Positions 1 through 59,491 of a DNA stretch of 59,491 nucleotides are shown here, in pieces (position 1 is the first letter of the stretch; the number at the start of each line of letters is the position of its first letter). The stretch comes from a virus. Lineage: Duplodnaviria; Caudoviricetes. The notes beneath the pieces are model-generated. The model ran no database searches. It saw nothing but the letters and a program-made list of their open reading frames with translations, and was not told the origin of the DNA. The position numbers and the translations under genes were made by a program. The stretch covers positions 1 to 59,491 of IMG/VR virus record IMGVR_UViG_3300049045_000044; one strand, written 5' to 3'.

Positions 1-1497
1 CCCCCTTCCCCCGGCAAGGGCCAACGTACCACCGGCCTTGTCCGCGCCCGCCCCATTAGACCCCTTGAAAGTTTGGGCAATGGGCGTAGCCAGGTCAGCC
101 CCCATTTGCAGGATTCCGGCCGCCAGGCCGCGTTTTAGCATGGTATCAATCGTGCCGGTCGCCCCGCTGGTGCTTGTCCAGGCCAGATACGTTCCATCAC
201 CCAATTTGACCGACACATCCGACGCACTATAGTGCATCCAGGCGGCCGTCCCTGCCGCAAAAGCCATGCTGTTGCTGCCTGTCCGGTAGATGCCCAGGTC
301 GGTGTCACTGGCAAAGGCTATGCCAGGTAGTGAAATTGTGCCGTCGGGAAACAGTTGGGCGGCCGTGAAAATGTTGCCTACACCCAGCAGGGCGGCCGTT
401 CCCGTCGCCGGCACAGTCAGGGTAAATCCACCCGTTGCCAATGTTCCGCCGCCAGTGAAGCCGCCATTGATCACCGCCAGCGTCCCCAGGCCGAGGGTGG
501 TTCGTTGCGCCGCTGCGTCGGCGTCATCTACCAGAGCGCGGCCAGCGGCCGTGAAATCGGCTAAGGCAGCGGTTCCACTGCCCGTAAAATAGGGCAACTT
601 GTCGGCAGCCGATGTTAGCCCAGCAATCGCCGCCAACTCCGCGTCAAATGCCTGCACATTGGTTCCTGGCACAAGTCCGAGGGTCGTTTGCACGGCCGCT
701 TGATTGGCGTCGTCAAGAATGGTTCTGGCAAAGGCGGATAGGTCATAGGTGGCGGCCGTCCCTGCCCCGGTGAAGTAAATCCCCTTATCGGCCGCACTGG
801 TTAGCCCCGCGATTGCCGTCAATTCATTATCGAGCGGCTGCGCCCCCGCCTGTACGGCCGTTACCGCATGAGGATTAGCGGTGTCACTCTCGTGCGCTGT
901 CAAATCAGCGTCAAGGGCGTAGGGCGAGGGAAAGAACTCAAGGGCTGTTTCGGCCGCGTTCACCCTTACCAGTTCTAGGGTTTGTCCAGCAAAGGCGGCC
1001 GGTGTGTCTGTCAGGGCAAGAAAGGTGGAAACACCGGCCGCCGCGTCCTCGTTTGTCCATTCATCGGCCGTATCATCCCAGGTCAATACCTGCCCATCGG
1101 TGGGGGTATCAACATTTACCGTGTCAAGAAAAGCGGCTTGTTCGGTTGTCACCCCCACTAATGCCTGAGCCGCTACCACCGTTGCCGATTGTAGGGGAAA
1201 AACAATCCAGGGGGATTCAACGGTGGCATCAAATTGGGTGTAGGTTGCCTTAAATTGCACCAGGAAACGGCCGGCCGTTCCTACATCACCCGCGCTATAC
1301 GTCCAGCTAAAAATGCCACTGGCGGCCGTGACAATCGCCAGGGCGCCGCTAATTGAGGACGTTTCACCCGTTGCCAGGTTCGTTTTTGTCCCGGTTAGCG
1401 TTGCCCCGGTCAGATTTTGCCCCGTCCAGGTTATTGTCTGGATGCTATTGCGTGCGCCCTGTACGGCCGGGAGGAGGGTTAAGGTTATTACCGCCAT
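1..1497 (-). CDS. Tail fibre protein, N-terminal part (runs off window start; not in ORF track)
   Basis: Hand translation from ATG at 1497 (MAVITLTLLPAVQGARNSIQTITW...) stays open to base 1; contains two P2 gpH-like fibre repeats and Gly/Thr/Ala-rich segments; lies downstream of baseplate genes. Confidence 0.85.
   Translation of the reverse strand, partial: MAVITLTLLPAVQGARNSIQTITWTGQNLTGATLTGTKTNLATGETSSISGALAIVTAASGIFSWTYSAGDVGTAGRFLVQFKATYTQFDATVESPWIVFPLQSATVVAAQALVGVTTEQAAFLDTVNVDTPTDGQVLTWDDTADEWTNEDAAAGVSTFLALTDTPAAFAGQTLELVRVNAAETALEFFPSPYALDADLTAHESDTANPHAVTAVQAGAQPLDNELTAIAGLTSAADKGIYFTGAGTAATYDLSAFARTILDDANQAAVQTTLGLVPGTNVQAFDAELAAIAGLTSAADKLPYFTGSGTAALADFTAAGRALVDDADAAAQRTTLGLGTLAVINGGFTGGGTLATGGFTLTVPATGTAALLGVGNIFTAAQLFPDGTISLPGIAFASDTDLGIYRTGSNSMAFAAGTAAWMHYSASDVSVKLGDGTYLAWTSTSGATGTIDTMLKRGLAAGILQMGADLATPIAQTFKGSNGAGADKAGGTLALAGGRG
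484..840 (-). repeat. Two tandem tail-fibre repeats (~60 aa each)
   Basis: QPLDNELTAIAGLTSAADKGIYFTGAGTAA...TTLGL and QAFDAELAAIAGLTSAADKLPYFTGSGTAA...TTLGL. Confidence 0.8.
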
Positions 1498-1507
1498 AAA
1501 ATCACCT

Positions 1508-4500
1508 TTAGGTCGTTGCTATCTTCCGAATCGTGCCGTTGCCGTTTATTTGTACCTCATTGGTGGCCGTCTGAAAACCGTATTCACCATGTCGAGGTAG
1601 GTCACTGGTCGTAAAGTCACTGGCTTTCGTCCCCTTGTATTTAGTATCCTGTAGGGTTTGCATAAAATTAACCATACCCTTAATCCATTCCGTATTGCGG
1701 ATTAGCACTTCAATAGCCGGGCTATCAATCAAGCTACCACCGTCTAAACTGCCCTTGATTATCTCCCGGCCGCCTTCATTGACGCTTACGTATACCGTGC
1801 GGATAATCTCATCAAACTGACGGCCGATATACACTGCGCTTACCCTGTCGCCAAAGTGCCAGGCCCGGCCGTAGGGTGTTTCCTCAGTATCTACGATCTG
1901 CCCGCTAAATCGCTCCCTCGGCCGCATCTCTGCCAGCAGCGCATTGCCCATCGCCGTGACGCCATTGGTAGTCGCTTCACTGCGGGCATCCTTAAAGCCC
2001 TCGCGCCGATTCCAGACACTGCGGGCTATCCGGGTGGTATCGCTTACCTCCACAATCAGGCGATCCGTTCCTTCGCCTTGCCCGCCCGCGTAAACGTAAT
2101 TGATTTCGTCGCTATGGTCAACTACTAGACGAGGCGAAATTAGATTCCCCCATTCCAGGCCAAACACGACCGGGTTATCGCCATCCGGCCAGGTTCTATC
2201 CTTACCCGGTTGCCCCGTCCACGTCCTGAATTGAAATTGCACCACGTCGTTTTCATCTATACCCGTCCAGATGACGGCAAAAAAGACCTCATTGCCGGCC
2301 GTGCGCGAGGCCAGGGCTATCTCTTGCATGACCTGTAACACACTGCGCCAGGAGAACGCCTTTTCAATCGTAGGGCCGTCGCTCAAGTTGCCCTGTACGG
2401 TCACGCCATTGGCCTGTATTTCCCGGTCGGCATCGGTAGCATCGGCCAGGTAGTTTGTTTCAAATAAATCCTTTAGACCATTATCGGCCGTTGTATTCAT
2501 GGCGGCGTTGGCCGTTCCAGCGGCATAGGCCACAATGCGCCGCCGCAGTAAATCATTTACATCCGGTCCCATTAGCTTGAGGCGGGTAATCCCGCTGTCA
2601 TCCGTACTGTATTCCCATTTACGCAAGAATCCAATCTGGTCAAGGGCCAATGAACCACTTCCTACCGGCCGGCGCCAGAATTGTACTTGCCTGTCTACGT
2701 CCAACATAGACTCCGGTATCGCATCACCGGCTATCATCACTGTAAACGCCCCCACACCATTGACGACAAGGCTGTATTCAAACCAGGCCGTGTCTAACAG
2801 GGCCAACCGCTGCCCCAGGTCGGTACACAACCAGACTTCATAGGCGGCCGTCTGCTCAACGGAAAGCAAGGCGGGCATGACTACAAAAACGGCCGTGATA
2901 GCGTGCGCCCCATCTATCGTTACCGTTGCCACTAAGCCATTGATAGAATCGAAGTCGCCCCCCCAGGCTTGCAGCATGGCTCCCGTCTCCGGCCCGGCCG
3001 TTAGGCTAACTTCCTCTCCTTCGTAAAACTCATAATCGGCCGTATCGTTGCGGACGCTAATCCCGGCCGGGCTACTCGTCACCGTTCCCGGCCCGGTCGC
3101 GGTGACTTCTAATAAATATTTCGGCGGTGGCAGGCGTAGGGTTATTAGGATACCGGCCACATCAAACGTGCCACCGGCCGCTTTCGTCGCCTTTGCCGGT
3201 GACGAATGGCCTACCAGAGATTGAATCTCTAATCTAGAGCCGCCATCGTCATACTCTTCAAAGAATCCGGTCTGCTCATTCATGGCGAAGTTGCCGGTGT
3301 TAGAGAAGGCGGCAATCATCAAGGCCACATTGGTCGAGGTAGTGGTGGCAATTTCCAAGTTGGTGACACCGATACCGGAGTTGGTAATGGACTCAATAAC
3401 CCCCAATGACCCGTTCGTGCCACCAGTATATATGTCTGGTATCTCGATAATGACAGCAACGATGGTGGTCTGAACCTGGCTGTTAAAGGTAATCGTGGGT
3501 GCACCCGCTGTTCCTGTGCCGATAAAGCGAAATACAGAAATGCGGTTCCGGTTGCTGGCAGGAAAGGTGATGGTGTCCTCTAGTGAGTAAGTAGCACTGT
3601 TGCCCGACGGCACGGGCTGCTCGGCCGTTGCTGCCACCCCCGCCCGATTAGCTACAACGAGCAGGTGATAGACATCGGCCGTCGGTGTATAGGAGTCCAG
3701 AGTCGTCGAAGCATCGCCATCCGTATCTATCTTGCTGACAACAATCTCTGGGTCAAGCGCTGCATACCACCAGGGCGCGGCATAATCGCCGCTCTCAAAT
3801 TCCGGCAGGATGAGGTTGGCTATCTTGGTTGCCCCCACGACCGAGGGGTGTAGGTCGTCGTCGAAGTCACTTTCCAGGTATTCCAGGCCGTCAGCCCGGC
3901 CGGGCGTCCCCCCCTCTACCTCGTCACTGCCTAAGCCGTTAGCCCAGGTGTAGGTGTTGGTTGTCCAACCGAGCCAGGGAACGGCCGCATAGTCCAGGTC
4001 GGGGTCGCCGGTAGTGGCGTGGTATACCTGGTCGAGTACCAGCTCTCTAATCGCTATCGCCTGAGCAAAGGCGTAAGGTTCAGGATTGCCGGATAAGGTG
4101 TAACCGCCATACTCCCGGCTAACTAAATAGACCTGCTTGCAGTTCGGATAACGCACCGCAATCTGGTCAACAATGACGGTTTTAAGTTTGGCCTTTACCT
4201 CGGCTATGTGATCGGCGATGCTTCCCGTTGGCCCGGCAATAGCGGTATACAGTAAAATAACCCCTACCTGCTCCGGTGTCAGCCCCTTGTCATCTAGCTT
4301 GTCATCTACCTCGGCATAGTACGTCGCCTCATTATCAATCATAAAATCGAGGTCGCGGTTGGTTTGGGCGGCATTGACGGTTACTACCGCATCCTGCTTA
4401 GATGACATCAGCGGCAGTAACTCAGTTAGTACCCGCCGGGCATTGGACATGCCTATCCCACACCAGCCAATTAAGCCATTGGCGGCCGGCGTTCCCGCTG

Positions 4501-4666
4501 CATTGCGCTTGACCACCGCCTCGCCCGCCGCTATCCCCTCTGTGTTATGTCCGGCCGGTACGCTGTTGCTAATATCGTAGAGACGGCCGTCATAATCTAT
4601 GCTCTCAATCGTGATTGGCCCGGCCGTGTCGGTAAGGGGGGTGAGATAGGAAATATAACTAGACAC
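1508..4666 (-). CDS. Tail/baseplate hub protein: N-terminal SGNH-like hydrolase, InlB-B-repeat-like domain, C-terminal siphovirus Gp37-like domain
   Basis: 1052 aa; GIGMSN...DDDLHPS (SGNH-like); VTATGPGTVTSSPAGI...WGGD (B-repeat-like); YAGGQGEGTDR...RREGFKDAR...YGRAWHFGDRV (ReqiPepy6 Gp37-like); follows the distal tail gene. Confidence 0.75.
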   Translation of the reverse strand: MSSYISYLTPLTDTAGPITIESIDYDGRLYDISNSVPAGHNTEGIAAGEAVVKRNAAGTPAANGLIGWCGIGMSNARRVLTELLPLMSSKQDAVVTVNAAQTNRDLDFMIDNEATYYAEVDDKLDDKGLTPEQVGVILLYTAIAGPTGSIADHIAEVKAKLKTVIVDQIAVRYPNCKQVYLVSREYGGYTLSGNPEPYAFAQAIAIRELVLDQVYHATTGDPDLDYAAVPWLGWTTNTYTWANGLGSDEVEGGTPGRADGLEYLESDFDDDLHPSVVGATKIANLILPEFESGDYAAPWWYAALDPEIVVSKIDTDGDASTTLDSYTPTADVYHLLVVANRAGVAATAEQPVPSGNSATYSLEDTITFPASNRNRISVFRFIGTGTAGAPTITFNSQVQTTIVAVIIEIPDIYTGGTNGSLGVIESITNSGIGVTNLEIATTTSTNVALMIAAFSNTGNFAMNEQTGFFEEYDDGGSRLEIQSLVGHSSPAKATKAAGGTFDVAGILITLRLPPPKYLLEVTATGPGTVTSSPAGISVRNDTADYEFYEGEEVSLTAGPETGAMLQAWGGDFDSINGLVATVTIDGAHAITAVFVVMPALLSVEQTAAYEVWLCTDLGQRLALLDTAWFEYSLVVNGVGAFTVMIAGDAIPESMLDVDRQVQFWRRPVGSGSLALDQIGFLRKWEYSTDDSGITRLKLMGPDVNDLLRRRIVAYAAGTANAAMNTTADNGLKDLFETNYLADATDADREIQANGVTVQGNLSDGPTIEKAFSWRSVLQVMQEIALASRTAGNEVFFAVIWTGIDENDVVQFQFRTWTGQPGKDRTWPDGDNPVVFGLEWGNLISPRLVVDHSDEINYVYAGGQGEGTDRLIVEVSDTTRIARSVWNRREGFKDARSEATTNGVTAMGNALLAEMRPRERFSGQIVDTEETPYGRAWHFGDRVSAVYIGRQFDEIIRTVYVSVNEGGREIIKGSLDGGSLIDSPAIEVLIRNTEWIKGMVNFMQTLQDTKYKGTKASDFTTSDLPRHGEYGFQTATNEVQINGNGTIRKIATT

Positions 4667-7042
4667 CTAATCCCCCCCCCAATAGGTGTTTTTATAGACG
4701 AGGAAAGCGGTCATGGTGGGGCTGCCGGCCGTTTCCACAAAGGCGGTTATGACCTGGCTATCCGGCAATAGAAGAAAATTAGCCAGGTCACTATTAGGCA
4801 AGATGCGCCAGCGTTTACCCCAAAAGCTAGAGGTCATGGCGCGTTTACCCGGCCGCAGGTCAATGGTAATTGTTTCCCCGTCTAATAGGTCATAGTCAAA
4901 CAGGAGACGTTTACCGGCCGTTTCATTTTGAATCGAAAGGAGTTTCGCGGACGTTCCCCCGCTGCGCTTGATTACAATGCGCGGGTAGCTATTCTCCGTC
5001 CCGGCCGGGGTGACAGTCGTATTACCGGCATAACTACCCGTGCCAGTCGTAAACAATCCTACATATAAATCATTACCATCGGCTACGACCGGCCCGCCCG
5101 TTACGCTGGTGGGTGGTTGAAAATCTAGGTGATACCAGCTTGACCCATTCCAGGCGGCAAGCTGGTCTATGGCCTTACCCCCGGCAATGGTGAACGGGCC
5201 GGCGACAATTAACTGTCCCCGCCAAAAGCCCATGTAATCTACCTGAGTACTGCTCTCGACCCCGCTGTCTAATGCCTCGAAGGTGACGCCGTTCCATTTT
5301 GCCACGCCGTTGACCGTCACCCCATCGGCCGTTGTAAATTCCCCGCCTATATAGAGCGTACCATCCTCGCTAAAGGCCAATGCCTTCACGCTGTCATTGC
5401 AACCACTACCGAGGGCGGTATAAGCAGAGCCATCCCACTTGGCAATACGGGCCGCGCTAACGCCGCCGATGGTGGTAAAGTCACCCCCTACGTACAAGTC
5501 GCCATTAGGGGCAATCGCCAGGCAACGCGCAATATCATCCGCACCAGAAGCACCGACGGCCGTCCATGCCGAACCATCCCACTTAGCGATATAATCAGCA
5601 GCGGCCACGCCAGCTAGATTGGTAAATGCGCCAGCAGCATACAATATACCGTCTTGCCCAACGACCAGGGCATAGAAGTTTGAAACGGTCGCACCGGCCC
5701 CCGGCGTGCCTAATGCGCTATAGACACTGCCATCCCATTTAGCGATATAATCAGCATCTGCTATACCACCCGCATTAGTAAACGCTCCGGCCAGATACAA
5801 ATCACCATTGGGCGCAATCGCCATTGTCCACACTACCCCATTCAAGGCCGATAGTGCGCTCCACGCCCCGCCGCTCCGCTTCACGATGTAATCGGCCGCG
5901 GCGATATTGTCAAAGTTGACAAAATCCCCGCTAACGTAAATTGACCTGTCTATCCCTACCACAATCGCCCGACAGTTGGTATATGTGCCGCTGGCATGGG
6001 GCGGGCCTAATGCACTCCATAGACCATTGACCCGGCCGGCGACAAGCCGAAAAGTGGCACTATCGTTTACATCAATAGCGGCCGACGTTTCCCCCTCCTG
6101 GTGAAAAAAGGGATCGTCATCGGCTATCAGTTGGATGGCGACTGTTTCGGCAAAGCCCCTCGGCCCGCTTAATCCCATGCCGCCATCGTAGCGGGCCTCG
6201 ATAACCTTTAATACCGTCGCCCCGATGTACCACAGTCTGACCGGCTGCTTGCGATTGATGGGAGACGGCTTAATCACGTTCACCACCGCTTGGCGCAGCG
6301 CGTGATAGTTACTCAGGCTGCTACCGCGCACGGTACTACGCAGGCGTAACGGCCGGGGCCGTGCCTTTGCCCCCTGTGGCGATTCGCCGTCTTGCAATCC
6401 GCGCCCCACTGTCAGGTTTTGCACCGGTGGAAAACCCACCCCGTCCATTGTTTCGACGCCAATACTCAAATCATCGGATAGGTCTAATACGCGCCCGCCC
6501 GCCCGCGTGAGGGCGTCCCGGCTGCTGCTGCTACCGTGTTTAGCCCCACTCCATTGGCAATCATCCTGATCGCCGTCGCAATAGCTTGTCCAGTATTCCT
6601 TTTCTTCTACCTGTATTCCATCCAGGTAGAAATTGCCACTACCGGCCCCGTTCTGGTGGATATAGAGGGTAGTTGCCCCGTTCGCTTGTGCGGCCGGAAA
6701 TTGCAGGCCGTATAACGACCAGTTACCGTCCAGGGGCAACAGCAGGGCGGGCGCGGTGTAGGTGGCGTTATCTAATGACCAATCCCACACGGCCGGTAAC
6801 GTCCCCCTGACTCGCACCGTGACATAATGAATGGCGTTAGCCAGGGTGTCCAGGGTGAGGGTTATGCCCTCATTGTTGGCGGCCGTCTGCACCTGGTAAC
6901 TGTATGACCCGTAGCGGCTGTAGGTGGTGACTCTCGTCACGGTAGCACTACCGGCCGCCGCAAAGTTGCCGGTTGTTTCGGCCGATGGATTCAAAACCTC
7001 ATTGGTGGTCGCTTCCGGCCGGATAATCTTCCAGTTGCCCAC
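4667..7042 (-). CDS. Distal tail (Dit-like) protein with N-terminal carbohydrate-binding-like domain and inserted beta-propeller
   Basis: 791 aa immediately after tape measure; repeated ADYIAKWDGS.W.ALG / GDLYVGG.FT blades; Dit-like N and C segments (DPFF; GTENSYPRI). Confidence 0.75.
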   Translation of the reverse strand: MGNWKIIRPEATTNEVLNPSAETTGNFAAAGSATVTRVTTYSRYGSYSYQVQTAANNEGITLTLDTLANAIHYVTVRVRGTLPAVWDWSLDNATYTAPALLLPLDGNWSLYGLQFPAAQANGATTLYIHQNGAGSGNFYLDGIQVEEKEYWTSYCDGDQDDCQWSGAKHGSSSSRDALTRAGGRVLDLSDDLSIGVETMDGVGFPPVQNLTVGRGLQDGESPQGAKARPRPLRLRSTVRGSSLSNYHALRQAVVNVIKPSPINRKQPVRLWYIGATVLKVIEARYDGGMGLSGPRGFAETVAIQLIADDDPFFHQEGETSAAIDVNDSATFRLVAGRVNGLWSALGPPHASGTYTNCRAIVVGIDRSIYVSGDFVNFDNIAAADYIVKRSGGAWSALSALNGVVWTMAIAPNGDLYLAGAFTNAGGIADADYIAKWDGSVYSALGTPGAGATVSNFYALVVGQDGILYAAGAFTNLAGVAAADYIAKWDGSAWTAVGASGADDIARCLAIAPNGDLYVGGDFTTIGGVSAARIAKWDGSAYTALGSGCNDSVKALAFSEDGTLYIGGEFTTADGVTVNGVAKWNGVTFEALDSGVESSTQVDYMGFWRGQLIVAGPFTIAGGKAIDQLAAWNGSSWYHLDFQPPTSVTGGPVVADGNDLYVGLFTTGTGSYAGNTTVTPAGTENSYPRIVIKRSGGTSAKLLSIQNETAGKRLLFDYDLLDGETITIDLRPGKRAMTSSFWGKRWRILPNSDLANFLLLPDSQVITAFVETAGSPTMTAFLVYKNTYWGGD

Positions 7043-7043
7043 G

Positions 7044-9431
7044 CTAACCCCCCACCAATGAACGCATCAGGTCAAAATCTTCTTTGGCCGTTGTATAAGT
7101 TCCGTAGTTGTTATTAGTCTGGTAAAAATTATTTATCGTAGTGCCGCCCCCGCCGCTGCCGAGTCCACCAAAGCCGCCGCCAAAGCCCGCGCCGCCCCCG
7201 TCCCCGGTGAAGTTGTTGCCGCCAAAGCCATTGCCACCGGGGGTGCTAAAACTAGGTAGGTTGACGTTGCCGATGGCCGTAGCCAAGTCTTCCAGCCAGC
7301 CTATCAGAGTTTGAATCGCCCCTACAACCCCGCCGATCTGGTCAGAAAAAGCCCCTATCCGGCCGATGATACTATCTAACACCGGCCCGATATTGTCTTG
7401 CAAAAACCCCCATACCACTTGTAGGGCGGGCAACAGAGTCTCTTCCCAAAAGTCAGCCAATATCGCCAACTCTGTTTTGAGGCCAAAAATCCATAGGTCT
7501 ATTAAGTCCCTAAAAATGGGGACGATGTTGTCTTGAATAAACTGCCATACTGCCTGGATGGCAGGTAATAAAACTTGATCCCAAAACGTCTTGAGGAGTC
7601 CTAATTCTAATTTCAGGGCGGCGATGTAGACATTTGTTAGAGCGTTAAACAAGGGGAAAATGTTAGCCTGGATAAAGCTCCATACTTCGTTGATAGCTGG
7701 AAGTAGTACATTGCGCCAGAAGTTACCCAGGTTGGTCAAGGCGGCCGTAATGGTGTCCTTTAGCCATATCCAAAGGGTGTTGAGGGTAGGAAAGAGGGTA
7801 TTGGTTAGCCAGCCCCATACGTTTTGAACGGCGGGCAATAGCACCGTTAGCCAGTAGTTTTTGAGCGTTTCCAGGGCGGCCGGGACATTTATCTGTAGCC
7901 ACTGCCACAACTGCTCTAGGGCCGGCCGTATCATCCCTTCCCATAGATCGGTGTAGAATGTCGCCAGCCCCAACCAGTCATTCTCCCATCCCGTCCTTAC
8001 CCAGGCGATAGCGGCCACAATTGCCAGGGCCGCCAGAATCACCGGGGCAAGCGAAGCTACCAAGCTGGCAATGGCCGGGATAATCACAATAGCTATGGCG
8101 ATTCCCAATGCTGCCAATACATCCTGCCACTTAACGAACTCACCCACCAAATCCAGAATGGGGGCGATAGCTGCCTGTACGTTGGCAATCAGCGCAGGAA
8201 TAGTGTCACGAAGGGTAATAACGGAATTGAATAGCTCGACCGCCCTATCCCGACTTACGCCAAAGATGGTTGCCAGTTCAAATACCAGATTGGCTAAATC
8301 ACCTATCGGGTCTTCCCCGCTTATGATTCCCTCAAAGAAGGCAGCGAAGACATTAGTAACCTCGATCATGATGGGGACAAGATTTGTTTCAAACCAGGCA
8401 AACGCCCCTTGCACCAGAGGCATAATGTTATTAACCAACCCCATCATAGCCGCGCCGATTGGTTCTATTGCCAGCGTGATTTGATTTTTGACAACCGTCC
8501 ACATTTCGCCAAAATCGGCCGTTTGTGCGGCCGTTTCCATGATCGCCCCCTCGCTGTCTTGCATCACCGCCAGCAAATCCTCGATGGCAAAACGACCCTC
8601 TAAAATAGCCGCCGCCATATCCGGCCCGGCCCGCGCCCCGAATACATCCATTGCGATAGCCAGGGCTTCGCTTTCATCGGCCGCCCCCATAATCGCTTCC
8701 ATTGTATTCTGCAACCCCTCCTGTAAGGGGATATTGGCGTTGGCGAATTGACCGGCCGCAATCCGCAAGCTGCCCATGACTAACTCTGCATTGACCCCCT
8801 CCTGCTCCCACTTGGCAAACAGGGCTATCGAGGTTTCCAGGTCGAAGCCCATCAAGCGCAAGGGAGAGCCAAACGCTACGACCTGCTGCATCAGGCTATC
8901 TAACCCCGCCCCGCTGTTCTGGCTGGCAATAAAGAAGGTATCTAATAAATCCGCCCCGTCCTCTACGCCGACCCCCCAATCACCCAGGACGCGGGTAAAT
9001 AGTTCGGTATTGGTTACGGCGTCACCCCCTAATAATCGGGTAGCCTCTAACAGGTTGGCGGCCATATCTTCCAGGGCCGGGCCGGTTGCATCTACGCGGG
9101 TATTCAGCGTGCCAATGACCTCGGCCGCCAAGCCTGCATCCGTTGGCACACTGCTAAAAACGGTAGCGAATGATTCTTCCAGTGCCGCCAGCTCCTCCCC
9201 CGTTGCCCCCGTTGCTACAACGATAGTATCCATTGCATCATCCACGGTTAAGCCAGCATTAAAAGCGGCCGTGCCGAGAGCAACTAGCCCTGCACCCAAA
9301 ATTGCCAGCCCCCCGGCCGCTACGCCCAAAGCGGCCGTCCCTAGCCCCTGAACAGAACTACCGATATTATCAAAAATACCGCTGGCCTCATCGGTTGCTT
9401 TGATGACGACTTCTACGACCTCATCAGCCAT
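7044..9431 (-). CDS. Tail tape measure protein
   Basis: MADEVVEVVIKATDEASG start; TP901-like core (EAL.IAMDVFGARAGPDMAAAI); Trp-periodic helical repeats; canonical position. Confidence 0.93.
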   Translation of the reverse strand: MADEVVEVVIKATDEASGIFDNIGSSVQGLGTAALGVAAGGLAILGAGLVALGTAAFNAGLTVDDAMDTIVVATGATGEELAALEESFATVFSSVPTDAGLAAEVIGTLNTRVDATGPALEDMAANLLEATRLLGGDAVTNTELFTRVLGDWGVGVEDGADLLDTFFIASQNSGAGLDSLMQQVVAFGSPLRLMGFDLETSIALFAKWEQEGVNAELVMGSLRIAAGQFANANIPLQEGLQNTMEAIMGAADESEALAIAMDVFGARAGPDMAAAILEGRFAIEDLLAVMQDSEGAIMETAAQTADFGEMWTVVKNQITLAIEPIGAAMMGLVNNIMPLVQGAFAWFETNLVPIMIEVTNVFAAFFEGIISGEDPIGDLANLVFELATIFGVSRDRAVELFNSVITLRDTIPALIANVQAAIAPILDLVGEFVKWQDVLAALGIAIAIVIIPAIASLVASLAPVILAALAIVAAIAWVRTGWENDWLGLATFYTDLWEGMIRPALEQLWQWLQINVPAALETLKNYWLTVLLPAVQNVWGWLTNTLFPTLNTLWIWLKDTITAALTNLGNFWRNVLLPAINEVWSFIQANIFPLFNALTNVYIAALKLELGLLKTFWDQVLLPAIQAVWQFIQDNIVPIFRDLIDLWIFGLKTELAILADFWEETLLPALQVVWGFLQDNIGPVLDSIIGRIGAFSDQIGGVVGAIQTLIGWLEDLATAIGNVNLPSFSTPGGNGFGGNNFTGDGGGAGFGGGFGGLGSGGGGTTINNFYQTNNNYGTYTTAKEDFDLMRSLVGG

Positions 9432-9887
9432 GATTACGCTTATCCTCAATGGCGCTGTTGACCTCGTTTTTGTAGGCCAGCCAGCGCAAAAACCATAACA
9501 ATGAACTACCCCCCGCTAACTTCCAGGGGGGCGTACCCCACTCCTCGGCCGCTACCAACGCGCTAACCCAGAACGGCAGCGGACTATTTGATACGCCAAA
9601 ATAGGCGCTTTCATAAATAGCCCGCCTTATATCTTTGGGGCCGCTATCTCCTGAATCTGGGTCATGATCTGCGGGGCCGCCTTTGCCACCTGCTCTAGGG
9701 TCATACTCTTGAGCATGATAAAAGCCTCATCAGGGGGTAGGTGAACACCCCTTCCGTTGACCACAAAATTAGACAGAAAGCGTAATTGGTTACGGGGTGA
9801 TTTAGGGTTGTCTTCCATGTCTACAAATATCCCCATCTCTAACTGTTCCAATCGCTCTCTCGTTACCAAAAATTCAATCTTTGCCAT
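9424..9887 (-). CDS. Tail assembly chaperone, frameshifted GT form
   Basis: -1 shift at C CCA AAG enters an open frame ...SALVAAEEWGTPPWKL...KRNHG* ending at 9424 and overlapping the TMP start. Confidence 0.8.
9627..9887 (-). CDS. Tail assembly chaperone (G form)
   Basis: 86 aa between tail tube and tape measure genes. Confidence 0.8.
   Translation of the reverse strand: MAKIEFLVTRERLEQLEMGIFVDMEDNPKSPRNQLRFLSNFVVNGRGVHLPPDEAFIMLKSMTLEQVAKAAPQIMTQIQEIAAPKI
9633..9639 (-). other. Programmed -1 frameshift slippery site CCCAAAG
   Basis: X XXY YYZ heptamer one codon before the G stop; analogous to lambda G/GT GGGAAAG. Confidence 0.8.
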
Positions 9888-9906
9888 TCAATCCTCCCAA
9901 TTATCA

Positions 9907-10914
9907 CTAAGGAACGTTTGCTAATTCGTTGATGACTGTCGCCGTCAATGCCTCGGCCGCCGTTTCATTGTAGCCGCTGAACGCCTTAAACTTGAGGATG
10001 CTATTCCCGTTATCACTGTCCAGGGCGTCCATTTCGGTGTACTTAATCGGCATATCAAGGCGCAATAGCTTGGTCGTAAAATTCCCGGCCGTTGTCAGGG
10101 TAGAGCCGGCAAACTGAACGCGCAATAGGCGGGGGGTCTCCGCCCTAAACGCCGCTTTTTCGGCAACGGCCGTTGCGTTATGTTCATAGGTGACTTCCAC
10201 CTCGGCCTTGTAGCTGTCAAAGTCGAAGTAGTGGAAGTCGAAATACAATTGCCCGTTGTCAATTGTCCACTTCGCCCGCCAGCCGGTTTGTACCTTTATC
10301 GTGTATTTGAGCAGTGTTTGGGAGACGGCCGTGCCCCCATACGTCCCGCCAACGGTGTCAATGTACACTGCCCCCTTCGGTAGCACTTCCTCAACGGTAG
10401 GCGCGGTCAAGGCCCCGGTAAAGCTGGCATTGGTTGATTGACGGCCGAACCAATTGGAACTTACCATTACCGACTTCTTAGGATCGGCCGTGATGGTAAA
10501 GTCGGTAACGAACATATACTCGGCTTCTTCGGCCTGCTGGTTGTCGCCCGATTCAATGGTGTACGTCTTAATCGTATTGAGTGACGTTTTGCCAACCGGG
10601 TAGGCGTAAATCTTACCGCTACCCGTCGAATCGGCCGCGCCCGTTCCCACTAGCTTGATACCGGCTTCAAAGATGTGGTTAACCTGCTCAAACGTTGCCG
10701 GGGTTGGGGACATTGCCCACACCGCGCCTAATTCGGCAATGTAGCTGCGGTCAGAGGGAATGGCGATCCCTAGTATCTCCTCAACAATCGTGACCTTGCG
10801 ATCATCTTTGAGCATCTTGCCCATGCCGCGCCAGATGGTATCGGCAGCGACGGCAGTACCGGCCGTAGTTTCGCCCCCAATCTGGTTTTTCTGTGCCCAC
10901 TTACCACCGGCCAT
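9907..10914 (-). CDS. Major tail tube protein
   Basis: 335 aa, beta-rich; QIGGETTAGTAVAA N-terminus typical of tail tubes; precedes chaperone and TMP. Confidence 0.8.
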   Translation of the reverse strand: MAGGKWAQKNQIGGETTAGTAVAADTIWRGMGKMLKDDRKVTIVEEILGIAIPSDRSYIAELGAVWAMSPTPATFEQVNHIFEAGIKLVGTGAADSTGSGKIYAYPVGKTSLNTIKTYTIESGDNQQAEEAEYMFVTDFTITADPKKSVMVSSNWFGRQSTNASFTGALTAPTVEEVLPKGAVYIDTVGGTYGGTAVSQTLLKYTIKVQTGWRAKWTIDNGQLYFDFHYFDFDSYKAEVEVTYEHNATAVAEKAAFRAETPRLLRVQFAGSTLTTAGNFTTKLLRLDMPIKYTEMDALDSDNGNSILKFKAFSGYNETAAEALTATVINELANVP

Positions 10915-11123
10915 TAGTCACCTGCCTTTTTGATGTACTTGCGCTCATAGAGTGATGAGCTATCTAAATGAGATTTAATACCCCACTCCTTCGCTTCGGC
11001 CGCCGAAATATCCCGTTGCGGCACGCCCGGAATGAAGCCACCGCCCTGATATTTCCAGCCCCACAATTCGCCTTTTTCCGGGGTCTCTGCTTTATTTTCT
11101 GTTGGCCCTTTGTCTGCCATCAT
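10914..11123 (-). CDS. Small virion-module hypothetical protein
   Basis: 69 aa, coupled to tail tube gene (YQGGGFIPGVPQRDI). Confidence 0.65.
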   Translation of the reverse strand: MMADKGPTENKAETPEKGELWGWKYQGGGFIPGVPQRDISAAEAKEWGIKSHLDSSSLYERKYIKKAGD

Positions 11124-11127
11124 TGCC

Positions 11128-11565
11128 TCACGATAGGGTGCTACTCATCTTGAGTCGCACGATAAAACGCCAGCCGATGTGTTGTTCTGGCTTGCCCTTG
11201 CTACTTGTCCAGGGTAGATTGCCGAACTCATACGTAACCGCCTGCTCTTGCCCGTGTATAGTATGGATTGCGCCGCCTAGCGTTGGGTCATTTGCCAGAG
11301 CATTTCTAAAACGCTCATAGAAGGGCATAGCGGCGGCCACTGCTGCCGCCAGGTTTCCTCGCGTTAGGTGTATTTCAGCATAAACGTTATGAAAATCCTC
11401 AGACCAGGCAGCACCATACATACCCCACTCCCCATTGGCCGGATAGACAACCGGGAAGGGAAATTGATTCATGCTTTCCGGGGGATAGTTCGGCCCGCCC
11501 TTCATGCCCGTTAGGTTGTTCATGAGGGTTTGGAAGTTTTGCAGAGCCTGGTCAAACGTTGCCAT
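11128..11565 (-). CDS. Putative tail terminator/completion protein
   Basis: ATG at 11565 overlaps upstream TAA (TAATG); PPES..QFP..VVYP and LANDPTLGG motifs; position. Confidence 0.65.
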   Translation of the reverse strand: MATFDQALQNFQTLMNNLTGMKGGPNYPPESMNQFPFPVVYPANGEWGMYGAAWSEDFHNVYAEIHLTRGNLAAAVAAAMPFYERFRNALANDPTLGGAIHTIHGQEQAVTYEFGNLPWTSSKGKPEQHIGWRFIVRLKMSSTLS

Positions 11566-12209
11566 TAGATTGTTACCTCCCGAAATGGTGGACAATCGAG
11601 CATCATGGCAATGTCTGGGTCTAGCTGTTGGGCATAGGTCAACTGGCCTAACTCCACAATCGCCCCGGTATCTTGAAACGATTGCTGCCCGCGCTTAAAC
11701 CAGCGCATCGCCTGAATTAAAGCTACTTGCCCAATTTCAGAAGGTACGGCCGTTGACCAGCCAAACTTACCGACAATCTTCACGCCCTTACGAAAGCCAT
11801 ACCAGGCGGATTTAGACCCGCTTAACTGGTCAATGTCTAGCCGCTGATACGGCCGTCCCTCGGCAATGGCATTATAGGGCCACAAGAGATAATCACTGGC
11901 GCTCCAAGCCGTGTACGTGCCGCCCGTTCCTGCGCTGCTGTCTACGTCGCCCGATTCGGCTACGCTAAGGCTGGTAGGGGCCGCTGCCAGATAGCCAATC
12001 CACAGCTCCCGGCAACGACTTCCGTCAAAATAGCGGGTCGTATCGGCCGAAACATACCAGAAGCCCGGTTCGCGCTTGGTAAAGCGGTCAATGGCGCGAG
12101 AGGCGGCCGTTACCAGTCGCCCCATAGCGGTATCGTAGGTATTGCCCCAATTCTCGTCGGGCAATGCCGCCTTGATTTCACCAACCGTCACATAATCATT
12201 AGCGGCCAC
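11565..12209 (-). CDS. Head-tail connector/adaptor (gp6/gp15-like)
   Basis: YVTVGEIKAAL...AASRAIDRFT.R...GKFGWS.AVPSEI...QAMRWFKR. Confidence 0.85.
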   Translation of the reverse strand: MAANDYVTVGEIKAALPDENWGNTYDTAMGRLVTAASRAIDRFTKREPGFWYVSADTTRYFDGSRCRELWIGYLAAAPTSLSVAESGDVDSSAGTGGTYTAWSASDYLLWPYNAIAEGRPYQRLDIDQLSGSKSAWYGFRKGVKIVGKFGWSTAVPSEIGQVALIQAMRWFKRGQQSFQDTGAIVELGQLTYAQQLDPDIAMMLDCPPFREVTI

Positions 12210-12426
12210 GCTTCACCTTACGGCCGGGCTTTTGCGCCGGCTTATTTTCTGTTTTGGGTGCCTCTACCACTGCCACCTCTGCCAGCGCAACGGCCGCATA
12301 AACCGCCAGGCCGCGTCCTACCAATGAAGCCGCCAGGTCATCGGGTAGTTCGGTCGTCTCTCCGGTCAACAAACGACGCGGCCCCCAGGAGACAATTTCA
12401 TCCTGATTCATCACCACTGCTTTCAT
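12199..12426 (-). CDS. Small capsid-module protein
   Basis: 75 aa; GETTELPDDLAASLVGRGLA with a basic tail, typical of small genes after the capsid gene. Confidence 0.7.
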   Translation of the reverse strand: MKAVVMNQDEIVSWGPRRLLTGETTELPDDLAASLVGRGLAVYAAVALAEVAVVEAPKTENKPAQKPGRKVKRGR

Positions 12427-13583
12427 GCAAATACGCCTCCCTTTTCAAAGTGGGCTATATCGGTAATCGGTTGGCCGGCTACCGGCCGTAACTCGTCAAT
12501 GCCAAAACGTCCCTGATACTGGCCGGTTGGCCCTTCGCAAATCGGCCGGAAGCGGCAACTATTACAAGCGTCATTGGCCCGACTTGCCGCTATCTGATCA
12601 CAATGCAACCGCCGCGCCTTCTCCGCTCCACCCATTGCCATGACGTTGGCGGCCGGTACGCGGTTGGTTGCCTCTAGTGCCCATTCCCAGGGGTCATACT
12701 GTGTCTGGTAAAAATTGATACAGTTGCGGGCGAAGCCATGTTCAGCGGCCACGCAGAAGGGAAAATAACGAACGTTGACCTCCCAACCGGCCGCCTCTGC
12801 AATCTGTACTGCCTCACCTACGAACGGGGCAAGGTCACGAAGGGGTGATTGAAAATCAATCTCCGGCCGTTCTGACCAGGCAAAGAATGGGTTGAATTGG
12901 ATCATGTTCCATACGGTTGGCTCTCGATGATCACTGAGCCACCGCGCCAACGTGGGTAATTCCTGGTAATTGAAATTCTGTAGAGTCGTGTTGAAACGAA
13001 CGGGACGATGACAGTGAGCGAGGTTATCCGTGAGGCGTTGCCAGCCACCGCTACCCCGGCCGCGATGGTCAACCACCGTGTTGTCATGGCCCGACTCCAT
13101 CCCGTGTAAAGAGATGAGCCAGTCTTCGAGGCCAGCATCTTCCACTCCCTTGACCAGTTCGGCCGTATTATTCTGTCCGTGCGTGATAATCGTAGGCAAT
13201 AGCCCAATGTTGCGACAATGGTGAATCAGGGCCTCTAGTTGCGGCCGGCGGCCGTCTTTACTCTTTGGCCCGTAAATCGTTGCCTCTCCGCCGCTAATGT
13301 CGCAGTATTGAAGGTTGTAGTAGTGCCGGAACATATTAGCGCGGGCAATGAGGGTATTGAGGTCGTAAAAGACAAGGTTATCTTGGAAGCTGTAATAGCA
13401 CATCTTACAAGCCTTATCGCAAGGCCCTCCGTTTACCCCCATGAATAGCCAGCCCCGGCGCGTAGGGTGTTTGTGGTCGTGTTTGTAGAGCGGCCGTGCG
13501 GTAAGCGATTCCGGCCGTATCTTGGGGGTAAGAGGTACGGCCGCTCGTAGTTGCACATCATCAATCAGCAGCAGATTATTCAT
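12423..13583 (-). CDS. Radical SAM enzyme with C-terminal auxiliary-cluster (SPASM/twitch-like) cysteines
   Basis: CDKACKMCYY (CX3CX2C), SGGEAT, ISLHG, PFC and CNSCRFRPICEG. Confidence 0.92.
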   Translation of the reverse strand: MNNLLLIDDVQLRAAVPLTPKIRPESLTARPLYKHDHKHPTRRGWLFMGVNGGPCDKACKMCYYSFQDNLVFYDLNTLIARANMFRHYYNLQYCDISGGEATIYGPKSKDGRRPQLEALIHHCRNIGLLPTIITHGQNNTAELVKGVEDAGLEDWLISLHGMESGHDNTVVDHRGRGSGGWQRLTDNLAHCHRPVRFNTTLQNFNYQELPTLARWLSDHREPTVWNMIQFNPFFAWSERPEIDFQSPLRDLAPFVGEAVQIAEAAGWEVNVRYFPFCVAAEHGFARNCINFYQTQYDPWEWALEATNRVPAANVMAMGGAEKARRLHCDQIAASRANDACNSCRFRPICEGPTGQYQGRFGIDELRPVAGQPITDIAHFEKGGVFA

Positions 13584-13591
13584 GGTATAAT
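13583..13591 (+). promoter_or_regulatory. Extended -10 promoter for a leaderless gene
   Basis: TGGTATAAT ending 6 nt before ATG 13598; no SD. Confidence 0.6.
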
Positions 13592-13597
13592 TACCTC

Positions 13598-13981
13598 ATG
13601 GATACAAAGCCGATTGACCATACATACATTTACCGTTACACAACTACCACCATTGTTAAGGACGGCCCGCCTGTTTTGGTTGGCCCAACGACGATGGAAT
13701 CCAGCCGCATTGATTACGCCGATTATGATAGGTTTGAACACCTCCCCGGTGCTTGCCGCGGCGAGGAGATTCGCAAGGAATTTGAGGCGTACAAAGAATG
13801 GGAACGCCAACACGGACGCCCAAAGATTAAACGATTTCTTGTTCTGTACGACGCCAGCGGCAATGTCATTGAGGAGCGGCCGATTTCCCAAGACCCGGTG
13901 ATTGGTGAATGCATTATCGTGGAAGACCTGCCGGACAATTGCCGCTTTATTCGATACAAAGCGGTAGTAGCAGTAGGTTAA
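13598..13981 (+). CDS. Hypothetical protein, inverted moron inside the late operon
   Basis: 127 aa of normal composition with its own promoter; fills the gap between GT2 and radical SAM genes. Confidence 0.6.
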   Translation: MDTKPIDHTYIYRYTTTTIVKDGPPVLVGPTTMESSRIDYADYDRFEHLPGACRGEEIRKEFEAYKEWERQHGRPKIKRFLVLYDASGNVIEERPISQDPVIGECIIVEDLPDNCRFIRYKAVVAVG

Positions 13982-13986
13982 ATTGT

Positions 13987-14784
13987 TCACGCTGTCACCC
14001 CCTGAGTTACCAACCCCATCTCGGCCAACGTTTCTACGCCCCACTTGTCTACTAGCTTACGGCCGTTCACTTCCAATAGTTGCTCAAAGTCAAATCGCTT
14101 AAACGTTTGGCTCCCCCTGTGGTGAATCCAAACGCTGTTGGCAATCACGCACTTATACCCGGCCTGGCGCAAGCGTAGGGTGTAGTCAAAATCTTCGTGA
14201 TTTCCCGGATCGAACAGTTCATCAAAAAACCCACAAGCCATAAACGCCGACTTGCGGATCATCATGGCAAAGGACACCAAGACGGGTAATTCCACCGGCC
14301 CCTTCACCCCGCCTACCTGCTCATTCTCCTTATCCTGCCAATCGCGCATAAACGTATCGGGGCAAGCGTCTACGTTCTGATAGCCACTCACGTAATTCGT
14401 CACCGCCCCGGCCGCGCCCACTTGCGGATCGTCAAAGTAGGAGATAAACCGCTCCAGCCACGTCGAATCACCGGCCGGTATTTCGGTGTCATTGTCTAGT
14501 AGTAGCATAAATTCGGCCGGGCTAAACATCGCCAGGGCCAGCCCCGCGTTAATCGCCCGCACGCTGCCATGATTGAACGGCAAGCGGATAAAGTTGGCCT
14601 GAGGAAAGTTACGCATCAGGTGAAAGAGTACGTCCTGTCTACTGCCGTTATCCACATAGGTCAATTGGTATAAATCGGCCGGGGTCTCCTTGACCACCGT
14701 TCCTAGACATTTATAGGTCAAGGCCATGTTATCCCAACCCCTGACAAGCACATCTACCCGGTAATCACGCCTTAGCTCGGACAC
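13987..14784 (-). CDS. Glycosyltransferase family 2 (GT-A fold)
   Basis: YVDNGS, NHGSVRAINAGL, LLLDND (DxD), GFFDELF..GNHEDFDY.LR, WIHHRGS. Confidence 0.92.
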   Translation of the reverse strand: MSELRRDYRVDVLVRGWDNMALTYKCLGTVVKETPADLYQLTYVDNGSRQDVLFHLMRNFPQANFIRLPFNHGSVRAINAGLALAMFSPAEFMLLLDNDTEIPAGDSTWLERFISYFDDPQVGAAGAVTNYVSGYQNVDACPDTFMRDWQDKENEQVGGVKGPVELPVLVSFAMMIRKSAFMACGFFDELFDPGNHEDFDYTLRLRQAGYKCVIANSVWIHHRGSQTFKRFDFEQLLEVNGRKLVDKWGVETLAEMGLVTQGVTA

Positions 14785-15571
14785 GTTTGCCTCCCTTTCT
14801 TTTCACTTTCGGCTTATGCTGCTTCTCATTACCGTCCGGCCGTATGACCTTATGCGGGTGGTCATTCAGGAACGCCCGGAAACTACTTTCATCTACCGCA
14901 CTAGTTATCAGGTGGGGGCTGGTCTGCGTCGTGTCCACATACATTTTGATACCGAACTGGCGACACAAGTGGGAGAAATACATATCCTCTGAGGGATAAA
15001 GGAACTTCTCCGCATGTACATAACTATAGGCCCACCAGGGTACGGGTAGAATATCAAAAACGCTGCGGTGAATGAGGATAGAACCATGCCCAATCGCATC
15101 TACCTCATTGAGTCCTTGTTGCCACTCTACCGGCGCATGTAAGTCCCCGTCCGGCCCGTAACAGAAGGCGCAGGGGTCAAACGGCTCGCCGCGTCGAAAG
15201 TGCAGGCCGCCTACGACTAAACGGCCGGGGTCTTGCAAGACCCACCGTGCCAGTTTGCCTATCGTGTCCGGCGGGTGAATGTGGTCAAGGTCGAGCATAC
15301 ATAGGTGGGTAAAGTCGGGCAATTCATCCCGCAGCACCCGCGCCATGCGGTTGCGGTTGGTATCTGTCCGGCCGTACACATGATCAATGAGCGGCCAGCC
15401 CTGCCGGGCAAGATTCCAAAAGCAGGGAAATGAGCTATCGGGAACATTGCGCTCCATTGGCACACCAACCACGATCCTGATACCGGCATTTTCCAGTTCC
15501 TCCCTGGTGGGGACGGCCGGGAGGGGAGGGTACTCCCGGCCGTTGACCCCATGACCATTACGTCCTGGCAT
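14765..15571 (-). CDS. GT-A fold glycosyltransferase (GT2-like)
   Basis: IVVGVP, NRNRM, THLCMLDLD (DxD), VDAIGHGSILIHRSVF, SEDMYFS, VDT. Confidence 0.88.
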   Translation of the reverse strand: MPGRNGHGVNGREYPPLPAVPTREELENAGIRIVVGVPMERNVPDSSFPCFWNLARQGWPLIDHVYGRTDTNRNRMARVLRDELPDFTHLCMLDLDHIHPPDTIGKLARWVLQDPGRLVVGGLHFRRGEPFDPCAFCYGPDGDLHAPVEWQQGLNEVDAIGHGSILIHRSVFDILPVPWWAYSYVHAEKFLYPSEDMYFSHLCRQFGIKMYVDTTQTSPHLITSAVDESSFRAFLNDHPHKVIRPDGNEKQHKPKVKRKGGKRVRAKA

Positions 15572-15573
15572 GT

Positions 15574-15960
15574 TTATTTTAGCCGCTTTTCGGCCAGCAG
15601 GTAAACACCAAACGAAACACCGCCGCCGTTGGTAAAGGTGGTAACGGCACTCACGTACCGCTTATTGGTGCGAAAATGAATCGTTTGATTGGTGGCCGTT
15701 GTATCAGCTACCGCCAGACCGGTAAAGGTCGCCCCGCTAATGGCGGCATGGCTGGCCTGGGTGCTGTCATCACCATCGTAGATAGCCACCGTCAATACCG
15801 TTGCGGTCGTGATGGCGCCAATGTCAAGAAAGGCTTTTAACTGCCGGCCGCCAGGGTTGACATACCCGCGCAGGTCAATCCCGGCCGAACTATTGCCGCT
15901 GGTAGTACGCGCCGCCGCGCCCAGCAGGGGAACAATCGTCAGGTTACTTAAAGTCGTCAT
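15574..15960 (-). CDS. Putative capsid decoration/cement protein
   Basis: 128 aa beta-rich, Thr/Ser-rich, directly after the major capsid gene with a strong RBS. Confidence 0.6.
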   Translation of the reverse strand: MTTLSNLTIVPLLGAAARTTSGNSSAGIDLRGYVNPGGRQLKAFLDIGAITTATVLTVAIYDGDDSTQASHAAISGATFTGLAVADTTATNQTIHFRTNKRYVSAVTTFTNGGGVSFGVYLLAEKRLK

Positions 15961-16019
15961 TTTATCTCCTTCTAGGACTCAGGGCCGGCCGTTAGACCGG
16001 CCCTTCAAGGTCTCAGGTT

Positions 16020-17378
16020 TTAGGTAGAGGCTTTCAATACCTTCACCCGGTACGGTTCAGCCAGATAGCCGCCGACACGCTTACGCGCCAGCAGAACGGT
16101 AATGTTGGTTTCGGCGTACAGTTCGCTCAATCGTTGCAGGCTAAAGCCAACCCGGTCAAGGACGATATAGCCACTCATGTCACCGAAGGCAATCGGATAG
16201 GCGTCGGTGGAAATGTCGGGCATGAATTCGTCAATTAACACCGGCCGGCCCTTGATAACGGTCGGTTCGCCCGTTTCCAGGCTAACCGTTGTCAGTTCCT
16301 TGATAAGCGGCCGGTCTTGAGCATCAACCAGGCTATCCACCGCCAACGCCGTCAAGCTATTCATCAACCAGGTCGCCCGGCGGCGATATTGGGCCGGTAG
16401 CGTGTAGTACAGCTTCACCAATCGGTAGCCGCTATGGGCATCGCCAGATGTGCTAATGGCATTAGCCACCCCGGCCGCTACCGAGGCCGGGCCGTCACTA
16501 TCCACCTGGGTCAAAAGGCCCATCGGCCGGGAAACGCCGCTACCGTTCAGGAAGGCGTCATTTTCACCCAGGCTAAATGCCTCGGCCAGCAGGTCGCTAG
16601 AAATGCCAACCACGTCAAAAGCGGCATCTTCTAGCAGGTCGTTGGACATAGGCATAGAGGCCATTGCCGTATGGACGGGAATGGTAATCAGACCAAAGAC
16701 TGGATCGGTCACGCGGTGAGTGGTAGACGAGGCCGGACTCTCGCCCGTCCAGGTCAAGCGGACACCACTGGTATACTTGTCATCGGTTGCATAGTTGATG
16801 CGCGGCCACTTTGCCATGTCCCGGCTTGTCTGTACCACACGGGCCAACGAACGCATCACGGCCGTTGTTGCCATCTTCTTAATGAGTTCCGTGTGGTAAT
16901 CTTCCGGCACGAGAAAGCCGCCGGCCGTATCTACGCCCTCGGTCAGGGTCTTTTTGTCATTCGGCCCCATCTCAGCAAAGCCCTTACGGGCATACGCCTC
17001 AAACGCCCCGGCATAGCCCCTTTTCTGGACGGCTAGGGGAACGTGAAAGCGAAATGCCTTACGGCCGAACGGGGTCAAGACTTCAATCTCGCGGAACGCC
17101 TTTTCGTCTACCGGTACATTGCCTTCTTCCGGCCCGGATTCGCGCCAGCCATGATGAGCGGCTTTTGTCCCGGCCGGTTCATTCATATAGGCGTCTGCGT
17201 CCACCATTCGCTTTTCAAGGTCAATTCGTACCTTCAATTCATCGGCCGCGCCCAGGAGAGTGTCAATCTCCTTTGCTTTTTCGGCCGGCATATCCTTACC
17301 GGCGAACTCGGTGCGGATAGCTTTAGCGGCATCAATTTGCCGCTGGTACTGCTCACGCAACTTGACTAAATCACTCAT
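16020..17378 (-). CDS. Major capsid protein, HK97 fold with delta domain
   Basis: AGGFLVPE, WTGE, SNDLLED, NGSGVSRPMG, GRPV, FGD.SGY, RVGG. Confidence 0.97.
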   Translation of the reverse strand: MSDLVKLREQYQRQIDAAKAIRTEFAGKDMPAEKAKEIDTLLGAADELKVRIDLEKRMVDADAYMNEPAGTKAAHHGWRESGPEEGNVPVDEKAFREIEVLTPFGRKAFRFHVPLAVQKRGYAGAFEAYARKGFAEMGPNDKKTLTEGVDTAGGFLVPEDYHTELIKKMATTAVMRSLARVVQTSRDMAKWPRINYATDDKYTSGVRLTWTGESPASSTTHRVTDPVFGLITIPVHTAMASMPMSNDLLEDAAFDVVGISSDLLAEAFSLGENDAFLNGSGVSRPMGLLTQVDSDGPASVAAGVANAISTSGDAHSGYRLVKLYYTLPAQYRRRATWLMNSLTALAVDSLVDAQDRPLIKELTTVSLETGEPTVIKGRPVLIDEFMPDISTDAYPIAFGDMSGYIVLDRVGFSLQRLSELYAETNITVLLARKRVGGYLAEPYRVKVLKAST

Positions 17379-17386
17379 GTCTCACC

Positions 17387-18139
17387 TCACTGAATCAAAA
17401 ACAGTTCTCTTTCAGCAATCGCCAATCGTTGTAAGACCTGTTCAGTGAGTGCCTTGCCCGATTCGGTATCTTCCTCATCGGCCGGCGGCTCGGCTGCGTT
17501 CAGAATCTCATTCAGGACGGCCAGGGCGCCCTTGAGTTTTTCTAAGTTCCTGGCAGATAGTACACGGCCGGCCTTCGTCAAGGTCTCCGCATACGCTATC
17601 AACTGGTTAATATGCGCGTCAAGGGCGCTCTTGCTGGCAACGGTTGCCTGGTTAGCCCCCCAATTCACGTCGCTCGTATCCCATAGACGAACCTCGCGGA
17701 CGTTGCGAACTACGACTCCTTTATAGTCACCCTCCTTCACTTCCTCAAAGTCAAACTTAAGGGCATCAAAGCCAAAGCTCATTTCTAAAATGGCCTGCTC
17801 TTTAATACCCTCAAGGATTTCGTCGCCGCGTGGCGTTCTCAGGTATTGCCGGGCTATTTCCAAGCCGCCGGTAGCGGTAGGGAATTTCTCTTGAACTTCG
17901 GCCGGTAACTCCTCCCGCCCTACCTCGCGCAAGGATTTAATAGCGGCCGTAGGTGGTTGCCAGGGATCGTGCATCCATAGATGGCGCACTCGCCCCATAC
18001 CTTCTTTGATGGTCTTTTTGAATGACCCCCGGTGGACAATATCATTATACGAGTCCAGGTTGCCAAAAACAGAGGCGATCCCCGTAATGGTTCTATCCTC
18101 GATTGCCTTTATAAAAAATGGAGATTCTTTATATTCCAT
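17387..18139 (-). CDS. HK97-family prohead protease
   Basis: GIASVFGNLDSYNDIV..GSF, LWMHD, MSFGF, LWDTSDVNWGAN. Confidence 0.95.
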   Translation of the reverse strand: MEYKESPFFIKAIEDRTITGIASVFGNLDSYNDIVHRGSFKKTIKEGMGRVRHLWMHDPWQPPTAAIKSLREVGREELPAEVQEKFPTATGGLEIARQYLRTPRGDEILEGIKEQAILEMSFGFDALKFDFEEVKEGDYKGVVVRNVREVRLWDTSDVNWGANQATVASKSALDAHINQLIAYAETLTKAGRVLSARNLEKLKGALAVLNEILNAAEPPADEEDTESGKALTEQVLQRLAIAERELFLIQ

Positions 18140-18141
18140 CT

Positions 18142-18564
18142 CTACCTCACCAATGCCTTTATCCCGTCCCTAAATACGGCTACAATTCCATCCCGCGCCC
18201 CGCGTATAACGCCTTGTAGTGTCCACCAGTAACCGGCAAAGAAGGATGTTTGTTCACCCTCGCCTATAACCCAGCCAATGTATTCCAAACGACCGCCGAT
18301 GTAGCCAACCGCGCCGTTGCTAATCGTTTCCACCCTGGATAACGCGCCCGGCACACCACCACCGAAGGAGGTCACGACCCGGCCGAGCGTTCCCGTGCGC
18401 TGGTAGCTGCTAGACGGCGGGGGGGCAGGGTAGGGTGGTATCTGGCTCTGCCCAAACAGGACGGCCGTTCGTGTTAGTTCTGGTATGCCGTTGCGGATAG
18501 CATCAGCCCGCCGCTGCATGTTGGCCTGTACTTCTTCCAGGCCGTGAATTTCAGCGTCTACCAT
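18142..18564 (-). CDS. HK97 gp10-like neck/virion morphogenesis protein
   Basis: EIHGLEEV...YQRTGTL...EYI.WV pattern. Confidence 0.6.
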   Translation of the reverse strand: MVDAEIHGLEEVQANMQRRADAIRNGIPELTRTAVLFGQSQIPPYPAPPPSSSYQRTGTLGRVVTSFGGGVPGALSRVETISNGAVGYIGGRLEYIGWVIGEGEQTSFFAGYWWTLQGVIRGARDGIVAVFRDGIKALVR

Positions 18565-18782
18565 GCTGCTTTCTCTATTTCCGCTTCGGTAACAACGTCT
18601 ATCTCTACACCATCCAACACTAGGTAAGCCCTGGCTAGGCCGTCGCCGTATTCCTTGCGCTTACTGACATCAAATTCCCACTTGATAGACACAATACCTA
18701 ACAGCGGCTCGCCTGTTTCGGCATTGATTACCTTTGTCAGATAGCCAATGCCATCCTGGTCATTGACAATTCGTAGTTTCAT
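18558..18782 (-). CDS. Hypothetical protein
   Basis: ATG 18782 overlaps MuF stop (ATGA). Confidence 0.55.
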   Translation of the reverse strand: MKLRIVNDQDGIGYLTKVINAETGEPLLGIVSIKWEFDVSKRKEYGDGLARAYLVLDGVEIDVVTEAEIEKAAW

Positions 18783-19351
18783 GCGTTCACCATCACAATC
18801 GGTTGCACAAAGCAGCGGCATCTCGGATGCGCCGGTGGATTGTCCAGTTCGCCGGGAAAGGAGTCATCTAGTCCGGCCGTTTCCAGGTGCAGCGGACCAC
18901 AAATAGGACATACCTGATCGTCGTTTGCCGTTTGCCACCGTCGCCCCTCGACCACACCCGTTTCTTTCCAGGCCAGCATATTGCTATCGGCAAAGATACG
19001 GGTAATTTCGGTACTGGCTATCATCTCCGCCCGCACGTCGCCAAACATCGGCCGTAATTCATCTATCAGCGCATCCAGTGGTTGACCGCTGGCTACCCAC
19101 TCGGCAAACTCCTCTTGCAGGGCTATACGACTTGTCTCAGTAATAAATGACACCATGTTAAAGGTGTGCTGTTGGGCATATTGCAAGGCCGCCTCGCTCA
19201 ATAGATCATAATCCACCACAATTTCAACCGTGCCTAAACCGTTCAGCCCGGCCGTTACGCCCGCCTGTGCCGCTTCCGCTATCAGGTCAATTACCAATGA
19301 TTGCAGCACGGCCTCTTCGTCTTCCCAAAAGTTAAGCGGTAGCGGTTCCAT
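18779..19351 (-). CDS. MuF/SPP1 gp7-like head morphogenesis protein
   Basis: RAEMIASTE, WQTANDDQVCPICGPL, PPAHPRCRC. Confidence 0.92.
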   Translation of the reverse strand: MEPLPLNFWEDEEAVLQSLVIDLIAEAAQAGVTAGLNGLGTVEIVVDYDLLSEAALQYAQQHTFNMVSFITETSRIALQEEFAEWVASGQPLDALIDELRPMFGDVRAEMIASTEITRIFADSNMLAWKETGVVEGRRWQTANDDQVCPICGPLHLETAGLDDSFPGELDNPPAHPRCRCFVQPIVMVNA

Positions 19352-20810
19352 TGCTGTGTACCTTTTGACCGCCACCCATTTCTTTTTCAATGCGGCCGAG
19401 TTGCCCAGCAAAGTAAGACCGCATTATCCGTTCCATCTTTTTTTCAAACCGCAACCGTTCCGCCTCGTCTGGCGGCCGGCCGTTTACTTTTTTCAATCGC
19501 GCCTTACCCATCATTCCCTCATCCTCTGGCATCTCCTCCTCAACGGCCGCTATCGGTTGCACGGCCGCCGGTTCAGGCATCTTATCAAATTCAGAGCGCA
19601 AGACGGGGGTAACGGTATTCGGCCGTAAGTACACATCCCCTAACTTGCCAATCGCCGGCAATCCTACCTCCTGATAAAATTCATTCAGCGTTAATGCGCC
19701 CTTTTCAAAAGCGGCCGTTGCCCTTTCCCATCGGCCGTTGCGCTCCTCTTGCAAGGCCGGTACGCCAGAAAAATCCCACTCAACAAGTAGGTTGTCGCCA
19801 AACTCAGGGGCAAGGTCATTTTGTACCGGATCATCATAATGCTGGTACATGGGCATTAGCGAATCTTCCCACCAGGCCGAACGCGCCTCTTTGTAGTTGG
19901 AATACGTCGCCCGGTCTAGCCCCACCTTCGCCCCTACCAGAATCGGCGGCACGTCTAACACCTGGCAGATACGCGCCTCGCTACGGCTATCCAACACGTC
20001 GAAGCCCATTTCCTTAAAGGAGGAAGCTACCTGCTGATACTCGGCATCACTGTCTAAGACGGCCGGTTCCAACCAATGCTCGTGTCCCCCATACCGCTCG
20101 GCCCAACGCCGCCGGATGTTGGTTACGTCGGTGTCCTGTAGCTTCTGTTTCGTTTTGAGCAACCCGGCCGGCATCCCGCCCTTCTCAAAAAATAGCTTTA
20201 GGTGGTCGGTGGTGGCGTTATCCACGTCCCCTACTCGCGCCGCTACTGCTACCGGCGGCCAGCCCTGGTACATATTGAGCGGATCAAAGGTCTTAAAGCG
20301 TAGTACGTCTTCCGGCCGCAACGTCACCGGGGTTAGTCCTGGCGGGCCGTATTCATAGCCCCCTATCATTTTCTGGCTTGACCGGATAACCGTTACCCAA
20401 TCAGGGCGCAGCGGCCACAGGGCGATAACTTGTCCGCTGCGGCTGCGCTCCTTTTCAAAGTACACGTCACCGGCTAGCTTTTGTAAGGTCGTGACGGCCG
20501 TCCAGAAGTCAAATTCCGTCATAAATGGATTCGGCCGGGCAATCAGCCGGGCAAGGGGATGGTTGGCAAGTGGCTCCTCACTTCCCTTTTGCTTGACGAC
20601 TAAATGCACACTAGAGGCTGTATTTGCCGTTTTGTTGATACAGGCGAAGATTAGCTCGTTCTTGCGCCAGCCCTGCTTGACCATGTTCTCAAAGTTTATG
20701 CCACCATAGCTTGGTGTCATTTCTTGCCAGGAAGGGAGCATGGTAGCAATCGCCTTCTGTCCAGAGAAGGCCACGCGCCAGGCGAGGGAAAGACGTTGCC
20801 AGAAGTTCAT
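19332..20810 (-). CDS. Portal protein (HK97 family)
   Basis: RPNPFMT, LWPLRPDWV, FEKGGMPAG, ICQVLDVPP, ATYSN, TLNEF; start placed at ATG 20810 (alternative 20873). Confidence 0.95.
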   Translation of the reverse strand: MNFWQRLSLAWRVAFSGQKAIATMLPSWQEMTPSYGGINFENMVKQGWRKNELIFACINKTANTASSVHLVVKQKGSEEPLANHPLARLIARPNPFMTEFDFWTAVTTLQKLAGDVYFEKERSRSGQVIALWPLRPDWVTVIRSSQKMIGGYEYGPPGLTPVTLRPEDVLRFKTFDPLNMYQGWPPVAVAARVGDVDNATTDHLKLFFEKGGMPAGLLKTKQKLQDTDVTNIRRRWAERYGGHEHWLEPAVLDSDAEYQQVASSFKEMGFDVLDSRSEARICQVLDVPPILVGAKVGLDRATYSNYKEARSAWWEDSLMPMYQHYDDPVQNDLAPEFGDNLLVEWDFSGVPALQEERNGRWERATAAFEKGALTLNEFYQEVGLPAIGKLGDVYLRPNTVTPVLRSEFDKMPEPAAVQPIAAVEEEMPEDEGMMGKARLKKVNGRPPDEAERLRFEKKMERIMRSYFAGQLGRIEKEMGGGQKVHSNGTATA

Positions 20811-20856
20811 AAACAAAAACCGGGCCACGAATCTAGTTAAGGATTCGTGGCCCGGT
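20811..20856 (-). terminator. Intrinsic terminator-like hairpin directly before the portal ATG
   Basis: 15-bp stem ACCGGGCCACGAATC/GATTCGTGGCCCGGT followed by TTTTGTTT on the minus strand. Confidence 0.7.
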
Positions 20857-20887
20857 GAATAATCAGAGGGCATATTAAGTTTTGAGT

Positions 20888-20916
20888 AGCATACAGCAAT
20901 AGTACCACTATTGCAA
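20888..20916 (-). promoter_or_regulatory. Sigma70-type promoter with palindromic operator
   Basis: TTGCAA-17-TATGCT; spacer overlaps GCAATAGT-ACC-ACTATTGC (20896-20914). Confidence 0.6.
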
Positions 20917-20933
20917 CGGCCGTTAGTCCCTTC

Positions 20934-21131
20934 TTACCGGGAGCGCTCCCTCTCCGGCACAGTCTGCGGCCGTCCTAGCAATCTATCCAACGCCCTTAGT
21001 TCCGTAATCACCGCCCGCCGTTTCTCCTCATAGTATTGCCGCTGTCCAGCCGAAAGTACGGAGACAGGGGTGTCTACTAAATCAGCTACGGCCGTTGGGG
21101 TTATCTTGTAGATAGCGGCTTGCTCAGACAT
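20934..21131 (-). CDS. Hypothetical protein
   Basis: Overlaps TerL end; helical RRAVITELRALDRLLG. Confidence 0.55.
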   Translation of the reverse strand: MSEQAAIYKITPTAVADLVDTPVSVLSAGQRQYYEEKRRAVITELRALDRLLGRPQTVPERERSR

Positions 21132-22491
21132 GAATACCGCCTGTGGGGTCAAGTTCTACCAGCTCGTTAAACGCACCGCTGCTGGCGTCTGGTATATCAT
21201 CATGGGATAAATCAGGGAATCCGTGCATCTGACTTAGCCACCGCTCATTCCAATCGCCGCGCAATAGCTTAACATTGCCAACGGCCGCCTGTGCCGATAG
21301 AGGCTTCGACCTCGTTACCTTGTCACCCTGCGGCCGAACACCGGCCGCATCATAGCCTGATAACTTGGTCGTTATCTGGTAACTATCCCGCTTGCCACTT
21401 GCCCCGCCCTCCTCTTCCCATCGGACACGCACATGCTTTCCATCCTGCCCAGCCGTGTTGCTCATGCGCCGATCAATATCGGCCGGGCCTAACCGTTCAT
21501 CTACGCAATCCAGCACAATGTACAAATTGTCGAGCCTGCCCATCTTCACCCCGGCCGTGAAGTCGGGATCATCACTGGCTATCTTCTTTTCACTAGCTGC
21601 CAAGTCCCAATAGCGCACAATCCACATAAAACCGGCCGGGATCGTGTCTATAATTTCAAACCAACCTCGATTAAAGACCTTGCCGGCGGCCGGTTTAATC
21701 TTGTGGTTAGCCCTCAATAATCGTTCCCGGTCTATGGGGTCAAGAGCAAATAGGTTAGCCAAGTAGCCGGGGTCGGCCTCAAGTAGAATCTTGTTGTCGT
21801 AAACGGTGGAGAGAATATAGGTAAAGGACTTGGGTGGAACGGCCGGGTAAGCGGTAACGGCCGCTTCTTCACTGTCAAACCAGTGCAGTTTATCATCTAG
21901 GTTGACAAACCAGCGTATCATGCCGCTACGTTCAGGAATGGGATAGCCCTCATCATCTATATACCAGCCAACAAATTCGTGAATCCAACCGCCAATGGGA
22001 TCATCGGCCGGTACAGGGTTGTAATTGCCGCGAATGTACGGCCGTATACCACAGGTCGTGCGGCTACGGCTGAACATATAAAACACCTGCTTGCGGGTGA
22101 AGTGTTCCAACTGGTCAAAACATATCAGCGGTATTTGCGCCCCCTGCCAGTTAAAGCGATCATCCTCCCGTTCCATGTGGGCAAACTTGACCGTATTGTT
22201 ATAGGGGGGAAATCGCCAATCTAGCAGAGACTCGCGGGGGATGGCTCCTAACGGCCGGTATAGCTTGACCGCTTCATCCCACAGGCCACCCTCATTGGTA
22301 ATCTGTGGCGTAGTGCGACGAAAGACAACCGCGCCAAAATCTTTGACCGTGCTAATATGGCGCAATGGTTCTAACAGCAGGGCAAATGTCTTACCACCAC
22401 CGGCCGCGCCGCCATAGAAGGCTATATCGGCCGATGTACTGAGGAAAGATTCCTGCGGGCCGGGTTGTGGTCTAATCGCTATCGCGTCCAT
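21124..22491 (-). CDS. terL: Terminase large subunit
   Basis: Walker A YGGAAGGGKT, Walker B ICFDQL, nuclease RYWDLA and HDDIPDA. Confidence 0.97.
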   Translation of the reverse strand: MDAIAIRPQPGPQESFLSTSADIAFYGGAAGGGKTFALLLEPLRHISTVKDFGAVVFRRTTPQITNEGGLWDEAVKLYRPLGAIPRESLLDWRFPPYNNTVKFAHMEREDDRFNWQGAQIPLICFDQLEHFTRKQVFYMFSRSRTTCGIRPYIRGNYNPVPADDPIGGWIHEFVGWYIDDEGYPIPERSGMIRWFVNLDDKLHWFDSEEAAVTAYPAVPPKSFTYILSTVYDNKILLEADPGYLANLFALDPIDRERLLRANHKIKPAAGKVFNRGWFEIIDTIPAGFMWIVRYWDLAASEKKIASDDPDFTAGVKMGRLDNLYIVLDCVDERLGPADIDRRMSNTAGQDGKHVRVRWEEEGGASGKRDSYQITTKLSGYDAAGVRPQGDKVTRSKPLSAQAAVGNVKLLRGDWNERWLSQMHGFPDLSHDDIPDASSGAFNELVELDPTGGIHV

Positions 22492-22867
22492 TATTGGGAA
22501 GATAGATAACAGGTGCTTTGATTGGTTCGCCGCCGCTGGTAACGTCTACCGCTTCACCGTAGCCCCGCGCCTTGCCCTTCTTGGTTAAGTACCATTTGGC
22601 ATCCGAGCTGTCTACCAGGATTGCACCCCCGGCTGCCCGATACTGCCGATGGGCAGCTATCATATTGCCGATTACGATTGACTCGGCAATATCTAGTGGT
22701 GTTTCAAGTTCCTCGTTAAAGGCTTCTTCGGCCGTTTTCCACCGCTTCAGGTAGTTATCAACCGTCCAGCGGGTAACGCCCAGGCGGTCGGCAATCGTGC
22801 GTTTTATGCCCTGACTACCCTTGATAGCTGTTAGTACCTCGTCTAGGTTGTTCTTGAGGTCTGCCAT
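22472..22867 (-). CDS. terS: Terminase small subunit
   Basis: HTH (IADRLGVTRWTV), KWYLTKKGKARGY, VDVTSGGEPI; upstream of TerL. Confidence 0.85.
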   Translation of the reverse strand: MADLKNNLDEVLTAIKGSQGIKRTIADRLGVTRWTVDNYLKRWKTAEEAFNEELETPLDIAESIVIGNMIAAHRQYRAAGGAILVDSSDAKWYLTKKGKARGYGEAVDVTSGGEPIKAPVIYLPNNGRDSD

Positions 22868-22934
22868 AGTTGAATAAGTAGAAAATCAATCAAAGCGAAC
22901 GGCCGTCTACTCGACTAGCTGCGGGCGGCAAACT

Positions 22935-22963
22935 TTGAAACAATCGATCATCTGTGCTATAAT
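22935..22963 (+). promoter_or_regulatory. Promoter for the inverted endonuclease gene
   Basis: TTGAAA-17-TATAAT with extended TG. Confidence 0.75.
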
Positions 22964-22969
22964 GTACTC

Positions 22970-23078
22970 GTCTAGGTAGCACAACCCGCCAGAGGGATAT
23001 ATACTTATTAACTACCCCCCTTCGGTTTAGCGGGTGCTGCCTAGACAACAGTCCCAACCGAAGGGGGCTTTGGTTTTT
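22970..23078 (+). ncRNA. Structured 5' leader (A-B-A'-B' attenuator-like), copy 1
   Basis: A 22970-22989 pairs A' 23030-23046; B 23016-23027 pairs B' 23056-23067; T-rich tail. Confidence 0.55.
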
Positions 23079-23090
23079 AGGTAGGCAAGA

Positions 23091-23912
23091 ATGGGAAGAA
23101 ACACCCCGCCGAAAATCAAGACCTGTCCGCTTTGCGGTATTGAATTTACTCACCAGGGGAATGCCAAGAGATGCAAAGAGTGTCGCTTTAGGTGTTTGGA
23201 TTGTGGGGAGAAAAAGAAATACTACGGCAAATACTGCGGTCGTTGCAAGGACAAGCGCAGGGTCTACACCCGGCCGTGTAGCTATCCCGGCTGCACCAAA
23301 AAGATAATGGACAGGAACAAAACGGGCGTTTGCGAAGAACACCGCGATTACTCCAAGCAATCCCAAAACCTTAGAAAGAAGTTGGAGCGGCAGAGGAGCC
23401 ACCCCCAATATCCGCGCAATGAATTTACCCGCAAAAAGATTATCCCCGCCAAGTGCGTGGTTTGTGGTAAAGCCTTTTTGACATCTCACGACACTCTTAA
23501 ACAAGCCGAGAAAACCGGGAGCAGTCGGGTTTGTTCCTCCCGCTGTCAGGGGGTATGGGCGGCGAAGCATACCCCACGCAGAGACACCAGCATTGAGCGC
23601 AAGATAGAATCTGCCATTAAGGAGCGCGGGTGGAACTATCAAAAGCAAGTTCCTCTTTGCGGAGCAACCATTGTTGACTTTTACCTTCCAGACCACAGGA
23701 TTGTCATTTATTGCGACGGGACATTCTGGCATCAAACACCAGAGCGCAAGGCGAGTGACAAGCGACAAAACGCCATTCTCAAAAAGAGCAGGTATACCGT
23801 CTATCGCTTTGGGGAAGATGAAATCAATAAATCGCCTCATAGTTGCCTTGACAGGATCACGATTGAATCAAAACCGGTTCACCGCCAGTTGCATCTACCC
23901 ATCGCTGAATAG
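23091..23912 (+). CDS. Zinc-finger plus DUF559/Vsr-like PD-(D/E)XK endonuclease (homing-type)
   Basis: Multiple CxxC pairs; TSIE, IVDFYLP, IYCDGTFWH, D.RQN..L...Y.VYRF.E. Confidence 0.85.
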   Translation: MGRNTPPKIKTCPLCGIEFTHQGNAKRCKECRFRCLDCGEKKKYYGKYCGRCKDKRRVYTRPCSYPGCTKKIMDRNKTGVCEEHRDYSKQSQNLRKKLERQRSHPQYPRNEFTRKKIIPAKCVVCGKAFLTSHDTLKQAEKTGSSRVCSSRCQGVWAAKHTPRRDTSIERKIESAIKERGWNYQKQVPLCGATIVDFYLPDHRIVIYCDGTFWHQTPERKASDKRQNAILKKSRYTVYRFGEDEINKSPHSCLDRITIESKPVHRQLHLPIAE

Positions 23913-25268
23913 TGACAGCAACATATTTTGGCAATAGTTCTATGCCCAACCCCCGACGGCCGTTCGCCTGTGCAGCCATGATGGTTGTACCACTGCCGGA
24001 AAAGGGGTCAATCCATGCGTCCCCCTCGTCGGAATATGCCTTGATAAAAAACTCCGGTAACTGTGGGGGGAAGGCGGCCTCGTGTCCTCTTGTTTCGTCA
24101 TTAGAAAATGATTTTATTACGTTTGACGGATAGGCCAAGCCGGGGGCGTATTCCTGCCCCCCAAATATCCATGACGTATGCCCCTGTAATTTATTGGCGG
24201 CCTTTCCGTACTGTTTTTTACCCTGTTTACCCGCCCAATTGGTATTTCCTACGCCCGGCCCCCCAGGAATCGGAACGGAATCAGATTCATGTCTAACCGC
24301 CTCTGGCCTAAACTTAAAACCCTTTTGTGTGGCGGCGAAGTGGTAGACCGGCTCAAAACCGTTTTTGAAGCTATATTTAACCTGTCTCGGCACACCACTA
24401 CGCAACCAACAAAACTCGTCAACAAACGACCATTGCCACCGGCGAACCATAGCCGTCACCAGATCCGTTACATACAAACTGCGCTCCCCGTCTTCGGAGT
24501 GTGGCTTGATATTCAGAAAAAACGACCCGTCTTTCTCAATATGCTTCCTGGCGGTGTCTTGAACAAGCTCCCACCAGTCAACATATTCACCGGCCGGGAT
24601 GCCCCCATATTGCTCCTCCCGCTGCTCGGCATAGGGGGGGCTTGTAAATACTGAGTTCGCTTTTTTTACACCGGCCGCCCCCAATAGCCTTTCCCACGTA
24701 TCAGAATCCCGACAATCGCCGCAAATTAGAACGTTCCGGCCTAGTTGCCATGCCTGCCCCTGAGTGGTTTGATATTGCTCCATGAGGGCATCCGCCCTGT
24801 CAAATTGCGGTTCGGCATCGGCCGTTTCTTCTTCGCTCGTTGCACCTGTGCCGTCAAACATCAATTCGATTTCGGTCGGCTTGAACCAATCTCCTAAATC
24901 CAACCCGGCCGCTAAATCCATCTCAATAACGGCCGGGTCGAAGTCAATGCTAACCTGTGCGCTGCGATTCAGGGCATAGGCTAATTCCCTACCATCGGCC
25001 GTATCCAGGTCAATATCCGGCCGTCGAATGTAAACGGGTTTAGTGCCGTCCACGTCGATGACAATCGCCTCGGTAGCATCTAGTACGTCATGGGCAATCT
25101 CGGTTCTCAGGTTGCCGCCGATAATTTTATTGTTCTTATCCAGTGTGCCGGCCTCGGCATAACCGAACCGCTCCATTGACCGGCGAACCATGTACTCGCC
25201 CCGCTCTGAGTGCTTGTTGGCGTTCCTGGGGTCTTGCTCTATTGAGTCGAGAGGTACAATATCAGCCT

Positions 25269-25272
<4 letters not shown>
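23857..25272 (-). CDS. ParB-like N-terminal domain fused to beta-class N4/N6 DNA methyltransferase
   Basis: DPRNANKH...IIGGN.R; TSPPY; HEAAFP..LPEFFI; DPFSGSGTT. Confidence 0.9.
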
Positions 25273-26574
<1,302 letters not shown>

Positions 26575-26583
26575 TAAACGTAC

Positions 26584-26612
26584 AGTATAAACATGTTGAC
26601 CGATTATGACAA
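26584..26612 (-). promoter_or_regulatory. Promoter heading the late operon
   Basis: TTGTCA-17-TATACT, 9 nt before ATG 26574. Confidence 0.65.
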
Positions 26613-26617
26613 TCCCC

Positions 26618-26815
26618 CTATTTTCGCGGCCGTCCTACCCTACGCTTGACAACCAATTCACCAGCGGCAATCAATCGTAATAACGCACTAATGGAAGGCT
26701 CACCGGCCGTGTCCCCCGTTTTGGCCGTTGCCCCCACCCTATCGGCTACCCGCTCCAATTCACGCCAATCATCTACCGGCAAGCCAATCGTCCGTTTTTG
26801 TCTACGTTGTTTCAT
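26618..26815 (-). CDS. Small RHH-like DNA-binding protein (leaderless)
   Basis: KRTIGLP..DWRELERVA...SISALLRLIA; C-terminal GRPRK. Confidence 0.65.
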   Translation of the reverse strand: MKQRRQKRTIGLPVDDWRELERVADRVGATAKTGDTAGEPSISALLRLIAAGELVVKRRVGRPRK

Positions 26816-26821
26816 GAGGCG

Positions 26822-26897
26822 ATTGTAAGACCTTGCTCTTTTCTCGTCAACAAAGTGGATATTCCCTATTGACGTAGCTACGTGACTGTGCTATAAT
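26822..26897. promoter_or_regulatory. Back-to-back divergent promoters with palindromic operator
   Basis: Minus: TTGACG(26850-45)-17-TACAAT; plus: TTGACG(26869-74)-17-TATAAT(26892-97); palindrome ACGTAGCTACGT 26872-26883. Confidence 0.8.
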
Positions 26898-26932
26898 TTC
26901 TATAGATTCAGAGACAGACAGGAGACAGCAAA

Positions 26933-27181
26933 ATGAGTACCGTACAAAATATCTTCAATCAAGCCAAGCAAAAAATGACCGATAGCGGCTATACCGTTAG
27001 CGAGGGCGGCAGTTGGATAGATGAGGAGCGCGGCCAGGTTTACGTAAGCAGCGTTGAGTCTTATGGGCCTGCTACCTACGGCCACCCGAAGGCCGAAATT
27101 AGCTACAGTGCCGAAACAGGATGGTACAGTGGAACATTTGAAAAGAGACAGCACAACTTCGCAGTAAAGTTAGGGGCTTAG
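26933..27181 (+). CDS. Early hypothetical protein
   Basis: AGGAG RBS; first gene after the strong promoter. Confidence 0.75.
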   Translation: MSTVQNIFNQAKQKMTDSGYTVSEGGSWIDEERGQVYVSSVESYGPATYGHPKAEISYSAETGWYSGTFEKRQHNFAVKLGA

Positions 27182-27262
27182 TCCCCTCTCTAATGCTAGT
27201 AGCCAGTTGCAACTCTGGCGGTGGAAGCAGAGCAGAGAGTCAGCACAATCAGGAGAAAGCAC

Positions 27263-27439
27263 ATGAAAGAACAAATCAGCATCTGCAAGCGCAACTCAGA
27301 CGGGACATTACGGGTAATCGGCCGTAAATCACTTATGACCACCCTTGACGAAAGCACCATGACCCTACTTGCAACCTACAAGGGCAAGCAGTACACGGTA
27401 GACGGCAATTACATCCTGGGCTATATCATAGTTGAGTAA
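27263..27439 (+). CDS. Early hypothetical protein
   Basis: AGGAG RBS before ATG 27263. Confidence 0.65.
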   Translation: MKEQISICKRNSDGTLRVIGRKSLMTTLDESTMTLLATYKGKQYTVDGNYILGYIIVE

Positions 27440-27445
27440 TCCTAA

Positions 27446-27476
27446 TCCAGTTGCCCGGTTCTGGACAAAAGCCGGG
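27446..27476 (+). ncRNA. H-type pseudoknot-like intergenic element
   Basis: TCCAG/CTGGA and CCCGGTT/AGCCGGG interleaved; related copies at ~27202 and ~27846. Confidence 0.5.
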
Positions 27477-27487
27477 AGGGAGAATCA

Positions 27488-27841
27488 ATGCTATTTCAGG
27501 GCGGTGTCTGCACAATGAATCAGGGCGGCGTTGGCCCCGACAAATACTTGTTTCGCCTAAATAAAGGGGGAACACACGGCCGCTTTCATCTCATCACTAT
27601 TCGTACCGAACCGTACTGGTACGAGCAAGACTTGAAGGCACTATCATTCCTGCTAAGAAACAGTGACCGGCGCGATTATCAGGAATTGAATAGGAGATAT
27701 GTAGCAGAAAAGTTCTCGCATGAAATTACGGCCCAGGAGTTTGTTTACAAGTTTGCTGAAGGTGAATCAAACTACCGCATGTGGGAACATGAGTACCGAT
27801 GGGACAAGGAACAAAAGACCTGGGTCAAGCGAATCAAGTAG
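27488..27841 (+). CDS. Early hypothetical protein
   Basis: ORF with GGAG RBS. Confidence 0.7.
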   Translation: MLFQGGVCTMNQGGVGPDKYLFRLNKGGTHGRFHLITIRTEPYWYEQDLKALSFLLRNSDRRDYQELNRRYVAEKFSHEITAQEFVYKFAEGESNYRMWEHEYRWDKEQKTWVKRIK

Positions 27842-27930
27842 CATCTAATCCAGTTGGCAGACCTGACTAAAACTGCCTAAAAATCACCCGCACTCAATTA
27901 AAAATCTCGCGGGTATCAGGAGACAGGATC

Positions 27931-28380
27931 GTGGAAACGAAAACAGTAGTAATCAACGGCCGCAAAGTTCGGTATCGGGAATACAAAGAGGTTTGGAATG
28001 AGGTACACAACCTCATTCTCGACTATTTGCCAAAGGGACAAAACCAAAATCAACTTATTAAATCATTGGAAAACAGCCGTAATGAGCCGGGTTTTGGTTC
28101 ACTATATATCGAGGTTGAGCGGGCCTGGGGAGTAGGTGCAACACTTCGGGTTAATTGCAACATGAGTTGGACATCCCACGAAACCAGTGACGGTCGGAAA
28201 TTCATTCAGGGAGAACTATCTACCGAGGTCAGTTGGTCGAGTACCGGTCGGGACCTTGCGACGGCGCAGGCGGCCGTTGCGCTCTATCAGGAGTTGATAA
28301 ACCTGGGTGCATTGGTTCAGGCAGCTTATGGCGATACGGTTGGCTACATTGTAGTTGACACGGTAAAGGAAATATCCTAA
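27931..28380 (+). CDS. Early hypothetical protein
   Basis: 149 aa, AGGAG RBS, GTG start. Confidence 0.75.
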   Translation: METKTVVINGRKVRYREYKEVWNEVHNLILDYLPKGQNQNQLIKSLENSRNEPGFGSLYIEVERAWGVGATLRVNCNMSWTSHETSDGRKFIQGELSTEVSWSSTGRDLATAQAAVALYQELINLGALVQAAYGDTVGYIVVDTVKEIS

Positions 28381-28586
28381 TGCCCACAGACACCACCGAA
28401 TCACCCCCGGCCGTTCGCTTCCTGTTCATCCGTTTCAAGGCAACACCCCAGGAACGGGAGCGGCTCTACGCACGGGCAGAAGCGGCCGGTATGAGCGCAT
28501 CTGATTACATTCGCAGCAGAGTGGATATGGCTACGAGGGCCGAACGAGAGAAGGGAGTGAAGGAGGGTAACGATGGCGATAAATAA
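28380..28586 (+). CDS. Ribbon-helix-helix (MobC/CopG-like) regulator
   Basis: FIRFKATPQERERLYARAEAAGMSASDYIR. Confidence 0.8.
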   Translation: MPTDTTESPPAVRFLFIRFKATPQERERLYARAEAAGMSASDYIRSRVDMATRAEREKGVKEGNDGDK

Positions 28587-29166
28587 CTATCAGGTAAGCG
28601 TGCCAGAAGGACAATCGGGCAACTGGAAGGTAGAGCGGTTTACCGTTACCGGGCGCGATGCTGAAATCGAACGTATCCGCGCTATGTTCAGCGGCCGTCG
28701 CGTGCCAGAAGGGACATATACCCGCCTGATGCGCCGGGGACAGGTTATTATGAGTGATACGCCCGATGAAATTAGAGATCATCTTGAACCCATACGCCGG
28801 GCAAGAGGAAGCGTATTGATTAATGGGTTGGGATTGGGCGTTGTCCTACAGGCAGCACTCAATAAGCCAGAGGTTCGGCATGTAACGGTAGTTGAAAAGT
28901 CGCCCGATGTTATCAAGCTGGTTGCTTGGCACTATTACGAACGGTTTGGCTATGATCGCCTGACAGTTGTCGAAGGAGATGCATTTGATTGGAAAATACC
29001 AAAGGGCGCACGTTTTGACGTGGTATGGCATGATATTTGGGACAATCTTTGCGCCGATAACTTAAGGGAAATGAGTGTCTTGCATCGGAAGTTCGGCCGT
29101 AGGACAGACTGGCAAGGTTCATGGGGCCGCGAGTTGTGCCGGCGATACGCAAGGAGTGGATACTAA
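28573..29166 (+). CDS. Class I SAM-dependent methyltransferase (spermidine-synthase-like fold)
   Basis: MSDTPDE, VLINGLGLG, VTVVEKS, GDAF, FDVVWHDIW. Confidence 0.85.
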   Translation: MAINNYQVSVPEGQSGNWKVERFTVTGRDAEIERIRAMFSGRRVPEGTYTRLMRRGQVIMSDTPDEIRDHLEPIRRARGSVLINGLGLGVVLQAALNKPEVRHVTVVEKSPDVIKLVAWHYYERFGYDRLTVVEGDAFDWKIPKGARFDVVWHDIWDNLCADNLREMSVLHRKFGRRTDWQGSWGRELCRRYARSGY

Positions 29167-29402
29167 TGACACTCAGTAAAGTGCAACGGGCAGTACTGGA
29201 AAAGATGGCACAGGGGCATACTCTTGATTACGTTTCCTGGGGTAACGGCCGGGCAAGCCTGGACATGGTACGGATACACCGGGCAACCTTCGACAAGCTA
29301 CGGGATGCCATGTTAATCGAGGGGAAGCAAACAGACAACTTTTTGCATGAGTACACGATTACACTGGCCGGCCGTGATGCCATTGACGGACAGGAGAAAT
29401 AG
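29166..29402 (+). CDS. Winged-helix-like hypothetical protein
   Basis: TAATG coupling; LSKVQRAVL...YTITLAGRDA. Confidence 0.6.
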   Translation: MTLSKVQRAVLEKMAQGHTLDYVSWGNGRASLDMVRIHRATFDKLRDAMLIEGKQTDNFLHEYTITLAGRDAIDGQEK

Positions 29403-29478
29403 CAAGATTCTGGTACGAACAGGAGCAAGAAGATGAGACTGGCTATTACGACAATTTAGGTATCTAGGAGAAACAGCA

Positions 29479-29730
29479 ATGGAAATCACACCGGGCATGA
29501 AGTTTGTAGGGCAAGACCCATCGGGCGATCATTTCTTTCGCATTGTCGAGAGGGTGATTGTGACGGTGGAGGATGGAAGCCTTCTTCCGAATGTATCCGT
29601 CGTGGTTCAGGATGAAAACGGCCGCAACAAGCAAATGAGTTTTTTACAAGTCGTAAAAGCGGTAAAGTCTGGCTGGTGGAGAAGCGTAGAGATGGACGCG
29701 GCCAGTGCTGTGCCCGATGTTGAATTATAG
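29479..29730 (+). CDS. Hypothetical protein
   Basis: AGGAG RBS. Confidence 0.65.
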   Translation: MEITPGMKFVGQDPSGDHFFRIVERVIVTVEDGSLLPNVSVVVQDENGRNKQMSFLQVVKAVKSGWWRSVEMDAASAVPDVEL

Positions 29731-29742
29731 ACAGGAGATAAA

Positions 29743-29994
29743 ATGACCAAGTTTTATGAACCAAGCGAGGTGAAGGAAAAGGGGAAGCGGGTGTATTGTG
29801 GCTCAACACGGCCGAACTTCCAGGGAATACTCGTTATGGTACTGGAAAGGTTTGGTTATGAGATTGCCGCAGATGTTTGCAAGGTAGAAGACTTCGCTTA
29901 TTTCGATAATCAATACGGCCGGGGTATGTGGATGAGCCGAACTGTCTACGAAGTACCAGAAGGGGCTATTATCGAGAAGGATTTAAGGCCATAG
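29743..29994 (+). CDS. Hypothetical protein
   Basis: AGGAG RBS. Confidence 0.65.
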   Translation: MTKFYEPSEVKEKGKRVYCGSTRPNFQGILVMVLERFGYEIAADVCKVEDFAYFDNQYGRGMWMSRTVYEVPEGAIIEKDLRP

Positions 29995-30034
29995 GCGGCA
30001 AACGGCCGCATTGATTCAAAAGGAGATACGAACG

Positions 30035-30301
30035 ATGAATCTTAGAGTATGGTGGATTCCACAAGTACCGATGGTATCATTTTACCAGGACGTACAGACA
30101 TTGGTAGAGGGCAAACTACTGCTTGACACTCTGGCGCGTTATGATTTGTTTCAGCTTGAGCATAACGTCAAGCCCGACTTCTCTAATGCGGGCGGCCTGC
30201 AATACTACGACGAGCAGGGGGGCGAATGGCTTGATTGGTATGACGAAGACGGGGAGGATATTGATTCCTTCGATTTAGAGGAATGGCGGGCGAAGGAATA
30301 G
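30035..30301 (+). CDS. P22 gp17-like (superinfection-exclusion-related) protein
   Basis: LRVWWIPQVPM..F...V....EG..LLD.LA.YDLFQ....KPDFSNAGGLQ...EW.DW. Confidence 0.75.
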   Translation: MNLRVWWIPQVPMVSFYQDVQTLVEGKLLLDTLARYDLFQLEHNVKPDFSNAGGLQYYDEQGGEWLDWYDEDGEDIDSFDLEEWRAKE

Positions 30302-30340
30302 CAAACGGTAAAATAAATCTAGTCACTTTCACCAAAATGA

Positions 30341-30373
30341 AACGGCCGGACTATCCCACGTAGCCCGGCCGTT
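30341..30373. terminator. Hairpin terminator between convergent operons
   Basis: AACGGCCGG.CTA / TAG.CCGGCCGTT stem; U-rich tail on the minus strand. Confidence 0.65.
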
Positions 30374-31218
30374 CTTGCGTCTATTTAGCCCCTTGTGCCG
30401 ATTGTTACGCCTTCCTATGCCGCATCTATCCCCCAAAGCCCTTGCGCGCCCAAATAGCCCGGTTGTGGGGCAGGTCTACGGCCGTGTCCCTCTGCCGCTT
30501 GCCGACAATATGCGCCATTGGTGTGTAGGCGGTCGTGAACCACCACGCGCGGCGGCGGGTAGCGGGCGGCCCGGTAGAGTTTGTAGAGGCTGAATAGCGC
30601 GACGGCCGTGCCCAGAAAAATAAAGCTGGCTAGTAATTTCGTGGTGTCTCCAATAGTGATAACTGATAGGGCGCGTCCGGCCTAATGCAATGCGGACTGA
30701 ACCAAATACACTCCTGTTCATTATTGCCGTTTTTACCACTTTTCCTTTGATTACCATAGCCCCCGTTTGTTTTCCAGCGATAACATTCCCAGGTGTCAGG
30801 CATAAAGCGGCCGTGTTCTCTCTCGTAGCCGCAAAGGGCAATCAACATCAGAGGGTTGTCGCCATTCGCCAATGCCCACTCGCGCACGGCCGTAGACACC
30901 GATAAATCATCATGGGCGTACAATCCCCCCTGTCGGGAAGCATCGGCATTATAGGGAGGATCTAATAGCACGGCCGTTTTTCCCGTCAGGTACGTAACTG
31001 AGGGGCCTGTAACTTGAGTCCAATCACCGCAAACAACCCGTACATAGCGCAACCTATCGGATAATGCCCGCATATAGGCGTACAAGTCTTGACGTTCGGT
31101 TGGGGGCCGTTTCAAGATACCCTGTTCGCCGCTGTGCTGCGGCAAATCTACCCGCTGGTTGATTGGTTTTCGTTGTGCCTGTATCCCCTGATGCGGCCGT
31201 AGGTGCGGCCGTTGCTCC

Positions 31219-31251
31219 TGGGGTGCAGGGAATTAATCGCCCTGCACCCCA
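31219..31251. repeat. 12-bp inverted repeat around a 9-nt loop containing the stop codon
   Basis: TGGGGTGCAGGG-AATTAATCG-CCCTGCACCCCA. Confidence 0.95.
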
Positions 31252-31283
31252 CTCAATCGCGGCACTTGTCGGGATGGCATATT

Positions 31284-31315
31284 CAGGGCGGCGCGGAGGA
31301 CTCCGCGCCGCCCTG
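31284..31315. repeat. 15-bp perfect inverted repeat with 2-nt spacer
   Basis: CAGGGCGGCGCGGAG-GA-CTCCGCGCCGCCCTG. Confidence 0.95.
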
Positions 31316-31942
31316 CCATCTCCGGTATCTGTTGTGACGGCCGGTTGATGCCCATGCCGGCGTCTCCCAAGTGGGGTCTCTGTAAAGAGACCCGGCTTGC
31401 CGTCTCTTTAATCTCGCAAAAACCCGACCCGATCCAGCAGCTCTGTCCCCATGCGTACCATCCTGCCCGCTTTACATCGTAGTAATCAGGATCGCTCCTC
31501 ACCCGCTCGATAAAACCATACGGGCTATCCGGGTTGTAGGAATTGCGCCAGCCCAAACGGTAGGCCGCTTCTAGTTCTGGTGTGTTGATTTCGGCCGGTA
31601 ACTCTTTTGGTTCAGGTACATAACCGACAAGCCAAGCATGGCGGGCGGATAAATCGGCATGGTTGACGGGATTATCGGCATAGTGGGCCACGCCATCGGG
31701 ATCGTGTTTGATTGCCCTGAACAGATTGGCGATAAAGGCAAAAGCATCGTTTACCGTTTCAATACGGTAGGGATTGCCAACGGTAAAGCGGCCGTCCTCT
31801 ACGCTCCAATACGGTCGTTGCCACAGTGTAGCCAAGCTGCCCATGAACGGATCAACTAGGTTCATCGGATCGCCAAAGCGTTGCCAGATGGCGGGCGCAA
31901 CGCTTGACTTTCCACCGTAGTAGGGAATAGGGGCGCGTAGTT

Positions 31943-32560
31943 TCACTCCCTCACCCCCTGCGCCAACAACTCCGCCCGCAACACGGCCGTATCTTCACCG
32001 GACAGGACGCGCCGCACATCGGGCGTACTTTCTATCTGATTCCCCCACGAATCCCATCCCGGCCGTGTGCGCCGGGCGAACAATTCAAGGTACGGGCCAG
32101 ATAGCGTCTCTGCATAATGGTAAATGCTTTCGGGCTTGCGACTGTGGTAAAGGTTGGGAGATAGCAAGCCAATAAAGCCGTTGGGCGGGGCCTTCACCTT
32201 GCCCCGCCGTGCAATGAGCAATGGCTCACTTGCTCCACGCGCCCAAAATCCGATGCCATACGGTACGCTTACCTCGATTTGCCCCCATAGATTAGGCGAT
32301 ACATCCGTAACCTTAATCCAGGGAAAGCCCGTCACATACTTAAAGCCCCATGCGGAGATCAACTGCATGGCCTCTGTCATTTGCGACCATGTTGTCCATA
32401 GAAGCAAAACGGCATTATCCTGGGCCATGCCCGCGACCGGAAGGGCGCAAAGTTCTTTGATTGACATAGTCGGGTATATCAGTTCGGCCGCGCCCCTGCT
32501 CCCAGCATTGTCATATTGCCAGGGCGGATCGGCCAAAATCACACTATATTTGTTTTTCAT
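31943..32560 (-). CDS. MT-A70 family adenine methyltransferase
   Basis: ILADPPW, YPTM, LLLWTT, WGFKY, HSRKP, YLELFAR..RPGWDSWGNQ. Confidence 0.93.
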   Translation of the reverse strand: MKNKYSVILADPPWQYDNAGSRGAAELIYPTMSIKELCALPVAGMAQDNAVLLLWTTWSQMTEAMQLISAWGFKYVTGFPWIKVTDVSPNLWGQIEVSVPYGIGFWARGASEPLLIARRGKVKAPPNGFIGLLSPNLYHSRKPESIYHYAETLSGPYLELFARRTRPGWDSWGNQIESTPDVRRVLSGEDTAVLRAELLAQGVRE

Positions 32561-32901
32561 AGTCTCAACTCCACTTGCCGAGCGCACTTCAAGCACGGCC
32601 GCTTCCCTTCCGGCGGCTTAGGATAGCCAATCGCGTCATAACTCATTAGGGAGTGGCAGCTATAGTCATACGCGCCGCTTGACCCTACGGCCGGAAAGAC
32701 TAGGTGGTATACGTCCGTTTTACTGTTGGCAACATACCAGTAGCCAGCCTCGTCACGCTTACCCCATGTCTCCAACCGTCGCGGCAAGATACGGCCGTTG
32801 TTCATTATCTGCCGCAGGCACGACCAGCAAACGAGTACCGGCGTGTGCCTGAACGTGTACGAGATATGGGCGGGATTGGTGCAGTAGGTGCAGGCATTCA
32901 T
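32557..32901 (-). CDS. Cys-rich hypothetical protein
   Basis: CxxC pairs; ATGA-coupled. Confidence 0.6.
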   Translation of the reverse strand: MNACTYCTNPAHISYTFRHTPVLVCWSCLRQIMNNGRILPRRLETWGKRDEAGYWYVANSKTDVYHLVFPAVGSSGAYDYSCHSLMSYDAIGYPKPPEGKRPCLKCARQVELRL

Positions 32902-33182
32902 TTGCCACCACCAGAATTTACCAGTGATTGTGCTCGTCTAAGCCGCTCATTCTCCGCTTCCAACTCTGCAACCCGCGATAACAACGCTTCCATATCCGTG
33001 TACCGCTGTCTGGCCCGTTGATTGATATGCGCCCGTCGCAACCCAATCCAAAACGGCCGATAGTGTCTGCCCAACTTCACCTCTTGCTCGTATTCCAGCC
33101 AATGCGCGTTACAGACAGGGATTTGAGCGGCCGTTGTGGTAGCGGGACTGTTGCACATGACGCAGGTGGGATTGTGGTTCAT
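32898..33182 (-). CDS. Hypothetical protein (Zn finger plus coiled coil)
   Basis: CVMC..CNAH; ATGA-coupled. Confidence 0.6.
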   Translation of the reverse strand: MNHNPTCVMCNSPATTTAAQIPVCNAHWLEYEQEVKLGRHYRPFWIGLRRAHINQRARQRYTDMEALLSRVAELEAENERLRRAQSLVNSGGGK

Positions 33183-33625
33183 TGCCTCCTTACTCCTCTG
33201 GAAACATCGGCCGTTGCCTTCTCCATCGCTACCGCTACTAAATCAATACCGACAACCTGCGCCAGCGAGAACAGTACAACGGCGCAATCAGCCATTTCCC
33301 TTTTGAGCGCGTCCATGTCAATCTCGATACCTTCCCATGTGCGCTTGTCGCCGTGATCAAACAGAACCCTGCTGCGTTCGGCCGCCAGACTTAGTTTCTT
33401 CCAGGGCCAAAAAATGTCAGCACCGGGGACAGCGATTGTTGCGGCCGTTTCGCCCATCTCCTCTATGAGTTTGAGCAAGTGACGGCCGATTAGTTCATCC
33501 CGTGTCCAGTCACCTACATAGCCGCGTGCCTCAATCGCTTTGTAAATCCTTTCCTGCGGCGACTTATCGTCACCCGTTACGGCCGTTCTAAAAATAGTCA
33601 GGTGTGGAGCCTCGTCTGTTCTCAT
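33179..33625 (-). CDS. MazG-like NTP pyrophosphohydrolase
   Basis: LKLIEEMGE ... REMADCAVVL (ExxE...ExxD). Confidence 0.65.
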   Translation of the reverse strand: MRTDEAPHLTIFRTAVTGDDKSPQERIYKAIEARGYVGDWTRDELIGRHLLKLIEEMGETAATIAVPGADIFWPWKKLSLAAERSRVLFDHGDKRTWEGIEIDMDALKREMADCAVVLFSLAQVVGIDLVAVAMEKATADVSRGVRRQ

Positions 33626-33816
33626 TGTTCCCTACTCCAATCATCATAAACGGCCGTTTCCCTCTCTAGCTGGTAGGCAGCTTCGCAAACGGGATTGTCG
33701 CATACCTCAAAATCCGCGTTACGATGATTCGCTATATGATAGTCCGATGCGGCCGCAATAATCGCCATGACGGTTGACTCAGTAACGGTAAATTCTCTCT
33801 CGGCTATTTCATCCAT
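33622..33816 (-). CDS. Hypothetical protein
   Basis: AGGAG RBS; coupled. Confidence 0.6.
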   Translation of the reverse strand: MDEIAEREFTVTESTVMAIIAAASDYHIANHRNADFEVCDNPVCEAAYQLERETAVYDDWSREQ

Positions 33817-33964
33817 TTCCTACTCCTATCAAAACGGCGGGCATTGCCCATGATTGCCAAAATACAAATTGCGAATACGGCGAATACGGCCGCAACCAAC
33901 ACACCGCGAATAGTGACGGCCGATTGCCAGCCTGTACCAATTCCCGATTCTGGTTGCCATTCGA

Positions 33965-34153
33965 TTAAACATTGCTCATTTCCTCCTGAACCTTGCTCAA
34001 ACTATCCTCACTCGCCTCAAACGCCCGGCCGCCCGGCAACATCACCGTATAGATTTTACTCGCCCCTACTGGCGGTGTAATTACTTTAGCGGTAAACGTT
34101 CCCCTTTCCGCTGTCACCCGTACCGTTTCGTTGAATTTGAACTTAGCCATCAT
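33965..34153 (-). CDS. Small SH3/KOW-like hypothetical protein
   Basis: KFKFNETVRV...YTV...SEDSL. Confidence 0.6.
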   Translation of the reverse strand: MMAKFKFNETVRVTAERGTFTAKVITPPVGASKIYTVMLPGGRAFEASEDSLSKVQEEMSNV

Positions 34154-34162
34154 TTTCTCCTG

Positions 34163-34702
34163 TCAATCAAACAACAATCTCTCTAATTCCAACTGATTCG
34201 TTTCCAGTCCATAAAGCCGATAGTTTTTCGGATGCACGGCCGGGATACCTTCACCGCTCTCTATTTCCCATCGGTACTTTTCAACCTCGTAAATATCTAG
34301 CTCCTCTCGTTTCCTCGTCCCGTTCCACTGTTGCGGCCGTGAAGCGTCATACTGTTTCCAGCCTGCGCCGCGCAACGATGCGCCCGACTCCGTTTTGAGC
34401 GTGTAGGTAATCATTTTACGGCCGCCCATTGCTTTCCAGGCCCGCCATGACGCGCCGTACAGAAACGAATTAACACCCTTCTGGGCATCAGGCAGGGCGC
34501 ACAGTCTCAATACCTCGGCCGTATAGCCATTGTCCAGTGCGCGGGCGATAGGACGGCCAACGATAACCACCGCTTGCAGTACGTTGCCCGACAATGCGCC
34601 AATAGCGAACAATGCACCCGTTACCCGGCCGTTGTGCCGGTGGTGTTTGTCTACGACCTCATTGGCGTATTTAATCGGGATAGGTATGGCGGTTAGTTTC
34701 AT
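34163..34702 (-). CDS. XF1762-family protein (Mom-related GNAT fold, putative DNA modification)
   Basis: ANEVVDKHHRH, VGRPIARALD, EVLRLC, SFLYGA, ITYTL..ESGASLRGAGW. Confidence 0.8.
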   Translation of the reverse strand: MKLTAIPIPIKYANEVVDKHHRHNGRVTGALFAIGALSGNVLQAVVIVGRPIARALDNGYTAEVLRLCALPDAQKGVNSFLYGASWRAWKAMGGRKMITYTLKTESGASLRGAGWKQYDASRPQQWNGTRKREELDIYEVEKYRWEIESGEGIPAVHPKNYRLYGLETNQLELERLLFD

Positions 34703-34822
34703 CCCCTCACCTTATCCGTCGCAACCTGTAGCGCAATATCACTATCGGCCACATACAGCCGCCTCGCGTTGTCACCGTGTTCGGTTGCCATCATTGCCAC
34801 GTCCGGCCGTCCCGTCTGGTGA

Positions 34823-35416
34823 CTAATCATGCGTTGCTTCATCATTTTGGTTAATGTGTTTTACTGGCACGGCCAGCTTTTCAGTTACGCTATTGATCCC
34901 CGCCATCACTCTGGCCGCACTATTCCCCGCCGCTAACTGAGCTACATAGTTTTGTACCTGCGGCAACATACGCATATCCGAACGTTGCCGCTCCAATAAA
35001 ACTTCATAAACCTTGAGGAAATGCGCCCGGTCTGCCATCTGATTCTCAGATAATCCCAACTGCCGCCAGCCCCCCATTGCCTCTACTGCACGATGGATAA
35101 TTGCCGGTAACTCCTCTTTGTTTCGACCACGCCAAACGGCGCACACCTGCCCCCAGGCTTCACCGGCCGATGGAACGCCATTCGCGCCGTCTTGCAGGTC
35201 AAAGGCAGCTTGTCTCAGTTCGGCCGCCGATGGGAAAAATGTCGCTCTACTTCCCAGGTCTAGCGCAGCCTTTTCTAGCAACTCAAGCGGTATGTCTCTT
35301 AGGATGGTCAAGTATGCCTTGATAGTCGGTTGGGTTAGTTCAAACTTAGGGTACAAAGCCCCCAAAAAGGCCAACACCTTGATAATGGCTTGATCCTGTT
35401 CAGTATAATTGCTCAT
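34823..35416 (-). CDS. Replicative helicase loader/inhibitor (G39P-like)
   Basis: LGALYP.F...AY..IL.DIP, FFPSAAELR, AGEAW, GGW..L, DRAHF; follows the initiator. Confidence 0.75.
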   Translation of the reverse strand: MSNYTEQDQAIIKVLAFLGALYPKFELTQPTIKAYLTILRDIPLELLEKAALDLGSRATFFPSAAELRQAAFDLQDGANGVPSAGEAWGQVCAVWRGRNKEELPAIIHRAVEAMGGWRQLGLSENQMADRAHFLKVYEVLLERQRSDMRMLPQVQNYVAQLAAGNSAARVMAGINSVTEKLAVPVKHINQNDEATHD

Positions 35417-36255
35417 TAGTTATCTCCTAATGCCTGTCTGATGGCGGCAAAACTCTTTGGTTCGGCCGGGGGTTGACCGTTGCTAGTTCCCACTTGCCAT
35501 ACTGATGGCATCCCTGATTTTTTCCACCCAGTTATTTTTCTGACAATCATGCCGCTATTTAGGGCAATGTGATTATTTTCCATCCAGGGATCGGTCAATA
35601 GCCATGAGGCACAAGCTAAAATTTCATCGGCCGTATGACCCCGGTCAAATAGCTTTTTAGCATCAGCCAATGTTTGCCCCTGATTGATTCCGTTTTGCAA
35701 TTGTTCAAGTTCCAGATAGAGGCCATAGGGCTTATTCCTGTCCGCATCTTTTGGCCCCTTTCCATTTTCCCCGCGCTTCCCGTTTTTGCCTGTCCCGTTA
35801 GGGACACTCTTATCTGTTTCTTTATCTTTATCTATATCTATATCTGTGTAACCTTTCGTTACAGACTCGTTACCAGCCTGTTCCACTATCGTTTCTTGTT
35901 CGTTTCCTTCTGGCGCGGGTTGCGTTACCGCCCGCTCTCTATGACGTTTCACCCGCTCGGCAACGGGAACGGCCGCCTGTCTTTTGGAGAAGTTTTTTAC
36001 CAACCATTGCCCGCTCTGGCACATTAGAATCCCTGCCCTTTCCAGTATGGTTATATCCGCCGTCAATTGCTCTTGGCTGATATGAAGCTCCCAGGCCATA
36101 TCCTCTACTGGCGGCAAGCAACCATCCCTACAATCCTGCTCTCCCGCCATCAGGAATAACTCAATACACCGCCGCCAGGCACTATCGGGCAACCTTCCCA
36201 TTTTGGGGTCTTTAAGAATATCTTGGTAGAGTTTGATCCAATAACCGGCGGCCAT
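35416..36255 (-). CDS. Phage replication initiator / replisome organiser
   Basis: YWIKLY.DIL.DPKM..L, NFSKRQ, ERVKRHRER, DIDIDKDKE linker. Confidence 0.85.
   Translation of the reverse strand: MAAGYWIKLYQDILKDPKMGRLPDSAWRRCIELFLMAGEQDCRDGCLPPVEDMAWELHISQEQLTADITILERAGILMCQSGQWLVKNFSKRQAAVPVAERVKRHRERAVTQPAPEGNEQETIVEQAGNESVTKGYTDIDIDKDKETDKSVPNGTGKNGKRGENGKGPKDADRNKPYGLYLELEQLQNGINQGQTLADAKKLFDRGHTADEILACASWLLTDPWMENNHIALNSGMIVRKITGWKKSGMPSVWQVGTSNGQPPAEPKSFAAIRQALGDN
35810..35950. repeat. Putative origin: 11-bp-phased iterons plus AT-rich tract
   Basis: CGTTWC at 35857, 35868, 35890, 35901, 35923, 35945 (TGTTCC at 35879); TTTATC/TATATC tract adjacent. Confidence 0.6.
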
Positions 36256-36263
36256 AGTATCCC

Positions 36264-36674
36264 CTAGTGTCCCAACACCTTAACAATCTGCTCTCTGGGT
36301 TGCCACTTCACCGACCACTGCTTAAACATCTTTAGGTGTTCGACCGTCCGGCCGTGCAGTTCAGAAAGTGCTTCATCCCTACAGCCCCATTCGCCATTGA
36401 CCTGTTTAACGACAAGCTGGCTATCGGTTAGGCATTGAATGGTAAAAGCGGCCGGGCTTAACCCCGCATGTTGACACTTGGCTATGATGTCACCCAAAGC
36501 AACTATCATAGTCATGTACTGTGCAACATTATTTGTACCCCGGCCGAAATGACATCTTTCTATTCGCCTATTTCCTGTCCTAGTTTCTATCTGATAGCTT
36601 CCGCTCATGGGGCCGGGATTACCAGAACATGCCCCATCACTAATGATTGTGTAATCAGCTTTTGTTGCTTCCAT
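36264..36674 (-). CDS. Ribonuclease HI-like protein
   Basis: SDGACSGNPG, TNNVAQY, TDSQLVVKQVNG.W. Confidence 0.85.
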   Translation of the reverse strand: MEATKADYTIISDGACSGNPGPMSGSYQIETRTGNRRIERCHFGRGTNNVAQYMTMIVALGDIIAKCQHAGLSPAAFTIQCLTDSQLVVKQVNGEWGCRDEALSELHGRTVEHLKMFKQWSVKWQPREQIVKVLGH

Positions 36675-37468
36675 TACTCAACCCATGTTTGATGAGCAAC
36701 TACTTTGGAGATGTTGCGCCGCGACACCCCAAACATCTCCCCTAAGTATTCTTGCGTGTATCTTCCCGTGCTGTGTAGCCCCCTTATTTGCCTGACCTTG
36801 TCCCAGGTTAGTTTTGCCCCTACGTGATTCTCTCCACAATAGTCACGCTTTTCATAATTCAGATTGTCGGTTTTCCAGGCAATACCCCTAACTATTCCTG
36901 AGATGGTATTTTGAGCTACGCCGAATCGCCTTGCTAGGGAACTCTGGCTAAATTCTTTGGTGCTATATAGCCTTCTGATTTCTTCAACTTGACCACTGTC
37001 TAGTTTAGAAAATCCATTATCCTCCCCCCTTAATGCCCTGTGCCTGTTCTTATTATCCCTGTCTGCGATATTATCTAGCTGGCTACCCAAGAATAGATGA
37101 TCTGGATTAACGCATGAAGGATTGTCACACTTATGGAGGACACAAGTCTTTTGCCCGGCCGTCTTTTCTGGTATTTCCCCCCTGTACAATTGCCACGATA
37201 CTCTGTGGGTTAGCTGCCCCTTCTTCCCCCCGACAGAGATTGATCCATAGCCGTTTTTGTCCTTAGTTCCTGTCCAGTTCCAACAATTTGAATTGGCATA
37301 CTCTGAGTATGGGCCGTCCTTGTCAATGGATGCTTCAAAGCGGGTACTTATATCCACCATTCTGGCACGGCCGGCACATTCCCTTCCGCAATAACGGCCG
37401 TTACCATGTTTTACCCTCGATGGGCCGACGTTGAATTGCTTTCCACAAAAACCACAGTTGACTTTCAT
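36674..37468 (-). CDS. HNH homing endonuclease with two C-terminal HTH repeats
   Basis: CWNWTG..GYG, HRVSW, VLHKCDNPSCVNPDHL.LG...NI.D; two KL....V..IR HTH units. Confidence 0.92.
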   Translation of the reverse strand: MKVNCGFCGKQFNVGPSRVKHGNGRYCGRECAGRARMVDISTRFEASIDKDGPYSEYANSNCWNWTGTKDKNGYGSISVGGKKGQLTHRVSWQLYRGEIPEKTAGQKTCVLHKCDNPSCVNPDHLFLGSQLDNIADRDNKNRHRALRGEDNGFSKLDSGQVEEIRRLYSTKEFSQSSLARRFGVAQNTISGIVRGIAWKTDNLNYEKRDYCGENHVGAKLTWDKVRQIRGLHSTGRYTQEYLGEMFGVSRRNISKVVAHQTWVE

Positions 37469-37471
37469 TCG

Positions 37472-37633
37472 CTAATCCCCCACCGAACCAAACGGCAAAC
37501 TATTCCAGTCCAGCCCCACAACCCCCGAAAACACCGCCTCCTCTCCCCACTCTTCCAACCACTCGCGCCAGTCAATTAGCCCTAATTCCTGGGCCAGTTG
37601 TTCAACGCGACTTCTAATGTCGTTTGTATCCAT
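37472..37633 (-). CDS. Small acidic hypothetical protein (53 aa, not in ORF track)
   Basis: MDTNDIRSRVEQLAQELGLIDWREWLEEWG...; lies between leader RNA and HNH gene. Confidence 0.55.
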   Translation of the reverse strand: MDTNDIRSRVEQLAQELGLIDWREWLEEWGEEAVFSGVVGLDWNSLPFGSVGD

Positions 37634-37654
37634 GTGTCACCCCATTGAGAGAAT

Positions 37655-37825
37655 AAAAAAACACCTGGGCTTAGTTCAAGCGGCCGGGCGGTGAGCGAAA
37701 GGGGTTTTTCTATTACTTGCCAGGGTAATAGCAACCGCTAACGAACCGCCTGAACTAAATACAGGTGTTTCCTTAGTTTACCCTTTCGCTCAATTTAAGG
37801 TGCATAAAGTCGGCTGGCAACCGAC
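37655..37825 (-). ncRNA. Structured 5' leader (A-B-A'-B' attenuator-like), copy 2
   Basis: A 37792-37781 / A' 37703-37692; B 37770-37746 / B' 37683-37659; U-tract follows. Confidence 0.55.
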
Positions 37826-37831
37826 AATTAA

Positions 37832-37859
37832 ATTATACACAATTGCCCGCTTTCGTCAA
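37832..37859 (-). promoter_or_regulatory. Internal promoter upstream of replication genes
   Basis: TTGACG-16-TATAAT. Confidence 0.7.
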
Positions 37860-37904
37860 CCAACTCACCGGCCGATTGTGCGGTGTTGCGCGGATCGGTG
37901 GTGG

Positions 37905-38171
37905 TCATTGATTGGCCTGTCCAAACAAAACGCCTTGCATAGTATCGCCCGCGACAATCTGCCCATGCGTACAAACCTTGTCGGGTGACATTGGGGAAAG
38001 CTGCACATATTCATCCCAGGTATGAAGCTGCACGAGAAAACCCGCCTTGATCATGTCCTTAACTTGCGTTGCCACCCACATCCTATCGCTATGGCGGTAG
38101 CTTGTCGCCTGAACCGCGCAACCACAGGGCTTGTATCCAACGTAACAATGAGTAGGTTTACTTTTGTCCAT
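37905..38171 (-). CDS. Hypothetical protein
   Basis: YVGYKPCGC motif; in operon. Confidence 0.6.
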   Translation of the reverse strand: MDKSKPTHCYVGYKPCGCAVQATSYRHSDRMWVATQVKDMIKAGFLVQLHTWDEYVQLSPMSPDKVCTHGQIVAGDTMQGVLFGQANQ

Positions 38172-38445
38172 TTTGTGTTCCTTTATCCAATCTCCTCAAC
38201 GCTTCCAATACCCGCAACGGCCGGAACAAAAACACTAGCCCCGGTACTTTGCGCGATTCAATCCAGAAAATACCTTCGCCACGCACAATAACGGCCGTAT
38301 CAAGGACGGCCGTTCCGCTAGGGTTGCTAACCCGCAACCTATCCCAATGTGCGTATTGCAGGCTTAGATTGTGCGCCTGAGATAGCGCGGATATGGCAGA
38401 GAGGACGGCCGTGTCGCGTTCGTTCACGCTTCTACCACTTTCCAC
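38158..38445 (-). CDS. Hypothetical protein
   Basis: In operon, overlapping neighbours. Confidence 0.5.
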   Translation of the reverse strand: MESGRSVNERDTAVLSAISALSQAHNLSLQYAHWDRLRVSNPSGTAVLDTAVIVRGEGIFWIESRKVPGLVFLFRPLRVLEALRRLDKGTQNGQK

Positions 38446-38783
38446 AAACCCGTTGCCTCTTTCACGCCATTAGATAAATACCGCCCGGCCACCATAAAAC
38501 GGGCTACATACTCAGGATGCAAGGTGAACCATTCGGCCGGCGGCATATTGCCCTTTTCAAGATTGCATGGCTGGCAACACGGCACTAGATTAGACTTGCT
38601 AGAAAGAATACGATGAATTGTACCGGGGTCTAATGACCTTAGCCCCCTGCTATTCTTTAGTAGGTATGACCTAGATCGCGGGATAACATGATCCCTGGTA
38701 TCTGCCCACTTACCGCAGTAGGCGCATACCTCGCCGCCCAATTGGTTCAGCGTAAACCGTTTGGGATTGTTGACCTGTTTCAC
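38424..38783 (-). CDS. HNH endonuclease
   Basis: CAYCG, DHVIP, NLVPCCQPCNLEK. Confidence 0.9.
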   Translation of the reverse strand: MKQVNNPKRFTLNQLGGEVCAYCGKWADTRDHVIPRSRSYLLKNSRGLRSLDPGTIHRILSSKSNLVPCCQPCNLEKGNMPPAEWFTLHPEYVARFMVAGRYLSNGVKEATGLWKVVEA

Positions 38784-38919
38784 GCCTTCACCTTTCCGTG
38801 TCTATCGACCGCCGGGCAAACGTACATCACCTTGCCCGTTGACAGCGTAATGAGCAGTAGCGGCCGTTGACAGATGGGGCATAGGCGGGCGGTGGAACGG
38901 CCGGTCATTAAGCCTCGTT

Positions 38920-39186
38920 TCATTGTGGGTTGTTCTCCCGCCAGCATGATTGACAAGCCAGCCGGCCGTGTTCGTGATAGCCGGCCCAAACGGTGTTCTC
39001 TAAATCTTCCAGGGTTGTGTATTGGCGTAAGCAGTATTTACACTTCTCGCCCAGATACATGGACAGTGCCAGCCTAACCATTGCCGGCCTGTTTTCGTCT
39101 GTTAATGTCACAACCGTAAGCCGATGGCCGCCAGCGTCTATCTCGGTTACATCTTCGACTTTGAGCAGCTCAAATTCATTGTCCAC
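38920..39186 (-). CDS. Zn-finger hypothetical protein
   Basis: CKYC...ACQSC. Confidence 0.6.
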   Translation of the reverse strand: MDNEFELLKVEDVTEIDAGGHRLTVVTLTDENRPAMVRLALSMYLGEKCKYCLRQYTTLEDLENTVWAGYHEHGRLACQSCWRENNPQ

Positions 39187-39556
39187 TGTTTTTTCTTGCC
39201 TCCTGAACTAACTCGCTACCCTCGCCAATCTGACGGCGAAAGCGATAAACCAGCCTCCACAAATATCGCCGTTGCCCGTCTGTCATTTCGGCCGTATCGC
39301 TCTGGGCAACGGCCGCCATGTCCCGGCTGAACCGCTTTTCGTAACTACCGGGCAACATGCGGCACGAATACAACGCCTCAATTGCTGCCCGTTCCCTGTC
39401 TGTGATGGGAGACTTGGGGAGACCGGCCGTTTCAACCTCATTGCGCTCTACCCTATCGGCGGCCGTCATACGAGAGGCATAGCGGTCTGCCCACTTTTGG
39501 GCGAGGGCGGGATCGAGTAGGTTTAGCAAGTGCATGTCACGGGATTGTTTAGTCAC
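39176..39556 (-). CDS. Hypothetical protein
   Basis: LPGSYEKRF..DM...MTDGQ..YLWRLVYRFRRQI. Confidence 0.65.
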   Translation of the reverse strand: MTKQSRDMHLLNLLDPALAQKWADRYASRMTAADRVERNEVETAGLPKSPITDRERAAIEALYSCRMLPGSYEKRFSRDMAAVAQSDTAEMTDGQRRYLWRLVYRFRRQIGEGSELVQEARKNSGQ

Positions 39557-39827
39557 GCCGTTTTTTCTCCTTAATCCCGTACTGTTCCTTCTTTGACTTC
39601 TTCGGCAAGCCTAGCTGATTCCAGTTCCACGATCCGGTTGCCCCGGCCGTATCTTGTTTTGGCTCCTGCTCTGGTTGCGCGTCCGCTACCTTCCGTACAT
39701 TCGCCCTGCAAAAAACATCACTGCACGTCCACCTAGCGCCAATAGTTGACGGGTCAAAGTACAACTCGCTCCCATCACATTCAGCGCCGCAGGCCATACA
39801 TTTGTATCGGCCGGTTGGTTTGTTCAT
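39549..39827 (-). CDS. Zn-ribbon hypothetical protein
   Basis: CMAC...CSDVFC. Confidence 0.6.
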   Translation of the reverse strand: MNKPTGRYKCMACGAECDGSELYFDPSTIGARWTCSDVFCRANVRKVADAQPEQEPKQDTAGATGSWNWNQLGLPKKSKKEQYGIKEKKRRD

Positions 39828-39972
39828 TTCCGCCTACCCCTCCCCAACCGTTTCGGCATGGGCGCACCGGCCGTGCGTACCCACCATTGAGGACGAACAA
39901 CGGCCGTAACGACCAGGATAACGAGTAGTAGGATAGGGACGGCACAGAATAGGGTAGTGATTAGTTGGTCGC

Positions 39973-40188
39973 TCATTGTTGCCGTTTCTCTAGTGTCTCG
40001 CGCCAGTTTACAGACCTACCCGCGTATATGGCGCGGCCGTTGTCGCCGTCCGTCCAGACGGCAAGCGCTGCCTTTGGCTTTTTTAGATACCAATACCAAC
40101 GGCCGTTTGCATCCATAGCCAACCACCGCGCCCAACCAGGCGCATCACTCCACAATGGTTTATCCGTTCTCTCGCTCGGTTCGTTCAT
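39973..40188 (-). CDS. Conserved phage hypothetical protein
   Basis: WSDAPGWARWLAMDANGRWYWY..KP...WRETLEKR. Confidence 0.75.
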   Translation of the reverse strand: MNEPSERTDKPLWSDAPGWARWLAMDANGRWYWYLKKPKAALAVWTDGDNGRAIYAGRSVNWRETLEKRQQ

Positions 40189-40219
40189 TCTATTTCCCTT
40201 TCTGCTCTCAATAAACGAA

Positions 40220-40429
40220 TCACCTTATCTGCCTGGTGTCTGTCGCTTTCCTTCGATAGCGCAGCCATGTCGGACTGTCAGATTCTTCTTCGGCCGGGTG
40301 TTCAAGCTCCCACCATGCACGATCAACCACCGCGTCAAACCCGTAAAGCAGAGAATCGTACTCTGCAACGGTTAGGGGCATTGCGTCGTCGTCGGTGTTC
40401 AGCATGTTAATATCTCTAAACATCGTCAC
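40220..40429 (-). CDS. Hypothetical protein
   Basis: GTGA-coupled ORF. Confidence 0.5.
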   Translation of the reverse strand: MTMFRDINMLNTDDDAMPLTVAEYDSLLYGFDAVVDRAWWELEHPAEEESDSPTWLRYRRKATDTRQIR

Positions 40430-40614
40430 GGTGTCACTCTCCTTTCCTTTGCCAACTCTACCCGGTAATCAATACCCGGCCAGTTGGCGTTAAGCCGTGC
40501 CATCAGATGCTCGGTCACGGCCGCATTGCGCGGAATACCGTCTGATTCACGACGGCCGGGCTTGATGCGACTAGGCCAGGTAATGAGGTATCGTAGATTA
40601 TCGCTTGCTTCCAT
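40426..40614 (-). CDS. Hypothetical protein
   Basis: In operon. Confidence 0.5.
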   Translation of the reverse strand: MEASDNLRYLITWPSRIKPGRRESDGIPRNAAVTEHLMARLNANWPGIDYRVELAKERRVTP

Positions 40615-40790
40615 TTCGTTTCACGCTCCAAATAAACAACACAAATGACACTGCGTATAGAACGGCTAGGATAATGAGGACGGCCGTCCAGAGGGTCATA
40701 ACCCACGCTCCCGTGTCATCTTATCCACCACGAACATGGCCGTCACCGCTACCAGCGCGATTATGCCAGCAATGCAGACGGCCGGGAGGG

Positions 40791-41507
40791 TCATTGGTTA
40801 TCTATCTCCAATAGGTCAAATCGGTTGTGAAACTTTTGATATTTACCTATAGACGGCCGGGCGGTAGGCCAGCAGAAAACGACCTGCTCCGTTCCAGGGG
40901 GGACGACATCATGGGGAACAACAAAAACTTCTTTGGTGTCAGCTATGATGAACAGATAGAAGTCTCCCCGCGCCTCTCCAATTGGTTTGTTTACCCCAAA
41001 TCTATAAGCTGGATTTATTACCTTATCCATAATACTCGGTGACTTTTTTGGGGTTAGACAAGCCTTAACGTCCACCCTCCAACCATTAACAATCAAATCA
41101 TAGCCACTGTTTTTAGGGGGCATGACCTCACATTTCATGCCCATATCTGACAGGATACCCACTGCCCACTCCTCCCACACCTGGCCTATTCGCCCCGCTG
41201 ATTTATCATTGGCAATCCGCTTTGGTAATCCTACGCGATATTTGCCTACCGTTGATACGGATATACCCAGCGTATCGGCCACATCATGATTTGTCTGGAT
41301 ATAATCGGAGGAGCGGATACGCTCCACTTTGTCGGTACGAGAGGATAGCGGGATATTTCCAGTATTGCCGATTATCTGCCGCACGCGTTCGCGGGACAAA
41401 CCACCAAATTTGCTACCAATTTCACCGAGAGACAAACCGGCAAAATCTCGCATAAGCCGCATAATCGTTTGTCGCTCTCGATTGGCGGGGCTGATCCTAT
41501 GAGGCAT
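40791..41507 (-). CDS. HTH (sigma70 r4-like) plus PD-(D/E)XK nuclease-like protein
   Basis: LSLGEIG.KFG.LSRERVRQI; G...E; YDLIVNGWRVDVK. Confidence 0.7.
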   Translation of the reverse strand: MPHRISPANRERQTIMRLMRDFAGLSLGEIGSKFGGLSRERVRQIIGNTGNIPLSSRTDKVERIRSSDYIQTNHDVADTLGISVSTVGKYRVGLPKRIANDKSAGRIGQVWEEWAVGILSDMGMKCEVMPPKNSGYDLIVNGWRVDVKACLTPKKSPSIMDKVINPAYRFGVNKPIGEARGDFYLFIIADTKEVFVVPHDVVPPGTEQVVFCWPTARPSIGKYQKFHNRFDLLEIDNQ

Positions 41508-41760
41508 TAGCGGTCTCCGGTAGGCATTCCGGCCGTGTCACATTGTAAACGACCAGGTTATACTCAGGACAATAGTGGCGCATCCGTTCCACCGCTTCGA
41601 CTACCTCGCGCTGGCGTTCAGCTATCACGCCGTCTACGGCCGCAACCGGCACAACCCACTTGAGGCCGTCTTTTCGGCCGTGCATCTTGGCAAAATACAA
41701 GGCGGTAGGGTAAGACCACCCCAAGATTTCCTTTGTTTGTTCAATGGTTAATTCATCCAT
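41497..41760 (-). CDS. HTH DNA-binding (excisionase/MerR-like) protein, leaderless
   Basis: LTIEQTKEILGWS...GRK.G.KWVVP. Confidence 0.6.
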   Translation of the reverse strand: MDELTIEQTKEILGWSYPTALYFAKMHGRKDGLKWVVPVAAVDGVIAERQREVVEAVERMRHYCPEYNLVVYNVTRPECLPETANAS

Positions 41761-41766
41761 GCCAAT

Positions 41767-41842
41767 AGATTAGCACCTTTTCAATCCCTTGTCAAACAGT
41801 TTATAGCAATTGCTTGACATCTGCTATAAAGTAGTTTATACT
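41767..41842. promoter_or_regulatory. Divergent promoter pair, both driving leaderless genes
   Basis: Minus TTGACA(41795-90)-17-TAATCT; plus TTGACA(41814-19)-17-TATACT. Confidence 0.8.
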
Positions 41843-41849
41843 ACTAATT

Positions 41850-42245
41850 ATGAACAAGAACGGGTCGAAGTGGATTACTCGAAACGCCAGATTAGCCATC
41901 TACCTACGCGACGGTATGGCCTGCGCCTACTGTGGCAACACCATAGAGGACGGCGCGAAATTGACGCTAGACCACCTGACACCCCGTTCGGCCGGTGGCA
42001 ATAACAAGCCCGCCAATCTGATCACGGCCTGTCATCTGTGCAACAGCAACCGAGGCGACCGTGAAGTGGGCGAGTTCATTAGTTCTGTAGCCGCCTACCT
42101 CAATCACGGCGTAACGGCCGAAATGATAGGTGGCCATATTGCCAATTGCACCGGCCGCGACCTGAAGCCCTTCCGGGTTATGGCCGCAGAGATTATCAAG
42201 TTACGGCCGGTGTGGGCAGACGCGATTAAGTTAGCGAGTCGGTAA
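41850..42245 (+). CDS. HNH endonuclease
   Basis: IYLRDG..CAYCG, LTLDHL.P, NLITACHLCNS.R. Confidence 0.92.
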   Translation: MNKNGSKWITRNARLAIYLRDGMACAYCGNTIEDGAKLTLDHLTPRSAGGNNKPANLITACHLCNSNRGDREVGEFISSVAAYLNHGVTAEMIGGHIANCTGRDLKPFRVMAAEIIKLRPVWADAIKLASR

Positions 42246-42271
42246 GTTTTATTCAGGAGATATGAACGAAA

Positions 42272-42400
42272 ATGAGTCTTTATTGTCAAGTTTGCCAGCT
42301 AACGACCTGGCATTATTTTATCGGTACGCAGACATTCGGTAAGCGGGTGCTGAACCTGTGGAATTGTCCCTGTGGGGCAACGCAGAGTACAGAGGCGTAG
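42272..42400 (+). CDS. Small Zn-ribbon protein (42 aa, not in ORF track)
   Basis: MSLYCQVCQ..T.H...WNCPCG; AGGAG upstream. Confidence 0.45.
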   Translation: MSLYCQVCQLTTWHYFIGTQTFGKRVLNLWNCPCGATQSTEA

Positions 42401-42410
42401 AAAGGATACA

Positions 42411-42641
42411 ATGACCACCACCGGACAACGACACGAGCTATATCTTTCCTGGTGCGCTGCTCAGGACACGGCCGATAACGCTATTGGCAAGCCCTGGTAC
42501 AATGATCTCGTTGAGGATGCACGGGCAGCCTGGGGTTTGCTACAAGCGGCCGTTGCGGATGCGGCACGAACGATGGAGATTGATGCGGCCGTATGTGATG
42601 CACGGCCGGGAGTGTTGGAACGAATGAGGAGAGCGAGATAG
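42411..42641 (+). CDS. Hypothetical protein
   Basis: AAGGA RBS before ATG 42411. Confidence 0.6.
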   Translation: MTTTGQRHELYLSWCAAQDTADNAIGKPWYNDLVEDARAAWGLLQAAVADAARTMEIDAAVCDARPGVLERMRRAR

Positions 42642-42643
42642 TA

Positions 42644-42859
42644 ATGGACGAACAAACAAGAGGCAAGGTATTAGAGGCATTGATGCTCTTCGAAGATAAT
42701 GAGCGGACATCGGCCAGCGGGAGCGGACTAAGACACCGGGCCGCGAATCGGCGAAAAGCCATCAATCTGCTTTGTGATGTTTTGGGGCTTGAGGATGAAG
42801 ACACCATTACTGAAATGTATTGGAACTGGACTGATTTTCAACAAGAGGAGGATGAATGA
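42644..42859 (+). CDS. Hypothetical protein
   Basis: RBS; coupled. Confidence 0.6.
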   Translation: MDEQTRGKVLEALMLFEDNERTSASGSGLRHRAANRRKAINLLCDVLGLEDEDTITEMYWNWTDFQQEEDE

Positions 42860-43074
42860 AATACTGGTTTGTTGATCACAAGGGTCGGTATACCCGTAAG
42901 GCTCGGATTGCCGATGATAACAACGAAGTTTTTATGGAGATAGCGGCCGATGGCGTGATGGCTATGAAACAGCAGCTTGACGAGATTGCCACCATCCTCA
43001 ACACGGCCGGTATCCCCTACCATGATAATACGGCCGTGCGGGTGAAGGAATTGGCGTTGAGGGCTGGCAAATAG
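42856..43074 (+). CDS. Hypothetical protein
   Basis: GGAGG RBS, ATGA overlap. Confidence 0.65.
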   Translation: MKYWFVDHKGRYTRKARIADDNNEVFMEIAADGVMAMKQQLDEIATILNTAGIPYHDNTAVRVKELALRAGK

Positions 43075-43110
43075 GCGGATGGAGCGAACGAATAATCAGG
43101 AGGAGAACGA

Positions 43111-43485
43111 ATGAATTACACCCTATCTGAACTATACGATATGTACAAAAGGGCCAATGAGCGGGCCGAGCATTGCCGCGAATATCGGCCGCTAGGAACA
43201 TTCGGTATTGCCGTTGGTAATGACAGATATGCCCGGAATTACCGGAAATGGACGGCACTAGCCCAGCGACTAGATATTGCGATTAGGGAGCGTATCAAAG
43301 CGGTAGAGGAGCGGACGGAGCGAACGGCCGTTAATTCGCCGTACAATCGCTATCAGGGAGTGAAACAAACGACCGTCCCCTGCCCCGTCCATTTCTACCG
43401 AGTTTCAGGGGAATGTACGTGTCTTTGCGCTGTATGTGGCAAACCGCTGGGCGAGCGCGAGCATGATGAATGTATCCCGTTTTGA
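43111..43485 (+). CDS. Hypothetical protein with C-terminal Cys motif
   Basis: AGGAGG RBS. Confidence 0.65.
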   Translation: MNYTLSELYDMYKRANERAEHCREYRPLGTFGIAVGNDRYARNYRKWTALAQRLDIAIRERIKAVEERTERTAVNSPYNRYQGVKQTTVPCPVHFYRVSGECTCLCAVCGKPLGEREHDECIPF

Positions 43486-43508
43486 TTTTTAAGGAGAACC
43501 AAAAGAAA

Positions 43509-44726
43509 ATGAATGACAACGGTCAGGACAAAAGTTTAGTAATTGTTGAGGATGGTATTTTGCCAGGTACGGCCGTCAACTATCCCCAAGTGACGGCTTT
43601 GGCAGACCGCTTGATGTCGCTTCACCCGGCCGCGCGCGAGGTGGGGGTAGATGCAATGCGCTCGGTAGCGATGCTGGCCTTGACCACCGGAGCCAATCCG
43701 CTACCCGGCACAAATGGTATTCACGCCTGGAAGGACAACAAGGGTAAGATTGCCATTCAATTGGGCATCGGCTTTTTGCGGGGTGAAGTCGAAAAGGTAG
43801 GCGGCCTCTTGTGGGCCGAACGGCCGCGTCCGATGTCGCCAGAGGAGCGCAAGAAATACAATATCCCTGATGGCATTGCCGCCGCCTATTGCCGGGCTGC
43901 ACTCGGAAAGGCTGTTTTTGACCTGATGCGGAAGGCACGAGAGTTTGGCATTACTCTATCCCTGAAAGAGGCCAAAGAGGAAGTCGCGGCCGAGGGCATT
44001 GGCACGGCTGGGCAAAACGACTATGCCAAAGCGGGACGGCCGCATATCTGGACGGCAACCGAACGGGCGGAACGTGACCTTATTCGCCACCTTGTCCCTA
44101 TCCTGAAAGAAGCGCGGGAGCGGATGATTACGGGCGAGTTTGTCAAGGGTGGCCCTGACTGGACACCGGGCGAATTTGTCCGTAGCCATGATGCTGAACC
44201 ATTACCGGCCGGGTATGATTACCGGCAAGCCAATGCCGATTTGTTTGGCGATGAGGAGCCGGACGCAAAGAAAGGAGTCACATACATCATTGATGAAATC
44301 AGCGGCCGGATGCTAGGTGAAAAGATAGATGAAGACACGGCCTTTTTTTACGATGACCAGCCAGAACAACATAACTGGCACGAGGCCGCAGACACGGCCG
44401 AAACGCTGGACGGTTGGGCCTTCGCCGTCTACCAACTGACTGATACTATTTACCGGGATGCCGGCCAGGTACGGGCCGGGTATCTGAAAATCATTGGCGA
44501 ATATGATCCAATGCACAACCAGGAAGCGCGAGAGGTCTTTGAGTGGTACACGCAGGCCATTGCTGATAGCAAGGACAAGCGTGGCCCGCTGGAAATTGCC
44601 CGCCATAAATACGCAGTTGCTACCGGCGCACTTGTAGAAGAGTCGGGAGAAGAGGGCGTGGCTATGACTGAACCGGCCGAACCATTGCCCGCCGCCGAAT
44701 CAGAGGAAATCCCATTCGAGGTATAG
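43509..44726 (+). CDS. Putative single-strand annealing (Bet/RecT-like) recombination protein
   Basis: GANPL...IHAW..KG.I.I.LGI.FLR resembles the Bet core; acidic C-terminus EEIPF; AAGGAG RBS. Confidence 0.5.
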   Translation: MNDNGQDKSLVIVEDGILPGTAVNYPQVTALADRLMSLHPAAREVGVDAMRSVAMLALTTGANPLPGTNGIHAWKDNKGKIAIQLGIGFLRGEVEKVGGLLWAERPRPMSPEERKKYNIPDGIAAAYCRAALGKAVFDLMRKAREFGITLSLKEAKEEVAAEGIGTAGQNDYAKAGRPHIWTATERAERDLIRHLVPILKEARERMITGEFVKGGPDWTPGEFVRSHDAEPLPAGYDYRQANADLFGDEEPDAKKGVTYIIDEISGRMLGEKIDEDTAFFYDDQPEQHNWHEAADTAETLDGWAFAVYQLTDTIYRDAGQVRAGYLKIIGEYDPMHNQEAREVFEWYTQAIADSKDKRGPLEIARHKYAVATGALVEESGEEGVAMTEPAEPLPAAESEEIPFEV

Positions 44727-44790
44727 GCTTTTAGCGGGGAATGAGGGTGCTTATTGGCGGTCGCACATAACGGATAAGGAAGGTATTGAA

Positions 44791-45045
44791 ATGATTAAAC
44801 AACCGCAGCTAAAGATAGGGCTACATCTTGAGCCGCCCTTGTATCGTGATGATTACGAATACATAGAGGAAAACGCCCCCGGCTTCTTGCTCCAATTAGA
44901 AGCCGCCTTGCTTGACGGGTACAGTCCCCAGGACATCTACCTGCACTACATGGACATTTCACCCCACCGTAAGCCGTTTTGGATTCGTATTCGCCACGCT
45001 GCTATTTACTTGCAGCAACAGGCAATGGCAGACTGCGCGAAGTAG
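44791..45045 (+). CDS. Hypothetical protein
   Basis: ORF with RBS. Confidence 0.6.
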   Translation: MIKQPQLKIGLHLEPPLYRDDYEYIEENAPGFLLQLEAALLDGYSPQDIYLHYMDISPHRKPFWIRIRHAAIYLQQQAMADCAK

Positions 45046-45111
45046 CCAGCGTTATTGACCCGGCCGTTTCGGCTGCGCGTGGGGCCGAAACGGCCGGGTG
45101 GAGGTAGTAAA

Positions 45112-45333
45112 ATGAACAAACCATATCCGAGCGGGGGTAATTATCCCGAAACAAAAGAAGATTGGGCCGAACAATTCATACGCCCGCTTGTGGCAGCGAC
45201 ACCAGAACAGTTAAATGTCTGGACACAGACAATGATCGCCCAAGGTGGCAAGTTTGAAATCATGGCCCGGCACATGATTGGCGAATTTGACTTGGAGGAA
45301 GCTGGCCGGCGCATAGATAGGTTGAATCAATGA
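45112..45333 (+). CDS. Hypothetical protein
   Basis: GGAGG RBS after a 16-bp hairpin. Confidence 0.6.
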   Translation: MNKPYPSGGNYPETKEDWAEQFIRPLVAATPEQLNVWTQTMIAQGGKFEIMARHMIGEFDLEEAGRRIDRLNQ

Positions 45334-45521
45334 CCCAAACCGAACTCGACGAAATCCGCCAACGCTACGCCCAACCGCTCGATATTCGCTACACCACGGC
45401 GGCCGTCCAATCACTATGGCAACAGGCGCAACAGGACATTGCCGCCCTGCTGCAAGAGATTGCTGAACTGAGGGACGAGTACTTTAACTTGGCAATGGAA
45501 CTGATAGAGGAGAAGGAATGA
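45330..45521 (+). CDS. Coiled-coil hypothetical protein
   Basis: MTQTELDEIRQR...DIAALLQEIAELR. Confidence 0.65.
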   Translation: MTQTELDEIRQRYAQPLDIRYTTAAVQSLWQQAQQDIAALLQEIAELRDEYFNLAMELIEEKE

Positions 45522-45754
45522 CCACTCCCCTAACCCCGGCCGATTGCGCCCATATCGCCCACTGCCACCCGGAAACGATTAGACGGGCCTGTATCAATGG
45601 CAGCTTGACGGCCGCTCGAATGGGCAATAATTGGATGATTGCGCCAGACAGTTTACAACGGTGGATTGACGGCCGTAAACGGTTGGACGGCCGGATGGTG
45701 AATAAGCGGCGACGGTTGATTGCCAGGATGGTGGCAAAGGTGAAGGCAAAATAA
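45518..45754 (+). CDS. Excisionase-family HTH protein
   Basis: LTPADCA....HPETIRR...G.L.A.RMG..W.I. Confidence 0.8.
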   Translation: MTTPLTPADCAHIAHCHPETIRRACINGSLTAARMGNNWMIAPDSLQRWIDGRKRLDGRMVNKRRRLIARMVAKVKAK

Positions 45755-46224
45755 TGAGCAACTTTACCGATGAGCAACTAGCCGCCATACTCACGCAACC
45801 GGACTATGCCGTACTGGACGAAAGTCCGGCCGGTGTCAATATAGGCAGCGCAGACAGCGAACTTGAGGCTGTCGGCCGTCAGGTGACTATCCATGATGGC
45901 AAGCGGGGCAACAAGTTCAATGCTGTCCGTACCGAGATTGACGGCCGTATATTTGACAGCAAGGCAGAGAGTCGCCGTTACCTTCAACTCAGGCAGCTTG
46001 AGGATGACGGCCGTATCTCTCAACTAAAGCTACAGCCCCGCTTCCCGCTGGTGGTAAACGGGCAAAAGATTGCTGATTATGTGGCTGACTTTTCGTTCGT
46101 AGACGAGAACGGTAAGGCAACCGTCGAAGATGTAAAATCGGGGCCAACAAAAACAGCTTCCTACCGGCTTAAGCGAAAGTTAGTTAAGGCATTGTATGGA
46201 ATCGAGATCGTGGAGGTTGAATGA
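45754..46224 (+). CDS. DUF1064-family endonuclease
   Basis: NKFNA.RT.IDG..FDSKAE..RY, LQPRF, YVADF, VEDVK, Y.LK.KL. Confidence 0.88.
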   Translation: MSNFTDEQLAAILTQPDYAVLDESPAGVNIGSADSELEAVGRQVTIHDGKRGNKFNAVRTEIDGRIFDSKAESRRYLQLRQLEDDGRISQLKLQPRFPLVVNGQKIADYVADFSFVDENGKATVEDVKSGPTKTASYRLKRKLVKALYGIEIVEVE

Positions 46225-46547
46225 CCCGCTACCTAGTCCTAATCGGTAAAGGCGGCGGCCCCCTGGCCCGCTTCGCTTCCCACATTGCCGATAGTGACGG
46301 CCGTTCCATATGCAAGGCCATATCTCAAATGTGGGTATGGGACGGGCATGAAATAGACCGCGGTACATGGCGACTGGTAGACAAGCCAGCTACCGTGATA
46401 TGCCACAAGTGCCGCCAGCAGGTGGCGATATTGGAACGGCCGGTAAAGCCGGTGAAGAAAACACAGGAACAGGTAGCACGCGAGCGCGAGATTGAATTGC
46501 TACTCAGGCTTGATCCTGGATATGCGGAGAGAGTGGTGAAGGAATGA
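46221..46547 (+). CDS. Hypothetical protein
   Basis: ATGA-coupled; H...C...CxxC. Confidence 0.6.
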   Translation: MTRYLVLIGKGGGPLARFASHIADSDGRSICKAISQMWVWDGHEIDRGTWRLVDKPATVICHKCRQQVAILERPVKPVKKTQEQVAREREIELLLRLDPGYAERVVKE

Positions 46548-46710
46548 ACCAACAAGTAACCATCATTTGCCCGGAATGTGACACTGCACAACCGGCCGTT
46601 ATTGACACCTACGACATACCCGGTACGGATTACATCATTGATGGCTATGCCCATGAGTGTATTGAGTGCGGGTATTTGATAACTGAGTCGGAATGGAATG
46701 AGGTTGCGGA

Positions 46711-47061
46711 ATGAGAGAACTAAAGTTTAGAGCCTGGGATGAGTACACTAGAGCATTCGTAGAGATAGACCTACGCAACCGGCCGCCAGATGTCAACCTG
46801 TGGCAGAGTGATGATATTCAGCAGTACACCGGCCTAGAGGATATGAACGGCCGTGAGGTCTGCGAGGGCGATTTGTTGCGAGGCAAAAATACGCCGTTGT
46901 TCACCGTTGTTTTTTACAACGGCTCATTCAAGCTACGGTGGCAGGATAATGGTCCCGATTATGCCGGAAAGAGGCTGGACAATCTCGTAAATGCAGAGGC
47001 TATGAACGACCTACTAGAAGTTGTGGGCAATATCTATCAAAATTCAGAGCTATTGAAATGA
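46711..47061 (+). CDS. YopX-family protein
   Basis: MRELKFRAWD, QYTGLED.NG.E..EGD, EVVGNIYQN.ELL. Confidence 0.92.
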   Translation: MRELKFRAWDEYTRAFVEIDLRNRPPDVNLWQSDDIQQYTGLEDMNGREVCEGDLLRGKNTPLFTVVFYNGSFKLRWQDNGPDYAGKRLDNLVNAEAMNDLLEVVGNIYQNSELLK

Positions 47062-47384
47062 ACCACTCTGCCCAACGCGAAGCGGCCGACCTCCTCCTTT
47101 GCGCCTACGGTGAAACGGTTGACCCCGTAACGGCCGCAAACACCATCGTTGACCTCGCTGAACGTATACAGCGAGAGCGGGATACGACGTTGGTGCAGAT
47201 CGGCCGTAGAATCAGACAGGCACGGCAACGGCCGCCCTACCCATCACAGCGCGAGATTGCCGAACGGATTGGCTTGAGACGGTGGGAAATATCCCGCTTT
47301 GAACGGGGCTATGATGGTGTGTACCAGCATCTTGACGAGTTAGCGGCCGTGTTGGGCGTGACGGTGGCATGGTTGACGGGATAG
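47058..47384 (+). CDS. XRE-family HTH regulator
   Basis: IGRRIRQAR..SQREIAERIG....ISRFERG...LA.VLGV...WL. Confidence 0.85.
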   Translation: MNHSAQREAADLLLCAYGETVDPVTAANTIVDLAERIQRERDTTLVQIGRRIRQARQRPPYPSQREIAERIGLRRWEISRFERGYDGVYQHLDELAAVLGVTVAWLTG

Positions 47385-47401
47385 GCGAATGGTGGTATGA
47401 T
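47373..47401 (+). promoter_or_regulatory. Promoter for the C5 methylase
   Basis: TTGACG-17-TATGAT with extended TG. Confidence 0.7.
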
Positions 47402-47406
47402 TTGCT

Positions 47407-47534
47407 TAATCACACTTGGTAAAAACGTAGGGTATCTGACCCTCGGCTATCATCTCAAATTTAGTTTTCCGCAAGCCCCGCGCTTTCCGCCAGGTGTGAT
47501 TACCTCAAAAATTGAAAGTGACGGGGCTTTTTTT
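47407..47534 (+). ncRNA. Structured 5' leader (A-B-A'-B' attenuator-like), copy 3
   Basis: A 47407-47419 / A' 47490-47502; B 47473-47487 / B' 47514-47529; T-run follows. Confidence 0.55.
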
Positions 47535-47557
47535 ATTGCCCCGAAAGCAATAGCACA

Positions 47558-48901
47558 ATGAATTTCGGTTCTCTCTTTTCAGGCATAGGCGGATTTGATT
47601 TAGGCTTTGAACGCGCCGGTATGCGTTGCCTGTGGCAAGCCGAAATAGAGCAACCAGCACGGGGGATATTGAGCCGCCATTTCCCACAGTCAAGGATTTA
47701 CAATGATATTAGAGCAATCAGTTACCGAATCGGAAAAGGATGGCGGCGATACTTCCATCCCGCGCCAGTTGACCTTGTTTGCGGCGGATTCCCCTGCCAG
47801 GACTTATCAGTGGCCGGCGGCCGCAAGGGATTGGCTGGAAGCAGAAGTGGACTATGGTTTGAGTTCTATCGCCTTATTACAGAGTCTAGGCCGCGATGGG
47901 TTGTTATCGAAAACGTCCCCGGCCTATTATCCAGTAACAAAGGACAGGATTTTGCCGTTATCCTTCGCGGGTTGGTCGAGTGCGGGTATGGCGTGTCCTG
48001 GCGGATACTTGACGCTCAATATTTCGGACTGGCCCAACGCCGCCGCCGTGTGTTCATTGTCGCAAGTCTTGGAGACGGCCGTTCCGCAAGCGTACTTTTT
48101 GAGTCCGAAGGCAGCGCGCGGGATTCTCCGCAGAGCAGAAAAGCGCGGCCGGGTGTTGCCGCCGTCTCTGGCACACTCTCTGCAAATGCTGGCGGGACAA
48201 GTAGACCTGCCGGACAAGCAAACGAGTTAGACTTTTGTATCCCCGTTGGTAGCCTTCAAGCCCATAGCAAGCGACATGGACACGCCATGACTACGCAACA
48301 GGCGGCCGAAAATGGGCATCTTTTGGCAGTTTGGAATAATGGGCAAGGCGAACCGAATGGAGAAGAAAGCGAGATTGCCTATACCCTTGAACCGCAAGCC
48401 AATCAGGGCGTAGCCTTTGGCGGAAACAACACCAGCGGAAGTATAGACGTAGCGGGGGGCCGGTGCAATAACCGCCGCCGCAACGATTTTGAGAGCGAAA
48501 CATTTATAGCCAATGCTTTTAACGGCTATACGGGTGGGGCCGACGATAACGATGCACAAGCCAACCACCTTGTAACTGACAGAATCCGAGAATGGGTAGA
48601 CGAACCGGATAGGATCAGGGCGATACAAAATGATGGGCATTCATCAACCGCTCAGGAGCATGTGTATTTTAAGCCTAATGCCGTTGTAAATTCTCTGGAA
48701 CATACCCGGCCACCAAAGCTGATTGATTCTGGTGTTCGACGACTAACACCGATAGAGTGCGAACGGCTACAGGGATTCCCCGATGGTTGGAGTGATGGGC
48801 AATCCGATTCAGTCCGCTATCGCCAGTTAGGTAACGCGGTGGCTGTGCCAGTGGCAGGGTGGATAGCGCGGCGCATTTTGATGGTAGAGGGAGAGGACTA
48901 G
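47558..48901 (+). CDS. DNA cytosine-5 methyltransferase (alpha polypeptide)
   Basis: SLFSGIGG, GGFPCQD, ENV, QRRRRVF, RRLTP.ECERLQGFP, QLGNAV. Confidence 0.97.
   Translation: MNFGSLFSGIGGFDLGFERAGMRCLWQAEIEQPARGILSRHFPQSRIYNDIRAISYRIGKGWRRYFHPAPVDLVCGGFPCQDLSVAGGRKGLAGSRSGLWFEFYRLITESRPRWVVIENVPGLLSSNKGQDFAVILRGLVECGYGVSWRILDAQYFGLAQRRRRVFIVASLGDGRSASVLFESEGSARDSPQSRKARPGVAAVSGTLSANAGGTSRPAGQANELDFCIPVGSLQAHSKRHGHAMTTQQAAENGHLLAVWNNGQGEPNGEESEIAYTLEPQANQGVAFGGNNTSGSIDVAGGRCNNRRRNDFESETFIANAFNGYTGGADDNDAQANHLVTDRIREWVDEPDRIRAIQNDGHSSTAQEHVYFKPNAVVNSLEHTRPPKLIDSGVRRLTPIECERLQGFPDGWSDGQSDSVRYRQLGNAVAVPVAGWIARRILMVEGED
47703..48230 (+). CDS. Alternative-frame (+1) beta polypeptide nested in the C5 methylase
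   Basis: 175 aa with own AAGGA RBS; CSLSQVLE..VPQ.YFLSPKAARGILRRAEKRG..LP resembles the M.EcoHK31I/M.EaeI beta subunit. Confidence 0.75.
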   Translation: MILEQSVTESEKDGGDTSIPRQLTLFAADSPARTYQWPAAARDWLEAEVDYGLSSIALLQSLGRDGLLSKTSPAYYPVTKDRILPLSFAGWSSAGMACPGGYLTLNISDWPNAAAVCSLSQVLETAVPQAYFLSPKAARGILRRAEKRGRVLPPSLAHSLQMLAGQVDLPDKQTS

Positions 48902-48929
48902 ATAATGGATACGGCCGGAAGGTGAAACA

Positions 48930-49271
48930 ATGGCAACATACGGCTATGCAGACAATCGAACGATGGGCTACCGGGAAGATGATAACTGCCCACAGTGCGG
49001 ACGGCCGGTGCTGTCTAGCGGGCATGTGTGCGCGGTTGTCGGGCTAGAGGCATTGACGGCCGCATTGCGCGACCTGGGCAAAATCATACTGCAATTAGAG
49101 GCAAGGCTGGCCGGGATAGAGGCGAAGATGGGGGAGGCGGCCGTAAGTGGTGACGAGCCGCCCTCCTCAGACCTGGATGATTTTATCTGTGACGGCTGTT
49201 TCAGGGGCTACAATGCCACATTACACGGTATGATATGCCCTGTTTGCGGGTTTGATAATGTGCCATTTTAG
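48930..49271 (+). CDS. Zn-finger/coiled-coil hypothetical protein
   Basis: CPQC, CDGC, CPVC. Confidence 0.6.
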   Translation: MATYGYADNRTMGYREDDNCPQCGRPVLSSGHVCAVVGLEALTAALRDLGKIILQLEARLAGIEAKMGEAAVSGDEPPSSDLDDFICDGCFRGYNATLHGMICPVCGFDNVPF

Positions 49272-49277
49272 GGAAAC

Positions 49278-49652
49278 ATGATGAAACCAATTAGAACAAA
49301 ATTAGGTCTATATACAGAGGAAGATATTGAACAACGCGATATTACCGTCACCTTTGCCTGTGGCGATAGTTATCAAGGAACAGCGCGATATTACTGGCAA
49401 CGATGGCGCAATGATGACGGCCGTATTGTAAGAGAACAAAAACGGGTTGATGTGGAAATACCCGGTGGTGTTGCTAATGGGGATGACGTAGCTTTTGGTA
49501 ATGACCCGGAACGAATTTATGAATGGTCAAGCGTGATGGGTAGTATAGAAGCGGCCGTTAGGTATATTGTCAAACAGATTGATAACGAGCGGCGTGAATA
49601 TGGCTATCGTTGCCCTGACATTCTGGCGCAGCACCAAGAGGGACAAAAGTAA
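49278..49652 (+). CDS. Hypothetical protein
   Basis: 124-aa ORF in operon. Confidence 0.6.
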   Translation: MMKPIRTKLGLYTEEDIEQRDITVTFACGDSYQGTARYYWQRWRNDDGRIVREQKRVDVEIPGGVANGDDVAFGNDPERIYEWSSVMGSIEAAVRYIVKQIDNERREYGYRCPDILAQHQEGQK

Positions 49653-49675
49653 CGGCCGGTGGAGCAAGGTGACAA

Positions 49676-50014
49676 ATGAGCAGGTACTGGATTGAACAAG
49701 TAACCGATAATGCCAATAACCGTTATTGGATTTTGTTTGAGCATGGACAGTTTCATGCGCCGACGGCCGTAATAGATGACGCAGAAGCCAAAACAATCGC
49801 CCGTTTGATATTGGGGGTGAATAGTGAAACGGCCGTGAAAGATATAGGCAAGCGTCTATCCGATTACCGGCACAAGTACAAATTAGGATTGCGTGATGTG
49901 GCTGAACTAACTGGCGTATCGGCCCCAACCCTATCACGTATCGAGAACGGTATGGACAAGATGGAGCATGAGACATACCTGAAACTGATTGAGGCTTTGG
50001 GTGACGACTGGTAA
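49676..50014 (+). CDS. XRE-family HTH regulator
   Basis: LGLRDVAELTGVSAPTLSRIENG. Confidence 0.85.
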   Translation: MSRYWIEQVTDNANNRYWILFEHGQFHAPTAVIDDAEAKTIARLILGVNSETAVKDIGKRLSDYRHKYKLGLRDVAELTGVSAPTLSRIENGMDKMEHETYLKLIEALGDDW

Positions 50015-50056
50015 CTAACGGCCGGTGGGGGATCGCAACAATTGGGGTGATGGGGG

Positions 50057-50109
50057 ATTGACAGAGGGGTATTCACGGATTACAATATCTGTCAATTGAT
50101 GTATTGACA
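50057..50109 (+). promoter_or_regulatory. Promoter with inverted operator half-sites
   Basis: TTGACA-17-TACAAT; ATTGACAGA/TCTGTCAAT and TGTCAAT/ATTGACA inverted pairs. Confidence 0.75.
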
Positions 50110-50123
50110 TAGGAGGGTAATCC

Positions 50124-50330
50124 GTGAATGAAGCACAAGTGATTGAACTGATTAAGCAGCGGGCGAATGAGGCCGGGAGCCAAAAAGCACTCGCCCAGGA
50201 ATTGGGCGTATCAGAGCCATATCTGAGTGATGTATTAAAGGGGAGACGTTCGCCAAGTGAAAACCTACTGAACAGGTTGGGAATCCGAAAGGTGGTGGAG
50301 TTTTTTCAGGAGGGAGAAGATGGTAACTAA
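50124..50330 (+). CDS. Cro-like HTH regulator
   Basis: SQKALAQELGVSEPYLSDVLKGRRSP; AGGAGG RBS. Confidence 0.88.
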   Translation: MNEAQVIELIKQRANEAGSQKALAQELGVSEPYLSDVLKGRRSPSENLLNRLGIRKVVEFFQEGEDGN

Positions 50331-50538
50331 GTGGACTATTCTATTCTGGCTTATCCTTATCCCCCTGCTTTTCAAGGCGTATCAGGATGGTGGTAGCTGG
50401 ATTGTTGCGGCCGTGTTACTTGTTGCCATCCGAACGGAGCTAATGGGCATAGCAATGTGGACACTCGGCCGTATACTGCATGAAAAACAGGTATTGAATC
50501 GTGCGGATATTGAGCGGGTTGTAAGAGGAAAGGAGTAG
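50320..50538 (+). CDS. Small two-TM membrane protein
   Basis: Two hydrophobic segments. Confidence 0.6.
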   Translation: MVTKWTILFWLILIPLLFKAYQDGGSWIVAAVLLVAIRTELMGIAMWTLGRILHEKQVLNRADIERVVRGKE

Positions 50539-50542
50539 TACC

Positions 50543-51394
50543 GTGTTCGATGTTGACAATTACATTGAGGAGTTTCGTTCCCGTTCTGAGCAGCAGGAAG
50601 AAACGAAAGATGCCCGCGATTACGGCCGCTGGCTACGAGGGGCAATTACCGTTTTTTCTATCATGGTAGCTGGCTATACGACCGTTCACGGCATATCTGC
50701 TACCCTTCACTTCCGAGCAACGGGAGCATTGGGTGTAGTAACGGGAATTACCGGGATTCTTGTCCTAGAGGGTCTTTTTCTTGTCTTGTCGCACGGACTA
50801 ATAAACGGCACATTCCGGGGTGGAAAGCTACATGTTGGCTTCATGGTAGCGGGTGCGACCGTGTCTCTGGCCTTTATGTTGCTCAACACCGTTGTTGACG
50901 CTCAACTAAATGCCGGGGATACACTGGGAACAAACCTATACATTTATTTTCGCTACGGGTTACCAATTGCTTCGGTTGTTGCCGTAGTTATCGCCCTGGT
51001 CGGTCTTTACTTTGCGCCAGAGGCAGAACGGGCGCGGTTGCGTGGGGCAGCTATCAATGAGTTTAAGCAGCATAAATTTAATGGATACATGGCGGCACAG
51101 CAGGCCGAGCTAATGGTGCAAGACGTGATCACAAATGCTCAATTGGGCGCAAGGGTAACGGCCGCCAAAACGGTATCTGCCTATTACCAGAGTCAAGAAG
51201 TTCGCCAGCAAATTGAGCAAGCGGCCGTAGCTGCTATTCCTGCCCTCTTGCGGCAAATTGGCGTACCTGGCGGCGAAGTCGTAGAGGGTGAACCCGTTGC
51301 GACAATGGCGGCTGATGGGCAACCTGCGCCAGAAATTCACCCGCGTGATTACGCCGATACCGAAACATCCCCGCCACCACAACGCCCTCAATAG
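50543..51394 (+). CDS. Four-TM membrane protein with C-terminal helical domain
   Basis: 283 aa; four hydrophobic segments; AAGGAG RBS. Confidence 0.75.
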   Translation: MFDVDNYIEEFRSRSEQQEETKDARDYGRWLRGAITVFSIMVAGYTTVHGISATLHFRATGALGVVTGITGILVLEGLFLVLSHGLINGTFRGGKLHVGFMVAGATVSLAFMLLNTVVDAQLNAGDTLGTNLYIYFRYGLPIASVVAVVIALVGLYFAPEAERARLRGAAINEFKQHKFNGYMAAQQAELMVQDVITNAQLGARVTAAKTVSAYYQSQEVRQQIEQAAVAAIPALLRQIGVPGGEVVEGEPVATMAADGQPAPEIHPRDYADTETSPPPQRPQ

Positions 51395-51432
51395 CCCCGG
51401 CCGAACCCATTGGCGACCGGCCGGGGGGTGAC

Positions 51433-51636
51433 TTGCCACTAGTGGCTATCTCAGTTGTCATTGATGAAGAAAGGGATATAGAGCGGGTGACGAGTGGCTG
51501 GCGACTAGAAGAAAACAGCAATAGTTATTGGCGTTGGCGTTGGCAGAAAAAGGATGCTATGGGTAAACCATTAACCTATTTAGCCACTAGTGGCAATGTA
51601 GCCTACAAGAGAGGCAGTAAATATGTCAAAATCTGA
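51433..51636 (+). CDS. Basic Trp-rich hypothetical protein
   Basis: GWRLE...YWRWRWQ...RGSKYV; start uncertain. Confidence 0.45.
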   Translation: MPLVAISVVIDEERDIERVTSGWRLEENSNSYWRWRWQKKDAMGKPLTYLATSGNVAYKRGSKYVKI

Positions 51637-51838
51637 TAAACAAGTGGACTTCAAAGATTTAGTTACCCACGATGCAATTGCATTGGTGACAAATACGGCC
51701 GTTGTTGCCCGCGACAGTGGACACCCGGTAAAGGTTGCTGTGGCAAACTATCAAGGATCGTGGGGTATTTTGGTGTGGATGCCCGGCTATCACATGGTCA
51801 ATGGCGCAGTGGTGGCTATTGATTCTGCCACTAGTGGC
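51435..51838. repeat. Three copies of the palindrome GCCACTAGTGGC
   Basis: At 51435-51446, 51583-51594, 51827-51838. Confidence 0.9.
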
Positions 51839-51859
51839 AACACGGCCGGGCAACAATGA
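51623..51859 (+). CDS. Hypothetical protein
   Basis: GAGG RBS. Confidence 0.6.
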   Translation: MSKSDKQVDFKDLVTHDAIALVTNTAVVARDSGHPVKVAVANYQGSWGILVWMPGYHMVNGAVVAIDSATSGNTAGQQ

Positions 51860-52113
51860 CGCAAGCAACTTGGCACAGGTGTTTATTATGTGGCGAGATT
51901 AAGCGCGATAGAGACGGCGGCACGCTACACACCTTCACCTGTTCAACCTGCCATCCCCGTCAACGGCCGTTCATCACGTCCTGGGCAATCTGGCGGCCGT
52001 TTCTTGCCATCAACCGCTATCAAGTGGCTGTGTATGTCCTGTGGTTGTTGCTAGTTGGCTTGTGTCTGCTGAATGTAGCGGCCGGGGTTGTATTCGTTTG
52101 GTTGTGGAGGTAA
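51856..52113 (+). CDS. Zn-finger plus TM hypothetical protein
   Basis: CLLC...CSTC and C-terminal TM. Confidence 0.55.
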   Translation: MTQATWHRCLLCGEIKRDRDGGTLHTFTCSTCHPRQRPFITSWAIWRPFLAINRYQVAVYVLWLLLVGLCLLNVAAGVVFVWLWR

Positions 52114-52117
52114 TAAA

Positions 52118-52492
52118 ATGTCCTTAGATGTTTTCTTGACTTTAGAGAACCACACCGGATCAAGCGGTGGCTCCGGTATCTTCGTGCGAGAGAATGGAGC
52201 AATGAGGGAAATAAGCCCCGCTGAATGGGATGAAAAGTTTCCCGGCCGTGAGCCAGTCATTGTCACAAGTGAAAGAGACGACGGTGAAGTTTATTCAGCC
52301 AACATCACCCATAACCTGCACCAAATGGCAGAAGCGGCCGGTCTGCGACTACTAGAATCAGACCGGGAACGATTTGAACAGTTCAATCCCGCAAACGAGT
52401 GGGGAGACTATGACGGGCTGGTTAGGTTTGTACGAAACTATTTAGCGGCCTGCAATCGGTATCCAACGGCCGTTGTTAGCGTGTCGAGGTAA
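52118..52492 (+). CDS. Conserved phage hypothetical protein
   Basis: GGAGG RBS; MSLDVFL...ANITHNL...FNPANEWGDY. Confidence 0.7.
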   Translation: MSLDVFLTLENHTGSSGGSGIFVRENGAMREISPAEWDEKFPGREPVIVTSERDDGEVYSANITHNLHQMAEAAGLRLLESDRERFEQFNPANEWGDYDGLVRFVRNYLAACNRYPTAVVSVSR

Positions 52493-52494
52493 AT

Positions 52495-52689
52495 ATGGAA
52501 ACACTTTTATACATTGCGGCCGTTCTGCTTATCATCATCCTGGCCTGTGGGGTTATTCTGGTAATCGCCTTTACGGTTGCAACCCTACGGGCTATTTTCG
52601 ACAATGACTCTCACTTTGAGAAGCGGCAACGCGAGTTTGATGAGCAAAAGGCACGAGTTCAAAAGGAACTAGACAAGAGACGGCAATGA
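52495..52689 (+). CDS. Single-TM hypothetical protein
   Basis: N-terminal TM, charged tail. Confidence 0.65.
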   Translation: METLLYIAAVLLIIILACGVILVIAFTVATLRAIFDNDSHFEKRQREFDEQKARVQKELDKRRQ

Positions 52690-52794
52690 ACAGACAGGCT
52701 GGGGCAGGGTCGGTGTAGTTCATTGCGATTGCATGTGTGGGTATTGGTGTATCATTGAGTAGGGATAAATAGTTGATTTACGAGAAGGTGGAAA

Positions 52795-53073
52795 ATGAAC
52801 CGACCTAAATACGAAGCACACACCGATATAGATTTACGCTACGTTGGTGGAGAGGGCTATGCCTTTCCAACCGTTGCCAGAATTACAGAGATTGACGGGA
52901 GGGACGCCGTTGGCTATATTCTTGACTATCGTTATAAGTGGGTGGCTCGGCTTGTCGCCCTACTGCTCAATATCCTAGCGCGGTGGGAGGTGCCAGATGA
53001 TTACGACTATCAGTTAAAGCCGCAAAAGCCAACGGCCGCCGATATGGAATGGGCAAGTAAGGAGAGCGAGTAA
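52795..53073 (+). CDS. Hypothetical protein
   Basis: ORF with RBS. Confidence 0.6.
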   Translation: MNRPKYEAHTDIDLRYVGGEGYAFPTVARITEIDGRDAVGYILDYRYKWVARLVALLLNILARWEVPDDYDYQLKPQKPTAADMEWASKESE

Positions 53074-53168
53074 TTGACTCCCATTCCCGGCCGTGATACC
53101 ATCCTCTCAGGTTGACGGTTCGCCATAAAATCGTACAGAAAGGCCCTCTCCAATCAGAGGGCTTTTTT
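53074..53168 (+). ncRNA. Candidate ~60-nt sRNA (promoter plus terminator, no ORF)
   Basis: TTGACT-17-TACCAT; terminator GCCCTCT/AGAGGGC followed by T6. Confidence 0.5.
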
Positions 53169-53180
53169 GTTGCCACTACC

Positions 53181-53278
53181 ACAAACGACAAAGCGGCCGC
53201 AATTGGGGGACGGCCGCTTTGTCTTCGTGTTGGTTCCGAGGAGTACGGAACCGGGAGGGAGTCACAAATATTGTAGCA
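53181..53278 (-). ncRNA. Candidate convergent sRNA with anti-SD-like loop
   Basis: TGCTACAAT extended -10; hairpin GGTTCCG-TACTCCT-CGGAACC; 13-bp terminator stem 53187-53223. Confidence 0.45.
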
Positions 53279-53316
53279 CGGAACAGGGGGACAAGGAAGT
53301 GACTTTGTAAAAATGC

Positions 53317-53362
53317 TTGACAATCTTGATTGATTATTATATACTATATACATCTTGATTGA
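53317..53362 (+). promoter_or_regulatory. Consensus promoter with repeated operator
   Basis: TTGACA-17-TATACT; ATCTTGATTGA at 53323-53333 and 53352-53362. Confidence 0.8.
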
Positions 53363-53379
53363 AACGAAGGAGAAATGAA

Positions 53380-53631
53380 ATGAGCGACGAACAAATGGAC
53401 GCCTTTAGAAAAACCTTTCAGCAATTTCTTGGCAAAGAAGGCGAATGTATCGAATGTGGCACGACTGAAAACGTGCTGCACATGACCCCGGCGCACTGCC
53501 GCACCTGTTGGGAAAAGATTCACAGCAAGGAGTACCGGGAGCAGCAGGAGCGGGATTATCCCCCGACCCGCATCCGTCCGGCCTATGGCGACTATGAGGG
53601 GACGGGCTGGATTGACAGGGGAGAAGGGTAG
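53380..53631 (+). CDS. Zn-finger hypothetical protein
   Basis: AAGGAG RBS; CIEC...CRTC. Confidence 0.7.
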   Translation: MSDEQMDAFRKTFQQFLGKEGECIECGTTENVLHMTPAHCRTCWEKIHSKEYREQQERDYPPTRIRPAYGDYEGTGWIDRGEG

Positions 53632-53634
53632 TCT

Positions 53635-53934
53635 ATGCCCGGCATATCGAAAGACCAATCCGACGAAGTCCAGAGGGCGGCTATGGAGGTAGTCGCCCTC
53701 TTTGGTATTCGCAACCTTGACGCCCTGAGCCTGGAAGCGGCCAACCTGCAACGCGCCGCCATGTACCGGGAACTCATGAGCCGGACGGCCGTATCGTGGC
53801 CCACTGCCCGCCGCCATATCGTCAGGGCTTGCCGTCGTCAGCGTCACCCCGGTTGGCAACCGCCGGCCGAATGGGGTGGGAAGCGCGAGGGAGCGGGAGC
53901 ACCAGAGGGCAATCAGAATCGAAAGAAGGGGTAG
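53635..53934 (+). CDS. Putative DNA-binding protein
   Basis: C-terminal WGGKREGAGAP.GN.N motif. Confidence 0.65.
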   Translation: MPGISKDQSDEVQRAAMEVVALFGIRNLDALSLEAANLQRAAMYRELMSRTAVSWPTARRHIVRACRRQRHPGWQPPAEWGGKREGAGAPEGNQNRKKG

Positions 53935-54068
53935 GGGGACAAGCGAAACGGCGACTGGCGAGGAGAACCAATCTTTACCAGTCACCGTTCCTGTTGAGTC
54001 GTGCCAATACAGTTTAGCACGGTGGAAATACGAGCCAATTCACAACCACTTTAGGGTTGATATAGAAG

Positions 54069-54440
54069 CTATGGACTAATGTCCCTATCTACCTTTCGCC
54101 TCATACTGAATTTACCCGATGCAATCCCCACGGCCGCCAATGCCGCCACCATCACCATAAACCAGGTAATCACCCCACGCCATACGGCCGCCGAGGTTGC
54201 CTGCCCTAAGGCGATTTCGCCACTAAGCCAGGCGACCAGTGTCAACACCAGGCGGACACCAACGATGGTAAACAGCAGTCCATTATCCACCAGGAGAGCC
54301 GTTACTAGGCGTTTCTCGCCATGCTTGCTATTCCGAACTGCCCGGAACCATTGATAAGCGGCATAGCCATAGGCCAGCGTAGAGACGGCAATAAACCCGG
54401 TAGATACCCAGGCCAAAATGAGGAAGGTATTACTTTCCAT
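54069..54440 (-). CDS. Three-TM membrane protein (lysis module)
   Basis: Three hydrophobic helices; last gene of the late operon. Confidence 0.65.
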   Translation of the reverse strand: MESNTFLILAWVSTGFIAVSTLAYGYAAYQWFRAVRNSKHGEKRLVTALLVDNGLLFTIVGVRLVLTLVAWLSGEIALGQATSAAVWRGVITWFMVMVAALAAVGIASGKFSMRRKVDRDISP

Positions 54441-54615
54441 TGCCGTTACTCTCCTTTTCAGCCTCTTTGCGAATGGTGGCAACGGCCGCTTTGCGCTCTA
54501 TCCTATACCGTTGCATGTCATAAAGTGCCTCATCAATCTGGCGGGCTACTTCGATGCTCTGTGGCTCTCGCGGCGGGGGTTTAAGGAGTTTTTGAACTTC
54601 TCGGATTACGTGCAC
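54430..54615 (-). CDS. Small helical hypothetical protein
   Basis: GAGGA RBS, GTG start, overlapping neighbours. Confidence 0.5.
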   Translation of the reverse strand: MHVIREVQKLLKPPPREPQSIEVARQIDEALYDMQRYRIERKAAVATIRKEAEKESNGNGK

Positions 54616-54928
54616 GATTCCTCTCTTGCTTCCCCATTACTTTAATTGCCTCGGTATTATCCTTCATCGCCTCTCTCGTTTCTAGGTTGGCCGTCAATAC
54701 CTTTTCGGCCAGTGATAACAATTGAGCGTGATGCTCCTTATCCATTTGCCGTATCTCTGCCAGTAGGGCGCGAATATAGGCAGCTAGGGCTATGACGGTC
54801 GTAGCCAGTCCGCTTAGGGCTATCCACAGGGCCGTTACCAGACTATCTGGTGTGTTGAATTGAGCAAGGGCAGATAGCCACTCGGCCGGTATTCTGAGAA
54901 CGATGATAGCAACAGTGAATAGCATCAA
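54581..54928 (-). CDS. Holin-like membrane protein with coiled coil
   Basis: TM segments then coiled coil; downstream of endolysin. Confidence 0.55.
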   Translation of the reverse strand: MMLFTVAIIVLRIPAEWLSALAQFNTPDSLVTALWIALSGLATTVIALAAYIRALLAEIRQMDKEHHAQLLSLAEKVLTANLETREAMKDNTEAIKVMGKQERNRARNPRSSKTP

Positions 54929-54942
54929 TCCCCCAAGAACGA

Positions 54943-55116
54943 TTAAAACAGCCCGGCGCGTTCCGCAATCCAGACGGCGATCAGCAGGATAACTAGAGCC
55001 AGAATGATTTTGTTGAACGGTTCTGGCACACTAAGGGCTTCTAATACATATCGGACGGCGACAAAAATCAATGAACCGACTATGAGAATTAAGATGATTG
55101 TTACAAGTAGACTCAT
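54943..55116 (-). CDS. Two-TM small membrane protein, holin candidate (57 aa, not in ORF track)
   Basis: MSLLVTIILILIVGSLIFVAVRYVLEALSVPEPFNKIILALVILLIAVWIAERAGLF; AAGGAG RBS. Confidence 0.75.
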   Translation of the reverse strand: MSLLVTIILILIVGSLIFVAVRYVLEALSVPEPFNKIILALVILLIAVWIAERAGLF

Positions 55117-55126
55117 GGGTATCTCC

Positions 55127-55342
55127 TTATAGTTCGGCCGGCCGCTCTGCCGTTAAGTCTTGAATCTGGTATCCGGCTGTTTCAATTGCCACGACCAATT
55201 GCAGGGCGTGTCGCATATCCTCGACATTGAAATAGCCCTCAGAGGAGACGGCGATAATACGGCCGTTGCGGGCGATCATTCGCCACCGCCAGTAACCACG
55301 CCTGTCCCTATATTCCTGAATTACTATTAGTGGTGATTCCAT
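55127..55342 (-). CDS. YegP/DUF1508-family protein
   Basis: YRDRRGYWRWRMIARNGRIIAVSSEGY. Confidence 0.85.
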   Translation of the reverse strand: MESPLIVIQEYRDRRGYWRWRMIARNGRIIAVSSEGYFNVEDMRHALQLVVAIETAGYQIQDLTAERPAEL

Positions 55343-55366
55343 GTCTGCCCTTCCTTTCAAAAAGAA

Positions 55367-57703
55367 CTAGAGGCACGATATAACCTCTCTGGTATTGTTT
55401 CCTTGTTGCCCATAGGGGATAACCTCGGTAGCCCATGACCTACGGCCGTCCTTTGGTTTCCACTGAACTAGCCCCCTGTGACGGCCATACCAGTAACGCT
55501 CCTCGACAACGCCGTTTAGAATCCAGTGAAGTTCTATAACGTCCTGAATGGTGACGCCGCCCTCAATTGGCAGAGAGCTGTGTTTGGCTACCAGCTTTAT
55601 TTGACTGGTAGATGTATAGGGATTGCCAACATTCTGACAGTCGTCTTTTCGCCTTACTTGTACTGTTTCCGTTCTGGTAAAGGATTGACCAACTGACATT
55701 TGCTTTGGAATCCAGGGGCCGGAGACAGTGTACATCTCACCATTACCTCTTGAGGTGTCTAGTACTAGGTCAATCGTGCTTGTGCGAATGATTCTCTGTT
55801 CAAAAGAGGCGTTTTTAGTGACATATAAATTGCTACCAGACTGCTGTAACTGTTGGCGTTCATCACCTTCTCCCCAGTTGTTTTTCAAGATGATAATATC
55901 CCCGTATTGCCCATTAGCGGGGGAGAAGTAGGGGAGTAGGTCTGTTACCCCCGGCTGTGGCGAAGTTGGTTGCAACGATACGGCCGGAAGTAAATACAGG
56001 GTCGGATCGGTGACATTATCTATAACGTATCCATCAATGCCACTCGGATTGTCAACTAGGGTAAAATGATAATGCGCTCCTGAACTTCCGCCCGAATTGC
56101 CAGACAGAGCGATTTGTTGCCCGGCCGCTACCGTCTGTCCTACCGATACGTCAACACGGCTCAAGTGTCCGTGCCAGGTGGTATAACGGCCGCTATGCTT
56201 GATTCTTACTGCCTTGCCGTAACCAAAGCCGGGATCAACTAATCGCACAAAATCAACTACGCCGGCCGCTCCTGCAAAAATGGGCGTACCAATTGGAGCG
56301 GCAAAATCGAGTCCTTCGTGAAGTTGCCTCTTTGTGGGTGCAAATGGATAGGAGCGCGGTGCATTAAACGGCGAAGTCACAGATAGCACGCCGGGCAGTA
56401 GGTTGCCAAAGCGAATCTCAGGCTTTGTGTCAATTGCCAACGGTCGCCAAACGTATAGCGCAACGGCCGCCCATTGCCCGCTGTTATAGAAGTCGGGCAC
56501 GTTGCCCAGGTGTTCAAATTCACGGCCGGTCGGTAGCAACACCAAAGGCCAGTTACCGGCCGTCGTTGGCGCAACTCGCAAGTTGACGCTCCGATTCGTG
56601 ATAACCTTGCCACCCGGCTTATCGGTAACGTAGGGACGGGAAACGAAGGCAACGGCCTTGACCCATGCAGAATTGCCGCTGACGGGTTGCCCGGTAACGT
56701 CACCTATCTTTACCAGTTCCAAGCCCTCCTTGACGGCCGTAGGGGTTATAGCGGGCTTGTTTATGGACGGGTCGGTGCGTATATTGGCCGGTTGGGTTAG
56801 GCGTATGTGTAGATAGTCAGTAGACGGCAGCGGGGTAGGGGGAATGATTGGTGGGATGGGTTGTCCCGGCCACGTCCAGGCGGGCGTAGGGTTATCAATG
56901 AGGTATTGGGTCATGGCCGGCAGTGCATCTTGCCAATTGGCCTCAGACCAGTTACCGAGCGTCCAGGCACAGCACCCGATAAATTCTGAATACGGCCGTA
57001 ACAACCTCTCATAGCCCTGTAGCTGCGTAGTGAATCGCTCAATACCAGCAAAACCAAATCCACCGTCTAGTCCGCACTCAGTAATAGCAATACCCCCGGC
57101 CGCTCCTGCCTGACGCAGGTAGCCAACCTCTTCAAACGGCCGGGACGGATTGCCGATAATCACACTACCATTGGGATGAACTAAGTCACCATCACCATAG
57201 GCGTGACGGCCGTAGATGTTACGCCCCTGCCATGCTTCAATAATGAAGGGCAAGCAGACGCGCCGCCATATCTCAATATCGCCAGGAGAACCACCGGCCA
57301 AGTTTAAGACGCACAGCTTGAAGCTATCGGCATTAGCCAGACGCATTATTTCCCGTTCAAAGGTGACAAGGTGAATTAGGTTAGCCTCTACGTCCGACCC
57401 CTTCCCCCCTCCTTGCTCATTGGTACACTGGTAATAATCCGCCCTGTTAAGCAACCACTTCTGCTTGAGTGCGGGATACCATTGGCGGGCAAGTGCGGCC
57501 GGATCGGGATGATTAGTATAGCCCGGTGGGGCTTCGCCATAAACGCTGTCAGCACGAAAGATGGTTACGGTATAGCCCCCACTCTTTTGCTCTGTTTCTA
57601 GCGGGTCTTGGTCAACTAGTAGACAGACGGCCGGTTTTGCCTCGCAGAACGGCCCGTATCCGTTTCGTGGCCCTTGTAAAACGTGTGCGCCAAACTTTGC
57701 CAT
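55367..57703 (-). CDS. Multidomain endolysin: GH-like N-terminal barrel, SH3-like repeats, M23 peptidase, C-terminal beta domain
   Basis: HEGLD, HGHLS, HYHF (M23); NIRTDP and NLRVAP (SH3b-like); TNEQ, GRHAY, ITECG. Confidence 0.85.
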   Translation of the reverse strand: MAKFGAHVLQGPRNGYGPFCEAKPAVCLLVDQDPLETEQKSGGYTVTIFRADSVYGEAPPGYTNHPDPAALARQWYPALKQKWLLNRADYYQCTNEQGGGKGSDVEANLIHLVTFEREIMRLANADSFKLCVLNLAGGSPGDIEIWRRVCLPFIIEAWQGRNIYGRHAYGDGDLVHPNGSVIIGNPSRPFEEVGYLRQAGAAGGIAITECGLDGGFGFAGIERFTTQLQGYERLLRPYSEFIGCCAWTLGNWSEANWQDALPAMTQYLIDNPTPAWTWPGQPIPPIIPPTPLPSTDYLHIRLTQPANIRTDPSINKPAITPTAVKEGLELVKIGDVTGQPVSGNSAWVKAVAFVSRPYVTDKPGGKVITNRSVNLRVAPTTAGNWPLVLLPTGREFEHLGNVPDFYNSGQWAAVALYVWRPLAIDTKPEIRFGNLLPGVLSVTSPFNAPRSYPFAPTKRQLHEGLDFAAPIGTPIFAGAAGVVDFVRLVDPGFGYGKAVRIKHSGRYTTWHGHLSRVDVSVGQTVAAGQQIALSGNSGGSSGAHYHFTLVDNPSGIDGYVIDNVTDPTLYLLPAVSLQPTSPQPGVTDLLPYFSPANGQYGDIIILKNNWGEGDERQQLQQSGSNLYVTKNASFEQRIIRTSTIDLVLDTSRGNGEMYTVSGPWIPKQMSVGQSFTRTETVQVRRKDDCQNVGNPYTSTSQIKLVAKHSSLPIEGGVTIQDVIELHWILNGVVEERYWYGRHRGLVQWKPKDGRRSWATEVIPYGQQGNNTREVISCL

Positions 57704-58551
57704 TATGGATTAAACCACCTTGTTGCCTGATTCGTTTCAAAGAAATTTAGCAACATCCTGCCTAGCTTAAGTTTGCCTGATTCTGAGGGATGGACGCGAT
57801 CCTTCTCCACATAATCCTCGCACTTCCAGATAAGTCCATCTGACGGCCGGGGTATCAATCCATCGGCCCAAAAATACGGCCCCCAGGCGATATAGGGCAA
57901 ACTTTCATCATTAACCCGATTGAGGATAAGTGATTGCACGCCATAGGCTTCTCCCCAGGCGTGAGGTTCACTGCTAGGCGCACCCGGTAGGGCATAGCCA
58001 AAATAGTTAGACGAGGATAGAAATATCTGCTTCGTGTTTGGAAAGCGGCGTAGGCTTTCATTCAGGATAATCTCTAGGTAGACTTCCAACTCATCAGCAT
58101 CGGCCGGGAATGGTTTTGTTTGCAACCTGACGACATTATAAATCCACAGCACCTGCACCTGCAACGGTGAGATATTGCGCTTTGCCAGCTTTTGCATCAC
58201 TCCACCCTCGCCATCCCAATAGAGAGCAGGGTCAGTAACGGCAATTCGACGGGCATCAAAGGTAGCTTTATTGAGATTGGCAAAGGTGAGCCGACGGCCG
58301 CGGCCGTAGACCTGACGATACAGGTAAATCATTTTGTCGAATATCTGAAATGAGTTACTCATACCCCCCACACCGGCTACAACAACCTTCCCGCCCCGTT
58401 CGGCCGGTGTTCCATCCATCAAGCGCGACACGACTTCACCGGCCGCCGCTATCCCTCGCGCCAGATGAGGCGGCAGGTTCTGGCCGTTGCCATACAGTCC
58501 CGGCCCGCTATCTAATGGGGGCATACCGATAGAGGTTTGTTCACAGGTCAT
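57703..58551 (-). CDS. Stand-alone SGNH-like hydrolase (paralogue of the N-terminal domain of 1508-4666)
   Basis: GGMSN, EPHAW, AWGPYFWADG, DRVHPS. Confidence 0.7.
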   Translation of the reverse strand: MTCEQTSIGMPPLDSGPGLYGNGQNLPPHLARGIAAAGEVVSRLMDGTPAERGGKVVVAGVGGMSNSFQIFDKMIYLYRQVYGRGRRLTFANLNKATFDARRIAVTDPALYWDGEGGVMQKLAKRNISPLQVQVLWIYNVVRLQTKPFPADADELEVYLEIILNESLRRFPNTKQIFLSSSNYFGYALPGAPSSEPHAWGEAYGVQSLILNRVNDESLPYIAWGPYFWADGLIPRPSDGLIWKCEDYVEKDRVHPSESGKLKLGRMLLNFFETNQATRWFNP

Positions 58552-58553
58552 GG

Positions 58554-58814
58554 CTATCCCTCAGCTACAATCTGAACGATGGGCTGAATTGCGCCATCAT
58601 TCCACGTAGTAATACCAACCCGCAAGCGGCAACGGTGTTTCGCCAAGATACTCGTTACCGCCTGATTGTACTCCTCAGTACAGTCAGCAACCCGCTTATC
58701 ACGCCGCTCGGCCGCCAGGGCGGCTATTTGTTCGTCGGTTAATGAGCCACCGCCGTTTACGGCCGCGTCTGCCCGGTCTTTCTCTCGGATTGTTTCAAGG
58801 GTCTGCTTATCCAT
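58554..58814 (-). CDS. Hypothetical protein
   Basis: GAGG RBS. Confidence 0.65.
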   Translation of the reverse strand: MDKQTLETIREKDRADAAVNGGGSLTDEQIAALAAERRDKRVADCTEEYNQAVTSILAKHRCRLRVGITTWNDGAIQPIVQIVAEG

Positions 58815-58821
58815 TTATACC

Positions 58822-59082
58822 TCAGAGCAGCTTTGCCAAGTTGGTTTTGTGACCGGTGTCCATGATTCGTAGCTTCAACTCGTCGGCCGTCGCAAAGATA
58901 ACGGAACCAACGTCGTCGGCTAGAATCCCTTCGTTCTCACCCACGCCATCATCCAGGGTGTTACCGTAGTCAAGGGCATTAAACTCATTCTGCATTGCCA
59001 GCAATGCGTTGATACCCTCAAAAATGTTGCGGGCGTGTCCTCGTGCAATCGTGATGTAATCCTGTTCTCTATTTGCAGCCAT
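58822..59082 (-). CDS. Hypothetical protein after tail fibre (chaperone candidate)
   Basis: AAGGAG RBS before ATG 59082. Confidence 0.65.
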   Translation of the reverse strand: MAANREQDYITIARGHARNIFEGINALLAMQNEFNALDYGNTLDDGVGENEGILADDVGSVIFATADELKLRIMDTGHKTNLAKLL

Positions 59083-59095
59083 GATACCTTGCTCC

Positions 59096-59491
59096 TTATG
59101 ACGTTGCATTAAAACCTAAATTCTCTATCACAACTAGTATAGCATTGATCGCCGTCCTTGCCTCTGCATCCTGAATAGCTCCGCCGGACGGGTCGGCAAT
59201 ATGGGCGGCTCTAACAACGGCCGCTGCTCCCAGAAAACCTATCATCGGGGCTGTACCGCTGGCCTCTATTCGCAGGGCCTCCCGTGCGGCCGTATCATAG
59301 ACATTGACGATTAAGCGGGCCTTCCGGCTGGCGTCTGTTGCCGTTGCAAAAGTCGGCACAATGGACGCCGCCTCCCGCGTCTGCACGCTCGACTCCTGCC
59401 AGGCCAGCAATGAGCCGGCCGTCTGTACGTGCCAACGATCCTTGAGGGCGTTTGCTGACGAGCCGGAACCGCCGGCCGGTGACGTTTGGAA
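59096..59491 (-). CDS. Tail fibre protein, C-terminal part (enters from window end)
   Basis: Frame open to 59491 (FQTSPAGGSGSSANAL...); ends IADPSGGAIQDAEARTAINAILVVIENLG, a fibre C-terminal motif. Confidence 0.8.
   Translation of the reverse strand, partial: FQTSPAGGSGSSANALKDRWHVQTAGSLLAWQESSVQTREAASIVPTFATATDASRKARLIVNVYDTAAREALRIEASGTAPMIGFLGAAAVVRAAHIADPSGGAIQDAEARTAINAILVVIENLGFNATS

What the first reader, a model, noticed from the sequence alone, without database searches (positions are those of the whole stretch)
31219..31251. Candidate micro-inversion ON/OFF switch inside a DNA adenine methylase
Seen: the two methylase ORFs are one frame broken by a single TAA. That TAA lies in a 9-nt loop between perfect 12-bp inverted repeats. 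The coding strand reads GTG CAG GGC GAT TAA TTC CCT (VQGD*FP). Reverse-complementing only the loop gives GTG CAG GGA ATT AAT CGC CCT (VQGINRP), which removes the stop and recreates the GINRP motif found in an earlier repeat of the same protein (GMGINRP). The stop therefore most likely arose by loop inversion and is reversible by the same event. No invertase is evident, so replication template switching at the hairpin is the likely route. Inference: recombinase-free phase variation of the phage methylome as a bet-hedge between restriction systems and methyl-directed nucleases.
Basis: partly seen in the sequence, partly recalled or inferred. Interest (0 to 1): 0.85.

Follow-up and report, generated by a model that had tools for sequence, protein, structure and literature searches.

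The report
Hairpin-loop flip broke a phage methylase
A soil phage's DNA adenine methylase gene is cut short by a stop codon in the loop of a perfect DNA hairpin, most likely because the loop was flipped by a replication slip; nothing shows that it works as a reversible on/off switch.

Summary
On the minus strand, 31946..30630 is one Dam-like methylase frame broken by a single TAA (31235-31233). The TAA lies in the 9-nt loop of a perfect 12-bp inverted repeat (31219-31251). The plus strand reads the same stretch as GVQGINRPAP.

In 163 homologous genes, INR is among the commonest tripeptides at this position of the linker repeat (48 of 313 units). The loop was therefore very probably inverted, and the inversion probably created the stop.

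The switch interpretation is not supported. The only near-identical relative is a 438-aa protein, matched by one contig from another study. It keeps the loop in the same orientation and is intact through two point changes in the loop (TAA/TCA, TTC/TGC). No flipped allele was found. The arms are not conserved in homologues.

The linker is predicted disordered. Across the family it carries sporadic long perfect palindromes: 10 in 36 kb of linker against 1 in 130 kb of catalytic domains. These look like footprints of replication template switching.

Best reading: a mutational accident in a template-switch-prone linker. This is a known kind of mutation (inverted-repeat spacer inversion) in a new setting. 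The TAA allele could not be confirmed in reads.

The parts
30630..31946 (-). Dam-like (D12-class) N6-adenine DNA methyltransferase gene. It is one 438-codon frame broken by a single TAA at codon 238.
   Evidence: Translation. Homologues are single proteins of about 300-470 aa, many carrying PF02086. P0123 is the intact 438-aa allele. The predicted structure matches E. coli Dam, DpnM and T4 Dam.
31233..31946 (-). N-terminal part, 237 aa plus the TAA. It holds the AdoMet-binding side (DPFMGSLA) and a helical domain ending in WIGSGFC.
   Evidence: pLDDT high for residues 1-172.
30630..31232 (-). The rest of the same frame, 200 codons plus the natural stop. It holds the second half of the linker and the catalytic domain with DPPY (residues 329-332).
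   Evidence: (D329 P330 P331 Y332 invariant in 73 sequences).
31107..31430 (-). Repeat linker, residues about 173-280. It holds degenerate copies of the family unit (R/K)(Q)LPHLGxAGxG(I/V)(N/H)R(P/K/Q) and is predicted disordered.
   Evidence: Alignment A1. pLDDT is below 50 for residues 173-175, 178-194 and 196-280. Unit census.
31219..31230 (.). Left arm of the 12-bp perfect inverted repeat.
31231..31239 (.). The 9-nt loop. On the - strand it reads (GG)C GAT TAA TT(C), and on the + strand (GG)A ATT AAT CG(C). Positions 31231 and 31234 are the only differences seen in run X2 and in protein P0123.
31233..31235 (-). In-frame TAA stop (codon 238).
31240..31251 (.). Right arm of the 12-bp perfect inverted repeat.
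31284..31315 (.). A second perfect palindrome in the same linker, 15+2+15 nt. It codes AGRRGV followed by its 'mirror peptide' LRAAL, and is about 5 codons longer than a normal unit.
   Evidence: -21.9 kcal/mol, z -7.4. The same motif-plus-mirror pattern is seen in homologues.
31368..31399 (.). Imperfect hairpin (14-nt arms, 86% complementary, 4-nt loop) at the start of the linker.
   Evidence: -10.1 kcal/mol, z -4.2.
31943..32596 (-). Upstream MT-A70-family methyltransferase gene. Its stop overlaps the start of the Dam-like gene by 4 nt.
   Evidence: Pfam PF05063, E 1.6e-28. phrog_359, E 1.1e-63. Coordinates.

Best explanation
The gene is a phage Dam-like adenine methyltransferase. Its two folded halves are joined by a disordered linker of about 110 residues, built from degenerate copies of a 17-aa unit (...LPHLGxAGxG-[I/V][N/H]R-P/K...).

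In the third unit, the DNA for GVQG and for PAPQ forms a perfect 12-bp inverted repeat around the three codons that should read I-N-R. During replication the nascent strand switched templates at this hairpin (intermolecular template switch, also called IR-spacer inversion). The loop was copied in reverse complement. ATT AAT CG became GAT TAA TT or TG, which put a TAA in frame and truncated the enzyme before its catalytic DPPY domain.

This is a mutational accident in a linker that is unusually prone to template-switch events. It is not the output of a dedicated switch. The near-identical intact allele (GDSCP) most likely descends from the same inverted state through a point change of the stop (TAA to TCA).

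What is shown: the anatomy, the single break, the intact allele, the family motif, and the enrichment of palindromes in the linker.

What is inferred: that an inversion occurred, its mechanism, and the order of events.
For: 1. Anatomy: one frame, one TAA, lying in the loop of a perfect 12+9+12 hairpin.

2. The mirror reading fits the family motif. In 313 repeat units from 163 homologous linkers, the tripeptide after GxG is [IVM][NH]R in 181. It is INR in 48, MNR in 0, DSC in 0, and starts with D in 11. The window's + strand reads GVQG-INR-PAP in register with ...PRL....PHL. By my hand calculation with uniform codons, a random loop reads [IVM][NH]R with probability about 7e-4.

3. 7 of the 9 loop bases differ between the two orientations. 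One inversion therefore explains what would otherwise take many substitutions (sequence).

4. The linker is predicted disordered (pLDDT <50 over residues 173-280). It should tolerate such events.

5. Family-wide footprints of the same process:
- Perfect hairpins with arms >=12 number 10 in 36,159 nt of linker (7 of 163 loci). They number 0 in 65,456 nt of the N domain, 1 in 64,617 nt of the C domain, and 26 in 439,551 nt of flanks.
- Against codon-shuffled linkers: 7 observed versus a mean of 0.1 (max 1 of 100 shuffles) for arms >=12, and 17 versus 1.56 for arms >=10.
- The arms are the motif DNA next to its own reverse complement. Arms reach 29 nt in L151, 21 in L054 and 20 in L137.
- Only 10 of 163 linkers have a strong hairpin, and the remainder look like shuffles (mean score 6.99 versus 6.43). 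So the hairpins are sporadic and recent, not a conserved element.
- In four cyanobacterial copies that are 87-97% identical, one hairpin differs at 3 of 17 pairs on both sides at once. This is the signature of arm homogenisation.

6. Literature, passages read. IR spacer inversion by template switching occurs in yeast coding DNA on perfect arms >9 bp and has flipped back and forth (PMC8604942). Template switching creates perfect stems and inverts loops (PMC8794818).

7. An intact allele exists. It is identical at 436 of 438 positions and differs only at codons 238 and 239. The same two base differences appear in a contig of run X2, whose other four contigs show 0 differences.
Against: - No sequence with the loop in the other orientation was found. 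The inversion is inferred only from the protein motif, not from a sister sequence.
- The nearest relative beyond the two alleles is only 45-48% identical, so the ancestral state cannot be reconstructed.
- The order of events is open. If the ancestor read GMNRP, the inversion gave the intact GDSCP, and the stop arose later by C>A and G>T changes. That is a common class of mutation (from my own knowledge). L130 has one unit reading GRGMN, so M is not impossible.
- Two differences in 9 nt, with none elsewhere, needs a hypermutable loop, selection or error. X2 depth is only 2.4, and A>C and T>G are typical Illumina miscalls (recalled, not checked here).
- The TAA allele is not confirmed by independent reads. 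The X1 contigs stop at 30980 and resume at 31327.
- The enrichment of palindromes might reflect an unknown function rather than mutation plus tolerance.
Confidence: 0.62

Rival explanations
1. One reading: the hairpin is a recombinase-free, reversible ON/OFF contingency switch. The loop flips back and forth by template switching often enough to keep both methylase states in a phage population, as a bet-hedge against restriction and methyl-directed nucleases.
For: - The two states have identical perfect arms, so the reverse event is mechanistically as feasible as the forward one (sequence).
- Spacer flips in both directions are reported on perfect IRs in yeast genes (PMC8604942, passages).
- The phage invests heavily in DNA modification, with at least 5 methyltransferase-like genes and a Mom-like gene.
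- The contigs of the deep run X1 break on both sides of the linker. This would fit local heterogeneity, but the tool states that a hole proves nothing.
Against: - No flipped allele appears in 3 data sets: the window, X2, and the 3-member protein cluster drawn from about 15 billion proteins.
- The only intact allele is intact through point changes in the same loop orientation.
- The arms are absent from viral contigs, and the hairpin is not conserved in 163 homologues.
- In homologues that have linker hairpins, all six longer loops that I read by eye (those of 12-20 nt) were in sense orientation.
- Only 1 of 176 homologous loci has an internal stop, and it is not in a hairpin.
- Template-switch rates in E. 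coli are orders of magnitude below classical phase variation (recalled, not checked here).
Confidence: 0.07
2. The inversion is old and was harmless, and the stop is a later ordinary nonsense mutation. The ancestor read G-M-N-R-P, the loop inversion gave the intact G-D-S-C-P allele (P0123, X2), and the window's lineage then took two point substitutions in the loop, one of which made TAA.
For: - The intact allele has the same loop orientation.
- The changes needed (C>A and G>T on the coding strand) are G:C>T:A transversions, a common class that is plausible in a single-stranded loop (my knowledge).
- M does occur once at this motif position in a homologue (GRGMN in L130).
Against: - MNR occurs in 0 of 313 units and INR in 48 of 313.
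- Under this order, the window's mirror reading would become the consensus INR by coincidence. The very substitution that makes the stop must also turn the mirror codon ATG into ATT.
Confidence: 0.17
3. Artefact: one of the two alleles does not exist. Either the TAA/TTC bases in the window or the TCA/TGC bases in X2 and P0123 are systematic sequencing or assembly errors at a hairpin.
For: - Both differences lie in the hairpin loop and nowhere else in about 965 nt.
- X2 depth is 2.4, and the tool warns that a difference in one contig under depth 5 may be an error.
- X2 and the contig behind P0123 may not be independent.
- The TAA allele is seen only in the record itself.
Against: - The window-like population has depth of about 38 in X1 on both sides of the gap, so a consensus error is unlikely.
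- The DSC allele was produced by two different assembly pipelines.
- The hairpin and its orientation are shared by both data sets, so the inverted loop itself is not an artefact.
- By my reasoning, a de Bruijn assembler cannot invert a 9-nt loop between 12-nt arms at k >= 21. I ran no test of this.
Confidence: 0.09
4. The stop is not a loss of function. Either the ribosome reads through or bypasses the TAA in the hairpin (as in T4 gene 60), or the two halves are made separately and assemble into an active split enzyme.
For: - The stop lies in a stable stem-loop.
- The break falls in a disordered linker between two folded halves.
- Split methyltransferases are known (recalled).
- IMG called a 113-aa ORF downstream (P0122).
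Against: - By eye, I found no in-frame matching take-off and landing codon pair. The only nearby GAT is out of frame (sequence printed).
- No clear Shine-Dalgarno sequence precedes the TTG at 31145.
- P0122 starts inside motif IV and lacks the preceding helix.
- TAA also ends 9 of the 31 long ORFs that I listed by hand, and the capsid and terminase genes are uninterrupted. TAA is therefore not reassigned.
- The intact allele shows that the gene is normally one protein.
Confidence: 0.04

Closest known systems
Inverted-repeat spacer (hairpin-loop) inversion by DNA polymerase template switching. Described for yeast coding genes (PMC8604942) and for rRNA and microRNA hairpins (PMC8794818). Minute hairpin inversions in chloroplast DNA and quasipalindrome mutations in E. 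coli and phage T4 are recalled from memory.
   Same: Perfect arms longer than 9 bp, a short spacer replaced by its exact reverse complement, and arms unchanged. No recombinase is needed, and the event is reversible in principle. It is accompanied in the family by arm homogenisation and de novo perfect stems.
   Different: The spacer here is 9 nt, against 2-5 bp of substitutions in the yeast cases. Here the event creates a nonsense codon. The yeast study removed gene sets with premature stops before analysis (passage). The host here is a phage. The ancestral orientation is inferred from a protein repeat motif, not from a sister sequence.
Phase-variable DNA methyltransferases (phasevarions), which switch by simple-sequence-repeat slippage in mod or hsdM, or by hsdS inversion through recombination. 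Seen in search listings and abstract starts only (PMC7394358, PMC11475388, PMC4948785).
   Same: A DNA methyltransferase whose reading frame is open or closed by a local repeat-mediated DNA change.
   Different: There is no repeat tract and no duplicated hsdS. No recombinase was found in the 22 ORFs scanned. No coexisting states were observed and the architecture is not conserved. The expected rate is far lower.
Dam / D12-class (alpha-group) N6-adenine DNA methyltransferases: E. coli Dam, DpnM, T4 Dam.
   Same: The fold matches (Foldseek probability 1.00, target-normalised TM 0.56-0.61). The AdoMet-binding motif is N-terminal and DPPY is C-terminal. Relatives carry PF02086.
   Different: Sequence similarity is very remote. 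Pfam scores 21.4 bits, just under the cut-off of 22. TIGR00571 scores 22.6 against a cut-off of 114.85. phmmer finds no hit in PDB. A disordered, repeat-built linker of 30-140 residues is inserted between the halves, which the solved Dam enzymes (244-259 residues) lack.
Palindromic elements inserted in frame into coding genes, such as Rickettsia palindromic elements (recalled from memory).
   Same: Palindromic DNA is translated as part of a protein, in a region that tolerates it.
   Different: Here each palindrome is a local copy of the neighbouring coding DNA and differs in every lineage. It is not a mobile element with a common sequence.

Membership tests
D12-class / Dam-like N6-adenine DNA methyltransferase (PF02086, TIGR00571) | Profile score at or above the curated cut-off | tested here: not met
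   For the read-through protein, PF02086 scores 21.4 bits against a cut-off of 22 (E 2.3e-4, N-terminal 9-86 only). Neither half alone gives a hit. TIGR00571 scores 22.6 against 114.85. Many 40-48% identical homologues carry a precomputed PF02086 hit. phrog_56 'DNA methyltransferase' scores E 1.9e-12.
D12-class / Dam-like N6-adenine DNA methyltransferase (PF02086, TIGR00571) | N-terminal AdoMet-binding glycine motif and C-terminal DPPY catalytic motif, in alpha-group order | tested here: met
   DPFMGSLA lies at residues 32-39 and DPPY at 329-332. F34, G36, D329, P330, P331 and Y332 are invariant in 73 sequences. The motif names are recalled.
D12-class / Dam-like N6-adenine DNA methyltransferase (PF02086, TIGR00571) | Dam fold | tested here: met
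   The AF2 model has mean pLDDT 74.3 and pTM 0.71. The top Foldseek PDB hits are E. coli Dam (4rtj_A, E 1.3e-5, probability 1.00), DpnM (2dpm) and T4 Dam (1yfj).
D12-class / Dam-like N6-adenine DNA methyltransferase (PF02086, TIGR00571) | Adenine-N6 methylation of a defined DNA site | not testable with these tools
   This needs expression of the intact allele and methylome sequencing.
IR-spacer inversion by template switching | Perfect inverted-repeat arms (>9 bp) flanking a short spacer | tested here: met
   12-nt arms, 100% complementary, with a 9-nt spacer.
IR-spacer inversion by template switching | The spacer is the exact reverse complement of the spacer in the ancestor or a sister lineage, with arms unchanged | tested here: inconclusive
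   No sister with the other orientation was found. The inference rests on the mirror reading INR matching the family unit (48 of 313 units; direct readings DSC 0).
IR-spacer inversion by template switching | Other template-switch footprints at the locus or in its family (de novo perfect stems, arm homogenisation) | tested here: met
   A 15+2+15 palindrome lies in the same linker. There are 10 perfect hairpins with arms >=12 in 36 kb of homologous linkers against 1 in 130 kb of the domains. 3 of 17 pairs change on both sides among close paralogues.
Phase-variable methyltransferase / invertible switch | Both states present in one population, or among close relatives | tested here: not met
   The window, X2 and P0123 all have the same loop orientation. 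The protein cluster has only 3 members and none is flipped. Raw reads were not available: both runs were laid as contigs, and X1 has a hole over the site. So absence at low frequency is not shown.
Phase-variable methyltransferase / invertible switch | Dedicated switching machinery (a repeat tract, or a recombinase with its sites) | tested here: not met
   I saw no simple-sequence tract at the site in the sequence. Of the 22 ORFs scanned against PHROGs or Pfam, none matched a recombinase, integrase or invertase family. Not all ORFs of the window were scanned.
Phase-variable methyltransferase / invertible switch | Switch architecture conserved in homologues | tested here: not met
   The arms pattern gave 0 matches in viral contigs. 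Only 10 of 163 homologous linkers have any strong hairpin, and these sit at different places with different sequences.
Phase-variable methyltransferase / invertible switch | High, measurable forward and reverse switching rate | not testable with these tools
   This needs a fluctuation or reporter assay, or deep amplicon sequencing of a clonal lysate.

The most novel reading that the evidence does not exclude
The repeat linker of this Dam-like phage methylase family is a template-switch hot spot that keeps creating, homogenising and flipping perfect hairpins. The 12+9+12 hairpin in this phage would be a low-rate, recombinase-free contingency locus. Its loop can flip between a sense (INR) and a nonsense (D-stop) reading, giving large phage populations a standing mixture of methylase-ON and methylase-OFF genomes.
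Probability: 0.07. Interest if true: 0.8.

Novelty: new member of a known kind. Interest (0 to 1): 0.4.

Why it matters
This is a clean natural example of a single hairpin-mediated replication error knocking out a gene by turning three sense codons into a stop. The event would be invisible to anyone who scores mutations base by base: 7 of 9 bases change at once.

It also shows a second point. The disordered, Gly/Arg/Pro/Ala-rich repeat linker of a widespread family of phage adenine methylases accumulates long perfect palindromes ('mirror peptides'). Their density is about 36 times that in the folded domains of the same genes.

That makes the family a convenient natural system for studying template-switch mutagenesis in phage replication. 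It is also a caution for annotation pipelines, which here call two or three ORFs for one gene.

If the loop really flipped at a useful rate, it would be a new recombinase-free route to methylome heterogeneity in phages. The present evidence does not support that.

Tried and rejected
Looking for close relatives:
- Megablast of the gene against 50,697 phage records gave no match. tblastn there gave 3 distant hits.
- The search for related loci with the protein gave 3 loci in viral contigs (30-43% identity) and 13 in metagenome contigs (<=43%). None was close.
- The arms pattern with an N loop gave 0 matches in viral contigs. A 40-nt exact stretch of the gene also gave 0.
- The DNA of the 19,364-nt contig encoding P0123 could not be obtained.

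Reads. Both runs were served as Logan contigs, not raw reads, so orientation counts were impossible.
- X1's contigs end at 30980 and resume at 31327. I considered reading this as heterogeneity (branch points at 30981 and 31326, and the 32-nt palindrome at k=31). The tool states that a hole proves nothing, so I do not count it as evidence.

A templating donor for the two loop differences. A search of the window for the loop 12-mer with up to 2 mismatches gave 3 matches, fewer than the chance mean of 6.5. I found no donor.

Recoding. Bypass and readthrough were rejected on the sequence and because the intact allele exists.

A conserved functional hairpin (regulatory RNA or DNA element). This was rejected as the main reading because most linkers (153 of 163) are no more self-complementary than codon shuffles.

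De Bruijn assembly artefact. This was rejected by reasoning only, with no test.

Literature. No paper describing hairpin-loop micro-inversion as a phase-variation mechanism of a methyltransferase turned up in searches. These cover open-access full text only, and supplements are closed. I read passages of PMC8794818, PMC8604942 and PMC5941160. For the other papers I saw only listing lines and abstract starts.

Tools not used: complex prediction, the protein-atlas search and the search of protein representatives.
Full report
**What is in the sequence**

The window is a linear IMG/VR virus record of 59,491 bases, estimated 62% complete. It encodes a terminase large subunit, a portal and a major head protein.

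On the + strand, 31219-31230 (TGGGGTGCAGGG) and 31240-31251 (CCCTGCACCCCA) are a perfect 12-nt inverted repeat around the 9-nt loop AATTAATCG.

The gene lies on the - strand. From GTG at 31946 to the stop at 30630 there is one frame of 438 codons, interrupted once by TAA at 31235-31233. It reads ...PRLSGVQGD*FPAPQEQRPHL....

Because the arms are self-complementary, the + strand reads the same stretch as it would read with the loop inverted: GVQGINRPAPH.

The hairpin is not a chance feature:
- The window holds 5 perfect hairpins with arms >=12 and loop <=20. Forty Markov-simulated sequences gave a mean of 0.025.
- Two of the five lie within 100 nt of each other in this gene. The other is a 15+2+15 palindrome at 31284-31315.
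- As single-stranded DNA the two fold at -15.2 and -21.9 kcal/mol. In each case 0 of 200 shuffles fold as well.

**What the gene is**

Neither half alone hits Pfam. The read-through protein misses PF02086 narrowly, at 21.4 bits against a cut-off of 22.

A search of 5.8 billion proteins gave 5,747 hits with E <= 0.001 among the 8,000 candidates scored. The best are 45-48% identical, single-chain, about 300-470 aa, and many carry PF02086.

A model built on 73 sequences, with the intact allele P0123 first, has mean pLDDT 74.3. Its best structural matches are E. coli Dam, DpnM and T4 Dam. DPFMGSLA lies in the N half and the invariant DPPY in the C half.

So this is a remote Dam-like adenine methyltransferase, and the TAA removes its catalytic half.

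The gene directly upstream is an MT-A70 methyltransferase. The phage also has three more methyltransferase-like genes and a Mom-like gene.

**The linker**

Residues about 173-280 have pLDDT below 50. In alignments they vary in length and consist of copies of a unit such as RQLPHLGDAGRGINRPS. P0009 has about six near-perfect copies.

I mapped the linker in 163 non-redundant homologous loci, out of the 176 fetched from viral contigs, metagenome contigs and genome contigs. I dropped 13 loci because they were duplicates, had unmapped borders, or carried insertions larger than 1.5 kb.

In the 313 units these linkers contain, the three residues after GxG are:
- [IVM][NH]R in 181
- VNR in 64, VHR in 59, INR in 48
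- MNR in 0, DSC in 0
- D in first place in 11

The window's unit 3 reads VPRLSGVQG-D*F-PAPQEQRPHL directly and VPRLSGVQG-INR-PAPQEQRPHL in mirror. The mirror reading fits the unit and the direct one does not.

Seven of the nine loop bases differ between the orientations. A single inversion is therefore far more economical than point changes. I take an inversion of this loop as well supported, although it is inferred.

**The intact allele**

The 90%-identity cluster of the window's 237-aa product has three members:
- the two ORFs called on this record
- P0123, a 438-aa protein from a 19,364-nt contig

P0123 equals the read-through at 436 of 438 positions. It differs only at codon 238 (stop versus Ser) and codon 239 (Phe versus Cys).

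Independently laid contigs of run X2, from another study at depth 2.4, show the matching base differences. These are 31231 A>C and 31234 T>G, in a 151-nt contig that bridges the hairpin. X2's four other contigs show no difference.

So the sampled intact allele has the loop in the same orientation as the broken one. The sampled open/closed difference is TAA/TCA plus TTC/TGC, not an inversion.

In the mirror frame the two differences fall on third codon positions, GGA/GGC and ATT/ATG. The mirror of the intact allele therefore reads MNR.

**Order of events**

INR is frequent and MNR is unseen among 313 units. The ancestor therefore more likely read INR, and in that case the inversion itself created the stop.

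An economical path runs as follows:
1. A sense loop GGC ATT AAT CGC, with 13-bp arms and a 7-nt loop.
2. Inversion to G-D-stop-C.
3. One change in each lineage. TGC>TTC occurs in the window and is neutral because it lies behind the stop. TAA>TCA occurs in P0123 and restores the frame.

The alternative is an MNR ancestor, a harmless inversion to DSC, and a later nonsense mutation. It needs a coincidence but uses a commoner mutation class. I give it about 0.17.

In either order, restoration of the frame or its loss happened by point change. No re-inversion is seen.

**The family pattern**

Homologous linkers carry sporadic long perfect palindromes. Arm and loop lengths are:
- L151: 29/12
- L054: 21/18
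- L137: 20/1, 15/2 and 15/1
- L037 and L058: 17/17
- L093: 13/17
- L042: 12/20
- L130: four palindromes with arms of 9-10

In each case the DNA coding part of the unit (for example LPHVGDAGRG) lies beside its own reverse complement. That complement is translated as a 'mirror peptide' (PLPASIADVGE). The window's 15+2+15 palindrome (AGRRGV|LRAAL) is of this type.

Counts of perfect hairpins with arms >=12:

| Region | Hairpins | Length searched (nt) |
|---|---|---|
| Linker | 10 (in 7 of 163 loci) | 36,159 |
| N domain | 0 | 65,456 |
| C domain | 1 | 64,617 |
| Flanks | 26 | 439,551 |

Codon shuffling of the linkers gives a mean of 0.1 against 7 observed within strict linker bounds.

Most linkers show nothing. 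Only 10 of 163 have a best imperfect-hairpin score >=12, and the mean score is 6.99 against 6.43 for shuffles. The hairpins are therefore recent, lineage-specific events and not a conserved element.

Four copies in one cyanobacterial genome bin are 87-97% identical. They share one hairpin position. One type differs from the others at 3 of 17 pairs on both sides at once, and 17 of 500 shuffles reach this. That fits a single arm-homogenising event.

I read the loops of the six homologue hairpins with longer loops (12-20 nt) by eye, and all were in sense orientation. Only 1 of 176 loci (L008) has an internal stop, and it is not in a hairpin.

**Mechanism and comparison**

These footprints are de novo perfect stems, homogenised arms and an inverted loop. 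They are what template switching during replication is reported to produce in rRNA and microRNA genes (PMC8794818, passages) and in yeast coding genes. In yeast, spacer inversions occurred on perfect arms >9 bp, recurred, and flipped back (PMC8604942, passages).

The present case is a new member of that kind. It occurs in a phage gene, has a 9-nt spacer, and creates a nonsense codon.

Known phase-variable methyltransferases use repeat tracts or recombination between hsdS copies (listing and abstract starts only). None of their defining features was met here.

**Verdict**

- Observation: confirmed.
- Inversion as the origin of the stop: likely, about 0.6-0.7.
- Template switching as the route: plausible, and in line with the family pattern.
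- Reversible ON/OFF switch with a bet-hedging role: not supported, about 0.07.

Main caveats:
- No raw reads were available.
- The TAA allele is unconfirmed outside the record.
- The DSC allele rests on low depth plus one assembled contig that may not be independent.
- There is no outgroup closer than 48% identity.

Noticed in passing
window 31284-31315: A perfect 15+2+15 palindrome lies inside the same methylase linker. It codes AGRRGV followed by its mirror peptide LRAAL and makes this repeat unit about 5 codons longer than usual. It looks like an inverted duplication inserted by template switching.
   Followed up: partly
L151 1930-2259, L054 1903-2025, L137 1894-2268, L130 1903-2289 and other homologue loci: Homologous methylase linkers carry lineage-specific perfect palindromes with arms up to 29 nt ('motif plus mirror peptide'). 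Their density is about 36 times that of the folded domains of the same genes.
   Followed up: yes
window 23857-25296 (-), 28573-29166 (+), 31943-32596 (-), 34163-34702 (-), 47558-48901 (+): The phage is unusually rich in DNA-modification genes. It has a ParB-like/methyltransferase fusion, a small methyltransferase, an MT-A70 enzyme, a Mom-like protein and a large methyltransferase, in addition to the broken Dam-like gene. Losing one methylase may therefore cost little.
   Followed up: partly
window 30980/30981 and 31326/31327: Contigs of the deep run X1 (depth about 38) end at 30980 and restart at 31327, leaving the whole second half of the linker uncovered. This could reflect strain variants or the 32-nt palindrome breaking a k=31 graph. 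The tool warns that a hole proves nothing.
   Followed up: no
L016 603-2606 and L019 2001-3866: In two freshwater metagenome homologues, the methylase match is split by an insertion of more than 1 kb between query residues 97 and 151, in the same frame. This could be an intron, an intein or a mobile insertion.
   Followed up: no
L008 nt 626; L092 1821-1875: L008 has an internal TAG in its methylase gene that is not in a hairpin. L092 (a Cystobacter genome) has a frameshift between residues 121 and 134. These are the only other broken copies among the 176 loci.
   Followed up: partly
window 20819-20856, 45058-45099, 53187-53223: Three other perfect hairpins have arms of 13-16 nt and lie at or between gene ends. 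The one at 20819 is followed by a T-run on the - strand. They are probably transcription terminators.
   Followed up: no
window 12423-13583 (-), 36674-37468 (-): A radical-SAM domain protein (phrog_27238) lies among the structural genes, and an HNH endonuclease with an HTH domain lies near the replication genes.
   Followed up: no
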